Assembly: GCA_963712585.1 (NCBI GenBank)
Contig: CAVQIH010000012.1
Coordinates: 36,692 to 100,691 of the forward strand
Length of the DNA: 64,000 nucleotides
Reading direction: 5' to 3'
Source of the DNA: an uncultured Chloroflexia bacterium
GTDB taxonomy: Bacteria; Chloroflexota; Limnocylindria; Limnocylindrales; CSP1-4
Positions within the stretch are counted from its first letter, which is position 1. Every line of letters starts with the position of its first letter. The translations under genes were made by a program, and so were the position numbers. Below the pieces are notes generated by a model that was given only the letters and a program-made list of their open reading frames with translations, ran no database searches and was not told the DNA's origin. Of the stretch, positions 1 to 64,000 are shown piece by piece.

Positions 1-477
1 CGCACCGGCGCCGACTACGTCATCACCCAGGTCGGCTACGACGCCCGCAAGCAGGACGAGCTGCTGCGCTGCATGCGGCCAGGGCGTCGCGATCCCGGTG
101 ATCGCCAACGTCTACATCCTGACGCACGCCGTCGCCCGCATCTTCAACGCGGGCAAGGTCCCCGGCTGCGTGGTCACCGACGAGCTGCTCGCCGTCGTCG
201 AGCGGCCAGGGCAGTCTCGCCCGACAAGGGCCGGGCGTTCTTCCTCGAGCTCGCCGCCAAGCAGGTCGCGATCGCCCGCGGCCTCGGCTACCGCGGGGGT
301 CTACCTCGGCGGGCACCGGGACGGCCGACGGAGGTCGAGCGGATCCTCGAGCTCGCGGACGGCTTCGGGCCGGACGACTGGCGCGACTTCGCCCGGGAGA
401 TCCAGTTCGGCCAGCCGGGCGAGTTCTACCAGTTCGAGCGCGACGCGACGACCGGGCTGGCATCCGACCGACCGTGA
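1..477 (+). pseudogene. metF: methylenetetrahydrofolate reductase (MetF/MTHFR-like), 5'-truncated by the window edge, at least 2 apparent frameshifts
   Basis: Piecing three frames together gives ...TGADYVITQVGYDARKQDELLR...IPVIANVYILTHAVARIFNAGKVPGCVVTDELLAVVE...KGRAFFLELAAKQVAIARGLGYRG..GGH...EVERILELADGFGPDDWRDFAREIQFGQPGEFYQFERD, a typical MTHFR C-terminal half. The ORF track shows it split over frames 1 and 2. Confidence 0.6.
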
Positions 478-1007
478 GCCGTCGCTACCGGCGCTCCTCG
501 ACCACCGGCCGCACGGCGGCGCGCGCGCCGCCGCGTCCCCCTCGCCTACCGCTTCGAACCGGCTCGTCCACGACCTCGTCTTCACGCCGGGGACGCGCGG
601 GCTTCCGGCTCGGCACCGCGCTTCTACGAGCGAGCGGAGCGGCTGCACCTCGCGCGGCCGCTCCACGTGCTCGAGCAGGCGGTCAAGGTCCCGCTCTTCG
701 ACTGCCGCGACTGCGGCGACTGCTCGCTGCCCGACATCGCCTACCTCTGCCCCGAGTCGCAGTGCGCGAAGAACCAGCGCAACGGCCCGTGCGGCGGCTC
801 GCACGACGGCGATCTGCGAGGTCGGGCGACCGCGAGTGCATCTGGGCCCAGGCCTACACGCGACTCAAGCCGTACGGCGAGGAGCTGACGCATGCTCGAC
901 CGCCCGCCCGTCCTGACCGACAACGCGCTGCGCCGCACGAGCGCCTGGGCCAACACGTTCCTCGGCCGCGACCATCGCCTGGCGACGCCGAGACAGGAGA
1001 GCCACTG
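478..1007 (+). pseudogene. metV: MetV-like (MTHFR C-terminal-domain, Cys-rich zinc-binding) protein, frameshifted
   Basis: Composite translation contains VKVPLFDCRDCGDCSLPDIAYLCPESQCAKNQRNGPCGGS...ECIWAQAYTRLKPYGEELTHMLDRPPVLTDNALRRTSAWANTFLGRDHRLATPRQESH. The CxxC...GPCGG motif is typical of the small MetV partner of MetF in acetogen-type MTHFR. Its stop TGA (1005-1007) overlaps the ATG of the next gene. Confidence 0.5.
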
Positions 1008-2109
1008 ATGCGGACGACCCGGACCGGCACGCCCTTCCTCGTCATCGGCGAGAACATCCACGCCACCCGGGTGGTCAAGCGGACGGGCAAGCACATCGTG
1101 GTCGACGCCGACGGCCGGTCGACGCGATCGCGCTTCACCGATCCCGATGGCGAGCGCAACTCCTGGCCATCCCCCGGGCGATCCGCGACGGCCGGGACTT
1201 CGCGGCGGGCAAGGTCAAGCACGTGCGAGCGGCCATTCTCGCCGGCATGAGGGCGACGCGAGCGCGACGCCGCCGACGGCCGGGCCTACCTGCAGTCGAT
1301 GGCCGCCCGCCAGGAGGCGGCCGGCGCCGACTGGCTCGACCTCAACGTCGACGAGGTGAGCCGCCGACCTGGAGACCCAGAAGGCGGCGATGCGCTGGCT
1401 GGTCAGGACGGTGGAGCAGGTCGCCAGTGTCCCGATCTCGCTCGACTCCTCGAATGCCGACGTCATCGCGGCGGGGCTTCAGGCATCTCGGGACGGCACG
1501 CGTGAGGCGGCCGCCGCAGCGCTCGCGGCGGGACCGGCTGGCTTGACCACCCGGCCGCTTCTCAACTCCGCCTCGAAAGACCGCACCGACGTGCTCGACC
1601 TCGCGGCCGCGGCCGGCTGCCCGGTCATCGTGACCGCCGCCGGCGGGACCGCAATGCCTACCAGCGCCGGGGAGCGCGTCGTGAACGCCAGCGCGATGAT
1701 CGAGCGGGCGCTGGCCCTGGGCATCGCCGCTGGGCGCCCTCCACGTGGACACCTCGTTCTGCCCGTCGCCGTCGACCCGGAGGTCGGGACGCATTTCATC
1801 GAAGCGGTCCGCCGCCTGCGTCAGACGTTCGGCCCCGAGCTCCACCTGACGGGCGGGCTTCGCAACGTCTCGTTCGGGCTTCCGCTCCGCCGGCTCCTCA
1901 ACGACGTCTTCATCGACCTGGCCGTCGAGGCCGGGGTGGACAGCGGCATCGTCGACCCGATCGCGACCGACCTCGGACGGGTCTTCGCACTCGATCGCGG
2001 CGCGCGAACGTATGCCCTGGCGGCGGACCTGCTCCTGGGTCGCGATCCCTACGGTGGGGCCTTCATGGCCGCCTACCGGGCCGGCGAGATCGAGGTGGCG
2101 GTCGGCTGA
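1007..2109 (+). pseudogene. pterin-binding (DHPS-like) methyltransferase, methyl-THF:corrinoid methyltransferase-like, multiple frameshifts
   Basis: An RBS (aggaga) precedes ATG 1007. Fragments read FLVIGENIHATRVVKR...HIVVDADGR.., then AYLQSMAARQEAAGADWLDLNVDEV.., then an intact 239-aa C-terminal ORF 1390-2109 carrying VPISLDSSNADVIAAGL...GCPVIVTAAGG, the pterin-binding barrel signature. Confidence 0.55.
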
Positions 2110-2178
2110 CCCACCGCGGCAGCGCGGGGCCGGCGGGCTCGCGATTCGGCGGCGCGGGGCTCGCGGGCTCGCGATCGA

Positions 2179-2865
2179 CTAACGACGGCCGAGGGCGTCC
2201 CGCCGGTCGAGGCCGTCCCGGCGGTCGATGTCGCGCAGCGTCAAGCCGTCCGGGTCGAGGGTCCGCCAGACCGAAGGATCGATGCCGCGCACCTGGATCG
2301 CGTCGAGCAGCCCGACCAGCGAGGCGCGCCCAGACGCCAGGAGCCGCTCGACCACCGGCAGGGCGATCGCGCGACGCAGGGCGCACGGCAGCGGCCGCAG
2401 GGTCCCGTCCTCGACGAGGGCGGTCGCAGCCACGCCCTCGTCGGCCAGGCCGGTCACGAGCGCTCGGAGCACTGCGGGTTGGAGCGACGGCATGTCGCCG
2501 GCGGCAACGACGACGACCTCGGCCCGGGCGGCCCCCAGCCCGGCGCGAACTCCGGCCAGAGGGCCGAGGCCCGCGGCGGCGTCACGGACGACGCCGATCT
2601 TGACGTCCGCGCGGCCGGGCCCCCGGCCGTGCCCGGGCTGGGGCAGTGACGGCCTGGGGCCGTAGGGCGCGATCGCCACCAGGACCTCGTCGCAGACCTC
2701 GGCCAGAGCCAGCACCGGCAAGTGCAGGAGCGGCCGGCCTTCCACGATCACGGCGAGCTTGTTCGAGCCGAACCGGCGAGAGCGGCCGCCGGCGAGCACC
2801 AGACCGCTGACCTCGGGGACCGCGCCACGGGCGCCACCCTGCCGTCCGTGGCGGCCCTCGGTCAT
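2179..2865 (-). CDS. mobA: molybdenum cofactor guanylyltransferase MobA
   Basis: N-terminus has LAGGRSRRFGSNK (GTP-binding signature). It overlaps the selB stop by 4 nt, so it sits in the sel operon. Confidence 0.8.
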   Translation of the reverse strand: MTEGRHGRQGGARGAVPEVSGLVLAGGRSRRFGSNKLAVIVEGRPLLHLPVLALAEVCDEVLVAIAPYGPRPSLPQPGHGRGPGRADVKIGVVRDAAAGLGPLAGVRAGLGAARAEVVVVAAGDMPSLQPAVLRALVTGLADEGVAATALVEDGTLRPLPCALRRAIALPVVERLLASGRASLVGLLDAIQVRGIDPSVWRTLDPDGLTLRDIDRRDGLDRRDALGRR

Positions 2866-4790
2866 CGGGCGGCTCCCGGCGCCCGCGGGCCGGGCAGGTG
2901 GCCATCGGGCGTGCGACGCAGGAGCCCTCGCCGATCGAGATCCTCGAGGATCGCCAGGGCGTAGCGCCGGCTCGTTTTCGTCGCGTCGCGGAAGATGGCC
3001 GGCGAGAGCGGTCCTGCCGCCGCCAGCCGGAGCGCCAGCGCCTCGAGCTCGCCGTACGTCTGCGCGGCATACGCCAGGTCGGGCTCGAGGCGGACGATGC
3101 GCCCGCTCGCCTCGAGGGCCCGGATGCCTTCGGGCGGGCAGCGCGTCGCGCGGACGGCGGCCATGAACGGGGGTGGCGCCGCCAGGGCCAGGGTCGCCTC
3201 GAGTCGGTCCATGGCGATGCGAACCTCCGCCGGCAACCCGGGCGACCGGCGGGGGTCGCGCACGAGGTCGCCGTCACGGGCGAGCCGACCGTTTCGAACC
3301 AGGTCGTCGACGAGCGCTGCCACCGCCGCCGCGGCCTCCGGCGGCGCGATGGTGGCCCTCCGCCGCAGCGAACGGGCCAGCCGCGGCCGCAGCTCGGCCA
3401 GCGCCAGACCGGCGGACTGGGGCTGGCCGGCGTGATGGGCCGCGACCTCGGCCAGCGCCTCATCCGCGAGGGCTTCAGCGAGATCGCCCGCCAGGACCGC
3501 GGGTCCGAAGCGCGCGGCTCGATCGTCAGTGAGCCCGGGGAGGATGCCGGCGTCCGAGGTGATCGCTCCGTGAAGCTCGACGAGGGCCGCCGCACGGGTC
3601 CGCGGATCGCCCGCGTCACGGATTGCCAGGACGGCTGCGTGCGTCAGTCGACGACGCGACGGACCCACGGGCGGTCGCGGGTCGAGGACCCGGCCGCCTC
3701 CCGAAGTGAGGGCGGGCGATGGGCGGCGGAGCGCGAAACGGTCACCGGCGGCGACGGCGACGGGCTCGGCCAGGTGCAGCACCGTCACCAATCGGCCGTC
3801 CGCCTCCACGTCGGCGCGGTTGCGCCGGATCCTCGCGTCGACCTGGGCGGTTCCCAGGTGCAGCCGCAACGGCACTCCATCTCTGAAGGGACGGCCTTCG
3901 AGCCTCGCGGCGCGGCCGAGATCGGCGGCCGGTCGCAGCTCCACCAGGAGGCGATCGGTGACGACGACCTCGGGATCGGCGGTCAGGATGACACCGCGGC
4001 GAACCGACTCGAGCTCGACGCCGGCGAGGTTGAGGGCCACCCGGCCGCCACCCTCGACGCGCTCCCTGGTCTCGCCGTGAACCTGGATCTCGCGGACGCG
4101 GGCCCGGCCGGAACCAGGCTCCACGCGGAGCTCGTCGCCACGCGCGATCGGGCCACCGCGCAGGGTCCCGGTGACCACGACGCCGCGGCCGTGGACGACG
4201 AAGGCCCGATCGACGGCCAGGCGCGGCCGCCCGCCACCCGCCGCCGTAGCGCTCGTCGCGGCCGCCGCGGCGGCCACCTGGTCGCGCACCTCGACGAGCG
4301 CGCGCACCAGCCGGTCGAGCCCCTCGCCGTTCGCGGCCGAGACCGCGACCACCGGCGCCCCGGCGAGGCTCGTCCGCGCCAGCAGCGACCCGACGGACTC
4401 GCGGACCGCGGCCGGTCGGGCGTCGTCGGGCCCGCACAGGTCGATCTTGGTGACAACGGCCAGCCCGTGCGCGATACCCAGGGCATCGAGCAGCTCAAGG
4501 TGCTCGAACGTCTGCGCCCGCGGCCCGTCGTCGACGGCCACCACGAGCATGGCCGCGTCCACTTCACCCGCTCCGACGAGCATGTTCCCGACCAGGCGGT
4601 CATGGCCGGGAACGTCGACGAAGTCGAGCTCGCTCCCGTCGGGGAGGGCCAGGTGGGCGTAGCCGACGTCGATGGTCATGCCCCGCCGACGCTCCTCCGG
4701 CAGGCGATCGGCGTCGATCCCGGTGAGCGCCCGCAGCAGCGCCGTCTTGCCGTGGTCGATGTGGCCGGCCGTCCCAATGGCGACGGTCAT
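2862..4790 (-). CDS. selB: selenocysteine-specific translation elongation factor SelB
   Basis: Starts [29 protein letters not shown] (GTPase G1-G3 motifs). At 642 aa with winged-helix C-terminal extensions it fits SelB rather than EF-Tu. Overlaps selA by 4 nt. Confidence 0.9.
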
Positions 4791-6292
4791 GAGGGGCCGG
4801 CCCGCCGGGACCTTGCCCGTGGTCCAGCTGAGGCGGCCAGAGCCGCCTCCGGTGAACCGGCGAGGACCGGCCCCAGGCTCGTGGCCAGGGCCACCGCGAG
4901 TCGCTCGTCGTCGGCCGGGTCGACCGTTCGCAGGTCGACGACCACGAAGTCATCTTCGATCCGTCCGACCACGGCCGGACTTCCCGACCGGAGGGCGGCC
5001 AGCACGCGCTCCGCCGAGCGGACCCTGAGCGCGAGCCCCCATGATGGGAGTGTCTCGCCCGGCAGCGAGCCCCCACCGACGGTCGAGGACAGGGTCGTGA
5101 TCGTCACGCGCCCGTCGTCCAGCCGCGCCGCCAGCACTTCCGCCCGCGTCCGCAGCTGGGCGGGCCTGGCGGCGATCATCCGCCAGACCGGGATCTCGGT
5201 GGCGGCGACCCCGGCCCGGTAGAGGGCCAGCGTCGCGGCGACCCCCGCCAGGATCGTCTTGTCGGGGCGCATCGCCCGGGCGAGGGGATCGCGACGGATC
5301 CTGGCTACCAGCGTGGCACGGCCGACGATGAGGCCGGCCTGAGGTCCCCCGACCAGCTTGTCGCCGCTGAACGTGACGAGGTCCGCGCCAGCGGCCAGCC
5401 GTTCGGCCGGCGTCGGCTCGTGGGCGAGGCCGAAGCGCTCGGTCGGCAGGAGCGCCCCGCTGCCGAGATCGTCGACCACCGGAGCTCCGAACCGGCGGGC
5501 CAGAGCGGCCAGCTCGGCCGGATCAGGGGCCTCGACGAAGCCCTCCATCCGGAAGTTCGAGGGGTGCACCCGCAGGACGAGAGCGGCCCGCCCCGACTCC
5601 AGCGGTTCGGCGAAGTCGCCCACGCGAGTCCGGTTGGTCGTCCCGACTTCGATCAAGCGGGCTCCCGCCCGCCGCACGATCTCGGGGATTCGCACGCCTC
5701 CGCCGATCTCGACGAGCTCGCTCCGGGCAACCGCGACGCCGCGCCGGCCGGCCAGGCCGACGGCCAGGGCGAGCGCCGCGGCGTTGTTGGTGGCAATGAG
5801 GGCGTCCTCGGCGCCAGTCAGCGCCATGAGGTGCTCCTCGGCAGAACGGAAGCGGGCGCCACGGCGGCCGGTCAGGCGGTCCAGCTCGAGGAGTGACGGC
5901 GCCCTCGCTGCGGCGGTCGCTGCGGCGATCGCGGCAGCGGGCCAAGGAGCGCGGCCGAGGTTCGTGTGGAGGATCACCCCCGTGGCATTGATCGCGGCCA
6001 CTAGGCCGGCGCCGGCCGGGTCGGCGTAGGCCGCGAGGCGCTCGGCCACCTCGCCCGCAAGCCCGGGCAGCGGCGTCGGTGGCAGCCCGCCCGCCAGGCG
6101 GTCGCGCTCGTCGGCGATGACGGCGCGCGCGACGCCGAGCAGTGCCTCGTGCTCGCGGGCGGTGGTGAGCGACCGCGCGGCGGCGAGGAGCCGCTCCACG
6201 CTGGGCGGCCGCGCGGCGGAACGAGCCATCGGCCAAGGATAGGGTGACTTGGGGCGCGCCGTCCTCAGATTCGCCGGATCCGGGCGAGCCAT
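4787..6292 (-). CDS. selA: L-seryl-tRNA(Sec) selenium transferase SelA
   Basis: Carries the PLP-fold SelA signature ...[12 protein letters not shown]...[18 protein letters not shown]. An alternative start MARSAAR at 6229 is possible. Confidence 0.9.
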
Positions 6293-6870
6293 GCGTGCAC
6301 GTACTCATGGGGCATGAGCGTGTCCAGCGACTCCTGGTCGATCGCCTCGACGACCCAGCCCTTTGCGAAGCTCGCCCGAAGGTCCCGTCGAGAGATGCGC
6401 GTCGGACCGTAGCCGAAGGGGTTCCGATCGCTCCAGCAGAGGACGACACAGGTTGCTCCCGGCCGCACCACGGCCCGCAGGCCGGCCACATAGGGCCGAC
6501 GCTGGTCCGGTTCGAGGCAGTGGAACAACCCGACGTCCAGCGCACAATCGAAGACCCGGCCGAGGCTGCCCAGGTCCAGCGCGTCGTGCACCAGGAAGAC
6601 CGGGTTGAGGCCGCGCGCAACGGCCTTGGCCTGTGCCTTCTCGATCGCCGCCGCGGCGAGGTCGACGCCCGTGACCGCGTGGCCCCGAGCCGTGAGGTAC
6701 AGCGCGTGCTCGCCCGTCCCGCAGCCGACATCGAGGACGGAGCCAGTGATCAGGCCTGCCTCGGCGAGCCGGACGATGGCGCCCTGTGGCCGGCCGACAT
6801 CCCACGTCGGCGTGCCTTCATACGCGTGGTCGAAGAAGGTCACCAGCTTGCCTTTCCCGTCGTCGGCGGG
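6265..6870 (-). CDS. class I SAM-dependent methyltransferase
   Basis: Only the C-terminal ~200 aa of the long 6265-8025 ORF look real: LDVGCGTGEHALYL..GHAVTGVDLAAAAIEKA.. (SAM-binding motif I). The start is uncertain (possible GTG near 6844). Confidence 0.55.
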   Translation of the reverse strand, partial: PADDGKGKLVTFFDHAYEGTPTWDVGRPQGAIVRLAEAGLITGSVLDVGCGTGEHALYLTARGHAVTGVDLAAAAIEKAQAKAVARGLNPVFLVHDALDLGSLGRVFDCALDVGLFHCLEPDQRRPYVAGLRAVVRPGATCVVLCWSDRNPFGYGPTRISRRDLRASFAKGWVVEAIDQESLDTLMPHEYVHAWLARIRRI

Positions 6871-6998
6871 GCCGGTCCCGTCGGGCCGGGGGTTCAGCCA
6901 TGGGGCATGGCGGGTCGCTCGGCACAGCCCCAGTCGAGGAACATCATCGCGCCCCCGACCGAGGTCGGGGGCGCGATGGCGCGCTGGGAAGGGTGGAC

Positions 6999-8009
6999 TC
7001 AGAAGACGCGGATCGACACCTCCGCGGGGGCGAGAAGCAGCTTCTTGAGCTCGTCGTCCACTTTGAGCAGCGAGATGTGGGCACCCGCCATCTCGAGCGA
7101 CGTGCAGTACTCGTTCACGTAGCTGCGGAAGACCTTGATGCCCTTCTCGGCGAGCTTCTTGTGGGCGATGCCGTACAGGAGGTAGAGCTCGCTGATCGGC
7201 GTCCCGCCCAGTCCGTTGACCATCAGCGCGACCTCGTCGCCCTTCACGAACGGAAGGTCGGGGACGATCGCGTTGAGCAGGATGTCGACGATCTCGTTGG
7301 CGCTGACGAGCTTGGTCCGCTGACGGCCCGGCTCGCCGTGGATCCCGATCCCGATCTCCATCTCGTCGTCGGCGATCTCGAAGAGCGGGGTCCCGCGGAC
7401 GGGCGGAGTGCACGAGCTGAGGGCGATGCCCATCGTTCGGACCTGGCCGATGACCTTGTTGCCGACCCGCACGAGCTCGTCGAGGCCGGCACCCTTCTCC
7501 GCGGCGGCGCCCACCGCCTTGATCACGAAGAAGTTGCCCGCCACGCCGCGCCGGCCGACCGTCCAGGTCGAGTCCTTGACCGCCACGTCGTCGTTGACGA
7601 GGAGGGTCTCGACCTTGATCCCCTCCGCCTCGCAGAGCTCGCGGCCCATCTCGAAGGCGGCCTTGTCGCCGGTGTAGTTGTTGACGATGTGGAGGACGCC
7701 CTTCGCCGAGTTCATGAGCTTCGACGTCTCGACGACGAACTCGACGGGCGGCCCGGCGAAGACGTCGCCCGGGCAGGCGGCGTCGAGCATGCCGGGGCCG
7801 ACGATCATGGTGTGGGCCGGCTCGTGACCCGAGCCGGAGCCCTGGATGATCGAGACCTTCTTGTCGGACGGCATGTCGGCCCGGTAGATCAGGTTGTACT
7901 TCGGCTCGTACTTGAGCGCACCGCCGCTCGCGAGCTGGATGCCCTCGAGGAACTCGGGGACGAACTGCTTCGGGTCGTTGACGAACTTCTTCACGCCTGT
8001 TCTCCTCAC
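6999..8009 (-). CDS. dhaK: dihydroxyacetone kinase subunit DhaK
   Basis: Intact 336-aa ORF with Dak1-domain motifs: IIQGSGSGHEPAH, GDKAAFEMG. Confidence 0.9.
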   Translation of the reverse strand: MRRTGVKKFVNDPKQFVPEFLEGIQLASGGALKYEPKYNLIYRADMPSDKKVSIIQGSGSGHEPAHTMIVGPGMLDAACPGDVFAGPPVEFVVETSKLMNSAKGVLHIVNNYTGDKAAFEMGRELCEAEGIKVETLLVNDDVAVKDSTWTVGRRGVAGNFFVIKAVGAAAEKGAGLDELVRVGNKVIGQVRTMGIALSSCTPPVRGTPLFEIADDEMEIGIGIHGEPGRQRTKLVSANEIVDILLNAIVPDLPFVKGDEVALMVNGLGGTPISELYLLYGIAHKKLAEKGIKVFRSYVNEYCTSLEMAGAHISLLKVDDELKKLLLAPAEVSIRVF

Positions 8010-8665
8010 TTCCCGTGCTTCTCACGCCATGCGGCCGCGACGGCCTGCAGGATGACGCCGATGGCCGTGGCCCCGGCGTCCACCGAGCCGATGCTCCGCT
8101 CGCCCGTGTACGCGGCCCGGCCGCGCATCGCGAGCATGGACTTGGTCTCTTCGGCCGCCTTCACCGCGACGTCGGCAGCCTTCTGGATCGCCTCGACTCC
8201 AGAGTCCTGCCGCGTCGCGGGGTCGGCAAAGCTGGCTTCGAGGCTGTCGGTCGCCGGGACGAGCGCGTCGAGGAGTGTCTTCTCCCCGAGTGACGCGCCG
8301 CCCCGCGCCATGATCCCGGTGATCGCCGCCCGCAGGATGGCGACCACGTCCTCCGGGGCGAGCTCCGTCTTGTCGCCCGCAGCCGCCCCCGCGCGCAGGA
8401 ACGCGGTCCCCCAGATGGGGCCGCTCACGCCCCCGACCTTGCCCGAGAGGACGATCCCGACCTTCTTGAGGATCGTCCCGACGCTCGTGTGGTCGAAGGT
8501 GTCGTAGTCGCTGAGGACGACCTCCCATCCGTTCCTGAGCGAGTAGCCGAAGTCACCGTCGCCGACGACCGAATCGAGCTGCGCAAAGTAGACCGCGTTG
8601 TCGACGATCGTGCTGGCCGTCGTCTTCAGGACGAGATCGAGATCGTCGAGCGACGACTGCGTCAT
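8006..8665 (-). CDS. dhaL: dihydroxyacetone kinase ADP-binding subunit DhaL
   Basis: Dak2 domain: VGDGDFGYSL..SGGTSGPIWGTAF. Overlaps dhaK by 4 nt. Confidence 0.9.
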   Translation of the reverse strand: MTQSSLDDLDLVLKTTASTIVDNAVYFAQLDSVVGDGDFGYSLRNGWEVVLSDYDTFDHTSVGTILKKVGIVLSGKVGGVSGPIWGTAFLRAGAAAGDKTELAPEDVVAILRAAITGIMARGGASLGEKTLLDALVPATDSLEASFADPATRQDSGVEAIQKAADVAVKAAEETKSMLAMRGRAAYTGERSIGSVDAGATAIGVILQAVAAAWREKHGK

Positions 8666-8704
8666 ACGAACCTCCCTTCTGTGGCGGTGCCACCGGCAGG
8701 GCGA

Positions 8705-9471
8705 TCAGGAAGCGAGGCAGGCTTCCAGGTCGCCCAGGGTGATGTAGTCACCGGGTCGTGCCCCGCTTCGATTCGCGAGCACGACCGTCTTCTCTCCCCC
8801 GGGGTCTCCGAGGGACGACACGACCAGGATTGCTTCGCTGTTGTCCTCCTCTTCGGTGTACCCGTTGACGGTCATGAAGCAACGGAGGCCGGCTCCGATT
8901 GCCGCGAGGAGTCCGTTGCGTGAGTCTTCGATGACGAGCACTTCGGCCGGTCGCACCCCAAGGCGCTCGAGGGCGAGCAGGTAGATGTCGGGGGCCGGCT
9001 TCTTCTTCGCCACCACGTCCCCCGCGAGGATGAGGTCGAAGCGGGCGGCCCGCTCGGGCCCGACCGCCTTGTCGAGGATCGCCTTCACCGACAGTTCAGC
9101 GGACGTGGAAGCGACCGCGAGCGTCCAGCCGGCATCCTGGGCCGCGGTGATGATCCGCTTGATCCCGGGCCGCGGCGGCAGCCTCCCGGCCTCCACCATC
9201 TCCGTGTAGATCTGCGGTCTTGCGCTTGTGCCACTTCGCGAGCTCGGCGGCCTGGCCCTCGGGGTCCCCCGGCAGACCGTTCGCCCGAACGAAGTCGGGC
9301 GTCAAGCAGGCTCGCCATCCGTTCCTTGCCGCCGGCGATCAGGAGCTTCTGGCCGTACTCCTCCTCGGACCACTGCGACCGGTAGCCCGAACTCTCTGAA
9401 GGTCTGGTTGAAGGCAGGCAGGTGGCCGTAGCGCTCGGTGTCCGCGAGGACGCCGTCGCAGTCGAAGATGA
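8705..9471 (-). pseudogene. HAD-superfamily hydrolase (CbbY/phosphatase-like), at least 3 apparent frameshifts in 9200-9400
   Basis: N-terminus is [13 protein letters not shown] (HAD motif I) and C-terminus is LVIEDSRNGLLAAIGAG (motif IV). The middle is spread over three frames. The GTG start overlaps the fba stop. Confidence 0.6.
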
Positions 9472-10330
9472 GGGTGCTCACCAGGCCTTGCCCTCGCTGC
9501 CGAACATCCGGATGTGGTGCTTGGCCATCTCGAGGACGGCCGCCCGCTGGGCCTTGAAGATCGACGGCGGGTCGTACTCGCCCGGGTGCTGCGGTCATGT
9601 AGTCGTAGCCCGACTGCATGAACGCGATCTTCAGAGCGGTGGAGATGTTGACCTTGGCGCAGCCGCGCGCGATGAGGTCGGTGAACTGCTCTGGCGTCAT
9701 GCCCGTGCCGCCATGAAGTGCGACCGGGATGCCGGTCGCGGCAACGATGTCGGTCACACGCTGGTTGTCCAGCTTCGGGGTCGTCTTGTACATGCCGTGG
9801 GCGTTGCCGATGGCGGGGGCGAACACGTCCACTCCGGTCGCCCTGACGAAGTCGACGGCGGCCTCGAGCGACTGCTCGTTCACGCGCTCGTCGTCCGCCA
9901 TGTCCTCGACGCGCTTGAAGCCCTCGATCTCGCCCTCGACCGCGGCGCCGTACCGGCGCGCCTCGGCCACGACCTCGATGCACTGGCGCTTGTTCTCCTC
10001 GACGGACAGCTTCGAGCCGTCGAAGAGCACCGAGTTCCAGCCCGCCTCGAGACAGGTGCTGATGACGTCCCGCTCGGGACAGTGGTCCAGGTGAAGGGCG
10101 ACCGGGACGGTGATGGGACGGGTCATCTCGACCCACATGCCATACAGGACGTCCCGCCCTAACTGCTTGACCGTCTTGACCGACGTTTGAATGATCAGCG
10201 GAGCCCGCAGCTCTTCTGCCGCGGCAAGCACCGCCTCGAGCGTCAGGTCGTTGACTACGTTGATAGCCGCGACACCGAAGTGATCCTTGAACGCCTTTTC
10301 AAGGATCGCCTGGGTAGGCACGACAGGCAC
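9468..10330 (-). CDS. fba: class II fructose/tagatose-bisphosphate aldolase (one apparent frameshift near 9575-9595)
   Basis: Has HLDH and ALHGGTG motifs plus [10 protein letters not shown]. The C-terminus ...[44 protein letters not shown] is recovered in a shifted frame. Confidence 0.75.
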
Positions 10331-10448
10331 GCTGCACCTCCTGCCGGGGACGCAACTCTCTGTTCAGCGCTTCTCGAAGGAATAGGCCGCCAGCCCGACG
10401 CACCTGCCAGCCTGGAGACCCCGACATCGCGCGCGATGTCTCACCGTG

Positions 10449-11471
10449 CTATCGCCGATCACCTCCCCGTGCTGCCGAGCGCCGTCCCAGGGACATCCGA
10501 CCAGTCCCGGCCATCTCTCCGGCCCCGTCCAGGACGGCGCGGGCGTTGCCCTCGTCGACGATCAGGACGTCGATGACGCCCGCTCGCAGGACTCCCAGGA
10601 TCGCCTGTGGCTTCTCTGTCTCGCTGACGACCGCGACGACGGTCTCGATGCGGCGAAGGTCCTCGATGGAGAGGGCGATCAGCCGGCTGCTGTGGGGCGA
10701 AGCGATGAGGTTGCCCCGTGTATCCACGTAGTTGCCCAGCACGTCTCCGACGGCGCCCTGGTCGCGGAGCCAGGCGATCTCCTCGGGGGAGAGACAGCCG
10801 CTGCGCACCATGGTGCAGGCATCGTCGGTACCCCCGATGCCCACCAGCGCCACGCTGGCTTGAGCCGCCAGGCGGAGCGTGTGGGCGACGGCCTCCTGCT
10901 CGAGGAGTCGGTCGCGCATCTCGGCGCTCTCGACGTAGGCGGGCGCGTACAGGGGTTCGGCTCGTCCCCCGCACCTCTCGGCCAGCGCCTGGCAGATCTC
11001 ATTGGGGTTGGTCGGCGTGTCCACGCGGGGTGAGCCACCCATGGCGCTGGCAAACGTGCAGTCGAGCCTGTGCCCGGGTCGGAAGAAGCGAGGGACCTCG
11101 CCAGTGTCACGCCCATGGCTGACTGCCACCACGGTTCCATCGCGAAGCCGCCGCTCGAGGTACTGGGCGGCGCCCCGCGCGACCGCCTCGCGCTGCGACT
11201 GAGGATCGGTTCGGGGTTGGCTGACGATGGCGTCAGAGAGCCGGAAGACTTCGCGGAGCTGCTCTTCCAGGTCGAGGTGGAGCCAGGGCGGGGCCTCGAT
11301 GTGGATGCTCACGACCCCCGACCACCGCGCCCGCTCAAGGAGCCGCTGCACCTTCGGACGGGACAGGCCGAACTCGCGCGCGGTCTCCTGCTGTGTCCGG
11401 CCGTCCATGTAGTACCGGTGGGCGATGCGGGCGAGGAGCTCGTAGTCGTCCAAGCCGAAGTCTTCGGGCAA
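10449..11471 (-). CDS. SorC/DeoR-family sugar-binding transcriptional regulator
   Basis: N-terminal HTH (LARIAHRYYMDGRTQQETAREFGLSRPKVQRLLERAR) followed by a SorC sugar-binding domain. Lies upstream of the fba-HAD-dhaLK cluster. Confidence 0.8.
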   Translation of the reverse strand: MPEDFGLDDYELLARIAHRYYMDGRTQQETAREFGLSRPKVQRLLERARWSGVVSIHIEAPPWLHLDLEEQLREVFRLSDAIVSQPRTDPQSQREAVARGAAQYLERRLRDGTVVAVSHGRDTGEVPRFFRPGHRLDCTFASAMGGSPRVDTPTNPNEICQALAERCGGRAEPLYAPAYVESAEMRDRLLEQEAVAHTLRLAAQASVALVGIGGTDDACTMVRSGCLSPEEIAWLRDQGAVGDVLGNYVDTRGNLIASPHSSRLIALSIEDLRRIETVVAVVSETEKPQAILGVLRAGVIDVLIVDEGNARAVLDGAGEMAGTGRMSLGRRSAARGGDRR

Positions 11472-11599
11472 TGGAACACCTTCGGCGCGTGATCAGATGC
11501 TCACTCGTGGACAGATACGCAGTCTATGCCCAACGCGGAGGCCATACAAGGGCTCGCTGCTGCGATCGTCGGAAACGGGTCGACCGGATGCGGACGACT

Positions 11600-11696
11600 T
11601 GGCGGGAGCGCATGGGAGTCGAACCCACCGCGTCACGTCGAGCGTGGCGCCACCGGTTTTGAAGACCGGGGGACCCACCGGGACCCCTCCGCTCCC
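11600..11696 (-). tRNA. selC: tRNA-Sec (selC), anticodon UCA
   Basis: Reverse complement reads GGGAGCGGAGGGGTCCCGGTGGGTCCCCCGGTCTTCAAAACCGGTGGCGCCACGCTCGACGTGACGCGGTGGGTTCGACTCCCATGCGCTCCCGCCA. It is 97 nt with an 8-bp acceptor stem, a CU-UCA-AA anticodon loop, a long variable arm, and a T-loop GGTTCGACTCC. CCA is encoded. Confidence 0.85.
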
Positions 11697-11777
11697 GCAT
11701 CGGATGGTAGCGCGGGCGTGCCCAGCCCCGGTTGGCCGCCGGGTCCCCGCCGCCCGCCGCCCCCTTATCATCGGCCC

Positions 11778-12903
11778 ATGTCCAGGCAGACCATGTCTGA
11801 GCACCCCGAGCCAACACGGCCCGAACCGCCCCAGGCCGGCCGGCCCCAGCGTGCCGTGGCACAAGCATCCCCGCTCCGCCTGACCGAGCTCACGGATTGC
11901 GGGGGCTGCGCGGCCAAGCTCGGGGCCGACCTGCTCGCCGACGCCCTGGCCGACCTGGGGGCCCAGCGTGCACCCGCGGAGCTCATCGTCGGCCTCACCC
12001 CTCCCGACGATGCCGCGGCATACCTCGTGGCCCCCGATCTGGCGATCATCGGGACGCTCGACTTCTTTCCCCCGCTCGTCGACGATCCTCGAATGTACGG
12101 CGAGATCGCCGCGGCAAACGCGTTGAGCGATGTCTTTGCGATGGGCGGCCGAGTCCTGTTTGCCCTCTCGATCGCGGCCTTCCCCGAGGAGCTGCCGCGG
12201 GAGGCGATGGCGGCGATCTTCGACGGCGCTGCGGCCAAGGTTCGCGAGGCGGGCGGAGCGCTCGCCGGCGGCCACACGATCCGGGATCCGGAGCCGAAGT
12301 TCGGGCTCGCCGTCGTCGGCGCGGCTCACCCCGATCGCCTCCTGCGCAAGGGCGGGGCTCAACCGGGCGACGCCCTTGTCCTGACCAAGCCGCTCGGCAC
12401 GGGGCTCCTCGTCAGCGGCAGCCGCCAGGGCATGACGGAACCGCGACCACCTCGCCCGGGCGATCGATTCGATGTGCCGGCTGAATCGGCCGGCAGCCGA
12501 GACACTCGTCGCCGCAGGCGTGCGCGCGGCGACCGACGTCACCGGCTTCGGCCTGCTGGGGCACGGGCTCGAGATGGCCCGGGCGTCCGGCACCCGGTTC
12601 GTCTTCGAGGCCGCGACCCTGCCGGCGCTCGAAGGAGCGCGGACACTGGCGGCTGCCGGCGTGGAGACCGGCGGGGCGGCCCACAACCGGCGCTACGTGG
12701 CGCCGGCGCTCAGCGTCGGGCCGGAGGTTCAGCCCCCACTGGTGACGCTCGCCCACGACCCGCAGACCTCGGGAGGACTGCTCGCGGCCATCCGGCCCGC
12801 CAGCCTGGCTCGAACCCGGGCCGCCCTGCTAGCCGCCGGCGTGGAGCACTGGGTGATCGGCCGCGTGGAAGCCTCAGCCGAGCCGGCGGTCGCCCTGACC
12901 TGA
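11778..12903 (+). CDS. selD: selenide, water dikinase (selenophosphate synthetase) SelD, Cys-type; one apparent frameshift near 12430
   Basis: N-terminus has LTELTDCGGCAAKLG (the Cys/Sec motif, Cys here). PurM-like body with ...GGHTIRDPEPKFGLAVVG...; the C-terminal 143 aa continue in the neighbouring frame. Confidence 0.8.
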
Positions 12904-12960
12904 CGCCGACCGTCGGCGCCCGGCGCCGATCCCGCGGGGACCGGCCCTGCAGGCACCGGG

Positions 12961-13827
12961 CTACAGCTCGGCGGTGCGCTCGGTCGGGCCCGTCTGCCAG
13001 CGCCAGGTCATGGCCGCCCGAAGCGACGACCCTGGCTCCAACCGAGCCAAGCCCGTCCCCGGGACGCCACGGTCGGCGAGAGCCGGAGCGTTCGGCCAGG
13101 CGGTCTGGGGCTCGACGCAGAACGACTCCGGGCGAGTGTGAACGACGATCGTGCGCAGCGGTCCGTCGGACGCGATCTCGAGCTCGCGATCGGCCCATCG
13201 GATGACGGCCGGCGACGCGACATCGGGATAGACGTGGTCGAGGGCCCGGCCATCGACCGCTGGACCGGCGCGCAGGTCGGTGATCGCGTCCACAGGGTGG
13301 CGCCGGCCTGTCGGGATGAGATCGCGCGTTTCGAGCACCTCGTCGCCTGCCACCCGAACACGCGCCCCGCCGCCCATCCTGAACCAGGGGTGCCAGCCGA
13401 ACGAGGCCGGCATCGAGCGCTCGGCTACCACCTCGGCCTCGGCGACGAGCCCGTCGGGCGATAGCCGGACGCGCTGGCGGACGAGTCCGCCGAACGGCCA
13501 ATCCCCGCCCTCGAGCCGGCAGCTCAGAACAGCCTCCGACGGCGTCACCCGCTCGACGGACCACGGCCGACCGTACACCACCCCGTGGATGGCGTTGGGT
13601 CCGTCGTTCGGCTGGAGCCTGTGGCGGACACCATCCCAGTCGAGAACGGCGCCCGCGATCCTGCCCGCCCAGGGAGCCATGAGGAAACAGCCCCAGGAGA
13701 AGGACCGATCGGTCGGGTCCGGCGGACCGACCAGCAGCTCCCCGGCATCGACCGTCAGCGAGCACCAGCGGCCGCCCCGATCCGGGTCGATCGCGAGTGC
13801 GGTGCCACCGGCGTGGAGCTCAATCAT
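12961..13827 (-). CDS. aldose 1-epimerase family protein (mutarotase-like)
   Basis: 288-aa beta-sandwich epimerase-like sequence with conserved HGVVYGRPW and FGWHPWF. Confidence 0.65.
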   Translation of the reverse strand: MIELHAGGTALAIDPDRGGRWCSLTVDAGELLVGPPDPTDRSFSWGCFLMAPWAGRIAGAVLDWDGVRHRLQPNDGPNAIHGVVYGRPWSVERVTPSEAVLSCRLEGGDWPFGGLVRQRVRLSPDGLVAEAEVVAERSMPASFGWHPWFRMGGGARVRVAGDEVLETRDLIPTGRRHPVDAITDLRAGPAVDGRALDHVYPDVASPAVIRWADRELEIASDGPLRTIVVHTRPESFCVEPQTAWPNAPALADRGVPGTGLARLEPGSSLRAAMTWRWQTGPTERTAEL

Positions 13828-13945
13828 GCGCCCAACCCCGGGTGCCCGGCGCGTCGCCTGCCGTCAGGCAGAGCGGACGGAGGCGCCCGATGACCGTGGA
13901 CCACGGGCAACCCAGGGGCGAGTCCAGACTGCACGCCCATGTCGA

Positions 13946-15008
13946 CTAAGTGGGAATCACGGGACGGCTGCTCTCGCGGACGATGAGCTCGGGCTGGAGC
14001 AGGGTTGGCTGGGAGGTGAACGCGTCTGGGGCCCGCCGCGACTGTCTCGCCTTCTTGATCGATTGATCGATCTCCCGGACCGCCAGGGCGCCAACATCCC
14101 CAAGCGGCTGGTGGACGGTCGTCAGGGGCGGCCAGAAATGGGACGACTCGGCGATGTTGTCGACGCCCACCACCGACAAGTCTTCGGGCACCCGGCGACC
14201 GAGCCGGTGGGCCCCGTGGAGGACCCCGAGCGCCATCTGGTCGTTGCTCGCGAAGACCGCGTCGATGCCGGGCCGCTCCTCCAGAAGCCGGTACAGGCCC
14301 TGCTCACCGCTCTCCGCGCTCCAGTCGCCCTCCACGACCAAATCGTCCGATGCGACGACCCCACGCTCCTCGAGCGCCTCGCGCCACCCTCGCCGGCGCT
14401 GCTGGGCCTCCCACCAGCTGAGCGGGCCGGTGATGATCGCGACCTGGCGGGCCCCGCCCGCGAGGAGGTGCTCGGTGGCCACGCGGCCGATCGCGTGGTT
14501 GTCGATGCCGATCGACGGACAGGCTTGCTCGTCCGGCCGGGCTCGCCGACCAGGATCACCGGCACGGGCAGGTCCGGGCTCCTCGTGTGGACCAGTTGCG
14601 GTTGTCGCCGACCTCGGGGATCGCCCAGATGATGCCGTCGACCTGGCGGGCGACGAGACTGTTGAGCAGCTGTTCGACGTCGTCCGTCTCGGGCTCGTGG
14701 ATGAGGTTGAGGGAGATCGCGTAGCCCATGCTCGGCCGCCTGCTGCTCGATGCCGGTCAGCACGCGCGACGGTCCGAAGTACTCGAGGCCGTAGGCGACG
14801 ACGCCGAGGATGTGACTGCGGCCCTGGGTGAGGCTGCGGGCGAGCATGTTGGGTGCGTAGCCCGTGTCCGTCGATGACCCGCTGGACGCGCTCGAACGTC
14901 TCGGCGGCGACATCGGGCCGGTTGTTCAGGACGCGGGACACCGTCTGCGTCGAGACGCCCGGCGGCCTCCGCCACTTCCTTGATCGTCAGGCGCCGTCGT
15001 AGGGCCAT
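13946..15008 (-). pseudogene. LacI-family transcriptional regulator, several apparent frameshifts
   Basis: N-terminal [43 protein letters not shown]... and a C-terminal periplasmic-binding-like domain ...[29 protein letters not shown]...[13 protein letters not shown].., split over three frames. Confidence 0.7.
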
Positions 15009-15596
15009 CAATACGTGCTCCGATGCTAGCCGGCATCGGTCGGTCGCCGCAATCGACCATCTTGACGGCGGCTGGGCGACGATGCTAGGTTGTTACCGTT
15101 CCCGTTAGCGCTAACGGGAACGGTAACAGGCGCTGCAGCGGCAATCAGGAGTCTCGGTCGAGTCCACGTCCTTCGGGAAGTCGTCGACGCCCGGCCCACG
15201 GCGCTCCCCGTGGCGCGCCAGACCAGCAAGGCCCTCGGGAGGCGTCGAGCCACTCGGCCGGATGGGTTGCAGCGATGCGTTCGCGGAGCGCCGACGCCGG
15301 ATGGAGAGGTCGGCGTCGAACGAGTCGAAGAACCCTGTTCGAGCTCGGGTCGGGGCGTGATCGAGGGACGAATGAGCTCGACTGCATCGGCAATTCCCAG
15401 CGGGTCGCCGAGTGCCTGGCCCGGCGCGGTGATCTTGGAGGAGGTGCCGATGGTGTCAGGGACGGCCTGAACCGCGATCGACGGCAGGCGCCGGCGTGCG
15501 GACTCGAGCCGCTCCGCATCGGCCGGACGCTGAGCCCCTGACCACGGCGCGCTCCAGCGAACTTCGAACCACACCATCGGAGACGGAGACCAGACA

Positions 15597-16662
15597 ATGA
15601 CGAAGTCTGCGATCACTCCCCAGGATCGCGATGGCAGTTCGGTGATGCGCCGTCCTGGTGGCCGCCTGCTCGCTCGGGCAGCCTCGACCGCCGCCAGCGC
15701 GGCGGCGCCGACGCGCGGCCCCGTCCGTCGCAGCGCCGCGGCGCCCACCGCGGCCGCAGCCGCGAAGACCTACAAGGACCTGACGGTCGGCTTCATCCAG
15801 ACCGGCTCCGAGGGCGGCTGGCGCGCCGCCAACACCGCGTCCTTCAAGGAGACGCGCGAGCAAGCTGGGCATCAACCTCAAGTTCTACGACGCCCAGAAC
15901 AAGCTGGAGAACCAGCTCACGGCGTTCCACCAGTTCATCGCCGGACGACGTCGGTCAACGTCATCATCCTCGCCGCGCTCGAGGCGACCGGCTGGGACGA
16001 CGTCCTCAAGGAGGCCAAGGCCGCCGGCAAGATCGTCGTCCTCGAGGACCGCCGCATCGACGCCGCCCGAGGACCTGTACGCCACGTACATCGGCTCCGA
16101 CTTCACCCTCGAAGGGCCGCAAGGCCGCCGTCGAGATGTGCAAGCTGCTCGAAGGCAGCGCCAAGAAGAACGTCGTCGAGCTCGTCGGCAACGTCGGCTC
16201 GTCGGCGGCCATCGACCGCGGCAAGGGCTTCCGCGAGAAGATGGGCGACTGCGGCATCACCATCACCGAGACCCAGACCGGCGAACTGGGGCGTCCACCG
16301 AGGGCAAGGCCGTCATGGAGGCCTTCCTCAAGAAGAGCAAGGACATCCAGGGCGTGTTCGCCCAGAACGACGAGATGGGCCTCGGCGCCGTCCAGGCGAT
16401 CAAGGAAGCCGGCCTCAAGCCCGGCAAGGACATCAAGATCATCACCGTCGACGCCACCAAGGGCGCGCTTCAAGGCGATGATCGCCGGCGAGCATCAACA
16501 CCGTCGTCGAGTGCAACCCGCTGCTCGCCCCGCAGGTCTACGAGGCCGCCCTCAAGGCCGTCAACGGCGAAGACGCTGCCCGAAGTGGGTCCCGTCGCAG
16601 GAGGGCGAGTTCTTCGCGCCAGGCGACGCCGCGCAGAGATCCTGCCGACCCGCAAGTACTAG
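15597..16662 (+). pseudogene. sugar ABC transporter periplasmic substrate-binding protein (ribose/galactofuranose family), at least 6 apparent frameshifts
   Basis: Fragments read [30 protein letters not shown]..; [35 protein letters not shown]; [25 protein letters not shown]..; [36 protein letters not shown]. Confidence 0.65.
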
Positions 16663-16764
16663 AGCCGGCAGTGCAGGCCTGACCGCGTCGAGGAGCGATC
16701 GCGGCGCGGAGCCGCCCGCTCGCCTCCTCGTCCACCGCACGTCCAGGCATCGCAGGGTAGCGCC

Positions 16765-18304
16765 GTGTCAGACACCGGCACGCCTCCTCGTCCATGCACG
16801 GCATCGACAAGGCCTTCCCGGGCGTCCAGGCCCTCGCAGGGCGTCGACTTCGCGCTCTGGCCGCGGCGAGATCCACGCCCTCGTCGGCGAGAACGGCGCC
16901 GGCAAGTCGACGCTGATCAAGGTCCTGACCGGCGTCGAGCGGCCCGACGCCGGCACCATCACCTTCGACGGCCAGGACGGTCGCACGTCCGCTCGCCGCA
17001 GCACGCCCAGACGCTGGGCATCAGCACGGTCTACCAGGAGGTCAACCTCTGCCCCAACCTGCCGGTGGCCGAGAACATCCTGATCGGCCGCGAGCCGCGG
17101 CGCTGGGGCCGGATCGACTGGCGCGCGATGAACCGCCGGGCCCGCGAGATCCTCCGCGGCCTCGACATCGACGATCGACGTCACCCAGCCGCTCGGGCTC
17201 CTACTCGGTCGCGATCCAGCAGATGGCGGCCATCGCCCGGGCGCTCGAGATCTCGTCGGCCAAGGTCCTCATCCTCGACGAGCCGACCTCGAGCCTCGAC
17301 GCCCACGAGACCGAGCAGCTCTTCGGCGTGATGCGCAAGCTGCGCGGCGAGGGCATCGCGATCGTCTTCATCACCCACTTCCTCGACCAGGTCTACGAGG
17401 TCGCCGACCGGATCACGGTCCTGCGCAACGGGCGCGCTGGTCGGGACCTACGCGACGGCCGCGCCTGCCGCGCTTCGAGCTGATCACGCAAGATGCTCGG
17501 GCGGAGCCTGACCGAGCTCGACGACATCGGCCGGCACAAGATGGAGAGCGAGCCAGCGCATCGGCGCCGGCGAGCCGCTGCTCGAGGCCGACGGGCTCGG
17601 CCGGCCGGGCTCGATCGAGCCGTTCGACCTCGAGCTCCACGCCGGCGAGGTCGTCGGCCTGGCCGGCCTGCTCGGCTCGGGCCGGACCGAGATCGCCAGC
17701 CTGCTCTTCGGCATCGACCAGCCCGACCGACGGCACGCTCGACGATCGACGGCAAGCCGGTCGACGACTTCTCGCCGCTCGGCTCGATCGAGCGCGGCGT
17801 CGCGCTCTGCCCGGAGGACCGCAAGGCCGAGGGGATCGTCGCCGACCTGACCGTGCGCGAGAACATCGTCCTGGCCATCCAGGCCGGCCGCGGCTGGCTC
17901 CGCTACCTGAGCCCGGCCGAGCAGTACGAGATCGCCGACGAGTACATCAAGCTGCTCAACATCGCGACGCCCGTCGGCCGACCAGCCGGTCAAGAACCTG
18001 AGCGGCGGCAACCAGCAGAAGGTGATCCTCGCCCGCTGGCTGGCGACGAACCCGCAGGCTGCTGATCCTCGACGAGCCGACCCGCGGCATCGACGTCGGC
18101 GCCAAGGCCGAGATCCAGCGGCTCGTGCTCGTCGCTGGCCGAGGAGGGCATGTCGTGCGTGTTCATCTCGTCCGAGCTCGACGAGGTGCTGCGCACGAGC
18201 CACCGGATCGTCGTCCTGCGCGACCGGGTCAAGGTCGACCGAGTTCGCCGGCGAGGTCGACGAGCAGCGCGATCATGCAGGCGATCGCCGGGGGCGGAGC
18301 ATGA
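16765..18304 (+). pseudogene. sugar ABC transporter ATP-binding protein (two-NBD type), multiple frameshifts
   Basis: Contains [23 protein letters not shown] (Walker A), LDEPTSSLD (Walker B), and a second NBD fragment ...[17 protein letters not shown]. The stop overlaps the ATG of the first permease. Confidence 0.65.
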
Positions 18305-19411
18305 GCACGCTCGGCGCCGTCGCTCAGCCGGCAGCCGGTTCACCGAGAGCCAGGCTCTTCTTCCCGCTCGTCGCCCTGGGGCTCATCCTGCTGTTCGACC
18401 TGATCTTCGTCCCCGGCTTCTTCACGCTCGAGGTGAAGGACGGCCACCTGTACGGCAGCCTCGTCGACATCCTGCGCAACAGCGTCCCGACCGTCATGCT
18501 GCTCGCGATCGGGCATGACGCTCGTGATCGCCACCGGCGGCGTCGACCTGTCGGTCGGCGCGGTCATGGCGATCTCGGCCTCGGTCGCCTGCGATCCTCA
18601 TCGACCCCGGATCGTCGGGGTCGACCTGCAGGCAACATCACGACCGTCGTCGGCGACCCGACCTTCAGCTTCGCGCCGCTGCCGGTCGTGATCCTCGTGC
18701 CGCTGTTCGTCGCGACCCTGTGCGGCGTCTGGAACGGGGTCCTGGTCGCCTACGGCGGGATCCAGCCGATGGTCGCGACGCTGATCCTGATGATCGCCGG
18801 CCGCGGCATCGCCCAGCTGATCACGAACGGCGATCAAGATCCAGCATCTTCTACGAGCCGTTCGCGTTCATCGGCAACGGCTGGATCGTCCTGCCGGTCT
18901 CGCTGTTCATCGTCGCCGTGCGTCTTCGTCGTCGCCTGGCTGCTGACCCGCCGGACGGCGCTCGGGCTGTTCATCGAGTCGGTCGGGATCAACGCCCGGT
19001 CGAGCTTCTACAGCGGCATCAACGAGAAGCGGATCAAGCTCTTCGCCTACACGTTCTGCGGCTTCTGCGCCGGCATCGCCGGGCTCGATCGCGGTCTCGA
19101 GCATCCGGACCTCGGACGCCAACAAGATCGGCCTGTACATCGAGCTCGACGCGATCCTCGCGGTCGTCATCGGCGGGACCGCTGCTCGGGGCCGGCGGCC
19201 GGTTCTCGCTGCTGGGCAGCATCGATCGGCGCGCTCGTCATCCAGGCCACGACCACCTCGATGTACGCCATCGGCGTCCCGGCCAGCGCGATCACTCGCG
19301 ATCAAGGCGCGTCGTCGTCATCATCGTGATCCTGCTGCTACTCGCGACCAGGCGCAGGACCTGCTGCGATCCGCCGGCTCGCGGCTCGCGCGACAGGAGG
19401 CCGGCGCATGA
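18301..19411 (+). pseudogene. sugar ABC transporter permease (RbsC/BPD-type), multiple frameshifts
   Basis: Hydrophobic fragments MTLVIATGGVDLSVGAVMAISASVA.., GIQPMVATLILMIAGRGIAQLITNG. The stop is inside ATGATG, overlapping the next start. Confidence 0.6.
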
Positions 19412-20450
19412 TGCAGACGCTGCGCGCGTCCGGCTCGTCGAACAACCGGCGGTTCCTGCCGCTCGCGGCGACCGATCGCCCTGTTCGCCGTCGCCTACGT
19501 CCTCGGCGCGCTCGTCGTTCGCCGGGCATGCGCGACCGGCAGGTCGTTCTTCAACCTGTTCCTCACGACGCCGTTCCTGCTGATCAGCGTCGTCGGCGAG
19601 ACGTTCGTCATCCTCTCGGGCGGCATCGACCTGTCGGTGAGCGGCGTCGTCGCGCTGACGACCGTCGCCTCCGCCGCCCTGCTCGCGAGGCGGGCTGGGA
19701 CCCGTGGCTCGTGATGCCGCTCATGCTGCTGATGGGCATGGCCATCGGCGCGTCGATGGGCTTCTTCATCACCTACCTGAAGGTGCAGCCGTTCATCGCC
19801 ACCCTGGCCGGCATGTGGTTCGCCCGGGGCCTGTGCTTCTTCATCAGCGACGACGAGATCCGCGATCACGACCCGCCTGTACGACGTCCTGGCCGGGACC
19901 CGAGATCCTGATCCCGGGCCTGGCCGATCCGGTCGACCAAGAAGGGCGACTACATCTCGATCCTCGTCGTCGTCGCGCTGGTCGTCCTCGCGGTGGCGCA
20001 TGTTCGTCGCCCACTACACGCGGCTTCGGCCGGACGGTCTACGCGATGGGCGGGAACAACGGCGCGAACGAGCAGTCGGCGCGGCTGATGGGCCTGCCGG
20101 TCAACCGGACCAAGATGCTGGTCTACACGCTCAACGGGTTCTGCTCGGCGCTGGCCGGCATCGCCTACAGCATCTACGTCGGCTCCGGCCACGGCACCGC
20201 ACGCGACGGGCTTCGAGCTGACGGTCATCGCGCGCGGTCGTCATCGGCGGCACGGCGCTGACCGGCGGCGAGGGCTACCTCCTCGGCACCCTGTTCGGCG
20301 TGCTCATCACGGCGCTCATCCAGACCCTCATCCAGTTCAACGGGCAGCTCAGCTCGTGGTGGACGCAGCATCGTCATCGGCGGCGCTGATGCTCGTCTTC
20401 ATCGGCGTCCAGAGCCTGCTGGCGGCGCGGAACACGCGGCAGCTGCGCGG
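19408..20450 (+). pseudogene. sugar ABC transporter permease (second), multiple frameshifts; 3' end uncertain
   Basis: RBS aggagg, then ATGATG. Fragments LSGGIDLSVSGVVALTTVASAA.., MPLMLLMGMAIGASMGFFITYLKVQPFIATLAGMWFARGLCFFIS, ...SSWWTQ.IVIGGALMLVFIGVQSLLAA. Confidence 0.55.
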
Positions 20451-20639
20451 GATCGAGGCTCGGCGGCGTCGGGACGAGACCTGGCCGGCGCCAGGCGCCT
20501 GCGGCGGTGGCGCGATCGGCGGGTCTGCGATCGGGGCGGCCGCCGTCGTCGTCGCGGTCGTGCGGGCGTCCAGCTCCTCGGTGCCTTCGCGGGGCGGGTC
20601 GCGGGACGGCGCGGTGCCGGCGGATCGACGGCCGGCGCC

Positions 20640-21061
20640 GGCTGCGAGCTCAAGCCGTTCCGCCAGGATCAGGCCGCCGGCCTCGTGCAGGGCGGGTGCG
20701 GTGATCGCCTACGAGCGCAACGGCGGCGCCGCCTGCGTCGACGAGCTGTACGCGATCTACCCGGACGGGCGGATCACCGGGGACAACGGCAGGCCAGACA
20801 GGTCGAGAGGCCAGATCGCGCCGGCCGACGTCGCGGCGCTGCTCGTCCGACATCAGCGCCCTCGGCTGGTTCACCGACAACATGTACTCGACCTCGCACA
20901 CCCCGTGCGGCCAGTGCTTCACGTACTTCACGGCGGTGTCGCACAACGGGCAGGCCAAGACGGTGCAGGCGGTCGACGGCGGCACGGACGCTCCGGCCAA
21001 CTACTGGCTCGTGACCGGCAAGCTGTCGGCGATCCTGCCCAAGTTCACCGCGGCGCCGTGA
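20640..21061 (+). pseudogene. hypothetical protein (apparent frameshift near 20850)
   Basis: Protein-like composite ...AGAVIAYERNGGAACVDELYAIYPDGRITGDNG...DISALGWFTDNMYSTSHTPCGQCFTYFTAVSHNGQAKTVQAVDGGTDAPANYWLVTGKLSAILPKFTAAP. No family recognised. Confidence 0.3.
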
Positions 21062-21239
21062 TGACCGAGGACGAGCGAGGCGATGAACGCGCGGACGGCC
21101 CTCGTTCCCGCTCGTCGCGTGCGCGCTGCTCGTCGGCGCGCTGCGGCTACATCGTGACGCCGGCAGGACGACAGCTCGCCGACGCCGGCGGCTGACCGGC
21201 GGCTGGACGCGCGGTCGCCACGAAGGTCGAGGCAGCCGC

Positions 21240-22020
21240 CGAGCGGCGACCTGCACGTCGACGTCACCATCCGCAACGACACCGGCGACTGGAGCGCGAT
21301 GCAGGCGACGCCGGCGCGGCCGGCCGTCCTCACCACGAGCGACGGCAAGACGACGGACTGCGGCACGGTCTTCGTCGGCACGGGCGGCACGAGCCTCGCG
21401 CCCGGGCTTCCAGATGCGCGGCTACACGGGCGGCACGAAGGCGAAGCCGAGACCCAGCTCCTCTACGTCGAGTGCGCAGGGCGCCGCGGCTGCTGCCGGA
21501 TCGAAGCCTCTCGATCAGCTACAGCTACGTCACGGGCGAGTTCAACTACTACTCGCCGTCGACTCCAACGAGCGCCAAGCTCGACCTCGATCTCGACAAG
21601 GTCGCCACGGACCTGACGTATCCGGTCGCCACGCCGGTCGACGGCCTGATCGAGAAGCCGGGCGACCAAGATCGACGCCATCAACAACTGCCCGCTCACC
21701 CTCACGGGGGTCGACGCGCACCGCCGACGGCCTGGAATTCCGCTGGCACACGGAGAACCCGACCGCGTACCCGACCTACGTCCACATCGGGATCCCGCCG
21801 GTCATCGGCTCCGACGGCATCATCTACGGCCTCTACGAGAGCCCCCATCTCGCGGACACGCCGATCACGCCGGCCGGGCAATCGGCGGACTGGACGACCG
21901 AGGTCGCGGTCCCCAAGGACGTCACCGGCCTGTACATCCTGCGTGAGCGTCGAGTCAAAGCAGCAGAAGAACTTCGTCAGCCATGCCATCGACATCACCG
22001 ACCACGTAGCCTCGGGGAGT
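21240..22020 (+). pseudogene. hypothetical protein, frameshifted
   Basis: Composite ...TIRNDTGDWSAMQATPARPAVLTTSDGKTTDCGTVFVGTGGTSLAPG../..SISYSYVTGEFNYYSPSTPTSAKLDLDLDKVATDLTYPVATPVDGLIEKPG../..LEFRWHTENPTAYPTYVHIGIPPVIGSDGIIYGLYESPHLADTPITPAGQSADWTTEVAVPKDVTGLYILRER. No family recognised. Confidence 0.3.
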
Positions 22021-22028
22021 GAAGCACG

Positions 22029-23554
22029 ATGAAGCCGCTGGGCCAGTTCGAAGTCTGGTTCGTCACCGGCAGCCAGGAGATGTACGGGGACGCGACGCTT
22101 CGCCAGGTCGCGGCGAACGCCCGGCGGATCGCCGACGCGCTCGACGCGCTCGGCAGGCGATCCCGGTGCGGATCGTCTACCGGCCCGGTCGTGACGTCGC
22201 CCGAGAGCATCGCCGCGGCCTGCCGCGAGGCGAACGCGACCGACGCCTGCGTCGGGGTGATCGCTCTGGATGCACACCTTCTCGCCGGCCCGGATGTGGA
22301 TCGGCGGGCCTCCAGGCGCTCCACAAGCCGCTCCTCCACCTCCACACCCAGTTCAACCGCGATCTCCCCTGGGGCGAGATCGACATGGACTTCATGAACC
22401 TCAACCAGTCGGCCCACGGCGACCGCGAGTTCGGGTTCATCGAGACCCGCCTGCGGCTCGCCCGCAAGACCGTCGTCGGCCACTGGCAGGACCCCGACGT
22501 CGCGCGAGCGGATCGGGGCCTGGTCACGGGCGGCCTGCGCCTGGCACGAGGCGCACCGCCTCCGGGTGGCGCGGTTCGGCGACAACATGCGCCACGTCGC
22601 GGACACCGAGGGCGACAAGGTCGAGGCGCAGATCCGTCTCGGCGTGGCGGTCAACGGCTACGGCGTGAGCGACCTCGCCGCCGCGATCGGGTCGGTGTCC
22701 GGAGCCGACGTCGACGAGCTGCGTCGCCGCGCTATGACGCCGACTACGACGTCGTCGCCCGAGCTCGGGCCGGACGGAGCGCGCCGCGCCGAGCTGCGCG
22801 AGGCAGCCCGCATCGAGGCCGGCCTGCGCGTCTTCCTCGAGGTCGGCGGCTTCGGCGCCTTCACCGACACCTTCGAGGACCTCGACGGCCTGCGTCCAGC
22901 TGCCGGGCCTCGCCGTCCAGCGGCTCATGGCCGACGGCTACGGCTTCGGCGCCGAGGGGGACTGGAAGACCGCCGTCCTGGTCCGCCTGCTCAAGGTGAT
23001 GGCGACCGGCCTGCCCGGGCGGGACCTCCTTCATGGAGGACTACACCTACCACCTCGACCCGGAGGGGCCGAAGGTCCTCGGCGCCCACATGCTCGAGGT
23101 CTGCCCGTCGATCGCCGCCGAGCGACCCGCGCTGCGAGATCCATCCGCTCTCGATCGGCGCGCAAGCCGGACCCGGTCCGGCTCGTCTTCGACGCCGCGC
23201 CCGGCGACCGGCGGTCGTGGTCGGCCATGATCGATCTCGGCGACCGCTTCCGGCTCGTCGCCAACGAGATCGACATCGTCGAGCCGACCGAGCCGCTGCC
23301 CACGCCTGCCGGTCGCCCGGGCGGTCTGGCGAGCCGCGGCCCGACCTGCGACCGGCGACCGAGGCGTGGCTGATCGCCGGTGGGTCGCACCACACCGTCC
23401 TCAGCCAGGCGATCGGGATCGGAGCCCCTCGCCGACTTCGCCGAGATGGCGCGCATCGAGCTCCTCTCGATCGACGAGGACACGACCGTGCGCGCCGTCC
23501 GCAACGAGACTGCGCTGGAACCAGGCGTACTACCGCCTGGCCGGCGGACTCTGA
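22029..23554 (+). pseudogene. araA: L-arabinose isomerase AraA, several apparent frameshifts
   Basis: N-terminus [21 protein letters not shown] matches AraA. Later fragments ..[36 protein letters not shown].., ..[41 protein letters not shown].. are in other frames. Confidence 0.75.
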
Positions 23555-23573
23555 GGCCGCAGGAGGGATCCAC

Positions 23574-25296
23574 GTGGCTGCGAAATGCGCGATCGGCATC
23601 GACTTCGGGACAGAGTCGGGCCGCTCGGTCCTCGTGTCGCTGGCGGACGGCCGAGAGCTGGCCCAGTCGGTCTACGGATACCGGAACGGGGTGATCGACG
23701 ATCACCTGCCCGCTCCGCACGGGGGGCAACGCCTGCCGCCTGACTGGGCGTTGCAGGATCCCGAGGATTACGTGCGGACTGTTCAGCAGACCGTGCCGGC
23801 CGTGCTCCGGGCCTCCGGTGTGGATCCGGTCGACGTCGTGGGCGTCGGCATCGACTTCACCGCCTGCACGATGATGCCCACGACCGCCGACGGGACACCG
23901 CTCTGCGTCCTGCCGGAGTGGCGGGCGAATCCGACACGCCTGGGTCAAGCTGTGGAAGCATCACGCGGCCCAGCCGGAGGCGGACCTGATCAATGCGACA
24001 GCCCGGCGCCTGGGTGAGAGCTGGCTGGCGAGGTACGGCGGCAAATACTCCTCGGAGTGGTTCTTCAGCAAGGCGCTCCAGATCCTCGACGAGGCCCCGG
24101 AAGTTTACGCGGCGGCGGACCGGCTCCTCGAAGCCGCCGACTGGATCGCCTGGCAGCTCACCGGCTCGGAGACACGTAACCTGACGACCGCCGGCTACAA
24201 GGCGATGTGGTCCAAGCGCGACGGCTTCCCCCGCGGCGAGTACTTCGCGGCGCTCGACCCACGGTTCGCCCGAATCGTGGACGACAAGATGAGCCGCGAC
24301 ATCCGCGCCCTGGGAGAGCCTGCCGGCGGGCTCTCGCCCCAGGCGGCCGCCTGGACGGGCCTGCCCGCCGGGACGCCCGTCGCCATCGCCAACGTCGATG
24401 CCCACGTGTCCGTCCCCGCGGTAGGGGTAACCGGGCCAGGAACGCTCGTCGCGATCATGGGGACGAGCATCTGCCACATGGTCCTCGGCAGCGAACTGCA
24501 CGACGTCGAGGGGATGTGCGGCGTCGTCGATGGCGGCATCCTGCCCGGCATGTTCGGGTACGAGGCAGGCCAGTCGGGGGTCGGCGACATCTTCGCGTGG
24601 TTCGTCGACAACTGCGCTCCCGGCGCCATGCGCGACGAGGCCGCGACCCGGGGCGTCGACCTCCACGCGCTCCTCGAGGCCGAGGCGGCGAAGCTGCGGC
24701 CCGGCGAATCGGGCCTCCTCGCACTCGACTGGTGGAATGGCAATCGCTCCGTGTTGGTCGACGTCGACCTGAGTGGCGTGCTGCTTGGCGCCACGCTCGC
24801 GACGCGGGCACCGGACGTCTATCGCGCGCTCATCGAGGCGACCGCGTATGGGACGCGGGTCATCTGCGACACCTTCGCCGAGAACGGAGTCGCGGTCGAC
24901 GACATCGTCGCCTGCGGCGGACTCCCGGAGCGCAATCGACTCCTCATGCAGATCTACGCCGACGTCACCGGGAGGCGCATCCGGGTGAGCGCGTCGTCAC
25001 AAACGCCGGCGCTCGGGTCCGCGATGTGGGCGGCGGTCGCTGCGGGCGGGCGCGCCGGAGGCTACGACACGATCGAGGACGCCGCGGCGCGGATGGCCCA
25101 CCTGCGCGACGAGGCGTACGAACCCATCGCCAGTCACCACGCGACGTACGACCGCCTCTACCGCGAGTACGTGCGCCTGCACGACTACTTCGGGCGCGGG
25201 GAGAACGACGTCATGAAGACGCTTCGGGGGATCCGCGCGGATGCCGTCGGGCATGGGGGCGCCGGACCAGCCGGCGCGGGTGCCCCGCATGTCTGA
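23574..25296 (+). CDS. araB: ribulokinase AraB (one apparent frameshift near 23940-23990)
   Basis: RBS aggaggg, then GTG. FGGY-kinase N-terminus CAIGIDFGTESGRSVLV.., ..GYKAMWSKRDGFPRGEYFAALDPRF.., C-terminal ..CGGLPERNRLLMQIYADVTGRRI... The stop overlaps the araD start (ATGTCTGA). Confidence 0.8.
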
Positions 25297-26005
25297 GCGC
25301 TCCACGGACAGCGGGAATCTCCGCGAGCGCGTCTGCGCAGTCAACCTCGGCCTGGTGAAGGCGGGGCTCGTGGTCCTGTCGTTCGGCAACGCCAGCGCGG
25401 TCGACCGCGATCGAGGGATCGTCGCCATCAAGCCGAGCGGGGTCGCCTACGAATCGTTGCGTCCGGAGGACATCGTCCTGGTCTCGCTCGAGGACGGCCG
25501 GCTCATCGAGGGAACGAAGCGTCCGTCCTCCGACACACCGACCCATCTGATCCTCTATCGGGCGTTCCCGTCGGCGGGAGGCATCGTCCATACGCATTCG
25601 GTCCATGCCTCGAGCTGGGCCCAGGCTGGACGAGAGATCCCCTGCCTGGGGACGACCCATGCGGATCACTTCCGGGGAGCCGTGCCGGTGACGCGGGCAC
25701 TCTCCGATCAGGAGATCGCCGGAGACTACGAGACGCATACCGGCCTGGTGATCGTGGAGCGCTTCCAAGCCGGCGGGATCGATCCTGCCGAAGTCCCGGC
25801 TTGCCTGGACGTCAGGCACGGCCCCTTCGTGTGGGGAGCGTCGCCAGAAGAGGCACTGGCGAACGCGATCGCGCTGGAGCATGTCGCGGCCATGGCGCTC
25901 AAGACGCTGGCGCTTGCCCCGGGGATCGGTGCCGCGCCCGAGGCGCTGGTGGAGCGCCATTTCCATCGCAAGCACGGAGCCGGCGCCTACTACGGCCAGC
26001 CCTGA
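25291..26005 (+). CDS. araD: L-ribulose-5-phosphate 4-epimerase AraD
   Basis: Class II aldolase/epimerase fold: ..VVLSFGNASAVDRDRGIVAIKPSGVAYESL...GGIVHTHSVHAS... Intact. Confidence 0.85.
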
Positions 26006-26025
26006 CAGCGGGGTCGCCCTCGACG

Positions 26026-26056
26026 CCGCGGCCGCAGCCGACTTCCTCGGCCGCGG
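26026..26056 (+). terminator. GC-rich hairpin downstream of araD (stem CCGCGGCCG/CGGCCGCGG), no U-tract
   Basis: 9-bp perfect inverted repeat 20 nt after the araD stop. Terminator-like but weak, since no T-run follows. Confidence 0.3.
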
Positions 26057-26228
26057 ACAGAGACTCCTGAGCTCGCTCGGCTCGACCTTCGGCTCGTAGT
26101 GCTGTCGCGCTCTCCCGTCGGCTGCTTCGCCGACGCGGTCCCGGAGCGCCACGGCGTCGTCACCGGCCGGATGGGCCGTCTGGCCCCAAACCACGGGACT
26201 ACCGGCTCATCCCATCTATACGCCTAAG

Positions 26229-26255
26229 GCATATATAAGCTCTGTACGTATATGC
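26229..26255 (+). promoter_or_regulatory. AT-rich imperfect palindrome GCATATATAAGCTCTGTACGTATATGC, candidate ArsR-family operator/promoter
   Basis: The only AT-rich island in about 5 kb of 70% GC sequence, 50 nt upstream of the arsR-family GTG start. Inverted half-sites GCATATA...TATATGC. ArsR/SmtB repressors typically bind 12-2-12 type AT-rich inverted repeats overlapping their own promoter. Confidence 0.45.
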
Positions 26256-26306
26256 GCCCTGGGCGAATACCTCCCGGGACCACGCCAGGGCGCAAAGGAG
26301 CGGACC

Positions 26307-26678
26307 GTGCTGCGTGGCGACGACATCGACGAGCTCCAGGCCTCGCTGCTGCGGACACTGGCGAGCGCACAGCGGCTCAAGATCATCCACCTGCTTGGCG
26401 TCGGGCCGTCTGAGGTCAGCGAGATCGCGCGCGATCTCGGCCTGAGCCAGACGGCTGCCTCCCAGCACCTGGCCGCCATGCGTTCGGCGGGCCTCGTCAC
26501 TGCCCTGCGCGACGGGCGGACGGTCCGTTACTGCCTGACCGATCCGGAGATCCCGGCGGTGTGCGGTCTCATGCGCGACGTGCTGGTCCGCCGGCTGTCG
26601 CGCCTGGGCGACCTCGCGGCAGCGGCCAATCGGCCAACCGATTCCGTCGTCCACACCGATCAGGCGGGGCATCGATGA
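26307..26678 (+). CDS. ArsR/SmtB-family transcriptional regulator (two-Cys, possibly persulfide- or redox-sensing)
   Basis: RBS aaaggag, then GTG. wHTH ..LASAQRLKIIHLLGVGPSEVSEIARDLGLSQTAASQHLAAMRSAGLV..DGRTVRYCL.. with two Cys (RYC...AVCG). The stop overlaps the dsrE-like ATG (ATGA). Confidence 0.85.
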   Translation: MLRGDDIDELQASLLRTLASAQRLKIIHLLGVGPSEVSEIARDLGLSQTAASQHLAAMRSAGLVTALRDGRTVRYCLTDPEIPAVCGLMRDVLVRRLSRLGDLAAAANRPTDSVVHTDQAGHR

Positions 26679-27082
26679 GCGATTGCCTGTCCCTCGTGCT
26701 CTTCTCGGGGACCGCCGACAAGCTCCACGCCGCGGCCACCCTGGCCGCCGGTGCCGCCGCCATGGGTCGACCAGTCAACGTGCTGCTCATGTACTGGGCC
26801 CTGGACGCATTCCGCGCGGACGGCATCACCGCGGACCACGGCCTCGCCTATGACTCCGAACGGCCCGGATCCAGTGAGCCGGTCGACGGCGCGGGGGCGA
26901 TCCCGTGGCTGGAGACCTTCAGGCAGGCGAAGGAGCTCGGCGAGGTGACGATCTGGGCCTGCTCCGGATCGCTCTCCACGCTCGGGATCGATGCCGCGGC
27001 CCTCGATCCGCTGGTCGACGGGTCCGGCGGGGTCGCCACGTTCCTGCTGGCCGCCGACGACGGCCAAATCCTGTTCATCTGA
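26675..27082 (+). CDS. DsrE/DsrF-like family sulfur-relay protein
   Basis: 135-aa protein MSDCLSLVLFSGTADKLHAAATLAAGAAAMGRPVNVLLMYWALDAF...IWACSGSL.. The DsrE-fold signature (VLFSG..DK...A...A.A.G..V.V) and a candidate active-site Cys are present. Confidence 0.65.
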   Translation: MSDCLSLVLFSGTADKLHAAATLAAGAAAMGRPVNVLLMYWALDAFRADGITADHGLAYDSERPGSSEPVDGAGAIPWLETFRQAKELGEVTIWACSGSLSTLGIDAAALDPLVDGSGGVATFLLAADDGQILFI

Positions 27083-27136
27083 TCGCGCGCCACATCGCCG
27101 CAACGAACAGCCTCGTCTACTGAAGGAGACGCCGTC

Positions 27137-27403
27137 ATGACCGCCACCGCAGCCGAAAGCGCCCTCGAGACCATCGCCGCCGACAAGGTCGTCGACGCCC
27201 GGGGCGCCGCCTGTCCAGGCCCGCTCCTGGAGGCCAAGAAGGGCATCGGCACGCTGCCGATCGGCTCCGTCCTCGAGCTCTGGTCGAGCGATTCGGTGAC
27301 CAAGGCCGACGTCGCCGCGTGGGCCGGCAAGGTGGGCCATGCCTACCTCGGCTCGTTGGCCGCAGACGGCTACGACCGCGTCTTCGTCCGCCGCGAGAAG
27401 TAG
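27137..27403 (+). CDS. tusA: TusA-like sulfurtransferase (CPxP motif)
   Basis: 88-aa protein with ..VDARGAACPGPLLEAKKGI... ACPGP is the TusA/SirA persulfide-carrying Cys motif. Confidence 0.85.
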   Translation: MTATAAESALETIAADKVVDARGAACPGPLLEAKKGIGTLPIGSVLELWSSDSVTKADVAAWAGKVGHAYLGSLAADGYDRVFVRREK

Positions 27404-27480
27404 GTGGTCGAAGGCAACCGGCCAAGGCTGGGGCACCGGACTATGCCGCCGGCAGCCACCCGGCCAGGAGCAGCCGCCCG

Positions 27481-27939
27481 ATGACCGCGCTCGCCGCCAC
27501 CGAGGTGCCGCGGAGCACGAAGCCAGGGTTCGCCCCCCGGATCCTGGTCTTCTCCACCAACAACATCTCGGACCCCGGGATCGACCTGGCCGGGAGCTCG
27601 CACCTGCACTACTCCCCGGGCGTCGTCGTCATCGGGCTGCCCTGCACGAGTGGGATCAGGCCGTCGTGGATCCTCCACGCCATCGAGCGCGGGTTCGACG
27701 GCGTCTTCATCGCCGCGGACGGCGACGAGTGCGCCTACCTGGTGGATTGTGCGAAGCGGGCCTCGCGGATCGTGGCTGACGCGCAAGCGCTCCTGCGGGC
27801 GAACGGCCTCCAGACCCAGCGGTTGAAGATGGCCGCCATCTGCTCCGTCTGCGCCGATCCGTTCACCAAGTATGTCCAGCAGTTCACGCAGGCGCTCGCC
27901 GAGCTGGACCGGCCGGAGGAGGCACGTCATGGACTATGA
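27481..27939 (+). CDS. mvhD: MvhD/FlpD-like hydrogenase iron-sulfur subunit domain protein (partly degenerate Cys set)
   Basis: ..RILVFSTNNISDPGIDLAG..YSPGVVVIGLPCTSGIRPSWILHAIERGFDGVFIAADGDECAYL... aligns to the MvhD pattern (FxCNWCxYxGADLAG ... VMCSGR ... DGVLVxGCHxGDCHY), but the first two Cys are replaced by N/S. The stop overlaps the downstream HdrA ATG. Confidence 0.65.
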   Translation: MTALAATEVPRSTKPGFAPRILVFSTNNISDPGIDLAGSSHLHYSPGVVVIGLPCTSGIRPSWILHAIERGFDGVFIAADGDECAYLVDCAKRASRIVADAQALLRANGLQTQRLKMAAICSVCADPFTKYVQQFTQALAELDRPEEARHGL

Positions 27940-30631
27940 CGTGCTGGTCGTGGGGAGCGGGATCGGCGGAATGGAGTCCGCGCTCAAGCTCGGCGACATG
28001 GGCTACCGCGTCCTCCTGGTCGAGAAGGAGGCCAGCGTGGGCGGGAAGATGATCCTGCTCAGCAAAGTCTTCCCCACCCTCGACTGCGCGAGCTGCATCT
28101 CGACTCCCAAGATGGCGGCCACGATCCACCATCCCAACATCACCGCACTCACCTACAGCGAGGTTGGAGGGATCACCCAGAGCGGCGAGGGGCATTTCAG
28201 GGCCAGCATCCGCCAGAAGGCGCGCTTCGTCGACGAGGCGCGCTGCACGGGGTGTCAGCTCTGCGAGATCGCCTGCACCGTGGCTGTGCCCGATCAGTTC
28301 AACGCCGACCTCGTGGCCAGGCGGGCCGCCTACATCGCCTTTCCCCAGGCGGTGCCGAAAAAGGCGGTCATCGAGCGCGCGGGCGCCTCGCCCTGCTCGC
28401 ATACCTGCCCGGCCGGGATCCCTGCCCATGGTTACGTCTCGCTGATTCGGAGTGGCGAGTTCGAGAAGGCTTTCCAGCTGGTTCTCGACGTCACGCCCCT
28501 CGTGGGGACGCTGGGTCGGGCCTGCTACGCGCCGTGCGAGGCCGACTGCACACGCGGCCTGCTCGAGGGGACGCTCCCGATTCGGCGCCTGAAGCGCTTC
28601 GCCGCGGACACCCATTACCGGGGCGCGGACGGCCCGGGGATCACCGCCCCGGCTCCCAACGGACGAAAGGTGGCGGTCGTCGGCTCCGGGCCGGCCGGCC
28701 TGACCGCCGCCTGGCAGCTGGCGCGGAAGGGCTACCTGGTCAAGATCCTCGAGGCCGCCCCGGAGCCCGGAGGCTTCCTGCGCCTGGCCATTCCCGCCTA
28801 TCGCCTGCCGGCCGAGGTCGTCGAGCGCGACATCGAGAACGTCACGGCGCTGGGCGTGGAGATTGCCACCGGCACGCGGGTCGACGACCTCGAGGACCTG
28901 CGCGGCCAGGGGTTCGACGCGGTCCTGGTGGCGACCGGAACGCCGCGGTCTACGACGCTGGGACTGACTGGGCAGGACCTTCACGGCGTCGTCACCGGCC
29001 TGGAGTTCCTCCGTGGAGTGAGACTCGGCCAGGCGGCCGACCTGCAGGCAAAGCACGTGGTCGTGGTCGGCGGAGGCAACGTGGCCATGGACGCCGCCCG
29101 CACCGCTCGACGCATGGGGGCCCGCCAGACGACCGTTCTCTACCGGCGCGGCCACCAGGAGATGCCGGCCCACGTCGCCGAGGCGGAGGACGCCCGCCAG
29201 GAGGGCGTCGAATTCCAGTTCCAGGTCGCTCCCGTCGAGGTGCTCGATGACGGTCGCGGCAGTGTGGGCGGTGTGCGCTGTCGCCGCATGGCGCTCGGCG
29301 CGCCCGACCAGTCCGGTCGCCGGCGCCCGGCGCCAATCCCCGGCAGCGAGTTCACCATCGACTGCGAGGCGGTGATCATCGCCATCGGCATGGCCCCCGA
29401 CACCGAGACGTTCGCGACGCGAGTGTCGGCCAACGCGGACGGCACACTCCGTGTCAACCCCCAGACACTCCAGACTCCCGTCCCGTACATCTTCGCGGCG
29501 GGCGATGTCGTGACCGGTGCCACCGACATCACGCGGGCCGTCGGGCAGGGCCGCCGGGCCGCCTTCATGATCGACCGTTGGCTCCAGGGTCACGAGCTCA
29601 GCGGCTTCGACGACGAGCTCCCGGTCGTCGACAAGCTGCACGTCCTGGAGCGACAGCGGCAGTACACGCATCGCGAGCCGCCCGCGCCAGCCGTGCGGCC
29701 ATCCGTCGCACCTGGCGATTTCGCAGAGCTGGAGCCGCCGATGGGCGAGGCCGAGGCGCGCGAGGCCGCCGGGCGGTGCCTCGACTGCGGTGTGTGCTCG
29801 GAGTGCGGTGAGTGCGTGGCTGCCTGCCCTGCCTTTGCCATCGACCTGAGGATGCGCGAGCGAGAGCGCAAGGTCGAGGTCGGTGCAGTCGTCGTCGCCA
29901 CCGGCTTCAGGCTGTTCCCGGCCGATCTCAAGCCGGAATACGGGTACGGCACGTTCAAGAACGTGATCACCGGGCTGCAGATGGACCGCCTCCTCGCCCC
30001 GACCCGACCGTTCCACACGATCCTCCGGCCGGGCGACGGCAAGGTTCCCGAGCGCATCGCCTACGTGATGTGCACGGGCTCCCGCGACGAGACCGTTGGC
30101 AACCCGCTGTGCTCCAAGTTCTGCTGCATGTACTCGATCAAGCAGAACCAATTGATCATGGGGGCCCTGCCGCTGGCCGACGTGACCGTGCACTACATGG
30201 ACATCCGCGCGGCCGGCAAGCGCTACGACGAGTTCTACGAGCAGGCCAAGTCCATGGGGGCCACCTATGTCAAGGGCCGGGTGGCCAAGATCACCGAGAA
30301 GGACGACGGCAACCTCGTCCTGCACTACGAGGACATCGAGCACGGGGGAGCCCTTGCCGAAGCTGAGTACGACCTGGTGGTGCTGGCGGTCGGCGTTCAA
30401 CCGAACAGCGACGCCCAAGCCCTGTTCCCGGCCGGCGAGCTGTCGCTCGACGAGTACCACTTCGTGGCAGAGCCGGACGAGGACCTGAATCCCGGCCAGA
30501 CCAGCATCCCCGGGGTCTACGTGGCCGGCGCCGCCTCCGGGGCCAAGGACATCACCGACTCGATCCTGCACGCGGGCGCGACCGCGGCGCAGGTCGCGGC
30601 CCACCTCGAGCGGCTGAAGGTGCCGGCATGA
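27929..30631 (+). CDS. hdrA: HdrA-like flavoprotein with an inserted NfnB/GltD-type NAD(P)H:FAD oxidoreductase module (HdrL-like fusion, 900 aa)
   Basis: Starts MDYDVLVVGSGIGGMESALKLGDMGYRVLLVEKEASVGGKMILLSKVFPTLDCASCISTPK (HdrA FAD site plus the PTxDCxxC motif). Then a ferredoxin motif CTGCQLCEIAC. Then the GltD/NfnB N-terminal Fe-S signature PCSHTCPAGIP...GRACYAPCEADC. Then two Rossmann motifs (KVAVVGSGPAGLTAAWQLARKG ... HVVVVGGGNVAMDAART) and YIFAAGDVVTG. Then 4Fe-4S CLDCGVCSECGECVAACP. Then the HdrA C-terminal signature CTGSRDETVGNPLCSKFCCMYSIKQ ... GVYVAGAASG. Uninterrupted ORF. Confidence 0.8.
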   Translation: MDYDVLVVGSGIGGMESALKLGDMGYRVLLVEKEASVGGKMILLSKVFPTLDCASCISTPKMAATIHHPNITALTYSEVGGITQSGEGHFRASIRQKARFVDEARCTGCQLCEIACTVAVPDQFNADLVARRAAYIAFPQAVPKKAVIERAGASPCSHTCPAGIPAHGYVSLIRSGEFEKAFQLVLDVTPLVGTLGRACYAPCEADCTRGLLEGTLPIRRLKRFAADTHYRGADGPGITAPAPNGRKVAVVGSGPAGLTAAWQLARKGYLVKILEAAPEPGGFLRLAIPAYRLPAEVVERDIENVTALGVEIATGTRVDDLEDLRGQGFDAVLVATGTPRSTTLGLTGQDLHGVVTGLEFLRGVRLGQAADLQAKHVVVVGGGNVAMDAARTARRMGARQTTVLYRRGHQEMPAHVAEAEDARQEGVEFQFQVAPVEVLDDGRGSVGGVRCRRMALGAPDQSGRRRPAPIPGSEFTIDCEAVIIAIGMAPDTETFATRVSANADGTLRVNPQTLQTPVPYIFAAGDVVTGATDITRAVGQGRRAAFMIDRWLQGHELSGFDDELPVVDKLHVLERQRQYTHREPPAPAVRPSVAPGDFAELEPPMGEAEAREAAGRCLDCGVCSECGECVAACPAFAIDLRMRERERKVEVGAVVVATGFRLFPADLKPEYGYGTFKNVITGLQMDRLLAPTRPFHTILRPGDGKVPERIAYVMCTGSRDETVGNPLCSKFCCMYSIKQNQLIMGALPLADVTVHYMDIRAAGKRYDEFYEQAKSMGATYVKGRVAKITEKDDGNLVLHYEDIEHGGALAEAEYDLVVLAVGVQPNSDAQALFPAGELSLDEYHFVAEPDEDLNPGQTSIPGVYVAGAASGAKDITDSILHAGATAAQVAAHLERLKVPA

Positions 30632-32364
30632 GCGAGCGGCGGATCGGGGTCTACGTCTGTCACTGCGGCGGGAACATCTCCGACTACGTCGACGTGGACG
30701 AGGTCGTGGCCCAGGTCAGGGGCGATGCCGACGTGGTCGTGGCCCGCACGGCCATGTTCGCCTGCTCGGACGCCACCCAGCAGGAGATGCTCCAGGACAT
30801 CGCGGAGCACAAGCTCGACGGCCTGGTCGTCGCCTCGTGCTCGCCCAAGCTGCACACCTACACCTTCCGCGGAGTGGCGGCCCGGGCCGGTCTGAACCCC
30901 TACGAGTACTCCCAGGTGAACATCCGGGAGCAGTGCTCCTGGGTGCACACCGACGACCCAAAAGGGGCCACCAGCAAGGCAACCGGCCTGGTGAAGGCGG
31001 GCATCGCCCGAACCAGGCTGACGACGCCCCTCGAGCCGATCGTCGTCGAGACGGTCCCCAAGACGCTGGTGATCGGGGGTGGCATCGCCGGCCTGCGGGC
31101 GGCGATCGGGCTGGCGAGGATCGGGCTCGGCGTCTTCCTGGTCGAACGCGAGGCGGAGCTCGGGGGCTGGGTGGGCCGCTTCGGCCCGATGTACCCCCAC
31201 GGGCGGGACGGCGCAGAGCTGATCGCCGGCCTCGTGCAGGAGGTCCGGGCCAACCCTTCGATCACCGTGTTCATGGGGGCCGAGGTCGTCAGCAAGGCGG
31301 GCAGTTTCGGCAACTACCAGGTCGGCATCCGGGTCAAGTCGACGCCGCCGCAGACGATCCAGCTCGAGGTCGGCTCGCTGGTCGTGGCCACCGGGTTCGA
31401 TGCCTACCAGCCGGAAGCCGGGGAGTATGGCTACGGGATCGGAGGCGTGCTGACGCTGCCGGAGTTCAAGGAGCTGATCGACCGGTCGGCGGGACGGCTC
31501 ACCTACCAGGGGAGGCCGGTCGGGACCGTCGTCTATGTCTACTGCGTCGGCAGTCGGCAGGCCGCCGAACCGCCCGGGGCCAACGCGTACTGCTCGCGCT
31601 ACTGCTGCGCGGCCACCGTCCAGGCCTCGATCCAGGTCGCGGGGCTCGACCCGAAGGTCCACCAGTACCACCTCTACCGCGACATGCGGACGTACGGCCG
31701 GTACGAGCTGCTGTACACGGAGTCTCGGAAGAAGGGCTCGGTGTACGTGAAGTTCGCCGATGGTGCTCCACCCGCCGTGACCAGGCTGGATGACGGGCGG
31801 CTGATGGTCAACGTGCGAGATCTCTTGACAGGCGGCGAGGAGCTCGCGATCCCGGCAGACCTGGTCGTCCTGGTCACCGGCATGGTCCCCCGGAGCAACG
31901 CCGATCTGGTGCGGGCCCTCAAGGTGCCGGTGGGTACGGACGGGTTCTTCAACGAGATCCACCCCAAGTTGCGGCCGGTCGAAACCGTAGTGGATGGCGT
32001 CCTCATCGCCGGGGCCTGTCAGGGGCCGAAGAGCTCGGCCGAGGCGGTGGCTTCCGGTCTGGCCGCCGTCACCCAGAGCGCCGCCGTCTTGAAGAAGGGC
32101 TATGCCGAGCTGGATCCGCTGATCGCGGAGGTCGACACCGACGCCTGCAGTGGATGCGGCGAATGCCTCGCGGCCTGCCCGTACGAGGCCATCCAGATGG
32201 CCGACCTGAACGGCCGGGCGGTCGCCGTCATCAGCGAGACCGGCTGCAAGGGCTGTGGCGGATGCGTGCCCCTCTGCCCGGAGAACGTGATCGATCTGCG
32301 GGGCTATGCCGATGCCCAGATCACCGCCATGATCGACAGCCTGCTCGAGGTCCCGGTCGGATGA
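30628..32364 (+). CDS. HdrA/QmoB-like flavoprotein with N-terminal Cys-cluster (MvhD-like) domain and C-terminal 2x[4Fe-4S] ferredoxin domain
   Basis: N-terminus RIGVYVCHCGGNISDYVD...FACSDAT...VVASCSPKLH is the HdrA N-terminal cluster domain. FAD site TLVIGGGIAGLRAAIGLARIGLGVFLVERE. HdrA signature CVGSRQAAEPPGANAYCSRYCCAAT. C-terminal motifs CSGCGECLAACP and CKGCGGCVPLCP. ATGA overlap with the upstream gene. Confidence 0.8.
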   Translation: MSERRIGVYVCHCGGNISDYVDVDEVVAQVRGDADVVVARTAMFACSDATQQEMLQDIAEHKLDGLVVASCSPKLHTYTFRGVAARAGLNPYEYSQVNIREQCSWVHTDDPKGATSKATGLVKAGIARTRLTTPLEPIVVETVPKTLVIGGGIAGLRAAIGLARIGLGVFLVEREAELGGWVGRFGPMYPHGRDGAELIAGLVQEVRANPSITVFMGAEVVSKAGSFGNYQVGIRVKSTPPQTIQLEVGSLVVATGFDAYQPEAGEYGYGIGGVLTLPEFKELIDRSAGRLTYQGRPVGTVVYVYCVGSRQAAEPPGANAYCSRYCCAATVQASIQVAGLDPKVHQYHLYRDMRTYGRYELLYTESRKKGSVYVKFADGAPPAVTRLDDGRLMVNVRDLLTGGEELAIPADLVVLVTGMVPRSNADLVRALKVPVGTDGFFNEIHPKLRPVETVVDGVLIAGACQGPKSSAEAVASGLAAVTQSAAVLKKGYAELDPLIAEVDTDACSGCGECLAACPYEAIQMADLNGRAVAVISETGCKGCGGCVPLCPENVIDLRGYADAQITAMIDSLLEVPVG

Positions 32365-32606
32365 GCGCCCCGCGAGAGACCCGCGAGATCGTCCGCGAGG
32401 AACCCCTCATGCGGCGGCGGATCCTGGCCGTGCTCGCGGAAGGGCCGCGGACGATCCCCGAGATCGGCGCCGCGATCGGCAGCCCTACCCATGAAGTCCT
32501 GCTTTGGGTGATGGGCATGCGCAGGTACGGCTACATCGCCGAGGTCAAGGGCGACAGCGAGGACGGCTACTTCCGATACCGGGCCCTGGAGAGGGTCGCG
32601 CCATGA
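32361..32606 (+). CDS. small winged-helix (MarR/ArsR-like fold) protein embedded in the hdr operon
   Basis: 81-aa protein MSAPRETREIVREEPLMRRRILAVLAEGPRTIPEIGAAIGSPTHEVLLWVMGMRRYGYIAEVKGDSEDGYFRYRALERVAP. ATGA start overlap with the upstream stop, and its stop overlaps the next start, so it is translationally coupled on both sides. Confidence 0.5.
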   Translation: MSAPRETREIVREEPLMRRRILAVLAEGPRTIPEIGAAIGSPTHEVLLWVMGMRRYGYIAEVKGDSEDGYFRYRALERVAP

Positions 32607-33808
32607 CCAGCGTGACCGTGCAGCAGCTGGATCCGGACCTGTACTCGCAGCTCCAACGGTTCGGCGCGACCGACATCTCGGCCTGCTTCAACTGCGGCAC
32701 TTGCACCGCGATCTGCCCATTGTCGGAGCACGACGCGACCTTCCCCCGGCGGATCATCCGCTACGCACAGGTCGGCATGAAGGACGCCCTCCTCTCGAGC
32801 AAGGAGCTCTGGAGCTGCTACTACTGCGGCGAATGCTCGGAGACCTGCCCCACGCAAGCCGGTCCGAGCGAGTTCATGGCCGCCGCCCGGCGCTTCGCGA
32901 TTGCCAGCTACGACCGAACGCGACTGGCGCGGACGATGTATACGAGCCCCATCGTCGGGACCCTGGTCGCCGTGCTCCTGGCGGCCTTCTTCGCCCTCTT
33001 CATGTACGCCGGTCGGGGCCCTCAGAACACCCGATCGCTAGCCCTCTTCGAGTTCGTGCCAGCCGAGCTCGTTCACGACATCGGCATCGCGGTCATGATC
33101 GCCGTCTTCCTGGCCGGCCTCGTTGGCGTGGCCAGCATGGCGAGACGGATCGGGCGCTCCGAGGGCGTCGGCTGGCGAACGGTAATCGGCAGTCGCCCGG
33201 CGATTGGCCGATCGCTGCGAGCGCTCTGGGTCGCGCTTGGGCGCGAGTCGCTCGGCCAGCGGCGCTACCGGAACGAGTGCGAGTCCGCCCAGGAGCCGTT
33301 ACCCTGGTACCGCCGTCGGTGGCTGCTCCACGCGACCATCATGTGGGGCTTTCTGGGTCTGTTGGGCGCCACGATCCTCGACTATGGCCTGGCCCTGGCC
33401 GGCGTCAAGGCGACCGGGACCCCGGTGCCGATCTGGTACCCCGTTCGTTTGCTGGGGACCGTCGCAGGCGTAGCCCTCATGTACGGCACGACCATGGTCA
33501 TCAGCGACCGGCTGCGCGGCGCCAACCGGTCGGTCGTCCATTCCACGTCCGCGGACTGGACGTTGCTGACGCTCCTCTGGCTGGCCGGCGTGACCGGCTT
33601 TGTGCTGGAGCTCGCGCTCTATCTGCCGGACGCCCCGACCTGGGGCTACTGGGTATTCCTGTTCCACGTGGCGGTCGCCATGGAGCTCGTGCTGCTGGCC
33701 CCGTTCATGAAGCTCGCCCATGCCGTCTATCGGCCGGTCGCCCTCTTCTTCGTGGCGCTCGCCCAGGCGCCCGGAGACGGTGGCTCCGGCCACCCGACCG
33801 GCAGCTAG
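32603..33808 (+). CDS. QmoC-like protein: HdrC-type 2x[4Fe-4S] domain fused to HdrE/NarI-type six-helix membrane (putative dihaem cytochrome b) domain
   Basis: N-terminal CFNCGTCTAICP and CYYCGECSETCP (HdrC pattern), then six hydrophobic helices with conserved His (HDIGIAVM, LHATIMWG, FHVAVAMEL, LAHAVY). Same architecture as QmoC. Confidence 0.7.
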   Translation: MTSVTVQQLDPDLYSQLQRFGATDISACFNCGTCTAICPLSEHDATFPRRIIRYAQVGMKDALLSSKELWSCYYCGECSETCPTQAGPSEFMAAARRFAIASYDRTRLARTMYTSPIVGTLVAVLLAAFFALFMYAGRGPQNTRSLALFEFVPAELVHDIGIAVMIAVFLAGLVGVASMARRIGRSEGVGWRTVIGSRPAIGRSLRALWVALGRESLGQRRYRNECESAQEPLPWYRRRWLLHATIMWGFLGLLGATILDYGLALAGVKATGTPVPIWYPVRLLGTVAGVALMYGTTMVISDRLRGANRSVVHSTSADWTLLTLLWLAGVTGFVLELALYLPDAPTWGYWVFLFHVAVAMELVLLAPFMKLAHAVYRPVALFFVALAQAPGDGGSGHPTGS

Positions 33809-33897
33809 CGAGGCGACTTGTGACGACGTCAACCGTGATCCCGGGCTTGGATCGGAACCAGCAGGCCCCGACCGCCTGACTACCGAGGAGGTATCTG

Positions 33898-34390
33898 ATG
33901 ATGTCGATTCTGCCGCGGGTGGCGCACGAACACCACGAGCGACTCCTGCACCACGTCGATCAACTCCCAACCGTGGGCGACCTGATCGGGGTACTCCCGC
34001 TCGCCGAACTCCGCCCGGATCGGCGAGGCGTGCGGCTTCCTGAGCGGGCTCCTCATTCCCCACATGGAGGCCGCTGAAGGGACCCTCTACCCGGAGCTCG
34101 AGCGCCTCCTCCAGAACCGTCATTCGATGACACCGATGCGGCGCGAGCACGCCGAGATCCGGCGGCTGGTGGGCGAGCTCGGGCGGTTGCAGGAGGAGAT
34201 GGACGGCGGCCGGTTCTCGACCGGCGAAGCGGTCGCGCTCCGTCGTGTCATCTTCCGCCTCTACGCGCTGCTGAAGGTCCATCTCGCCGAGGAGCAGCTC
34301 TACATCGGGATCGTCGAGCACGGGGTCTCCGCCGAGGCCGCCGACGCCCTGGCGAAAGCGATGGAGCACGTCGGGACCGCGGAGTTCTGA
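33898..34390 (+). CDS. hemerythrin-like (HHE cation-binding) domain protein, one apparent frameshift near 34010
   Basis: RBS ggagg. MMSILPRVAHEHHERLLHHVDQLP.., then after the shift ..HMEAAEGTLYPELERLL..REHAEIRRLVGEL..LKVHLAEEQ (H-x3-E repeats). Paralog of the 35018-35539 gene. Confidence 0.55.
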
Positions 34391-34640
34391 TCGAAGCCAG
34401 CCGCTTCGGCACACCCCGCTCGAGGCCGCTATGCTCCAGACGCATATGGATGCGTCGAGCCAGAGAGCGCGGAGGACCGGCGGACGACCCGGGGCTCAGC
34501 ACGACCTCGAGCCTGGCGAGGAGCCTGCGGGACTCGACGACGGGACCGGGGTCGACTCCGCGACCGTGGCGTCCGACCGCGACGCAGCCGGCGTGCCGGT
34601 CCATCGCGGATGGGCTCCGCTCGGCGGGCGACGGCGGTGG

Positions 34641-34994
34641 ATGGAGCCGTTCGTGCTCGTCCTTCTCGCGGGTGGTGGCGCCCATGGCTACGCGATCACC
34701 GGCCAGCTCGAGGAGATGGGCATCACCGGTGGTTCGGTCGATCTCGGACAGGTGTACCGCACCCTGCGCGACCTCGAGCAGGCCGGCCAAGTGACCTCGA
34801 GCTGGTCAACCGAATCCGTGGGTCCCCAGCGGCGCGACTACGAGCTGACCGAGGCCGGCTACACGGCCCTCGACGAGTGGGCAGCGGTCATGAAGGCGCG
34901 AGCACGACTCGTCGCCGAGTTCGAGGCGCGCTACCTCGAGTCGGTCGCCAGCCCCAGGCGGTGGGCCCAGGGGGGCGATCCTCCGCGGCCCTGA
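34641..34994 (+). CDS. PadR-family transcriptional regulator
   Basis: MEPFVLVLLAGGGAHGYAITGQLEEMG...GQVYRTLRDLEQAGQVTSSW...RRDYELTEAGYTAL. The ORF extends upstream to 34431 with an Arg/Pro-rich region of doubtful reality. Confidence 0.75.
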   Translation: MEPFVLVLLAGGGAHGYAITGQLEEMGITGGSVDLGQVYRTLRDLEQAGQVTSSWSTESVGPQRRDYELTEAGYTALDEWAAVMKARARLVAEFEARYLESVASPRRWAQGGDPPRP

Positions 34995-35017
34995 CGGTAC
35001 CGGCCGCCAGCCGCCGC

Positions 35018-35539
35018 CTACAAGGGCTCGGCGACGGCGTGCTCGATGCCCCGGGCGAGCAGGTCCTTCTCCTGCACCGACAGGTTGTGGTCGAGGACGC
35101 CCAGGTAAAGCTCTTCTTCCGCAAGGTGGACCTTGAGGATCGCGTAGAGGCGGTAGAGAGCGCGCCGCAGGCCCATGCCCTCGGCCGGGTTGAGGCCTCC
35201 CGTGGCAAGGTCGGCCCGGTACTCACCGAGAGCGTCGATGAGCCGACGGAGGTCGGCGTGCTCGCGACGCATCGGGGCCATCGAGTGGCGGCCCTCCATG
35301 AGCCTTTCGAGCCGCCCGTAGAGGGTCGTCTCGATCGCTTCCATGTGCGGGACGAGCTGACCGACGATGAAGCGGTATTCCGCCTCGAAGCTCACGCGGA
35401 AGGCGGCCGGGGGCTCACGGCCGATCATCTCCGCGAGCTCGGGCAGACGATCGACGTGCGCCTCGATCCTCTCGTGATGCTGGTGGCTGGTCCGCGCGAG
35501 CGACTCGGCGTCTGGCGTGTCCGTGGGCTCCGGGGGCAT
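35018..35539 (-). CDS. hemerythrin-like (HHE cation-binding) domain protein, paralog 2
   Basis: MPPEPTDTPDAESLARTSHQHHERIEAHVDRLPELA...HMEAIETTLYGRLERLM..REHADLRRLIDALG..LKVHLAEEELYLGVL. Roughly 45% identical to the 33898 gene. Divergent orientation. Confidence 0.6.
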   Translation of the reverse strand: MPPEPTDTPDAESLARTSHQHHERIEAHVDRLPELAEMIGREPPAAFRVSFEAEYRFIVGQLVPHMEAIETTLYGRLERLMEGRHSMAPMRREHADLRRLIDALGEYRADLATGGLNPAEGMGLRRALYRLYAILKVHLAEEELYLGVLDHNLSVQEKDLLARGIEHAVAEPL

Positions 35540-35644
35540 GGCCAACAGTGTACGGGGCAACGGACGCACTCTTCGCGCCTGACTCACGGCCCTTGCGGTG
35601 GCGCCCGCGCCGCCCGAGGATGACGGTCTCGGGAGGTGCCGCCC

Positions 35645-36657
35645 ATGACCGACTGGCGCGACCGGCTCAACGCCGATCCCCTGCCCTGGCTCCTCGAAGA
35701 CGAGACGCCCGCCGTCCGGCACCTGGCACTCCGCCAGCTGCTCGACCGGTCGGCCGACGACCCCGACGTGATGGCGGCGCGGGACGCCGCGACGCGCGCC
35801 GACCCGATCGCGGCGATCTTCGCCGCCCAGGATCCGGCCGGCTGGTGGGCCAAGCCGGGACCCGGCTACGCCCCAAGTACAGCGGCACGGCCTGGCAGCT
35901 CATCTTCCTCGACCAGCTGGGGGCCGACCCGGACCAACCCGCGGTCGCCGCGGGCTGCGACTACGTCCTCTCCCACTCCCAGGCGACCTCGGGCGGCTTC
36001 GGGGCGTCATCGGTGCGTACCTCGTCTGCACCGCCGCCGTCGATGGTCATCCACTGCCTCAACGGCAACCTCCTGCGCGCCCTGGTGGGCTTCGGTCGCC
36101 TGGACGACGAGCGGGTTCAACGGGCCGTCGAATGGCAGGCTGCCGCCATCACCGGCGAGGGTGAGATCCGCTTCAACGCCATCACCCCCGGACCGGGCTT
36201 CCGCTGCGGCGCGAACGAGGGGCTCCCGTGCGGCTGGGGGGCCACCAAGGCAGTCCTCGGCCTGGCCCGCATCCCGCCCGAACGGCGCGGCCCGCGCGTC
36301 CAGCGGGCCCTCGACGCCGGGGTCGACTTCCTCCTCAGCCGCGACCCTGCCACCGCGGACTACCCAATGGGCTACGGGAACACCAAGCCGAGCAGCTCGT
36401 GGTTCAGGCTCGGCTTCCCCTCAGGCTACGTCGGCGACGTCCTCCAGGTGCTCGAGGCCCTCTGCGAGGCCGGCGCGGCCCACGATGGTCGCCTCGGCCC
36501 AGCCGTGGCGTGGCTGCTCGGCCAGCAGGACCGCGCCGGCCGCTGGGAGAACCGCTACGCCTACGCGGGCAAGATGATCGTCGACATCGACCAGCCGGGC
36601 CGCCCGAGTCGCTGGGTCACCCTGCGCGCTTGTCGCGTCCTCAAGGCCGTCGCTTAA
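35645..36657 (+). CDS. hypothetical protein, possible prenyltransferase/terpene-cyclase-like alpha-alpha toroid repeat protein (one apparent frameshift near 35873)
   Basis: MTDWRDRLNADPLPWLLEDETPAVRHLALRQLL...WWAKPGPGYAP|KYSGTAWQLIFLDQLGADP...GWGATKAVLGLARIP...GRWENRYAYAGKMIVDIDQPGRPSRWVTLRACRVL. The fold assignment is tentative. Confidence 0.35.
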
Positions 36658-36756
36658 CCATGCGAGCCTCGACCGCCGGCGCGATCCGGGGGTCCCAGCC
36701 TGTCCGCATCCGGACCGCGTTACACTCCCGGCAACCGCCGTGGGAGGAGGCACCCG

Positions 36757-38680
36757 ATGCCGAAGGGCTACGTCCGGCTCACCCACCCGCTCGTGCGCGA
36801 TGCCCGCAGCGCGCCGTTCCGGCAGGCGACCTGGGAAGAGGCGCTCGACCGGACGGCCGCCGGTTTGCGCGTCGCCAGCGAGCGGGGCGGGACGCGGAGC
36901 TTCGGGCTGTTCAGCTGCTCGAAGGCGACCAACGAAATGAACTTCGCGGCCCAGAAGTTCGCTCGGGCCGTCATCGGCAGCAACAACGTCGATAGCTGCA
37001 ACCGAACCTGACACGCTCCCAGCGTCGCCGGTCTGGCGACAGTCTTCGGAGCCGGGGGCGGCACCAGCTCCTTCCGTGAGGTGGAGGAGACGGATCTCGT
37101 CGTCCTCTGGGGCTCGAATGCCCGCGAGACGCATCCGATCTTCTTCCATCACCTCCTCAAGGGGATCCACAACGGGGCGCGCCTCTACGCGGTCGATCCG
37201 CGCCGGACGAGCTCGGCGGCCTGGGCGGACGGCTGGCTCGGGCTCGACGTGGGAGCGGACATTGCGCTCGCCAACGCGATCGGTCGCGAGATCATCGCTG
37301 CCGGCCTGGAGCATCGCGGCTTCATCGAGCACGCCACGACAGGCTTCGAAGCCTACCGGGCCAAGGTCGAGCCCTACACCCTCGCCCACGCCGAGCGGGA
37401 GACGGGCGTCCCGGCCGACCTGATCCGCGAGCTCGCCCACGCCTACGCCACGGCCCCCCGGGCGATGATCTGCTGGACGCTCGGCATCACCGAGCATCAC
37501 AACGCGGTCGACAACGTCCTGGCCCTCATCGACCTGGCCCTCCTCACCGGCCACGTCGGCCGCTACGGGAGCGGCCTCAACCCGCTCCGCGGCCAGAACA
37601 ACGTCCAGGGCGGCGGTGACATGGGCGCCATCCCCGATCGGCTGCCGGGCTTCCAGCACGTCGAGAACGAGGAGCTGCGGGCGAAGTTCGAGGCGGCCTG
37701 GGGAGTGACCATCCCGCCCAAGCGGGGCTGGCACCTCTCGGCGATGTTCGAGGCGATGGAACGGCGCGAGCTCACCACCCTCTACGTGATCGGCGAGAAC
37801 CCGCTTCAATCCGAGGCCGACCAGGCCAAGGCCCGGCACGCGCTCGAGGGTCTCGACTTCCTCGTCGTGCAGGACATCTTCCTGACCGCCACCGCCCGAG
37901 CTCGCCGACGTCGTCCTACCAGCCTCCGCGTCCTGGGCCGAATCGGAGGGCACGGTCACCAACAGCGAACGTCGCGTCCAGCGCGTCCGGCGCGCGCTGG
38001 ACGCCCCCGGCGAGGCTCGCGACGACCTGGCGATCCTCTTCGAGCTGGCCCGCCGCCTCGGGGCCGACTGGGGTGCCCCCGATCCGGAACGCGTCTGGGA
38101 CGAGCTGCGCTCCCTGAGCCCGATGCACGCAGGGATGAGCTACGCCCGCCTGGATGCCCTCGGCGGCATCCAGTGGCCCTGCTACGACGAGGACCACCCG
38201 GGCGAGCTGTTCCTCCATTCGCGGCTCTGGGAGGACCCGCTACCCGGCCGGCGGGTGCCCTTCGTGCCGGTCGACCACAAGCCGCCGGTCGACCGGCTCG
38301 ATGACGACTTCCCGATCCGCCTGACGACCGGCCGCCGCCTCGACTCCTACAACACCGGCGTCCAGACGGCCGGCTATCGGTCCCCGTTGCGGCGCGGCGA
38401 ATCACTCGACATCTCGCCGGAGGACGCGGCCCGCCATGGCCTCGCCGAGGGCGAGAAGGTCCGCGTCGTGTCGCGACGGGGCGAGCTCGTGGCTCCGGTC
38501 CGGATCGATAAATCGCTCCGTCCGGGCCTGACCTTCATGACCCTCCATTTCCAGGACGACGTGGCGACCAACCTGCTGACGATCGACGCGACGGACCCCA
38601 AGTCCGGCACGGCCGAGTTCAAGGCGACGGCGATCCGGATCGAGAAGCTCACCGCCGCGGCGAGTGGCGGGGCAGGTTGA
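36757..38680 (+). CDS. fdhA: formate dehydrogenase catalytic (molybdopterin) subunit, selenocysteine-containing (in-frame UGA at 37009-37011); lacks the N-terminal Fe-S domain; one apparent frameshift near 37900
   Basis: RBS gggaggagg. ...[32 protein letters not shown]... aligns residue-for-residue with E. coli FdhF [32 protein letters not shown] (Sec140). Downstream ..NPLRGQNNVQGGGDMGA.., then after a 1-nt shift ..ELADVVLPASASWAESEGTVTNSERRVQRV.. and the C-terminal capping domain. Confidence 0.85.
37012..37050 (+). promoter_or_regulatory. putative bacterial SECIS element (hairpin GUCGCC-GGUCU-GGCGAC, 12 nt after UGA)
   Basis: The sequence after UGA is CACGCUCCCAGC, then the stem-loop. The E. 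coli fdhF SECIS has the same layout (UGA, CACGGCCCAUCG, stem, GGUCU apical loop). Confidence 0.6.
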
Positions 38681-38692
38681 CCGGAGGCGGCG

Positions 38693-38974
38693 ATGGCCGA
38701 GTGGATCTACTTCATTCACCCGCCCCGCGAGAACTTCGCGGACACCATGACCGACGAGGAGATCGAGGTCTGGGGCGTTCACTTCGAGCGCTTCGAACGC
38801 CTCCTGGCTGAGGGAGTCCTGGTCCTCGTCGGCCCGACGCTCGGCCAGGTGAACACCGGCATCGCCATCTTCGAGGCCCCCGACGAGGCGAGCGCCCGCC
38901 GGCTCATGGAGGAGGACCCGGTCATGCCGGCGGATTCGCGCGAGGCGAGCTTCGGCCGTTCCGCGTCTCGCTGA
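38693..38974 (+). CDS. YciI-like / dimeric alpha-beta-barrel family protein (C-terminus may be frameshifted)
   Basis: MAEWIYFIHPPRENFADTMTDEEIEVWGVHFERFERLLAEGVLVLVGPTLGQ... fits YciI-like domain length and pattern. The alternative frame gives a more typical ..GGFARGELRPFRV C-terminus. Confidence 0.45.
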   Translation: MAEWIYFIHPPRENFADTMTDEEIEVWGVHFERFERLLAEGVLVLVGPTLGQVNTGIAIFEAPDEASARRLMEEDPVMPADSREASFGRSASR

Positions 38975-39052
38975 TGCGCGGACGCGACGGGTAGGCGCGG
39001 ACGCGACCTGCGCCGGCGGCTCCACGCCCGGACTGGCGCCTGGTCCGATGCC

Positions 39053-39271
39053 TCAGGGATGGGCGTCTCTGGAGGGACCGCCCGGCTCGCCCTGGCCGGG
39101 GGCGACCACGACCTCGTCCTCGCAGGTCGCGCAGCGGTAGAGCTGCGCTCCGTGGGCAAGCGCGCGCTCCACGTCGTGGTCGGTCGGCGAGTGGTGCTCA
39201 CGGCGCTCCATGCGGACCTTCTTGCCGCCATGCAGGTGGAACAGCTCCATCGACGGGAGCGGGTTGATCAC
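39053..39271 (-). CDS. hypothetical small protein with a single CxxC (YRCATCEDE)
   Basis: 72-aa ORF MINPLPSMELFHLHGGKKVRMERREHHSPTDHDVERALAHGAQLYRCATCEDEVVVAPGQ.. Weak support; possible zinc-ribbon. Confidence 0.25.
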   Translation of the reverse strand: MINPLPSMELFHLHGGKKVRMERREHHSPTDHDVERALAHGAQLYRCATCEDEVVVAPGQGEPGGPSRDAHP

Positions 39272-39387
39272 GTTGACCCTCCTTCGGCGCTGGTGGAACC
39301 AGCCTAGCGGCGCGGGTCAACGGAACGGCCCGCCGTGGCGCCGATCCAGCATCGGACGCTGGCCCGGGGTGGCTACACTCGTCGTGG

Positions 39388-41412
39388 ATGGACCTCCACG
39401 TCATCGCGCCGCTCGCGTCCCCGGCGGAACGTGCCGCGGTGGACGCCGTGCTCGATCCGGAGATCGGGCCGGCGAGATCGCGCTGGTTCGGGGCTCCCCG
39501 CGACGCGAGCGCCGACGGGCGAGCCGCTCGCGGGGGCCACGGGGCCCGAGCGCGCCGCGACCTGCTCCTCCCCGCGTTGCTCGCCGTGCAGGGCCGGGCC
39601 GGCTGGATCAGCCAGCCAGCGCTCGGCTACATCTGCCGCCGGCTGACCGTTCCACCCGCCGAGGCGTATGGCGTGGCGACGTTCTACGCCCTCCTGTCGC
39701 TCGAGGAGCGACCACCAGTGGTGGCCCACGTCTGCGAGGATCTCGCCTGCCGCCTGGCGGGATCGGAGGCGATCTGCGCGGACCTCGAGCGAACCCTCGG
39801 GCCCGAGAACGCTCCGGCCCGCAATGGGACGGTGGCCTGGCGGCGGAGCCCGTGCCTGGGTCGGTGCGAGCGGGCCCCCGCCGCCCTGTACACGGTTGCC
39901 GGTGAGGAGCCCGAGATGGTAACCGCGGCGCCGGTCGATGCCGCGCTGGTCATCGGCGCCCTCGACGCGGCAGCCGCCGGGCAGCAGCTCGCTCCCGTGG
40001 GCGTGGCGACGGCTCCGACGCCAGAGCGCCTGGCCGAACTCCGGCGCTCGATTCCGCAAGCGGGCTCGGGGGACCTGCTCCTACTGGGCCGGATCGGCCT
40101 TGCCGACCCGCGAAGCCTCGCGGACTACCTGGCTCGGGGAGGCTATCGCGGCCTCCGGCGGGCCCTCGAGCTCGGCCCCGAGGCGGTCGTCGAGGAGGTC
40201 ACTGCGGCGGGCCTGCTCGGCCGCGGCGGGGCTGCCTTCCCGACCGGCCGCAAGTGGGCCGCGGTGGCCGCTGCCCCTGCCCGTCCCCACTACACGGTCT
40301 GCAACGCCGACGAGTCCGAGCCCGGCGCGTTCAAGGACCGCGCCCTCATGGAGGACGACCCGTTCGCGGTGGTAGAGGCCATGACGATCGCGGGCTTCGC
40401 CACCGGCTCCCAGCGCGGCTACCTCTACCTGCGCGCCGAATACCCGCCTTGCGCCGAGCGTCTGGCGAACGCCCTGACCCAGGCCCGGGAGGCCGGCTAC
40501 CTCGGGCCGGACATCCTGGGCTCCGGCTTCGCCTTCGACATCGAGCTCCGGCGCGGAGCCGGGGCCTACGTCTGCGGCGAGGAGACGGCCCTCTTCGAGT
40601 CGATCGAGGGGCGGCGCGGCGAGCCCCGCAACAAGCCGCCGTTTCCGGTCGACGTCGGCCTCTTCGGCAAGCCGACCGTGGTCAACAACATCGAGACGCT
40701 GGTCAACGTCCTTCCGATCGTGGCCGATGGTTCCGCCGCCTTCAGCCGCATCGGAACCGCCGGCTCGAGCGGCCCCAAGCTCTTCTGCCTCTCGGGCGAC
40801 GTCGCCCGCCCGGGCCTCTACGAGGTCCCCTTCGGGACGACCCTTCGGGAGCTCCTCGAGCTCGCCGGCGGGGTACGGGACGAGGACCCGGCCCACGTCC
40901 CTGCAACCGCGGGCACCAACGACGCGAGCGGTCCGGGCCCGCTGGAGGTGTCGATCCAGGCCGTCCTCATCGGCGGAGCTGCGGGCACGTTCGTGGGCCC
41001 CGAGAGCCTCGACCTGCCGCTCACCTTCGAGGCAACACGGGAGGCCGGGGTGTCGCTCGGGTCCGGCGTCGTGATGGTCTACGGCCGCAACGCGGACCTC
41101 GGCGAGGCACTTCGGCGCATCGCGGCGTTCTTCCGTGACGAATCGTGCGGCCAGTGCGTGCCCTGTCGGGTCGGCACCGTCCGCCAGGAGGAGCTCGTGG
41201 CTCGCGTCCTGGCTGGGCGCCCGAACGGCTCGCTCGAGGCCGAGCTGGCGCTCTTCCGGGACCTCGCCCAGGCGATGCGCGACGCCTCGATCTGCGGGCT
41301 TGGCCAGCTCGCCTCGATCGCCATCGCCTCCGCGTTCGAACAATTCGACGTTGTCCCGGGTCGGGGCGCAGCTTCGGATAGGCCCGCCTCCCCCTCGGGG
41401 ACGCCGCGATGA
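39388..41412 (+). CDS. NuoE-NuoF fusion: NAD(P)H-binding flavoprotein/diaphorase subunit of formate dehydrogenase (FdsGB-like)
   Basis: N-terminal NuoE 2Fe-2S motifs (HVCEDLACRLAG...RSPCLGRCERAPA). C-terminal NuoF: GRGGAAFPTGRKW, GAGAYVCGEETALFESIEGRRGEPRNKPPFP (FMN/NADH site), ESCGQCVPCRVG (4Fe-4S). Intact 674 aa. Confidence 0.85.
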   Translation: MDLHVIAPLASPAERAAVDAVLDPEIGPARSRWFGAPRDASADGRAARGGHGARARRDLLLPALLAVQGRAGWISQPALGYICRRLTVPPAEAYGVATFYALLSLEERPPVVAHVCEDLACRLAGSEAICADLERTLGPENAPARNGTVAWRRSPCLGRCERAPAALYTVAGEEPEMVTAAPVDAALVIGALDAAAAGQQLAPVGVATAPTPERLAELRRSIPQAGSGDLLLLGRIGLADPRSLADYLARGGYRGLRRALELGPEAVVEEVTAAGLLGRGGAAFPTGRKWAAVAAAPARPHYTVCNADESEPGAFKDRALMEDDPFAVVEAMTIAGFATGSQRGYLYLRAEYPPCAERLANALTQAREAGYLGPDILGSGFAFDIELRRGAGAYVCGEETALFESIEGRRGEPRNKPPFPVDVGLFGKPTVVNNIETLVNVLPIVADGSAAFSRIGTAGSSGPKLFCLSGDVARPGLYEVPFGTTLRELLELAGGVRDEDPAHVPATAGTNDASGPGPLEVSIQAVLIGGAAGTFVGPESLDLPLTFEATREAGVSLGSGVVMVYGRNADLGEALRRIAAFFRDESCGQCVPCRVGTVRQEELVARVLAGRPNGSLEAELALFRDLAQAMRDASICGLGQLASIAIASAFEQFDVVPGRGAASDRPASPSGTPR

Positions 41413-42419
41413 CGCTCGACCCGATCATCCTCGAGCCGCCGGCGCGACCGAGCCGGCCGCCCGAGGCGCCCGGGCAACCCGTCCGGCCCTTGGTGGAGCT
41501 CATGCTCGACGGACAGCCGGTCGCGGTGCCCGCAGGGTCGACGATCCTCGACGCGTGTCGGGCGGCTGGCCTCGACGTGCCGACGCTCTGCTTCCTCGAG
41601 ACGCTCACCCCGGTGAATGCCTGTCGCATCTGTGTCGTCGAGGTCGCCGGCGCTCGCGCGCTCGTGCCGGCCTGCTCGCGACCGGTGGAGCCCGGGATGG
41701 CCGTTTCCACCGACTCCGAGCGCGTCCGCCTGAGCCGGCGCCTCGTCCTCGAACTGCTGGGGTCCTCGGTCGACCTCTCGACCGCGCCCGAGGTCGCCGG
41801 CTATCTGGGCCGCTACGGCGCCGATCCGGGACGCTTCGGCCCACCGGGCCCGGCCATGGCCCCCGCTGAGCGCGACCGGCGCGAGGCCGGTCGCCATGGC
41901 CCCGTCGGCGGAGAGACGGCCGAGACGGTCGCCCAGCCAGTCAAGGTCGACAACGAGCTGTACGTCCGCGACTACGCCAAGTGCATCCTCTGCTACAAGT
42001 GCGTAGAGGCGTGCGGGGTCGATGCCCAGAACACGTTCGCCATCGCGGTGGCCGGGCGCGGCTTCGACGCCCACATCTCGACCGAGGCGGGCGTCCCGCT
42101 CCCCTCGTCGGCGTGCGTCTATTGCGGCAACTGCATCGGGGTCTGCCCGACGGGCGCCCTGATGTTCCGAAGCGAGCACGAGATGCGGGCCGCAGGTACC
42201 TGGAACGACGCCTCCCAGGCCCGGACCGACACGATCTGCCCGTACTGCGGCGTCGGCTGCGCGGTGACCGTGCACGTCCAGGACGACCGGATCGTCAAGG
42301 TCACCTCGCCCCAGGAGTCGTTCATCACCGGCGGCCACCTCTGCATCAAAGGCCGCTTCGGCTTCTCCTTCGTCCAGGAGCGTCCGCCCGAGACGACGGC
42401 CGAGGCCCAGCCAGGGTAG
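41409..42419 (+). CDS. NuoG-like Fe-S protein: the N-terminal electron-transfer half of an NAD-dependent FDH alpha subunit ([2Fe-2S], 2x[4Fe-4S], Mo-enzyme N-terminal [4Fe-4S]), as a separate polypeptide
   Basis: 2Fe-2S motif ..DVPTLCFLETLTPVNACRICVVEV... Ferredoxin motifs CILCYKCVEACG and CVYCGNCIGVCP. Then ICPYCGVGCAVTVHVQDDRIVKVTSPQESFITGGHLCIKGRFG matches the FdhF N-terminus VCPYCASGCKINLVVDNGKIVR...GTLCLKGYYG. Overlaps the NuoEF stop by 4 nt. Confidence 0.8.
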   Translation: MTLDPIILEPPARPSRPPEAPGQPVRPLVELMLDGQPVAVPAGSTILDACRAAGLDVPTLCFLETLTPVNACRICVVEVAGARALVPACSRPVEPGMAVSTDSERVRLSRRLVLELLGSSVDLSTAPEVAGYLGRYGADPGRFGPPGPAMAPAERDRREAGRHGPVGGETAETVAQPVKVDNELYVRDYAKCILCYKCVEACGVDAQNTFAIAVAGRGFDAHISTEAGVPLPSSACVYCGNCIGVCPTGALMFRSEHEMRAAGTWNDASQARTDTICPYCGVGCAVTVHVQDDRIVKVTSPQESFITGGHLCIKGRFGFSFVQERPPETTAEAQPG

Positions 42420-42504
42420 CCGGGACGCTCCGCAGATCCGCCGCGGACGCGGTTTGAGCGCACCGAGGGACCTCCGGGACGAAGGAGAACGCTGTCATGT
42501 CGCC

Positions 42505-42710
42505 CCGTGCAAGGGGCCGGCCCTCGTTTGCACCTGGTGCAAACAACGGCGGCGCCAGGCCGGCCAGCGCTCCCGGGTTTGCACCCCATGCAAGAAGATG
42601 GACCGAGCCACCGTGTCCGTGGCGGGTCTTGCACGGGCTGCTCAGGAACCGACGCCTTGGGCCCTCCTGAACCCGGGCCGGTGCTGTTGTGTGCACGGCG
42701 TGCAAAGCGA
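42505..42710 (+). repeat. array of five imperfect TGCA-core palindromes (GTGCAAGGGG / TTTGCACCTGGTGCAAAC / TTTGCACCCCATGCAAG / CTTGCACGGGCTGC / GTGCACGGCGTGCAAAG), spaced 20-50 bp apart, in the convergent intergenic region
   Basis: Read directly from the sequence. The motif TTGCAC-N(1-5)-(G/A)TGCAA recurs five times between the end of the fdh operon and the end of fdhD. A GGGCCGGCCC palindrome is also present at 42514-42523. Confidence 0.5.
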
Positions 42711-42770
42711 GTCTAGCCAGACGATCGCAGTGGAGGTCCGCCGCTCGGCACCCGGACCGCCGCGGGCGGC

Positions 42771-43649
42771 TCAGCCAGCCAGGTCGATGCGATCCGGACG
42801 GGTGTAGACGTTGAAGCCGTCGCCTCGCAGGAAGCCAACGAGCGTCATCCCCAGCCGCCCCGCGGTTTCCACCGCGAGGTCGCTCGGCGCCGAGACCGCA
42901 GCCAGGATGGGAACACCGGCCACGGCTGCCTTCTGGACCAGCTCGAAGCTGAGGCGACCCGAGACGAGCACGATCCGCTCGTGCAGCGGCAGCTCGCCCG
43001 CCAGGAGCGCCGCGCCGATCAGCTTGTCCAGGGCGTTATGGCGGCCGACGTCCTCGCGGACCGCCAGGAGCCGCCCACCCGGCTCGAAGAGCCCGGCCCC
43101 GTGGAGTCCGCCCGTCACCTCGAACACCGGCTGGGCCGCCCGCAGCATGCCTGGCATTCCTACGAGGGCCGCCCGTCCCACCGTCGGTCCGGGCGGCAGC
43201 GGCTCACAGCGCAGCACCACCTCGTCGATCGAGGCCTTGCCGCAGATGCCGCAGCTCGCGGTCGCCACGAAGTGCCGCTCCGCCACGGCCGAGGGGTCGA
43301 AGGCCGAGCGGAGCCGGACGGTCAGCTCGTTCTCGGGCCGGGCGAGCGTACCCGGGTCGCCGTACTCGAAGCCGCCGATCGCAGCACGCTCGATCAGGCC
43401 CTCGCTGAGGAGGAAGCCCGCGGCAAGCTCCTCGTCCGCGCCGGGGGTGCGCATCGTGACCGCCACGGCCGTCGGCGGCTGGCCCGGCCCGGCGGCCCGG
43501 ATCTCAAGCGGCTCCTCGCCGACCAGCCGGTCGATCACCTCGTCGATCGCCGGGCCGCGGACCCGCAGGGTCGGCCGCACCCCCACATCGTGCTCCGGAC
43601 CGGTCCCGACCCCACTCGAGGCCGCCTGGGCTCCTCGTGCCTGGCTCAT
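42771..43649 (-). CDS. fdhD: formate dehydrogenase accessory sulfurtransferase FdhD
   Basis: Conserved ..ATASCGICGKASIDEV.. active-site Cys loop and ..REDVGRHNALDKLIGAAL... Confidence 0.85.
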   Translation of the reverse strand: MSQARGAQAASSGVGTGPEHDVGVRPTLRVRGPAIDEVIDRLVGEEPLEIRAAGPGQPPTAVAVTMRTPGADEELAAGFLLSEGLIERAAIGGFEYGDPGTLARPENELTVRLRSAFDPSAVAERHFVATASCGICGKASIDEVVLRCEPLPPGPTVGRAALVGMPGMLRAAQPVFEVTGGLHGAGLFEPGGRLLAVREDVGRHNALDKLIGAALLAGELPLHERIVLVSGRLSFELVQKAAVAGVPILAAVSAPSDLAVETAGRLGMTLVGFLRGDGFNVYTRPDRIDLAG

Positions 43650-43785
43650 CCGGGTCCACCTCGCGGCGCCGGCTCGCGTTTCCCGAGCCGTCCGGCCAGT
43701 CTAGCTTGGGCCCCCATTCCGCCCGCTCCGGGAGCATCATGGAGACGGCCCGGAACCACCATCAGGAGACCATGCGTGGATCCCA

Positions 43786-44948
43786 AGACGATCGCCCGTG
43801 CTCGCATCGAGGAGGCGCGCCCCGCGCTCATCGAGATCAGCCATCGGATCCACGCCCATCCTGAGCTCGGCTTCGAGGAGATCGAGGCGAGCCGGCTCCT
43901 GGCCGGGACGCTCGAAGGAGCGGGCTTCGCGGTCGAGCAGGGAGTCGGCGATCTGCCGACGGCCTTCGCTGCCCGCTCCGGACCGGGTCCGCTGAGGGTG
44001 GCAGTCTGCGCCGAATACGACGCCTTGCCGGAGGTCGGCCACGCCTGCGGCCACAACATCATCGCGGCCGCCGCGGTGGGCGCCGGCCTGGGGCTCGCCG
44101 CGGTCGCACCCGAGGTCGGCCTCGAGATCGACGTCATCGGGACGCCGTCCGAGGAGGGCGGTGGCGGGAAGATCCTCCTTCTCGAGCGGGGGGCCTTCGC
44201 GGGGGTCCACGCGGCGATGATGGTCCACCCGTTCCCCTTCGAGGCCGCGGAGTCGCCGATCATCGCTGCCTCGCATTTCGAAGTCCGGTACCTGGGCCGC
44301 GAGGCCCACGCGGCGGCCTACCCCGAGCGCGGGCTGAACGCCGGGGATGCCCTCGTCGTCGCCCAGACGGCGATCGCGCTGCTGCGCCAGCAGCTCCCCG
44401 CCGCCGCCCGAGTCCACGGGATCGTCACGCGGGGCGGCGCGGCCATGAATATCATCCCGGCCGACACCGCGGCAGAGTACATGGTCCGCAGCACGACCCT
44501 CGCGGAGCTCAACGACGTGAAAGCTCGCGTCCTTCGCTGCTTCGAGGCGGGGGCCGTGGCGACCGGCTGCCAGGTGGCGATCCGGGACATCGGCCCGCCC
44601 TACGCCGAGATGCGCCCCGATCCGGACCTGCTGGCCGCCTATGCGGCCAATGCCCGGACCCTGGGGCGGCGGCTCTGGCCCGACGGCGACGGACCCGCGC
44701 CCTCGCCGGTCTCGACCGACATGGGCAACGTCTCACTGGTGATCCCCGCAATCCATCCCGCGCTGTCGATCGACTCCTACCCCGCCGTCAACCACCAGCC
44801 GGGATTTACCGCCGCCTGTGTCACAGATGCCGCGGATCAGGCGGTCGTCGATGGCGCGATCGCAATGGCCTGGACTGCCATCGACGCGGCGACCGACGAG
44901 CGCCTCCGGGCACGCCTGCTGGACGCAACCGAGCGCCGCCCTTCCTGA
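43786..44948 (+). CDS. M20-family amidohydrolase (M20D, aminoacylase/hippurate hydrolase-like)
   Basis: RBS aggagac, then GTG. ..HRIHAHPELGFEE...AVCAEYDALPEVGHACGHNIIAAAAVGAGL...GTPSEEGGGGKILLL.. metal-binding motifs. Confidence 0.75.
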
Positions 44949-45020
44949 TCGAGGGCGCGGAGCCGCCTTTCATCGCCGGCCACGGCCAGCTGCGCGATAC
45001 TTGGGGGCGGAGGCGCACCC

Positions 45021-45740
45021 TTGACTTCCCCCCGCGACCTGAGCTCCGCGCTCGCCGACCGCCTGATCACCCCGCACGAGGCCGCCGACCTCATCGCCCA
45101 CCTGGGTTTCGAGCTCGTGCACGGCGACCGGCCCGACGGCCCGGGCGGGGCGAACCTCCTGGTCGCCCTCCGCGCGAAACCGACGCTCGTTCATTTCGAT
45201 CCCGAGACGATCTCGTACTGGACGTTCACCGACGGCCACGGTCGGCTGGAGCAACTCGATCGGGCGACACACCTGCCGCTCGAGCGCGCCTTCTCCTGGG
45301 GCCAGATCCGAATCGTCGATCGGCTCGGGGTCTCCAACGTCTTCCTCGGTTTCGGGGGCGCCCTACATGCCGAGGCGGTAAACGCGAACACTACGGTCGC
45401 GGTCTTCGCGACACCCGCGCCCATCTTCCGCGCCGGTGGCCATAGCCAGGAATCCGATCTCCGAGCACTCGAGGTCGGGGCGTTCTTCGCGCGGGTCAAG
45501 ATCCCGATCGACTTCCAGGCCGGCGTGGAGAGCTCCGTCGGTCAGGTGACTCCGTTGGCGCTCTACGCGACCGCGATCGGCGACCTCCGCGCACGTCTCG
45601 GGGCATCCGAGGCCCTCCGCGAGACCCGGCCCGAGGTGAACCAGTGGAGCCGCCGCGAGGCGCTCCGGCTGCAGGCGACTGCTCCCGAAGAGTGGCGCGC
45701 CGGCGCGGCACTGCTGCATAAGCTCGGGCTCAGCACCTGA
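45021..45740 (+). CDS. hypothetical protein (TTG start)
   Basis: 239-aa uninterrupted ORF with balanced composition. No recognisable family. Confidence 0.35.
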   Translation: MTSPRDLSSALADRLITPHEAADLIAHLGFELVHGDRPDGPGGANLLVALRAKPTLVHFDPETISYWTFTDGHGRLEQLDRATHLPLERAFSWGQIRIVDRLGVSNVFLGFGGALHAEAVNANTTVAVFATPAPIFRAGGHSQESDLRALEVGAFFARVKIPIDFQAGVESSVGQVTPLALYATAIGDLRARLGASEALRETRPEVNQWSRREALRLQATAPEEWRAGAALLHKLGLST

Positions 45741-45806
45741 GCGCTCGCAGATGAGGAGGCCGCGTGCGCTCAGGTGGCGCCGCGCAGCGCGGCCGACCGC
45801 GGCGAA

Positions 45807-46178
45807 TCAGTACGAAGTCGACCGGCGGCTGGCGAAGCAGTCGTTGCAGTAGACCGGCTTGCCGCTCGTCGGCCGGAACGGCACCTGGGCTTCGCGGCCG
45901 CAGGACGAGCAGGTGGCGGTGAACATCTCGCGCGGGCCGCGCGAGCCACCGTTGGAGCCACCGCCGCGTGAGCCGTAGCCACCCCCGCCGTCCCCGTAGC
46001 CGCCTCCCGCGGCGCTGTAGCCGCCCGAGTCGCCACGGGCGGCCTTGCGGCTGGATCGGCAGGAGCTGCAGCGACGCGGCTCGGTGAAGCCACGGCTGGC
46101 GAAGAACTCCTGCTCGCCCGCGGTGAAGGTGAACTCCTGCCCGCAGTCCGCGCAGGTCAGAGTTCGGTCCGTATACAA
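45807..46178 (-). CDS. double zinc-ribbon (CxxC...CxxC x2) small protein with Gly/Arg/Tyr-rich linker; possible nucleic-acid-binding protein (copy 1)
   Basis: (M)YTDRTLTCADCGQEFTFTAGEQEFFASRGFTEPRRCSSCR...GGYGDGGGGYGSRGGG...REMFTATCSSCGREAQVPFRPTSGKPVYCNDCFASRR. SD GAGGAG 8 nt before a TTG start. Confidence 0.6.
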   Translation of the reverse strand: MYTDRTLTCADCGQEFTFTAGEQEFFASRGFTEPRRCSSCRSSRKAARGDSGGYSAAGGGYGDGGGGYGSRGGGSNGGSRGPREMFTATCSSCGREAQVPFRPTSGKPVYCNDCFASRRSTSY

Positions 46179-46260
46179 GGAGATCACTCCTCTCGTGCGC
46201 GGCGTCCGCGACTCGTTCTCGCGGAAGCCGTGAGAGGAGCGATCGTGTTGCCGTGCAGGT
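46179..46260 (-). promoter_or_regulatory. conserved structured 5' leader of the zinc-ribbon gene: CUCCUCUC anti-SD pairs with the GAGAGGAG SD region, plus an inner hairpin UCCGCGA-GAACGAG-UCGCGGA
   Basis: RNA reading ..GCUCCUCUCACGGCUUCCGCGAGAACGAGUCGCGGACGCCGCGCACGAGAGGAGUGAUCUCCUUG. A second copy (46805-46890) has the same pairings, with a compensatory change in the inner loop and an extended inner stem. Confidence 0.45.
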
Positions 46261-46454
46261 CTGGCCCCGGCGTTCCGGGCGTTGTCGGCGGGGATGCTAC
46301 CGGAACGGATCGCGAATGGGAAGATGGGATTTGAATGACAACTGATCAGGCCCCGGGAGCTGTGCCCGGGGCCTGATCAGTTCGCGTCCTTGGTGGGCCG
46401 CCGGCGCCCGGATCGCGGCATCCTCACCGCGGGTCCGAGCCCAGCCGCCAGGCC

Positions 46455-46804
46455 TTAGTACGCCGTGGCGCGCCGGCTGGCGAAGCAGTCGTTGCAGTAG
46501 ACCGGCTTGCCGCTCGTCGGCCGGAACGGCACCTGGGCCTCGCGGCCGCAGCTGGAGCAGGTGGCGGTGAACATCTCGCGCGGGCCGCGCGAGCCACCGC
46601 TGTAGCCACCGCCGGCGCGCCGTAGCCGCCCGAGCTGGCGCCGTAGCCGCCGCAGTCGCCACGGGCCGCCTTGCGGCTCGCGCGGCACGACGTGCAGCGA
46701 CGCGGCTCGGTGAACTGGCGGCTGGCGTAGAACTCCTGCTCGCTCGCCGTGAAGACGAACTCCTGGCCGCAGTCGGCACAGGTCAGGGTCTTGTCCGTAT
46801 ACAA
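46455..46804 (-). pseudogene. double zinc-ribbon / Gly-rich small protein, tandem paralog (copy 2) with apparent frameshift(s) in the Gly-rich linker
   Basis: (M)YTDKTLTCADCGQEFVFTASEQEFYASRQFTEPRRCTSCRASRKAARGD.GGYGA.. | ..GGYSGGSRGPREMFTATCSSCGREAQVPFRPTSGKPVYCNDCFASRRATAY. About 85% DNA identity to copy 1 including the leader. Confidence 0.5.
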
Positions 46805-47003
46805 CGAAGAACACTCCTTCTCGTGCCGGCTTCCGCGACCTGGTCTCGCGGAAGCCGTGAGAGGAGCGTCGTGTGCGCCGTGCAATCTCTGATGCCCGCT
46901 CTGCGGGTGCAATCGACTCTACCCGAAAGGAGCCGTCGAAGGCAATAGCCCTGCGGCGCCGTCTGTCATGGCCGGTTGGGGAGCTACCGTCGGTCGATGA
47001 CGA

Positions 47004-47852
47004 TCACCTGGGCGGGCCCCGGCGGATCCTCGCGCGCATGTCGTCGAGCGCGCCCCGCATGCCGTGGATCGCCTCGAGCCACCAGGTGGCGCCCGCCGCG
47101 GCATAGGCAGCCGGATCGCCGGATCCGGAGGCGTCACCGCCGGAGGTCTCGCCCCCGACGACCACCTCGAAGGGCCGATCGCTCTGCCGCAGGCCGGCGA
47201 TCAGGGCGCCCATCTCCCGGATCTCGTCGGGGCTGAGCATCCAATCCTCGGGCCCCACCGATCCGGCGCGGAGCGGGAAGACGCCGTCCCAGCGCGCGGC
47301 GCGCCGGAAGGGCGCCTGGCGCGGCCATCCGCCGGCCACCCAGATCGGAATCCGCGGGCGCTGGACCGGCCGAGGCACGAAGGTCGTCTCGTGGACTTGG
47401 AAATGCGTGCCCATGAAGCCGAACGGCTCGCCCGACCAGAGCCCGTCGATGATCGCCAGCGCCTCGTCCAACTTCGCCGCCCTGACTCGGCGGTCGGCGT
47501 CCTCGCCGAACTGGCTGAAGTCGGTGGGTGGCTCGCCGAGCCCGACACCGAGAACGAACCGGCCGTTCGACAGCACGTCGAGCGAGGCCGCCTGGCGGGC
47601 CACGATCCAGGGGCGCTGGCGGGCCGGTGGCGTGACCAGGGGTCCGAACACGAGCCGTTCCGTAGCGGTGGCGATGGCTGTCAGGGCGATCCAGGGGTCG
47701 ACGATCGGGACCGCCCAGGCGGGATCGAAGACAACGGTGTCCCAGATGAAGAAGCCGTCCCAACCGGCCTCCTCCGACTCACGGGCGAGGGTGGCCAGCG
47801 TGGCCGCGTCGCCGTACTCGCCGAAGTTCGGGGCGTAGATCCCGTAACGCAT
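47004..47852 (-). CDS. LLM-class (luciferase-like monooxygenase) F420-dependent oxidoreductase
   Basis: RBS gggagg. MRYGIYAPNFGEYGD...GWDGFFIWD...GRFVLGVGLGE.. is typical of the LLM F420 family. Confidence 0.7.
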   Translation of the reverse strand: MRYGIYAPNFGEYGDAATLATLARESEEAGWDGFFIWDTVVFDPAWAVPIVDPWIALTAIATATERLVFGPLVTPPARQRPWIVARQAASLDVLSNGRFVLGVGLGEPPTDFSQFGEDADRRVRAAKLDEALAIIDGLWSGEPFGFMGTHFQVHETTFVPRPVQRPRIPIWVAGGWPRQAPFRRAARWDGVFPLRAGSVGPEDWMLSPDEIREMGALIAGLRQSDRPFEVVVGGETSGGDASGSGDPAAYAAAGATWWLEAIHGMRGALDDMRARIRRGPPR

Positions 47853-47932
47853 GGAGCCTCCCGGCGGGGTCAACGGGACGCGTCGACACGTCCCATGATG
47901 CCAGCCCCGGGCGGACGCCATACCATGAACCG

Positions 47933-48610
47933 ATGACCGCCGCCCGCCGAAGGACCAGGCCGCCGACCCCGCCGTCGGCGCCGGTCGACGGTCACGTCGC
48001 CGACCCCATCCTGCCAGCCGGTGCATTCGAGCCGGTCATCCTGGAGGGGCGCTTCGTCCGGCTGGAGCCGTTGACCCTCGCCCACGTCGAGCCACTCGTG
48101 GCCGTGGGGCTCGATCCCGAGCTGTGGCGCTGGATCCCCTGGCCAGTCCGAACGGCAGGCGACATGCGGGCCTACGTGGAGGCGGCCCTCGCGATGCAGG
48201 CGGCCGGGACCGGGTTGCCCTTCGCCACGATCGAACTCGCTTCCGGGCGAGTGGTCGGCAGCACCCGCTTCGGCAACATCGACCGACCGGACCGGCGGGC
48301 CGAGATCGGCTGGACCTGGCTCGCCCCGCCCTGGCAGCGCACCCGCCTCAACAGCGAGGCGAAGCTCCTCATGCTCGAGCATGCCTTCGAGCGCCTGGGC
48401 TGCGTCCGCGTCGAGTTCAAGACCGACTCCCTCAACGAGAAATCGAGGGCGGCTTTGCTCCGCATCGGTGCTCGCGAAGAGGGCATCTTCCGCAACCACA
48501 TGCTGACCTGGAGCGGGCGGCTCCGGCACTCGGCCTACTACAGCGTTATCGCCGAGGAGTGGCCGGCGGTGAAGGCGGCCCTCGTCGAGGGACTCAGCCG
48601 GGGCAGCTGA
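47933..48610 (+). CDS. GNAT-family N-acetyltransferase (RimJ/RimL-like)
   Basis: ..FVRLEPLTLAHVEPL...RVVGSTRFGNIDRPDRRAEIGWTWLAPPWQRTRLNSEAKLLMLEHAFERLGCVRVEF.. Confidence 0.8.
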   Translation: MTAARRRTRPPTPPSAPVDGHVADPILPAGAFEPVILEGRFVRLEPLTLAHVEPLVAVGLDPELWRWIPWPVRTAGDMRAYVEAALAMQAAGTGLPFATIELASGRVVGSTRFGNIDRPDRRAEIGWTWLAPPWQRTRLNSEAKLLMLEHAFERLGCVRVEFKTDSLNEKSRAALLRIGAREEGIFRNHMLTWSGRLRHSAYYSVIAEEWPAVKAALVEGLSRGS

Positions 48611-48620
48611 TCGGCAGAGG

Positions 48621-49904
48621 GTGACGCCCGCCCCGACCGACACGGGCCGAACGACTCTGGGGCCGGCCCCGCCGAAGCGCCATTCTGAGAGCATCGTGGC
48701 CGAGCTGATTCCCGTGGACCTCACCGAACCCCGCGCCCAGCTGAGCGAGGCCTATACGACCGCCCCGCGCGACCACTCGCGACACGCCTTCCACGTGCGT
48801 GGAAGTGGCGGGGGCGGCGAGTCGGATCATCGCGACCGGGCTCCCCGGCCAGAGCGTGGCGTCGCGCCGGCCCTACTCTGGGAGCCGGTCGAGGATCCCT
48901 TCGCCCCGGAGCCGGGGCAGAGCGTCCGTTGCCGGGCCTGCGCCCATCGCTGCGTCATCCGGCCAGGGCGGCGCGGGATCTGCGGCGTGCGCGAGAACCG
49001 CGGCGGCCGCCTGGTGACGCTGGTCCACGGCGAGGTCGTCGCCGCCCACGTCGATCCGGTCGAGAAGAAGCCGCTCTTTCACTTCCTGCCGGGTAGCAGC
49101 TCGTTCTCGATCGCGACCCGCGGCTGCTGCTTCCGATGTCGCTTCTGTCAGAACTGGGAGATCGCCCAGGCGCCGCGGGAGGGCCTCGAGATCCCGAGCG
49201 AGACGCTACCCCCGGAGGCCGTGGTCCGGCGGGCTCAGGTCGCCGGCGCCCGGAGCATCGCCTACACGTACGTCGAGCCGACCGTCTTCGTCGAGTACGC
49301 CTTCGACACCGCGCGGCTCGCCCGCGCCGTGGGGCTGCGCAACGTCTTCGTGACGAACGGCTACGAGACGCGTGAGGCCCTCGACCTGCTCAGTCCCGTC
49401 CTCGACGCCGCCAACGTTGATCTCAAGTCCTTCAACGACGCCTTCTACCGCAAGTACTGCGGAGCCCGACTCGAGCCAGTCAAGGAGACGCTCGTCACCA
49501 TGCGGGAGCTCGGCATCTGGCTCGAGGTGACGACGCTGCTGATCCCGGGTCTCAACGACGACCGCGCCGAGCTGACGGCGATGGCCCGCTGGATCCACGA
49601 CCGGCTCGGGGCGGACACGCCCTGGCACCTGTCGCGGTTCTTCCCGGCCTATCGCATGGGCGACGTCCCGCCGACACCGATCTCGACCCTGGAGCTGGCG
49701 GCCGCGATCGGCCAGGCGGCCGGACTCAAGTACGTCTACCGGGGAAACCTGCCGTCCGAAGCGGAGGACACCGACTGCGCGCGATGCGGGCGGGCGCTCC
49801 TCAGGCGGCGCGGGTTCCGCCTCATCGAGAACGCCCTCCGCGATGGCGCCTGCCCCCACTGCGGGACACCGCTCGCGGGCGTCTGGGAGACCGCCACGGA
49901 GTAG
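48621..49904 (+). CDS. AmmeMemoRadiSam-system radical SAM enzyme (PFL-activase-like); true start probably downstream of 48621
   Basis: ..CRACAHRCVIRPGRRGICGVREN.GGRLV...VDPVEKKPLFHF.PGS..FSIATRGCCFRCRFCQNWEI.. The CxxxCxxC site and the upstream Cys cluster are typical. Confidence 0.75.
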   Translation: MTPAPTDTGRTTLGPAPPKRHSESIVAELIPVDLTEPRAQLSEAYTTAPRDHSRHAFHVRGSGGGGESDHRDRAPRPERGVAPALLWEPVEDPFAPEPGQSVRCRACAHRCVIRPGRRGICGVRENRGGRLVTLVHGEVVAAHVDPVEKKPLFHFLPGSSSFSIATRGCCFRCRFCQNWEIAQAPREGLEIPSETLPPEAVVRRAQVAGARSIAYTYVEPTVFVEYAFDTARLARAVGLRNVFVTNGYETREALDLLSPVLDAANVDLKSFNDAFYRKYCGARLEPVKETLVTMRELGIWLEVTTLLIPGLNDDRAELTAMARWIHDRLGADTPWHLSRFFPAYRMGDVPPTPISTLELAAAIGQAAGLKYVYRGNLPSEAEDTDCARCGRALLRRRGFRLIENALRDGACPHCGTPLAGVWETATE

Positions 49905-49917
49905 CCCGGTCCCACCC

Positions 49918-50823
49918 ATGAGCGACCTTCGGGAGCGTCAAGCTCGAGAGCGCCGAGCGGCACATGCCGGGAGCTTCTACCCGGCGGATCCGGTCGCCCT
50001 GGCGGCACTTGTCGACCGACTCGCGAGCCCGGGTCACCCAGAGCACCCGGAGCGCTCGGATCGCCCGGATCGCGCCCTCGCTCCCGTCGGTGTCCTCGTC
50101 CCCCACGCCGGCCTGCAGTTCTCGGGAGCCGTCGCTGCTGCCGGCTGGCGCTTCCTGGCCGCCGATCCGCCGACGACGGTGATCGTGGCAGGCACCAACC
50201 ATTTCGCGGGCTGGCTCGATGGCATCGGCGTCTGGACCGGCGGCGCGTGGGCCACGCCGCTCGGACCCATCGAGATCGACGGCGAGCTCGCCGAGGCGAT
50301 CGCGGGCCTCGGCGAGCCCTTCCGTTCCGAGCTCGACGCCCACCTCGGCGAGCACTCCATCGAAGTCCAAACGCCCTTCCTCGCTCGGCTCCTGCCAGGC
50401 GTGCGGATCGTCCCGCTACTGGTTTCGCCGGGCGCCGACCGCTGCGCCGTGGCCGGATCCCGCCTGGGACGGTGGCTGGCGGACGCCGCCCCGCTCGCTC
50501 GCGTCGCCCTCGTGGCGAGCTCGGATTTCGCCCACTACCCGCCGGCTCGCACGGCAGAGCTGGTCACCGACCGTCTCCTGGGGTCGATCTTGGGCCTCGA
50601 CCCCGAGCGGCTGGTCACGGAGGAGCGGACCCTGCGGGTGGCCGGCCTGCCGGGCCTCGTCTGCGGGCTCTGTGGGCTGGAGCCCGTCACCTTTGCCCTG
50701 GCCGCCTGGCAAGCCATGGGCGGCCGGGAAGTGCGACTGTTGGCCGCCGCGACATCAGCTGACGTTCCCGAGGGCGACGCGCGGCGGACGGTGGGCTACG
50801 CTGCGGTAGCCTGCGTGCCCTGA
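49918..50823 (+). CDS. AmmeMemoRadiSam-system protein B (Memo1-like)
   Basis: MSDLRERQARERRAAHAGSFYPADP...VLVPHAGLQFSGAVAA...IVAGTNHFAG...HSIEVQTPFLARLLPG.. is a Memo-family signature. Confidence 0.8.
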   Translation: MSDLRERQARERRAAHAGSFYPADPVALAALVDRLASPGHPEHPERSDRPDRALAPVGVLVPHAGLQFSGAVAAAGWRFLAADPPTTVIVAGTNHFAGWLDGIGVWTGGAWATPLGPIEIDGELAEAIAGLGEPFRSELDAHLGEHSIEVQTPFLARLLPGVRIVPLLVSPGADRCAVAGSRLGRWLADAAPLARVALVASSDFAHYPPARTAELVTDRLLGSILGLDPERLVTEERTLRVAGLPGLVCGLCGLEPVTFALAAWQAMGGREVRLLAAATSADVPEGDARRTVGYAAVACVP

Positions 50824-50851
50824 CCACGAGCACGCCGCCTCGGAGGAACCG

Positions 50852-51211
50852 ATGTCCGCCCAGCCCGTGACCGCCGCCTACTTCTACCGAGTGCGCTGGG
50901 GCCACCACGCCGAGTGGCTCGAGCTCTTCGAGCGCAACCACCTGCCGATCCTGCGAGCGCAGATGGAAACCGGTCGGATGCTCGACGTCCGGGTCTATGA
51001 GCCGCGCTTCCACGGCGATGGGCGGGCCGACTGGGACATCATGGTCACCATCACGTATCGCGACTGGGGGGCCATGGAGGAGCACTCCGACGCGGCGATC
51101 GCCGAGCGACTCTACCCCGACCGGGAACGCTTCAAGGCCGAGGAGCGGCGCCGCTTCGAGCTCCTCGACGCCCACTGGGACGTGCCGCTCCAGGAGCTCC
51201 GGCTGGCCTGA
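50852..51211 (+). CDS. hypothetical protein (small alpha/beta protein)
   Basis: 119-aa intact ORF. No confident family. Confidence 0.35.
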   Translation: MSAQPVTAAYFYRVRWGHHAEWLELFERNHLPILRAQMETGRMLDVRVYEPRFHGDGRADWDIMVTITYRDWGAMEEHSDAAIAERLYPDRERFKAEERRRFELLDAHWDVPLQELRLA

Positions 51212-51297
51212 TGCCGGCGGTCCGGCTTGACGCGCGCGGCACGGCCGATGTACGTATGAGCGGTGCGGACTGAGAGCGGTCGACCCGCCCCCCGGCG

Positions 51298-52098
51298 TTG
51301 AGGACCGCCCCGCCCTCCCCCGAAGTCGAGCGCCTGGCCATCGCAGCGCGGGCGTGGGAGCCAGCCGGCCGCTCACTGCTGGCCCGACTCCCGGATGGCG
51401 CCGGGGCACGCGCTCTGGACGTCGGTTGCGGCCCCCTTGGCTGGTTGCGAATCCTGGCCGACTGGGTGGGTCGTCACGGCTCGGTGGTCGGCAGCGAGCC
51501 CGATCCGGCGGCGCGCGAAGCGGCGACCGCGCTCATCGCCCGCGAACGGCTCGGCCGGGTCACGCTGGTCGATGACACCCTGCTCAGCAGTCGCCTCGAG
51601 CGAAGCTCGTTCGACCTCGTGCACCTCCGCTTCCAGCTCGGGCTCCTGGGCCATGTCGAGGCGAGGATCGCGGCCTGCCGGCGTCTGCTGCGGCCCGGTG
51701 GTTGGCTTGTCCTCGAGGACGCGGACACCGGTTCATGGCACTTCAACCCGCCCGCTCCGGCGACCGAGCGGCTCATCTCCCTGGCGGCCGAGGCGATTCG
51801 GGCGGGCGGCGGCGACCTGGACGCAGGCCGCTCGCTGCCCGAGATCCTGCGGGGCCACCGGATCGTGGCCGCAATGGATGCCCACGTCCTGGTCCTGCCG
51901 ACCGGCGATCCGTACCTGCGCTGGCCGATCCAGCTCGCGAGCTCGCTCTCCGCTCGAATCGGCGCCCGCGTCGGCGCCGGCGAGCTCGGCCTGCTGAGGT
52001 CCGCGGCGGACGCCGAGCTTGCCGACCCGACCCGCTGGGGCACGACGGTGACGCTGATCCAGGCCTGGGGTCGGGTCCCGCCTCAGCCCAGCCGCTGA
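51298..52098 (+). CDS. class I SAM-dependent methyltransferase
   Basis: ..ARALDVGCGPLGWLRILADWVGRHGSVVGSEPDPAAREAA.. (motif I), ..LVLED.. (motif II region). Confidence 0.6.
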   Translation: MRTAPPSPEVERLAIAARAWEPAGRSLLARLPDGAGARALDVGCGPLGWLRILADWVGRHGSVVGSEPDPAAREAATALIARERLGRVTLVDDTLLSSRLERSSFDLVHLRFQLGLLGHVEARIAACRRLLRPGGWLVLEDADTGSWHFNPPAPATERLISLAAEAIRAGGGDLDAGRSLPEILRGHRIVAAMDAHVLVLPTGDPYLRWPIQLASSLSARIGARVGAGELGLLRSAADAELADPTRWGTTVTLIQAWGRVPPQPSR

Positions 52099-52175
52099 GA
52101 CCCTCCGCCCGAGCCCGGCCGGCCGCCCCGGAGCGCAGCCGGCCGCCCCGCCCCCGGGTCCGGGAGCACGACGGG

Positions 52176-52637
52176 TCAGCCCATGCCGCCGATGTCGATC
52201 GAGTAGGCCTCCCAGACGAGGTCGGCCCCGTGTTGGCGGTGACGAACGATCGTGCCCATCAGGCGCTGCATCTGATCGCGCACCTCGTCGACCGGACGCT
52301 CCGGGGCCCGCGTCATCATCTCGAGCTCGGCTGCAATCGTCGCCTGGATCTTGGGATGCTCGTCGCGGAGGTGACGGACCTTGCCCGACAGGTTCGAGGC
52401 GAGCTCCAGGATCTCAGCGTAGAGGCCGTGCTCGCCCTCGGTGCTCCGAACGTGCTCGTCGACGGCGTTCGCCAGCTCGGCCAGCTCGTCGGCGACGGTC
52501 GCGCGCCAGGCGCTCTCCCGGCCGGGCGCCGGGGCCGAGAGTGCCGCCTCGAGGCCGATGAGGGCGTCGCGCATCTCGATCCTGCGCTCGCGAGCGTCGC
52601 GAAGCGCCGGCGTCAGCTCCGTCTCGTCGTGCTCCAT
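52176..52637 (-). CDS. hemerythrin-like domain protein (hypothetical)
   Basis: MEHDETELTPALRDARERRIEMRDALIGLE...VDEHVRSTEGEHGLYAEILE...RHLRDEHPKIQ.. has H/E-rich helical repeats. Weak assignment. Confidence 0.4.
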   Translation of the reverse strand: MEHDETELTPALRDARERRIEMRDALIGLEAALSAPAPGRESAWRATVADELAELANAVDEHVRSTEGEHGLYAEILELASNLSGKVRHLRDEHPKIQATIAAELEMMTRAPERPVDEVRDQMQRLMGTIVRHRQHGADLVWEAYSIDIGGMG

Positions 52638-52724
52638 CGCATGAGTGTGAGCCGCTCGGACGCCACCGTCCAGGGCCGCGTGCGCAGGGCGGCCCACGCC
52701 CGCTCGGCCGCGCTCGCGCCCCGC

Positions 52725-54140
52725 TTAGCCCAGGGTCGGGTGGGTCATCGCCTCGGGCCGTACGAGCTCGTCGAACTCCTCGCCGGTCAAGTAGCCGCTC
52801 GCCAAGGCGGCCGCCCGGAGCGTCGTGCCCTCGTGATGGGCCTTCTTGGCGATCTCGGCCGCCCGGTCGTAGCCGATCCGGGGCGAGAGCGCCGTGACCA
52901 GCATCAGGGAGTTGCGGACGTGCTCATCGATCCGCTCGACGTTGGCCTCCAGGCCGACCACGCAGTGCTCGGTGAAGGAGCGGCAGCTGTCGGTCAGGAG
53001 ATCGATGGCATGGAGCAGGTCGAAGGCGATCACCGGCTTGAAGACGTTGAGCTCGAAGTTGCCCTGCGAGCCCGCGAAGCCGATGGCGACGTCGTAGCCG
53101 AAGACCTGGACGCAGACCATCGTCAGCTGCTCGCTCTGGGTCGGGTTCACCTTGCCCGGCATGATCGAGGAGCCCGGCTCGTTCTCCGGCAGCTTGAGCT
53201 CGCCGAGACCGGCCCGCGGCCCCGAGCCAAGCCAGCGGATGTCGTTGGCGACCTTCATCAGGCTCGTGGCGAGGGCCCGGAGGGCGCCCGAGGCGAAGAC
53301 CGTCGCCTCCTGGCCGGCCAGTCCGGCGAACTTGTTGGGCGCCGACTCGAACGGCAGGCCGGTGAGGCTCGCGATCCGCGCGGCGACCCGCTCGCCGAAC
53401 TCGGGATGGGCGTTGAGCCCGGTCCCGACGGCCGTCCCCCCGAGGGCGATGCGATGGAGGCCTGGCAGGGTGGCCTCGATGTTGCCGAGGCCCTGGTCGA
53501 GCTGGTCGACGTAGCCCGAGAACTCCTGGCCGAGGGTGAGCGGGACCGCATCCTGGAGGTGCGTGCGGCCGATCTTCACGATCCCGGCGAAGGCCGCCCG
53601 CTTGGCGTCCAATGCGTCGCGGAGCTCGCGAACGGCCGGGATCAGGCGGGTCTCGATCTCCGTCGCCACCGCGATATGGAGCGCGGTCGGGAAGGTGTCG
53701 TTCGACGACTGGCTCATGTTCACGTGGTCGTTGGGGTGGATCGGCTTCTTGCCGCCCCGGACCCCGGTCGCGACCTCGTTGGCGCGCGCCGCGATCACCT
53801 CGTTGACGTTCATGTTCGACTGGGTTCCCGACCCGGTCTGCCAGACCCGCAGCGGGAACTCGCCGGCCAGCGCCCCCGCGACGACCTCGTCGGCCACACG
53901 CACGATGAGGTCGCGCTTCTCCGGAGGAAGTAGCCCGAGGTCGGCGTTGACCTCCGCCGCGGCCCGCTTGAGGACGCCGAAGGCCCTGATGATGCCGACC
54001 GGCATCCGGTCGTCGCCGATGTCGAAGTGAAGCAGGGAGCGCTGAGTCTGGGCGCCCCAGTAGTGGTCGGCCGGCACGTCGATCGGACCCATGCTGTCGG
54101 TCTCGACGCGGATCGCCGGCGGGGCGATGGTCTCGGTCAT
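52725..54140 (-). CDS. fumC: class II fumarate hydratase FumC
   Basis: ..[15 protein letters not shown]...[15 protein letters not shown].. (fumarase/aspartase signature GSxxMxxKxN). Intact. Confidence 0.9.
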
Positions 54141-54406
54141 ACGGGGTCCTCGATTCGCCTGCGGCGGCCGCGGGCACCCGCCTGCGGGGCGGCCGGCCGT
54201 CGCGTCACCAGTATCGTCCAGAAGGCCGGCCGCAGGCTGCCGAGTACGCCTCCCGCTCGGCGCGTTCAGCCGGTCCCACCAGGCGGGGCCACTACGCTCG
54301 GGACCCCCCATCGACCACCCGCCCCGAATCCCGTCCGGCAGGCTAGGATCATCGGGCAGCGTGGGCTTCGGCGTCCCGGCGTCGCTGCAAGCCCCGGAGG
54401 TACCGC

Positions 54407-55409
54407 ATGCTGACTCTCGGCTACAAGGCGTCGGCGGAGCAGTTCGGGCCGCGCGAGCTGCTCGAGTTCGGGGTGGAGGCCGAGCGCTGTGGGTTCGACA
54501 GCGTCCTCGTCAGCGACCACTACCAGCCGTGGCGCCACACCGATGGGCACGCGCCGTTCGTGTTCGCCTGGCTCGGCGCCCTGGCCGCCCGGACCGAGCG
54601 GGTCGCCATCGGGACGAGCGTGGTGACCCCGACCTTCCGCTATCACCCCGCCATCGTCGCCCAGGCGATGGCCACGATCGGCTGCCTCGTTCCCGGGCGT
54701 CCGGTGATCCTGGGCGTCGGAACGGGCGAGTCGATGAACGAGGCGCCCCTGGGCATCGAGTGGCCCGACCAGAAGGAGCGCTTCGCCCGCCTCAGGGAGG
54801 CGGTCGAGCTGATCCGCCAGCTCTGGGCGAGCGAGTTCGTGACCTTCGAGGGCGAGTTCTACCGGACCCGTAACGCGACGGTCTACGACCGGCCCGACGA
54901 TCCGGTCCGGCTCTACATCGCGGCCTCGGGGCCCGCCGCCGCACGGCTCGCCGGGCGAGTTGGCGACGGCTTCATCTGCACGTCCGGCAAGGGCATGGAC
55001 CTCTACGCCGAGACCCTCCTGCCGGCGGTCGCGCGACGGCGCAATGAAGGCAGGCCGCGCCTACGACTCGATCGAGAAGACGATCGAGATGAAGGTCTCC
55101 TTCGACAAGGATCGCGATCGAGCCCTGGGGGACACCCGGATCTGGTCGGCCCTGGCGCTCCCCGGCGAGGCCAAGATGGGCGTCGAGGACCCCCGCGAGA
55201 TGGAGCGGCTGGCGGCCACGGTGGTCGATCAGGCCCATCGGCGCTGGCTGGTGTCGGCCGACCCGGAAGAGCACGTCGAGCAGCTCAGGCCCTACCTCGA
55301 GCTCGGCTTCACCCATCTCGTCTTCCACGGCCCCGGTGACGACCAGGTCCGCTTCCTGCGCACGTACGGTAGCGAGATCCTGCCTCGCCTACGGGCCCGC
55401 TGGGGCTGA
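54407..55409 (+). CDS. fgd: F420-dependent glucose-6-phosphate dehydrogenase (Fgd-type LLM oxidoreductase), one apparent frameshift near 55040
   Basis: [49 protein letters not shown]... matches mycobacterial Fgd1 ([18 protein letters not shown]...VSDHFQPWRH) along its length. The C-terminal third is in the +1 frame. Confidence 0.8.
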
Positions 55410-55433
55410 CCGGGCCAATCCGGGCCGCAGGGC

Positions 55434-56618
55434 TCAGCCCTCAGCTGGAGTCCGGGTCACCGTCAGGCTGAACCCGCGTCGCCTCAGCTCCTCGGCGTAG
55501 AGCGGTCCGGGGACGGCGATTTCCGCGGGGACGACGCCCCGCGGCGTGATTCCCCGGGCGTTCATGATCGCCTTGATCGAGCCGTCCCAGCCGGTGGTGC
55601 GCTCCATGGCCGTGAAGCCCGTTGCCTCGTCGAAGCGGTCGATGAGCTCGACGAGGACCTCCGCCGCATGTCCGTCCCGACGGCCCTTCGCCAGGACCCG
55701 GACGATGACGAGGTCGGGCTCGCCCGGCTTGGCCCGCAGCTTCGGGTCGAGAAGCGCGTGGAGCACGTCGCGTGGCACGACCCGCACTCCACCGACCTCG
55801 ATCGGCTCGGTCTCCAGGAGGCCCGCCTGCATGTAGGCCTTCCACTCCGCAAAGTGGCCCGGCCAGCGAAGGGTCTTGTTCCAGAGCGTCCTGAGCTCGC
55901 CCTCGAACGTCCAGGGCATGGTCGAGGTCCCGCCGCCGGCGACGAAAGCCTCCATTCGCCCGATCGGTTCGGGGAACTCGACGAACTCGTAGTCCTCCTC
56001 CTGGAAGGTCGGAACGTCGACCCGCTGGCCGTCCCGGATGAAGTGGGCGACCCCGTAGTACTCGTTGGTCAGGCCGGCGATGTTGAAGGTCAGGATGTAG
56101 CGGAAGGGGGGCTCGGGATGGAGCGGGTTGCCGCCGTCCCAGAAGGTCACCTCGTCGGTCTCGTCGAGGAGCGACATGGCGTAGGTCGTCAGGCTCGTGC
56201 CCATCCCCGGCACCTGGCCGCAGTCGGGCACGACGGCGATTCCGGCCGCCTCGGCCTGGGGGCTCAGGGTGAGCTGCTCGCGGACGAGGTCGGTGCTGCC
56301 ACCGAGGTCCGTCATGCACGCCCTCGCCTCGATCGCCACGCGGGTGATCGCCGGGTTGTGCCAGTAGGGCACCGCCGACAGGAACGAGTCGACCCCGTCG
56401 AGAAACGCCTTGAGCCCCGGCCGATCGGTCACGTCGACCCGGCGGGCTGAGGCGATCTCGCGGCCGACAAGGGCGTTGATGCGCGAGGCCGCCGCGCGGG
56501 CCACCTCGAGATCGGCGTCGGCGACGAGGACCCTCGCGGCGTCGCCGAACCGGGCCATGTCGAAGGCCGCCGCCGTCCCCTGCCGACCCGCCCCGACCAC
56601 CGCGTACGTGTAGCTCAC
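55434..56618 (-). CDS. saccharopine-dehydrogenase-family NAD(P)-binding protein
   Basis: MSYTYAVVGAGRQGTAAAFDMARFG (Rossmann GxGxxG) and overall saccharopine DH-like length and pattern. Confidence 0.6.
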   Translation of the reverse strand: MSYTYAVVGAGRQGTAAAFDMARFGDAARVLVADADLEVARAAASRINALVGREIASARRVDVTDRPGLKAFLDGVDSFLSAVPYWHNPAITRVAIEARACMTDLGGSTDLVREQLTLSPQAEAAGIAVVPDCGQVPGMGTSLTTYAMSLLDETDEVTFWDGGNPLHPEPPFRYILTFNIAGLTNEYYGVAHFIRDGQRVDVPTFQEEDYEFVEFPEPIGRMEAFVAGGGTSTMPWTFEGELRTLWNKTLRWPGHFAEWKAYMQAGLLETEPIEVGGVRVVPRDVLHALLDPKLRAKPGEPDLVIVRVLAKGRRDGHAAEVLVELIDRFDEATGFTAMERTTGWDGSIKAIMNARGITPRGVVPAEIAVPGPLYAEELRRRGFSLTVTRTPAEG

Positions 56619-56813
56619 GGTCGCCTCTCAGTCTGCGCCCACGGACCCTTCTGCGGTCCATTGTCCCAGCGCAGCCAGGCCGTGGTGCAACCGGTGCGCC
56701 AACCGGGCCAGGCGCGATCACGGGGGCAGCCCCGGCCGCTCCCGGCGTCCGCTATCGTGGGGACCCGGACCACGTGTTCGAGGCGGGCCCGGTCCGCATC
56801 AGGGAGGCCGGCG

Positions 56814-58274
56814 ATGGTAGTCCGGGGGCTGCCACTGGAGCGATGGACGCATCGGGTCCTCGACGACGAGGGGCTCGCGGCGATCCACGCTGCCACGCTG
56901 CGGATCCTGGAGCGGACGGGCGTCGAGGTCGGCTCGGGCGGAATTCGCGCCGCGCTTGCCCGGGAAGGCGCGATCGTCGACGACGCAGCCCGCCGCGTCC
57001 GCTTCCCCGCCGGGATGGTGGAGTCGGCCTTGGGGCGGGCGCCACGCTCGTACACCCTGGCGGCCCGCGACCCCTCCTGTGACCTGCCGCTCGACGGGCG
57101 GGTCGGCTACCTCTCCGTCGACGGCAGCGCGGCCGAGATCCTCGACCCGGAAACCGGGCTGCGGCGCGCCTCCACGGGAGCCGACCTGGCGCTCGTCACG
57201 CGGCTCGGTGACGCGCTGCCGGAGATCGGCTTCCTCTGGCAGGGTGTCGAAGCCGGCGACACTCCCGCGGCGGTCCGCCCGCTGCACGAGCTCCGGATCC
57301 AGTTCTCGAACAGCTCGAAGCACGTGCAGCTGATGACGGCGACCACGCCGATCGCGGCGGAAGGCGCGGTGGCGATGGCCGCCGCGGTCGCCGGTGGCGC
57401 CGCCGCGCTCCGCCAGCGCCCCATCCTCTCGAGCTTCCAGGTGAGCCTCAGCCCACTGGCCTTCGACGGCAGCGCCCTCGAGGCGGCGCTGGTGTACGCC
57501 AAGGCCGGCGTGCCGGCCGGCTTCGTGGTCATGTCGATCGCCTGCGCCACGGCGCCGGCGACACCGGCGGGCGTCCTCGCCCAGTCCAACGCGGAGGTGC
57601 TGGCCGGGGTCACGATCCTGGAGACGCTCGTGCCGGGCGCACCGACGTTCTACGGGGCGTGCCCCACGGTGATGGACCTGCGGACCGGCCTGGTCGCCTG
57701 CGGCGGACCCGAGGACTTCCTCTTCCAGATCGCCCTGAGCCAGCTCGGGCATCGCTACGGGCTGCCCACCAGCATCGGCACGTTCGCCCCGGGCGCCAAG
57801 CAGTCCGACTGGCAGGCCGGGCTCGAGAACGGTCTCTCCGGCCTGGCCAGCCTGCTTGGCGGCGCCGACATGATCTCGGGGGCCGGCCTCCTGCACGCCG
57901 CGGCGGTCTTCTCGCTCGAGGAGCTCGTCCTCGACGCCGAGATCTTCGGGCTCCTCTGCCATTTGGCCGAGCCCATTACGATGACCGTGGCGGACCTCGC
58001 CGAGGAGCTCATCGACGAGGTCGGCCCCCGGGGGACCTTCCTCGCCGAGCGCCACACCGCCGCCAACATGCGCCGCCTGTGGATGCCCAAGCTGTTCGAT
58101 CGCGGCTCATGGGAGGACTGGGAAGCTGGCGGTCGGCGCGGTCCACGCGACCGGGCCGGCGACCGGGTTCGAGCGCTGCTGGCCAGCCACGTCCCCATAG
58201 CCCTTCCCGGCGGCGTGGCAGATGAGCTGGACCGGATCGTCGCCGAGTACGCCCGGTTGGCGGAGGCCGGCTAG
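56814..58274 (+). CDS. MttB-family (trimethylamine methyltransferase superfamily) protein, non-pyrrolysine member (no in-frame amber)
   Basis: ..LSDEGLAAIHAATLRILERTGVEV... N-terminal signature and 487-aa TIM-barrel-length body. Uninterrupted. Confidence 0.7.
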   Translation: MVVRGLPLERWTHRVLDDEGLAAIHAATLRILERTGVEVGSGGIRAALAREGAIVDDAARRVRFPAGMVESALGRAPRSYTLAARDPSCDLPLDGRVGYLSVDGSAAEILDPETGLRRASTGADLALVTRLGDALPEIGFLWQGVEAGDTPAAVRPLHELRIQFSNSSKHVQLMTATTPIAAEGAVAMAAAVAGGAAALRQRPILSSFQVSLSPLAFDGSALEAALVYAKAGVPAGFVVMSIACATAPATPAGVLAQSNAEVLAGVTILETLVPGAPTFYGACPTVMDLRTGLVACGGPEDFLFQIALSQLGHRYGLPTSIGTFAPGAKQSDWQAGLENGLSGLASLLGGADMISGAGLLHAAAVFSLEELVLDAEIFGLLCHLAEPITMTVADLAEELIDEVGPRGTFLAERHTAANMRRLWMPKLFDRGSWEDWEAGGRRGPRDRAGDRVRALLASHVPIALPGGVADELDRIVAEYARLAEAG

Positions 58275-58606
58275 CGAGCCCGAACCCGGTTGTTCTTGGG
58301 GTTGTGCTCGAGCTCGACCAGGCCCAGGGCCTCCAGCAGCGGCGGCACGTACATCCCGAAGCGGCCGCGGAGGCCCTTCTTGAGGCCGTACCAGCCGCCG
58401 ACCGGGTTGTCCGGCGAGCGGCCCCAGGCCTCGACCGTTCCCTCGGCGGCCGGCTTCTGTTCGTCGGCGATGCCGAGCGGCATCCAGTCGCCGTGGGCCT
58501 TGAGCATGGCCGCAAGGTCGTCGACGCAGCGCAGGTGGTAGCGAAGCTGGGTCGTGCCGACCTGGCAGACGAGGGCCGGCGGGTCGGCGGCCTCGTCCCG
58601 CCACAT
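58271..58606 (-). CDS. hypothetical small protein
   Basis: 111-aa intact ORF MWRDEAADPPALVCQVGTTQLRYHLRCVDDLAAMLKAHGDWMPLGIADEQ.. No family recognised. Confidence 0.3.
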   Translation of the reverse strand: MWRDEAADPPALVCQVGTTQLRYHLRCVDDLAAMLKAHGDWMPLGIADEQKPAAEGTVEAWGRSPDNPVGGWYGLKKGLRGRFGMYVPPLLEALGLVELEHNPKNNRVRAR

Positions 58607-58780
58607 CTGGTAGTCAGAGCGCCCCGGTCGGGGTCTTCAGGAGCCACGGCTGCTCGCGCGTGCCGAGGCCTTGGGCGCCACTCACTTCGATCTCCCCTCC
58701 TCGCTCCGCCCCGGCGTCGTCCGAGTGTAGCGTCTTGCGCGCAGCCTCCCTCGCCGGCGCGGGCGCGACCCGGCCAGGCC

Positions 58781-61700
58781 TTACTGGTAGCGGACCTGGA
58801 GCGAGTCCCGATAGATGTCGCCGGGGGCGATGTAGGCGGCCATCGCCTTGTTGGCCGGCCGGAAGATGACGACCTGCTCGGCCCGTTGCTCGAAGCTCGT
58901 CTGGTGGACGGTGCCGCCGGCGACATCCGAATCGCGGATCTTGCCGACTCGCAGCCACACGTAGACCGCGACGTTGCGGGCGTCGAGACCCGGCGTCGTC
59001 ACGTTGTAGTGGCGCTGGTTTGCGTGATCGGCGGCCCCGTTGGGGCCCTGCCAGCTGAACCACGTCCCCGACGACGACCAGAGGGTCTCGCGGGTCGTGA
59101 CGTCGACGATGTCGACCTGGTCGACCCGCACGGACGCCTTCTCGACACTGCTCCCGCCGATGACGACCGGGATGGCGAAGCCAAGCGGGATCGAGGTCAC
59201 GATGTCGAAGATCGACTCGAGCGGGTTGGAGGAATCGAACTCGGGGATGACCCGGAAGTCCTCCTTGGCCTCTTTCCAGGTGAGGAGCGCCGGACCCTGG
59301 CCGGTGATGACCGCATCGTTGGCCGACTCCCCGGTAACTAGGTCCTTCACCGAGCCGGCGATGTCGATCACGTCCTGCCAGTGGTCGGTCACGAAGGAGA
59401 CCGCGAAGCTGCCCAGCGAGGCGTCCTTGCCGCTGAACTTGGTGACCTCGAAGAGCTCCTTGTAGTCCTTGTTCATGTTGGTGAAGTCGACCTCGGAAGT
59501 CGTGGCGTGGCTCTCGTACGTGCCACCCTGGACCGCCACGTCGACGCCCGAGATCTCGTGGGTGTCGCCCCAGTACTCGGTGCTGATCTTGATCGAGTAG
59601 TTACCCGACCAGACGTACATGGCTGCGGACGGCCAGTCGAGGAAGCCGGGCCAGGAGGCCTTCACCATCCAGGTCGTGTAGCCCTCGGTGGCCGAGACGC
59701 CCTTCAGCGAGTCTGACGAGGTGACCCCTGGTGCGATCACCAGGTACTCGGAGTCCTCGTCGCCGCCGTAGACCTTCGGGGAGGCCGTCCCCGACAGGCC
59801 GGCATGGCTCGGCGAGGTCGCCACGATGTTGTACGTCGCGCTGGGGTCGGCCGGAACCTCGGCCGGCCCGAAGCGGCCCTCGGCGTCGACGGCGAGGGTG
59901 GCGAGCGCCGGGCCACCGGTCGACTTCGTGATCGTGACTGTGGCATCGGAGATCGGGACGCCGTGCCGATCGACGACCAGGCCGGAGATGCTGGCCTTGG
60001 TGGCCTTCTCGAGCGAGATCGTCCGAGTCACGTCCTGGCTCACCACCACGCTGAACTCCTGGTCGGGGACGCTCCAGTAGCCGTGCTTGACGACGGCGAA
60101 CGAGTAGGTCCCGGTGGGCAGGTCGTAGACGAGCGTGCCGTTCGAGCCAGTGCGGTCTTTGAGGTCGGTCCCCACGAGGTAGACGTCGGCGCCGGAGAGC
60201 GCCTTGCCGGCCTGGTCCACCACCTTCAGGCGCAGCACCCCGTGGTTGTCGGTGGAGAGCGACACCCGGGCGATGGGTTTGTCGCGGGACAGGGTCAGGC
60301 TCTTTGGCGAGGTCGGTTTATAGCCGGCCTTGGTGGCCGCCACGGCATACGCTCCGAATGGCAGCTCCTCGTAGGTGAAGAAGCCGTTGGCATCGGTGGT
60401 CTTGGCCGGCTGCCCGCCGCCAATCGTCACGGACGCGCCCGCCAGGCCCGGATGCCAGTCGCTCTTCCCCGTGATGTCCGCCGAGGTGTCCGCGACGTAG
60501 CCGTAGACGACACCCTTCTGGCGGACGAAGGCGGTGAAGGTGGCGGCGTTGTTGCCGGTCGTGTACTCGGCGCTGGTGGTCGTGACCGTGTAGCGCACCG
60601 GGACGGACTCGTTGGCCAAGGCGAGCGGCGGCGTCCAGTCGGTGGCGAAGTGGATTCGCTTGCCTGGGGCGACCGACCCGATGCTCAGCGTGGCGACCGC
60701 GCTGCCATCGACGGTGACCGTCACCTTGACGCTCTTGGCGGTCTGCGTGCCCCGGTTAAGGAGCGAGCCCTCCAGGATCGTGCGATGGGTGACGATCGCC
60801 TTGCGCGGGTTCTGGGCGAACGTGTCGAGCTCGACCAGGACGTCCGCCCGCAGAGGGAACCCCCCGTCGAGCATGAGGGGGCTCGCCTGGAGCTGGCCAT
60901 TCGCGAGCGGCCACAGCTTGAAGCGGGCCCGCTTGATCTTGTCGATGGTGACGGCCGCGTCGTCGATGGCGAGGAGGCGGAGCGCTCCGCCCACGGTCGC
61001 CAGCTCCGTGGCGTGCTCGGGGTTCACGGCGTGGAAGGGGCTCGTGGGAGGCACCGAGGCCACATCGGGCAGCTGGGTCACCCCGCCCGACCCGAGGTCG
61101 ATGGCGGCGACCCGCAGATGGAGGTTCTGGGTGTCGGTCCACTCGGCATAGGCCTTGCCGCCGGCCGTCCCCATCGAGACCTGGGTGTTGCCGCCGCCGT
61201 TGTGGTCGGAGCCGAGGAGGCCATCGACGACGAGCACGTCCCGCTGGACCTGGCCGCTCGCCGTGTCGACGATCGCGGCCCGGATCGCGAGCGTCGGCGT
61301 CGGGCCCGAGCCCGAGCTGCGTTCGTAGCCGACGACGAGGCGCGTCCCGTCGAGCGCGAGGTCCGCGTACCCGACCCGCCAGCCGCTCGGCACTTCTGTC
61401 ACCGGGTACTGGCGCTGGAACCAGACCTGGCCGTCGGTGATCCGGAACTCGGTGACGAAAAGCCGCCAGTCCTTGCCGGTGACCGCCCAGACGCGGTCGG
61501 CGGACGCGGCGAGGGCGACCGAATGATGACCCTGGAGCACGAACGGGGCGCCCGTCGACTGCATCGAGGCGTCATAGGCCGCAACGACGACGCCCCACTT
61601 GCTCCCCGTCGGATTGCCCGTACCCTCCGATCCCGCAACGCCCACGACGTCCTGGGCGATGACGACGCCGCCCGGCACGGCGGCCGCGTCATGGTTGCCG

Positions 61701-62065
61701 ACGACGAGCTTCTCGCCCATCGGGCGCTCCAGGACGCCGACCCCGAGGCTGGGGGCCTTGACGAGCGCGCCGGCCGACGTGTAGCGCTCCCAGCGGGTGC
61801 GCTTGTCCTTCCCGACGTAGGTCAGTAGCAGCGACCCGTCTGCGAGCTGGACGACCGAGGCGTCCGGCCCGCAGCCGCACCAGCCCTCGCTCCCGAAGGG
61901 CGCGTAGCCGCCCGCGGTGGAGAAGCCCGTCTCGTCCCAGCCGGGGCTCACCGCGCTGGAGGATGGAGCCCACGCGGCCACGCACGAGATGGCAAGCACC
62001 GCGACCAGCACAGAACGCGCGACTCGATGAGCACGCATCAGACGCTCCCTGGGTCGACGGCGCAC
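58781..62065 (-). CDS. large secreted multi-domain protein (signal peptide, N-terminal beta-rich region, three carboxypeptidase-regulatory-like/CarbopepD_reg-type repeats)
   Basis: N-terminus MRRRPRERLMRAHRVARSVLVAVLAISCVAAWAPSSSA (signal). Repeated ~70-aa modules GVVYGYVADTS...GASVTIGG...TDANGFFTYEELPFGAYAVAATKAGY / GVLRLKVVDQAGKALSGADVYLVG...GTYSFAVVKHGY / ISGLVVDRHGVPISDATVTI..DAEGRFG. Uninterrupted 1094 aa. Confidence 0.55.
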   Translation of the reverse strand: MRRRPRERLMRAHRVARSVLVAVLAISCVAAWAPSSSAVSPGWDETGFSTAGGYAPFGSEGWCGCGPDASVVQLADGSLLLTYVGKDKRTRWERYTSAGALVKAPSLGVGVLERPMGEKLVVGNHDAAAVPGGVVIAQDVVGVAGSEGTGNPTGSKWGVVVAAYDASMQSTGAPFVLQGHHSVALAASADRVWAVTGKDWRLFVTEFRITDGQVWFQRQYPVTEVPSGWRVGYADLALDGTRLVVGYERSSGSGPTPTLAIRAAIVDTASGQVQRDVLVVDGLLGSDHNGGGNTQVSMGTAGGKAYAEWTDTQNLHLRVAAIDLGSGGVTQLPDVASVPPTSPFHAVNPEHATELATVGGALRLLAIDDAAVTIDKIKRARFKLWPLANGQLQASPLMLDGGFPLRADVLVELDTFAQNPRKAIVTHRTILEGSLLNRGTQTAKSVKVTVTVDGSAVATLSIGSVAPGKRIHFATDWTPPLALANESVPVRYTVTTTSAEYTTGNNAATFTAFVRQKGVVYGYVADTSADITGKSDWHPGLAGASVTIGGGQPAKTTDANGFFTYEELPFGAYAVAATKAGYKPTSPKSLTLSRDKPIARVSLSTDNHGVLRLKVVDQAGKALSGADVYLVGTDLKDRTGSNGTLVYDLPTGTYSFAVVKHGYWSVPDQEFSVVVSQDVTRTISLEKATKASISGLVVDRHGVPISDATVTITKSTGGPALATLAVDAEGRFGPAEVPADPSATYNIVATSPSHAGLSGTASPKVYGGDEDSEYLVIAPGVTSSDSLKGVSATEGYTTWMVKASWPGFLDWPSAAMYVWSGNYSIKISTEYWGDTHEISGVDVAVQGGTYESHATTSEVDFTNMNKDYKELFEVTKFSGKDASLGSFAVSFVTDHWQDVIDIAGSVKDLVTGESANDAVITGQGPALLTWKEAKEDFRVIPEFDSSNPLESIFDIVTSIPLGFAIPVVIGGSSVEKASVRVDQVDIVDVTTRETLWSSSGTWFSWQGPNGAADHANQRHYNVTTPGLDARNVAVYVWLRVGKIRDSDVAGGTVHQTSFEQRAEQVVIFRPANKAMAAYIAPGDIYRDSLQVRYQ

Positions 62066-62151
62066 CCGCCGCGCCGTGTCGACGCGCTTGGATCATCGCC
62101 AAGCGCGGCCCGGTTCGGGTAGAGCCGAATGTCCCGCCGTGGGCCGGGCGA

Positions 62152-63136
62152 TTACCAGCGCTGGTGGACGAGCGGCGCGATCAACTCCGCGTAGAGCTCC
62201 CGGATCGCCTCCATCGTCGCCGGCGGCAGCTCGGGCAAGTCGGACGCCGCTGCGTTGGCGCGGGCCTGCTCCTCCGTCTTCGCCCCGGGGATGACCGTGC
62301 TGACGCCCTCGTTCATCAGGATCCAGCGGAGCGCCCAGGCGCTCATCGGCTGGTCGGGCGGGAGGAGCGCCCGCAGCCGTTCGACCGCCGCCAACCCTCG
62401 TTCGTAATCGACGCCCGAGAACGTCTCGCCCACGTCGAAGGACTCGCCGTGGCGGTTGTAGGCGCGATGGTCGGTCTCCTCGAACCGGGTGTCGGGGCGC
62501 ATCTTGCCCGAGAGCAGGCCGGACGCCAGCGGGACCCGCACGATGACCCCGACGTCGCGTGCCTTGGCCTCGGCCAGGAACCGGTCGGCCGGTCGCTGGC
62601 GGAACATGTTGTAGATGATCTGGACCGAGGCGACGCCTGGGAACTCGATCGCCTTGAGCGCCTCCTCCACGCGCTCGACGCTGACGCCGTAGTGGGCCAG
62701 GATGCCGGTCGGCCTTGAGCTCGTCGAGGTAGCCGAAGATCTCCGGCCGGTAGTAGGTGTCGGGATGCAGACAGTGCAGCTGCACGAGGTCGAGGGTGGC
62801 GACGCCCAGGTTCTCGCGGCACCGCTCGGCCCAGTCGCGGAAGTTGGCGAGGGTGTAGTTGGCGACGTCGACCGGCGCCCGCCGGCCGATCTTGGTGGCC
62901 ACCACGAGGCGCTCGCCTGACCGCTCGCGAAGGAAGCCGGCGAGCAGCTTCTCGCTTCGTCCGTCGCCGTAGACATCGGCCGTGTCATAGAAGGTCACGC
63001 CCGCGTCGGCCGCCGCATGGAGCGCCCGCAGGCTGGCGGTATCGTCGACCGTGCCCCAGCTTCCGCCGATGGCCCATGAGCCAAAGCCGATTTCACTCAC
63101 CATGTAGCCGGTGCGGCCGAGTCGCCGGTGGCGCAC
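62152..63136 (-). CDS. aldo/keto reductase family oxidoreductase (one apparent frameshift near 62700)
   Basis: MRHRRLGRTGYMVSEIGFGSWAIGG..YDTADVYGDGRSEKLLAGFL... and a C-terminal ..IPGAKTEEQARANAAA.. AKR signature in the adjacent frame. Confidence 0.75.
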
Positions 63137-63283
63137 TGCTCACCTCCGAAGTAGGGCGGGTGTCCCGTCGGCCCGATTCTGCGCCCGGCCGCGAACGTCC
63201 GTCGGCCGGCCTGAAAGCGGACCGCAGAGGCGGGCAAGTTGGGGACCAACGGCCCTTGGGCTCTGGCAGCACCGCACCGGAGA

Positions 63284-64000
63284 GTGCGACCATCACCGCG
63301 GATCAGCCGGACACTGGAGGACCAGCGCCCATGGCCAGGCACGCAGAAGCTCGACGCGTGGGTCGGAGAAGTCGCCGCACTGTGCCAGCCCGACCGCGTC
63401 CAGTGGTGCGACGGCTCGCCAGCCGAGTACCAGGAGATGCTGCGGCTGATGGTCCAGGCGGGCACGGCGATCCCGCTCGATGCCGCCCGGCGCCAGACAG
63501 CATCCTCGTCCGCTCCGATCCGGCCGACGTGGCGCGCGTCGAGGACCGCACGTTCATCTGCTCGAGGACGCCAGGAGGACGCCGGCCCGACCAACAACTG
63601 GGCCGACCCGGACGAGATGAAGGCCACGCTTGCGCGGGCTCTTCACGGGCTCGATGAAGGGGCGCACGCTGTACGTCATCCCCTACAGCATGGGCCCGAT
63701 CGGCTCGCCCATCGCCAAGATCGGCGTCGAGCTGACCGACTCGCCGTACGTCGTCGCCAACATGCACATCATGACCCGCGTCGGGACGCAGGTGCTCGAC
63801 GTGCTCGGCGAGGACGGCGAGTTCGTGCGCGGCCTGCACTCGGTCGGCGCGCCGCTCGGCCCGAGCCGACCCCGACGTGCCCTGGCCGTGCAACGCGCGA
63901 GCACAAGTACATCTGCCACTTCCCGGAGACGCGCGAGATCTGGTCGTTCGGCTCGGGCTACGGCGGCAACGCGCTGCTCGGCAAGAAGTGCCACGCGCTG
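63284..64000 (+). CDS. pckG: phosphoenolpyruvate carboxykinase (GTP) PckG, 3'-truncated by the window edge, at least 3 apparent frameshifts
   Basis: ..[116 protein letters not shown]...[34 protein letters not shown] aligns with mycobacterial PckG across three frames. Confidence 0.75.

Follow-up and report, generated by a model that had tools for sequence, protein, structure and literature searches.

Two paralogous genes for small zinc-ribbon proteins lie in tandem on the minus strand of the window, the whole 64-kb stretch of DNA analysed here. Both use TTG starts, as the initial annotation had recognised, and the start-to-start distance is 626 nt. Each gene is preceded by a structured leader and by promoter-like boxes, and a further hairpin separates the copies (Table 1). 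The unit had first been ended at 46890; it extends to about 46945.

Table 1. Features of the two gene copies and their leaders, in window coordinates.
Feature	Position	Strand	Basis and details
Copy 1 CDS	45807..46178	-	Intact 123-aa ORF, TTG start, stop included (ORF list)
Copy 1 UUG start codon	46176..46178	-	Start position kept in homologues
Copy 1 sequestor hairpin	46182..46244	-	Fold, covariance model and covariation
Copy 1 linker element UGCACGGC, candidate anti-sequestor	46250..46257	-	Duplex energy and family co-evolution
Copy 1 5' hairpin P0 (CCCGG, loop AACG, CCGGG)	46266..46279	-	Sequence; homologous hairpin covaries strongly in family
Copy 1 promoter-like boxes (TTCCCA, 17-nt spacer, TAGCAT)	46294..46322	-	Read from sequence
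Perfect GC-rich hairpin between copies (CUGAUCAGGCCCCGGG...CCCGGGGCCUGAUCAG)	46338..46383	-	Sequence
Copy 2 gene	46455..46804	-	Two frames, TTG 46804-46802, stop 46455-46457
Copy 2 sequestor hairpin	46810..46870	-	Fold and R1 match
Copy 2 linker element UGCACGGC, candidate anti-sequestor	46877..46884	-	Duplex energy and family co-evolution
Copy 2 5' hairpin P0 (CCCGC, loop AGA, GCGGG)	46895..46907	-	Sequence; family covariation
Copy 2 promoter-like boxes (TTGCCT, 18-nt spacer, TAGAGT)	46916..46945	-	Read from sequence

The copy 1 protein matched PF13451 (zf_Tbcl; 3.5e-19, 68.9 bits against a Pfam cut-off of 24), PF23477 (zf_Tbcl_2; 70.7 bits, cut-off 27) and TIGR04272 (70.1 bits, cut-off 36), the latter two at 8e-20. 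The curated cut-offs were exceeded for both domains, which have four cysteines each, placing the protein in zf_Tbcl and zf_Tbcl_2. All eight cysteines were invariant among 32 homologues. The initial description of two x17 ribbons held for the C-terminal one (CxxC-x17-CxxC); the N-terminal ribbon is CxxC-x24-CxxC. Between them, residues 49-78 form a disordered, Gly/Tyr/Arg-rich linker of GGYG/RGG-like character, and an AlphaFold2 model gave two domains at pLDDT 80-89 with the linker below 50. Domains of the zf_Tbcl and CxxC-x17-CxxC small proteins (PF13451, PF23477, TIGR04272) are thus shared with the window proteins at E ~1e-19. Small proteins of this type from Methanosarcina mazei have been shown to bind zinc (PMC12704099). 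In such archaeal representatives the four-cysteine motif binds Zn, whereas the window proteins add a second ribbon type and a Gly-rich linker.

The family is very large, strongly conserved and abundant in this uncultured soil and freshwater class of Chloroflexota. A first search returned 5575 clusters at 90% identity, and the N-terminal domain is carried by 6640 clusters at 50% identity. In Chloroflexota members, two ribbons of different type are joined by a Gly/Tyr/Arg/Ser linker of 30-70 residues; homologues from Oscillospiraceae (Bacillota) have neither the Gly-rich linker nor the leader. In several MAGs the gene occurs at two separate loci, and a leader precedes it at each. Among distant relatives, tandem repeats dominate the domain architectures. 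Fusions to a protein kinase, to RCC1 repeats and to the C-terminal domains of RNA polymerase alpha (P0262) occur once each and are not decisive. The alpha C-terminal domains in P0262 are nucleic acid binders. A profile search of the PDB gave a weak CPSF4 zinc-knuckle match alone, Foldseek against the PDB gave zero matches at E < 1, PADLOC gave no match, and PHROGs gave weak HNH-like matches by cysteine pattern alone. The likeness to RNA chaperones drawn in the initial annotation is an analogy; no informative relatives came from the profile or fold searches. Literature searches found no report on PF13451 or zf-trcl and no relevant report on Limnocylindria. The exact copy 1 protein (P0001) is present in NCBI/ENA; a contig look-up with it returned no record, and its cluster is nameless.

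Copy 2 encodes its N-terminal domain in frame from the TTG and its C-terminal domain in another frame. Alignment of the copies and HMM matches in two frames placed a 1-nt deletion near 46614-46618. The frameshifts reported earlier thus reduce to this single event, the other change in the Gly-rich linker being a 21-nt in-frame deletion relative to copy 1. Synonymous and non-synonymous codon differences between the copies numbered 9/8 in the N-terminal domain and 7/2 in the C-terminal domain; judged from sequence comparison, purifying selection acts on both parts of copy 2. Programmed frameshifting was considered and rejected: a slippery heptamer is absent, and the sole other split gene (L158) proved to be an NN assembly gap. 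Given the missing heptamer and the selection on both halves, the frameshift is read as recent or as an assembly error.

Measured from the -10-like box, the full leader is ~105-110 nt in both copies. The leader had been noticed before at ~80 nt, a length that overlooked its 5' hairpin and linker. In 5' to 3' order it consists of the P0 hairpin, the linker, a 61-63-nt three-tier hairpin, a pyrimidine-rich spacer and the UUG start. The outer helix (P1) of the large hairpin is formed by an anti-SD strand, CUCCUCUC, paired with the Shine-Dalgarno (SD) sequence; this strand resembles the 16S 3' end and forms Watson-Crick pairs with GAGAGGAG. In copy 1, P1 joins GAUCGCUCCUCUC (46244-46232) to GAGAGGAGUGAUC (46194-46182), with the SD core GGAG at 46187-46190. 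It encloses P2 (CGGC, 46227-46230, with GCCG, 46200-46203) and P3 (UCCGCGA/UCGCGGA, 46219-46225 with 46205-46211). In copy 2, P1 pairs 46859-46870 with 46810-46822 around GGAG at 46814-46817. The inner stem that had been called extended in copy 2 is a continuous 12 bp, CGGCUUCCGCGA/UCGCGGAAGCCG (46846-46857 with 46827-46838). The terminal loops differ between the copies, as first described (GAACGAG and GACCAGG), and the P0 stems are compensatory, with CCCGC/GCGGG in copy 2 for CCCGG/CCGGG in copy 1. P1 is GC-rich, stacked on two more helices, and interrupted solely by one G-U pair in copy 1 or one bulged A in copy 2; it spans 12-13 bp in the window copies and 9-13 bp across the family. The SD-sequestering hairpins folded as originally described, at -42.9 kcal/mol (copy 1, z = -5.7 against dinucleotide shuffles) and -41.0 kcal/mol (copy 2, z = -5.3), and 0/200 shuffles were as stable.

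We collected 168 distinct versions of this leader from Limnocylindria-like Chloroflexota MAGs and metagenomes. The 19-base pattern of the 5' strand was found on 120 metagenome contigs, with a zf_Tbcl gene immediately downstream in 111 of the 114 that could be evaluated. A covariance model (R1) scored copy 1 at 67.4 bits (E = 5.6e-16) and copy 2 at 62.9 bits. Its matches in the window were the two leaders alone, and over 547 kb of sequence (genome loci plus window) it matched zf_Tbcl gene starts exclusively. Neither leader matched an Rfam 15 family, cspA included, even at E <= 10 with permissive filters; at the gathering threshold, the whole window yielded tRNA-Sec alone. The initially noted SD/anti-SD pairing is preserved in orthologous leaders and covaries. 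Across 64 of these, aligned at 26 pairs, 83.8% of cells were paired (36-47% in slid controls), double-change cells numbered 92 against 34 in shuffles (0/500), and the covariation score was 0.212 against 0.112 (0/500). These values were computed on a trimmed alignment with an explicit structure. RNAalifold on the raw MAFFT alignment of 78 full leaders found 4 pairs only, because that alignment was too gappy. The minimum-energy fold paired GGAG with an upstream CUCC in 77/80 genome loci, and the SD is also buried in a divergent paralogue that lies outside the reach of R1. With 168 variants, clear covariation and no Rfam entry, this is a well-supported candidate structured RNA from a phylum poorly represented in RNA family databases. 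On this comparative evidence, a conserved RNA-level leader that buries the SD and is specific to the zf_Tbcl gene very probably exists.

An inverted repeat near a promoter might also be a repressor operator acting as DNA. However, G-U pairs are frequent on the sense strand (GU:33 at columns 6/84, GU:30 at columns 22/63) and would be A-C mismatches on the opposite strand, and R1 scored 67 bits in sense against 27 bits in antisense. Both observations argue that the structure acts as RNA and not as a DNA palindrome. The arms are moreover ~35-40 nt apart with a nested helix between them, and the -10 box is 45-110 nt upstream of the element. We regard an operator as extremely improbable.

Folding predicted a very tight lock on the ribosome-binding site. 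The predicted unpaired probability of the SD at 37 °C was about 1e-4 (median 2e-4), and opening it cost a median of 12.4 kcal/mol (17.4 for copy 1, 10.1 for copy 2). The start codon and U-rich spacer were predicted mostly single-stranded (median probability 0.75) beside the buried SD. The spacer is 61% U against a T background of 14.6%. Start codons of the 168 distinct leaders were GTG (96), TTG (56), ATG (15) and ATC (1); non-AUG starts thus make up 91%, against 11 ATG, 6 GTG and 0 TTG in 17 neighbouring genes. A lock this tight, combined with non-AUG starts in nearly all members, would imply strict gating of expression. From the folding models, the genes are probably kept off until a signal opens the hairpin, which would make the leader an experimental handle on the role of the protein, through the condition or factor that opens it.

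Heat is one conceivable signal, since ROSE and fourU thermometers likewise occlude the SD by pairing within a 5' UTR hairpin. The helix here is far more stable than theirs: P1 is long, near-continuous and GC-rich, it stacks on two further helices, and CUCCUCUC has no UUUU, U(U/C)GCU motif or destabilising mismatches. Equilibrium folding predicted the locked form at all temperatures from 4 to 80 °C, with at most 0.035 of the SD unpaired at 80 °C. As accessibility stays below 0.04 even there, a thermometer that melts with heat is highly improbable.

Alternatively, the structure might be constitutive: the hairpin, P0 and the weak start would damp translation and stabilise the mRNA, setting a fixed protein level, and 30S subunits in standby on the U-rich spacer would exploit the rare moments at which the hairpin opens. 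The single-stranded start and spacer would suit such a standby site, the hairpin near the 5' end is conserved, a recognisable sensor domain is absent and the open form is thermodynamically very unfavourable. Yet burying a strong, extended SD in 12-13 bp is an odd route to a low constant level, and a cost of 10-17 kcal/mol is far above what ribosome standby binding is known to compensate. Constitutive damping would also leave without a role the co-evolving complementarity of the linker, set out below, and we consider it unlikely.

The linker upstream of the hairpin is complementary to the 3' side of P2 and the junction; its partner in copy 1 is GCCG.GCA (46195-46203). Across the family, each linker bound its own 3' segment at a mean of -9.58 kcal/mol, against -7.77 +/- 0.27 for permuted partners (z = -6.7, 0/3000 permutations), and reversed-sequence controls gave z of about -1. 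Explicit compensations include AUAGC:GCUAU, UAGACC:GGUCUA, AGACC:GGUCU, UCGAC:GUCGA and CGACA:UGUCG. Taken singly, neither window duplex was significant: the copy 1 duplex had -12.6 kcal/mol, equalled or bettered by 26% of shuffled linkers, and the copy 2 duplex, with GGAAGCCGGCAC, had -11.9 kcal/mol, equalled or bettered by 8%. Pairing in the expected register was absent in the subgroups L033/L038/L043, L052, L054 and L094. This co-evolution suggests a mutually exclusive, anti-sequestor pairing by the upstream linker, and makes a switch plausible. The linker helix may alternatively form a pseudoknot that displaces the outer part of P2 only, with P1 still closed. A different pseudoknot, in which the P0 loop would pair with the linker (GCGUC:GACGC), gave no co-evolution signal (z = 0.2) and was discarded.

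We put the chances evenly for and against the leader being a two-state sequestor switch. Each copy would be a monocistronic unit whose ~105-110-nt 5' UTR serves as a lineage-wide cis-regulatory RNA. In the ground state, predicted by folding and covariation, the outer helix of the three-tier hairpin would hold the extended SD, so that initiation at the weak UUG or GUG start is blocked. In the alternative state, which the co-evolving complementarity points to, the conserved, single-stranded linker (UGCACGGC in the window, GUAGC... in the main clade) would pair with the inner helix on its 3' strand and with the neighbouring junction. This pairing overlaps P2 and so could not form beside the complete hairpin; the SD would be released and a terminator-like structure broken. 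The locked form was ~10-17 kcal/mol more stable than the open form and would be expected to close first during transcription, so opening would need active input. The cis-acting switch of the initial annotation thus gains from the conserved pairing and the co-evolving linker, while its melting-thermosensor version is disfavoured and its ligand version unlikely.

The hairpin may have a second role as an intrinsic terminator, since a U-rich tract directly follows it in ~90% of the family. At least five U occurred in the 8 nt after the SD in 148/164 family leaders. This fixed-offset count replaced a measurement of tails from minimum-energy folds, in which frequent pairing of the U tract with purines upstream had distorted the result. 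In the window, the count was 5 of 8 in copy 2 and 4 of 8 in copy 1, a poor tract, and a consensus terminator scan made no call in this region. The perfect hairpin between the copies is, from its sequence, probably the terminator of copy 2, in which case each copy would be its own transcription unit; chance miRNA and HBV-epsilon alignments display its perfect stem. A strict consensus scan did not call the promoter-like boxes of copy 1, and a TAnnnT box at the matching place is kept in the family consensus.

Attenuators and riboswitch platforms share with this leader a stable SD hairpin, a U-rich tract next to it and, putatively here, an upstream segment able to pair with the 3' half in a mutually exclusive manner. 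They differ in that no recognisable aptamer, leader peptide, tRNA-binding element or known protein-binding element is present here, and in that the leader occurs with a single gene family of a single lineage. As a possible upstream leader peptide, the 4-codon GUG...UAG mini-ORF present in part of the type-A leaders was dropped on inspection, since it is not conserved (L012 is a counterexample). A metabolite- or ion-sensing riboswitch would use P0, the linker and internal loops as its aptamer. The sequestor/anti-sequestor layout is typical of riboswitch expression platforms and a few unpaired positions are conserved (an A between P1 and P2, and GAGAA opening the loop). Such positions are very few, however, a multi-helix junction is absent, the terminal loop varies from 7 to about 20 nt, and linker, junction and loop sequences diverge between the two leader types. 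With no aptamer-like conserved pocket visible in the leaders, no Rfam match and a single associated gene family, a ligand switch is very unlikely.

The cspA 5' UTR, together with cyanobacterial rbp 5' UTRs, offers another comparison. Cyanobacterial glycine-rich rbp genes have conserved 5' UTRs, and glycine-rich RNA-binding proteins include cold-induced examples. Shared features are a long structured leader and a small, multi-copy, putatively nucleic-acid-binding protein, and alternative conformers would govern access to the SD and start codon. In a cold-shock conformational thermosensor of this type, temperature-dependent folding during transcription would decide between the open (linker-paired) and the locked conformer, and low temperature would induce a stress protein whose Gly-rich tail is RNA-binding-like. 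The two mutually exclusive pairings suggested above, the long leader, the separately located copies with their own leaders in several MAGs and the Gly/Tyr/Arg linker, which recalls those cold-induced proteins, all fit. In contrast, the leader has no sequence or structure similarity to cspA and no Rfam match, the protein is a double zinc ribbon and not a cold-shock domain or RRM, and equilibrium folding predicted no temperature dependence. We judge such a thermosensor distinctly unlikely.

For the two-state switch, we would guess first at an RNA-binding factor that acts in trans to open the hairpin, and the zinc-ribbon/Gly-rich product of the gene might itself be that factor. Heat or a small molecule would, we guess, be a less likely trigger. 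The autogenous leaders of ribosomal proteins and threonyl-tRNA synthetase (L20, S15, thrS operator) likewise carry a gene- and lineage-specific structure overlapping the ribosome-binding site. Those leaders are translatable by default and the protein represses, whereas the default here is predicted to be locked. Autoregulation by the gene product is a tentative idea that we rate as rather improbable. More doubtful still is an autoregulated stress module, in which the protein would be an RNA chaperone or antiterminator that opens (or locks) its own 12-13-bp SD/terminator hairpin through linker invasion. The protein would then be a functional analogue of CspA, structurally unrelated to it, and the module a previously undescribed, non-CSD, low-complexity-domain RNA-remodelling system in uncultured Limnocylindria. 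P3 is near-invariant in sequence (CGCGAG/UCGCG) while the other helices covary freely, a hint of sequence-specific recognition.

A lineage-wide, gene-specific structured 5' leader, selected as RNA and absent from Rfam, buries the Shine-Dalgarno sequence (SD) of the zinc-ribbon genes. The initial annotation had reported duplicated genes with SD-burying leader hairpins in the window, and this observation was confirmed with minor corrections. Each gene is preceded, in order, by promoter-like boxes, the short hairpin P0, a linker, a 61–63-nt hairpin, a short pyrimidine-rich spacer and a UUG start. In copy 1, P2 (CGGC/GCCG) and P3 (UCCGCGA/UCGCGGA) stack above P1, whose pairing places the entire extended SD within a 13-bp helix. 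Folding energies were -42.9 kcal/mol (z = -5.7) for the copy 1 hairpin and -41.0 kcal/mol (z = -5.3) for that of copy 2, and 0/200 dinucleotide shuffles were equally stable in either case. A perfect GC-rich hairpin between the genes, seen through chance miRNA-like Rfam alignments, makes each copy look like an independent transcription unit. Neither leader matched Rfam 15, even at E <= 10; the sole match at gathering threshold in the entire window was a tRNA-Sec.

Features of the two zinc-ribbon genes, their leaders and their surroundings (window positions)
Feature	Position	Strand	Details
Copy 1	45807-46178	minus	intact ORF, 123 aa, TTG start at 46178
Copy 2	46455-46804	minus	alignable to copy 1 over whole length
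Copy 1 promoter-like boxes	46294-46322	minus	TTCCCA-17-TAGCAT
Copy 2 promoter-like boxes	46916-46945	minus	TTGCCT-18-TAGAGT
P0 short hairpin			copy 1 CCCGG/CCGGG; copy 2 CCCGC/GCGGG
Copy 1 P1	46244-46232 with 46194-46182	minus	GAUCGCUCCUCUC paired with GAGAGGAGUGAUC
GC-rich hairpin between copies	46338-46383		perfect
Self-complementary stretch, copy 2	46575-46596	minus	CUCGCGCGGCCCGCGCGAG
Equivalent position, copy 1	45939-45960		
Inverted repeat	45734-45776		CACCUGAGCGC...GCGCUCAGGUG, just past copy 1 stop
Convergent ORF	45021-45740	plus	239 aa, no Pfam match
Luciferase-like monooxygenase	47004-48026	minus	PF00296, E = 3.6e-38
tRNA-Sec	11600-11696	minus	anticodon TCA

The first protein search returned 5575 relatives at E <= 1e-3, with 59–85% identity to the query for the best 120 of them. 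When each species was represented by a single genome, a genome scan gave 80 loci, nearly all from Candidatus Limnocylindria/Limnocylindrales or unclassified Chloroflexota MAGs, and nearly all had the same leader architecture in the upstream 130 nt. The cis-acting, SD-gating RNA proposed initially is supported: the SD paired with an upstream CUCC in the minimum-energy fold at 77 of the 80 loci, and the helix that pairs it covaries. R1, a covariance model built from the trimmed 64-leader alignment, found no match in the 64-kb window beyond the two leaders when run with filters off; across 547 kb of window and genome loci it matched only at the zf_Tbcl gene start. At least 120 metagenome contigs contained the exact 5'-strand pattern CTCCTCTCACGGNTNNCGCGAG. 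Among the 120 listed, 111 carried the gene directly downstream, 6 stopped <= 100 nt past the motif and 3 were chance matches without the 3' half. Leaders fell into type A, marked by CGGCUGACGCGAG (111 distinct versions), and type B (54 distinct versions, including both window copies). Exact-sequence look-up found the same leader upstream of the homologous proteins P0021 (NCBI record name Coriobacteriia bacterium), P0031 and P0118 (from a Chloroflexi MAG). At L080, a divergent paralogue with no R1 match, the SD was still paired in the fold. Oscillospiraceae homologues (Pusillibacter, Subdoligranulum) had neither a Gly-rich linker nor a comparable stable leader hairpin, and the Pusillibacter homologue starts 38 nt past a sigma-factor gene.

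Covariation was scored for the explicit P1-P2-P3 structure on the trimmed alignment of 64 distinct leaders. Paired cells reached 83.8%, compared with 36–47% when the 3' partners were slid by 1–3 columns, and both partners had changed in 92 cells, where column shuffles gave 33.8 ± 4.2 (0/500). Shuffling also lowered the covariation score, from 0.212 to 0.112 (0/500). Compensation was evident at columns 6/84 (GU:33, CG:20, GC:4), 7/83 (AU:55, GC:6), 26/59 (GC:29, UA:10, CG:7) and 27/58 (CG:19, AU:9). P3 was nearly invariant in sequence (GC:64, CG:63, GC:60), and P0 covaried strongly across the family. The many sense-strand G-U pairs, together with an R1 score of 67 bits on the sense strand and 27 bits on the reverse, show that selection acts on the RNA and not on a DNA palindrome.

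The SD is tightly locked in prediction. Its median unpaired probability was 2e-4, versus 0.75 for the mostly open start codon, and forcing it single-stranded cost a median of 12.4 kcal/mol (copy 1, 17.4; copy 2, 10.1). For copies 1 and 2 and one type A leader, the fraction of SD predicted to be unpaired was ~1e-4 at 37 °C and still <= 0.035 at 80 °C. A ROSE- or fourU-type thermometer that melts with heat is therefore disfavoured; the signature motifs of both are absent from the leader, and the thermosensor suggested initially is unlikely in a melting form. Start codons in 168 distinct leaders were GUG (96), UUG (56), AUG (15) and AUC (1), compared with 11 ATG, 6 GTG and no TTG in 17 neighbouring called genes. 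The spacer from GGAG to the start was 61% U, against 14.6% T overall in the same loci, and in 148 of 164 leaders five or more of the 8 nt that follow directly on the SD strand were U (5 in copy 2, 4 in copy 1). In most family members the hairpin and U tract may double as a transcription terminator. The leader would then be a terminator/antiterminator attenuator, a class common in Terrabacteria.

The linker offers a candidate competing pairing. In type A leaders the linker, GUAGC(U)CGACGC, resembles the P2/P3 5' strand GGCUGACGC and is complementary to the P2 3' strand plus the unpaired junction before the SD strand (...GGCUACC). Since the core GUAGC:GCUAC shares three nucleotides with P2, that linker pairing and P2 are mutually exclusive. 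Linker and partner change jointly in AUAGC:GCUAU (loci L116, L154), UAGACC:GGUCUA (L197), AGACC:GGUCU (L157), GACC:GGUC (L045, L109, L181), UCGAC:GUCGA (L034, L099, L139) and CGACA:UGUCG (L041). Type B linkers can pair as UGCACGGC with GCCG.GCA (window copies), GUACGGC with GCCGCUAC (L007), UUCGGC with GCCGGA (L029) and GCCGGA with UCCGGC (L072). An alignment-free co-evolution test used one representative per distinct 3' segment (n = 61) and 3000 permutations. Linkers bound their own P2 3' strand and junction at -9.58 kcal/mol, compared with -7.77 ± 0.27 for permuted partners (z = -6.7, 0/3000), and the junction alone (last 8 nt) at -7.39 versus -5.89 ± 0.22 kcal/mol (z = -6.9, 0/3000). Three controls with reversed linkers or reversed segments gave -5.54 to -7.31 (own) and -5.28 to -7.02 kcal/mol (permuted), with z = -1.0 to -1.4 and 234–435 of 3000 permutations at least as low. 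Taken singly, the window duplexes (copy 1, -12.6; copy 2, -11.9 kcal/mol) did not significantly exceed those of shuffled linkers (fractions 0.26 and 0.08), and the scheme fails to fit a few subgroups. Alternatively, the linker helix may form a pseudoknot with P1 still closed, displacing P2 in its outer part alone. A pairing of the P0 loop with the linker was dropped, as no co-evolution was seen (z = 0.2).

From these pairings we infer a two-state leader, in which the hairpin is the sequestor and the linker provides the anti-sequestor. During transcription the locked form should be the first to arise, since its hairpin closes locally; being far more stable and earlier forming, it would require active input to open. 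A cold-shock-like choice of conformer under kinetic control is one main rival, and a constitutive damping or standby role the other. For the two-state leader, operation by a protein fits better than a metabolite riboswitch: a single gene family is involved, junctions and loops diverge between types A and B, conserved unpaired pockets are absent and P3 is invariant. Of the initially suggested triggers, ligand control is thus unlikely and protein control possible, and autoregulation by the encoded protein is our guess at the leading candidate. In this uncultured lineage, the regulatory leader is attached to a very widespread protein family.

Sequence around both small genes is ~71% GC. Copy 1 residues 4-48 match Pfam zf_Tbcl (PF13451, E = 3.5e-19) and residues 83-119 zf_Tbcl_2 (PF23477, E = 8e-20), the Pfam counterpart of NCBIfam TIGR04272, 'CxxC-x17-CxxC domain'. 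That spacing, originally assigned to both ribbons, holds for the C-terminal one; the N-terminal ribbon of copy 1 is CxxC-x24-CxxC. An AlphaFold2 model of the copy 1 protein, built on 32 homologues, has two small folded domains (pLDDT 80–89) and a disordered Gly/Tyr/Arg/Ser linker at residues 49-78 (pLDDT < 50). All eight cysteines were invariant across 32 homologues. Copy 2 has a 21-nt in-frame deletion relative to copy 1 and is indeed frameshifted in its Gly-rich part, by a single 1-nt deletion near 46614-46618 rather than by several, leaving its N- and C-terminal domains in different frames. Differences from copy 1 are chiefly synonymous or family-typical in both halves (synonymous/non-synonymous codon changes 9/8 in the N-domain, 7/2 in the C-domain), pointing to a frameshift that would be recent or an assembly error. 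No slippery site was found for it, and of 111 metagenomic homologues just one was also split, by an NN gap in the assembly. The invariant peptide SRGPRE, which opens the C-terminal domain, is coded by a self-complementary GC stretch that could form a 7–8-bp hairpin inside the CDS, ~20 nt downstream of the copy 2 frameshift; its self-complementarity may merely reflect codon usage. An HMM scan over all six translated frames revealed no third copy in the window, and the tandem arrangement was absent from all 200 related loci. Two copies on separate contigs of one MAG, each with its own leader, were seen in L005/L030, L021/L043, L062/L076 and L079/L080.

Searches with the protein gave a weak CPSF4 zinc-knuckle match and nothing else in a PDB profile search, only weak Cys-pattern matches in PHROGs, and no match in PADLOC or, at E < 1, in Foldseek against PDB. 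The N-terminal domain is present in 6640 clusters at 50% identity, frequently as 2–5 tandem copies, with isolated fusions to a protein kinase, RCC1 repeats and two RNA polymerase alpha C-terminal domains. The last, P0262 (316 aa, representative search; PF03118, E = 7e-24, plus zf_Tbcl and zf_Tbcl_2), was the only architecture observed in which they are joined to a module with a known link to nucleic acids or transcription. Zinc binding by small Methanosarcina mazei proteins with the CxxC-x17-CxxC motif (PMC12704099) was the sole experimental datum on the family found in the literature. The N-terminal ribbon alone (query residues 3-34, 58% identity) was matched in 26 Clostridium perfringens plasmids (hits H4-H29) of about 8–113 kb, most about 46–50 kb; the matches are annotated as zinc-ribbon domain proteins, or as 'cytochrome c551' in two records.

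The genes flanking the zinc-ribbon gene are not conserved from locus to locus. It is followed by a Caroten_synth gene (PF04240) in L201, L202 and L203, and by other genes in L204/L205. In the window, the inverted repeat past copy 1 extends into the convergent ORF at its end and is a possible bidirectional terminator that lacks a U tract. The luciferase-like monooxygenase gene ends ~60 nt upstream of the copy 2 promoter-like boxes. The tRNA-Sec gene (Rfam 72.3 bits, also found by ARAGORN) would imply selenoprotein use by the organism.
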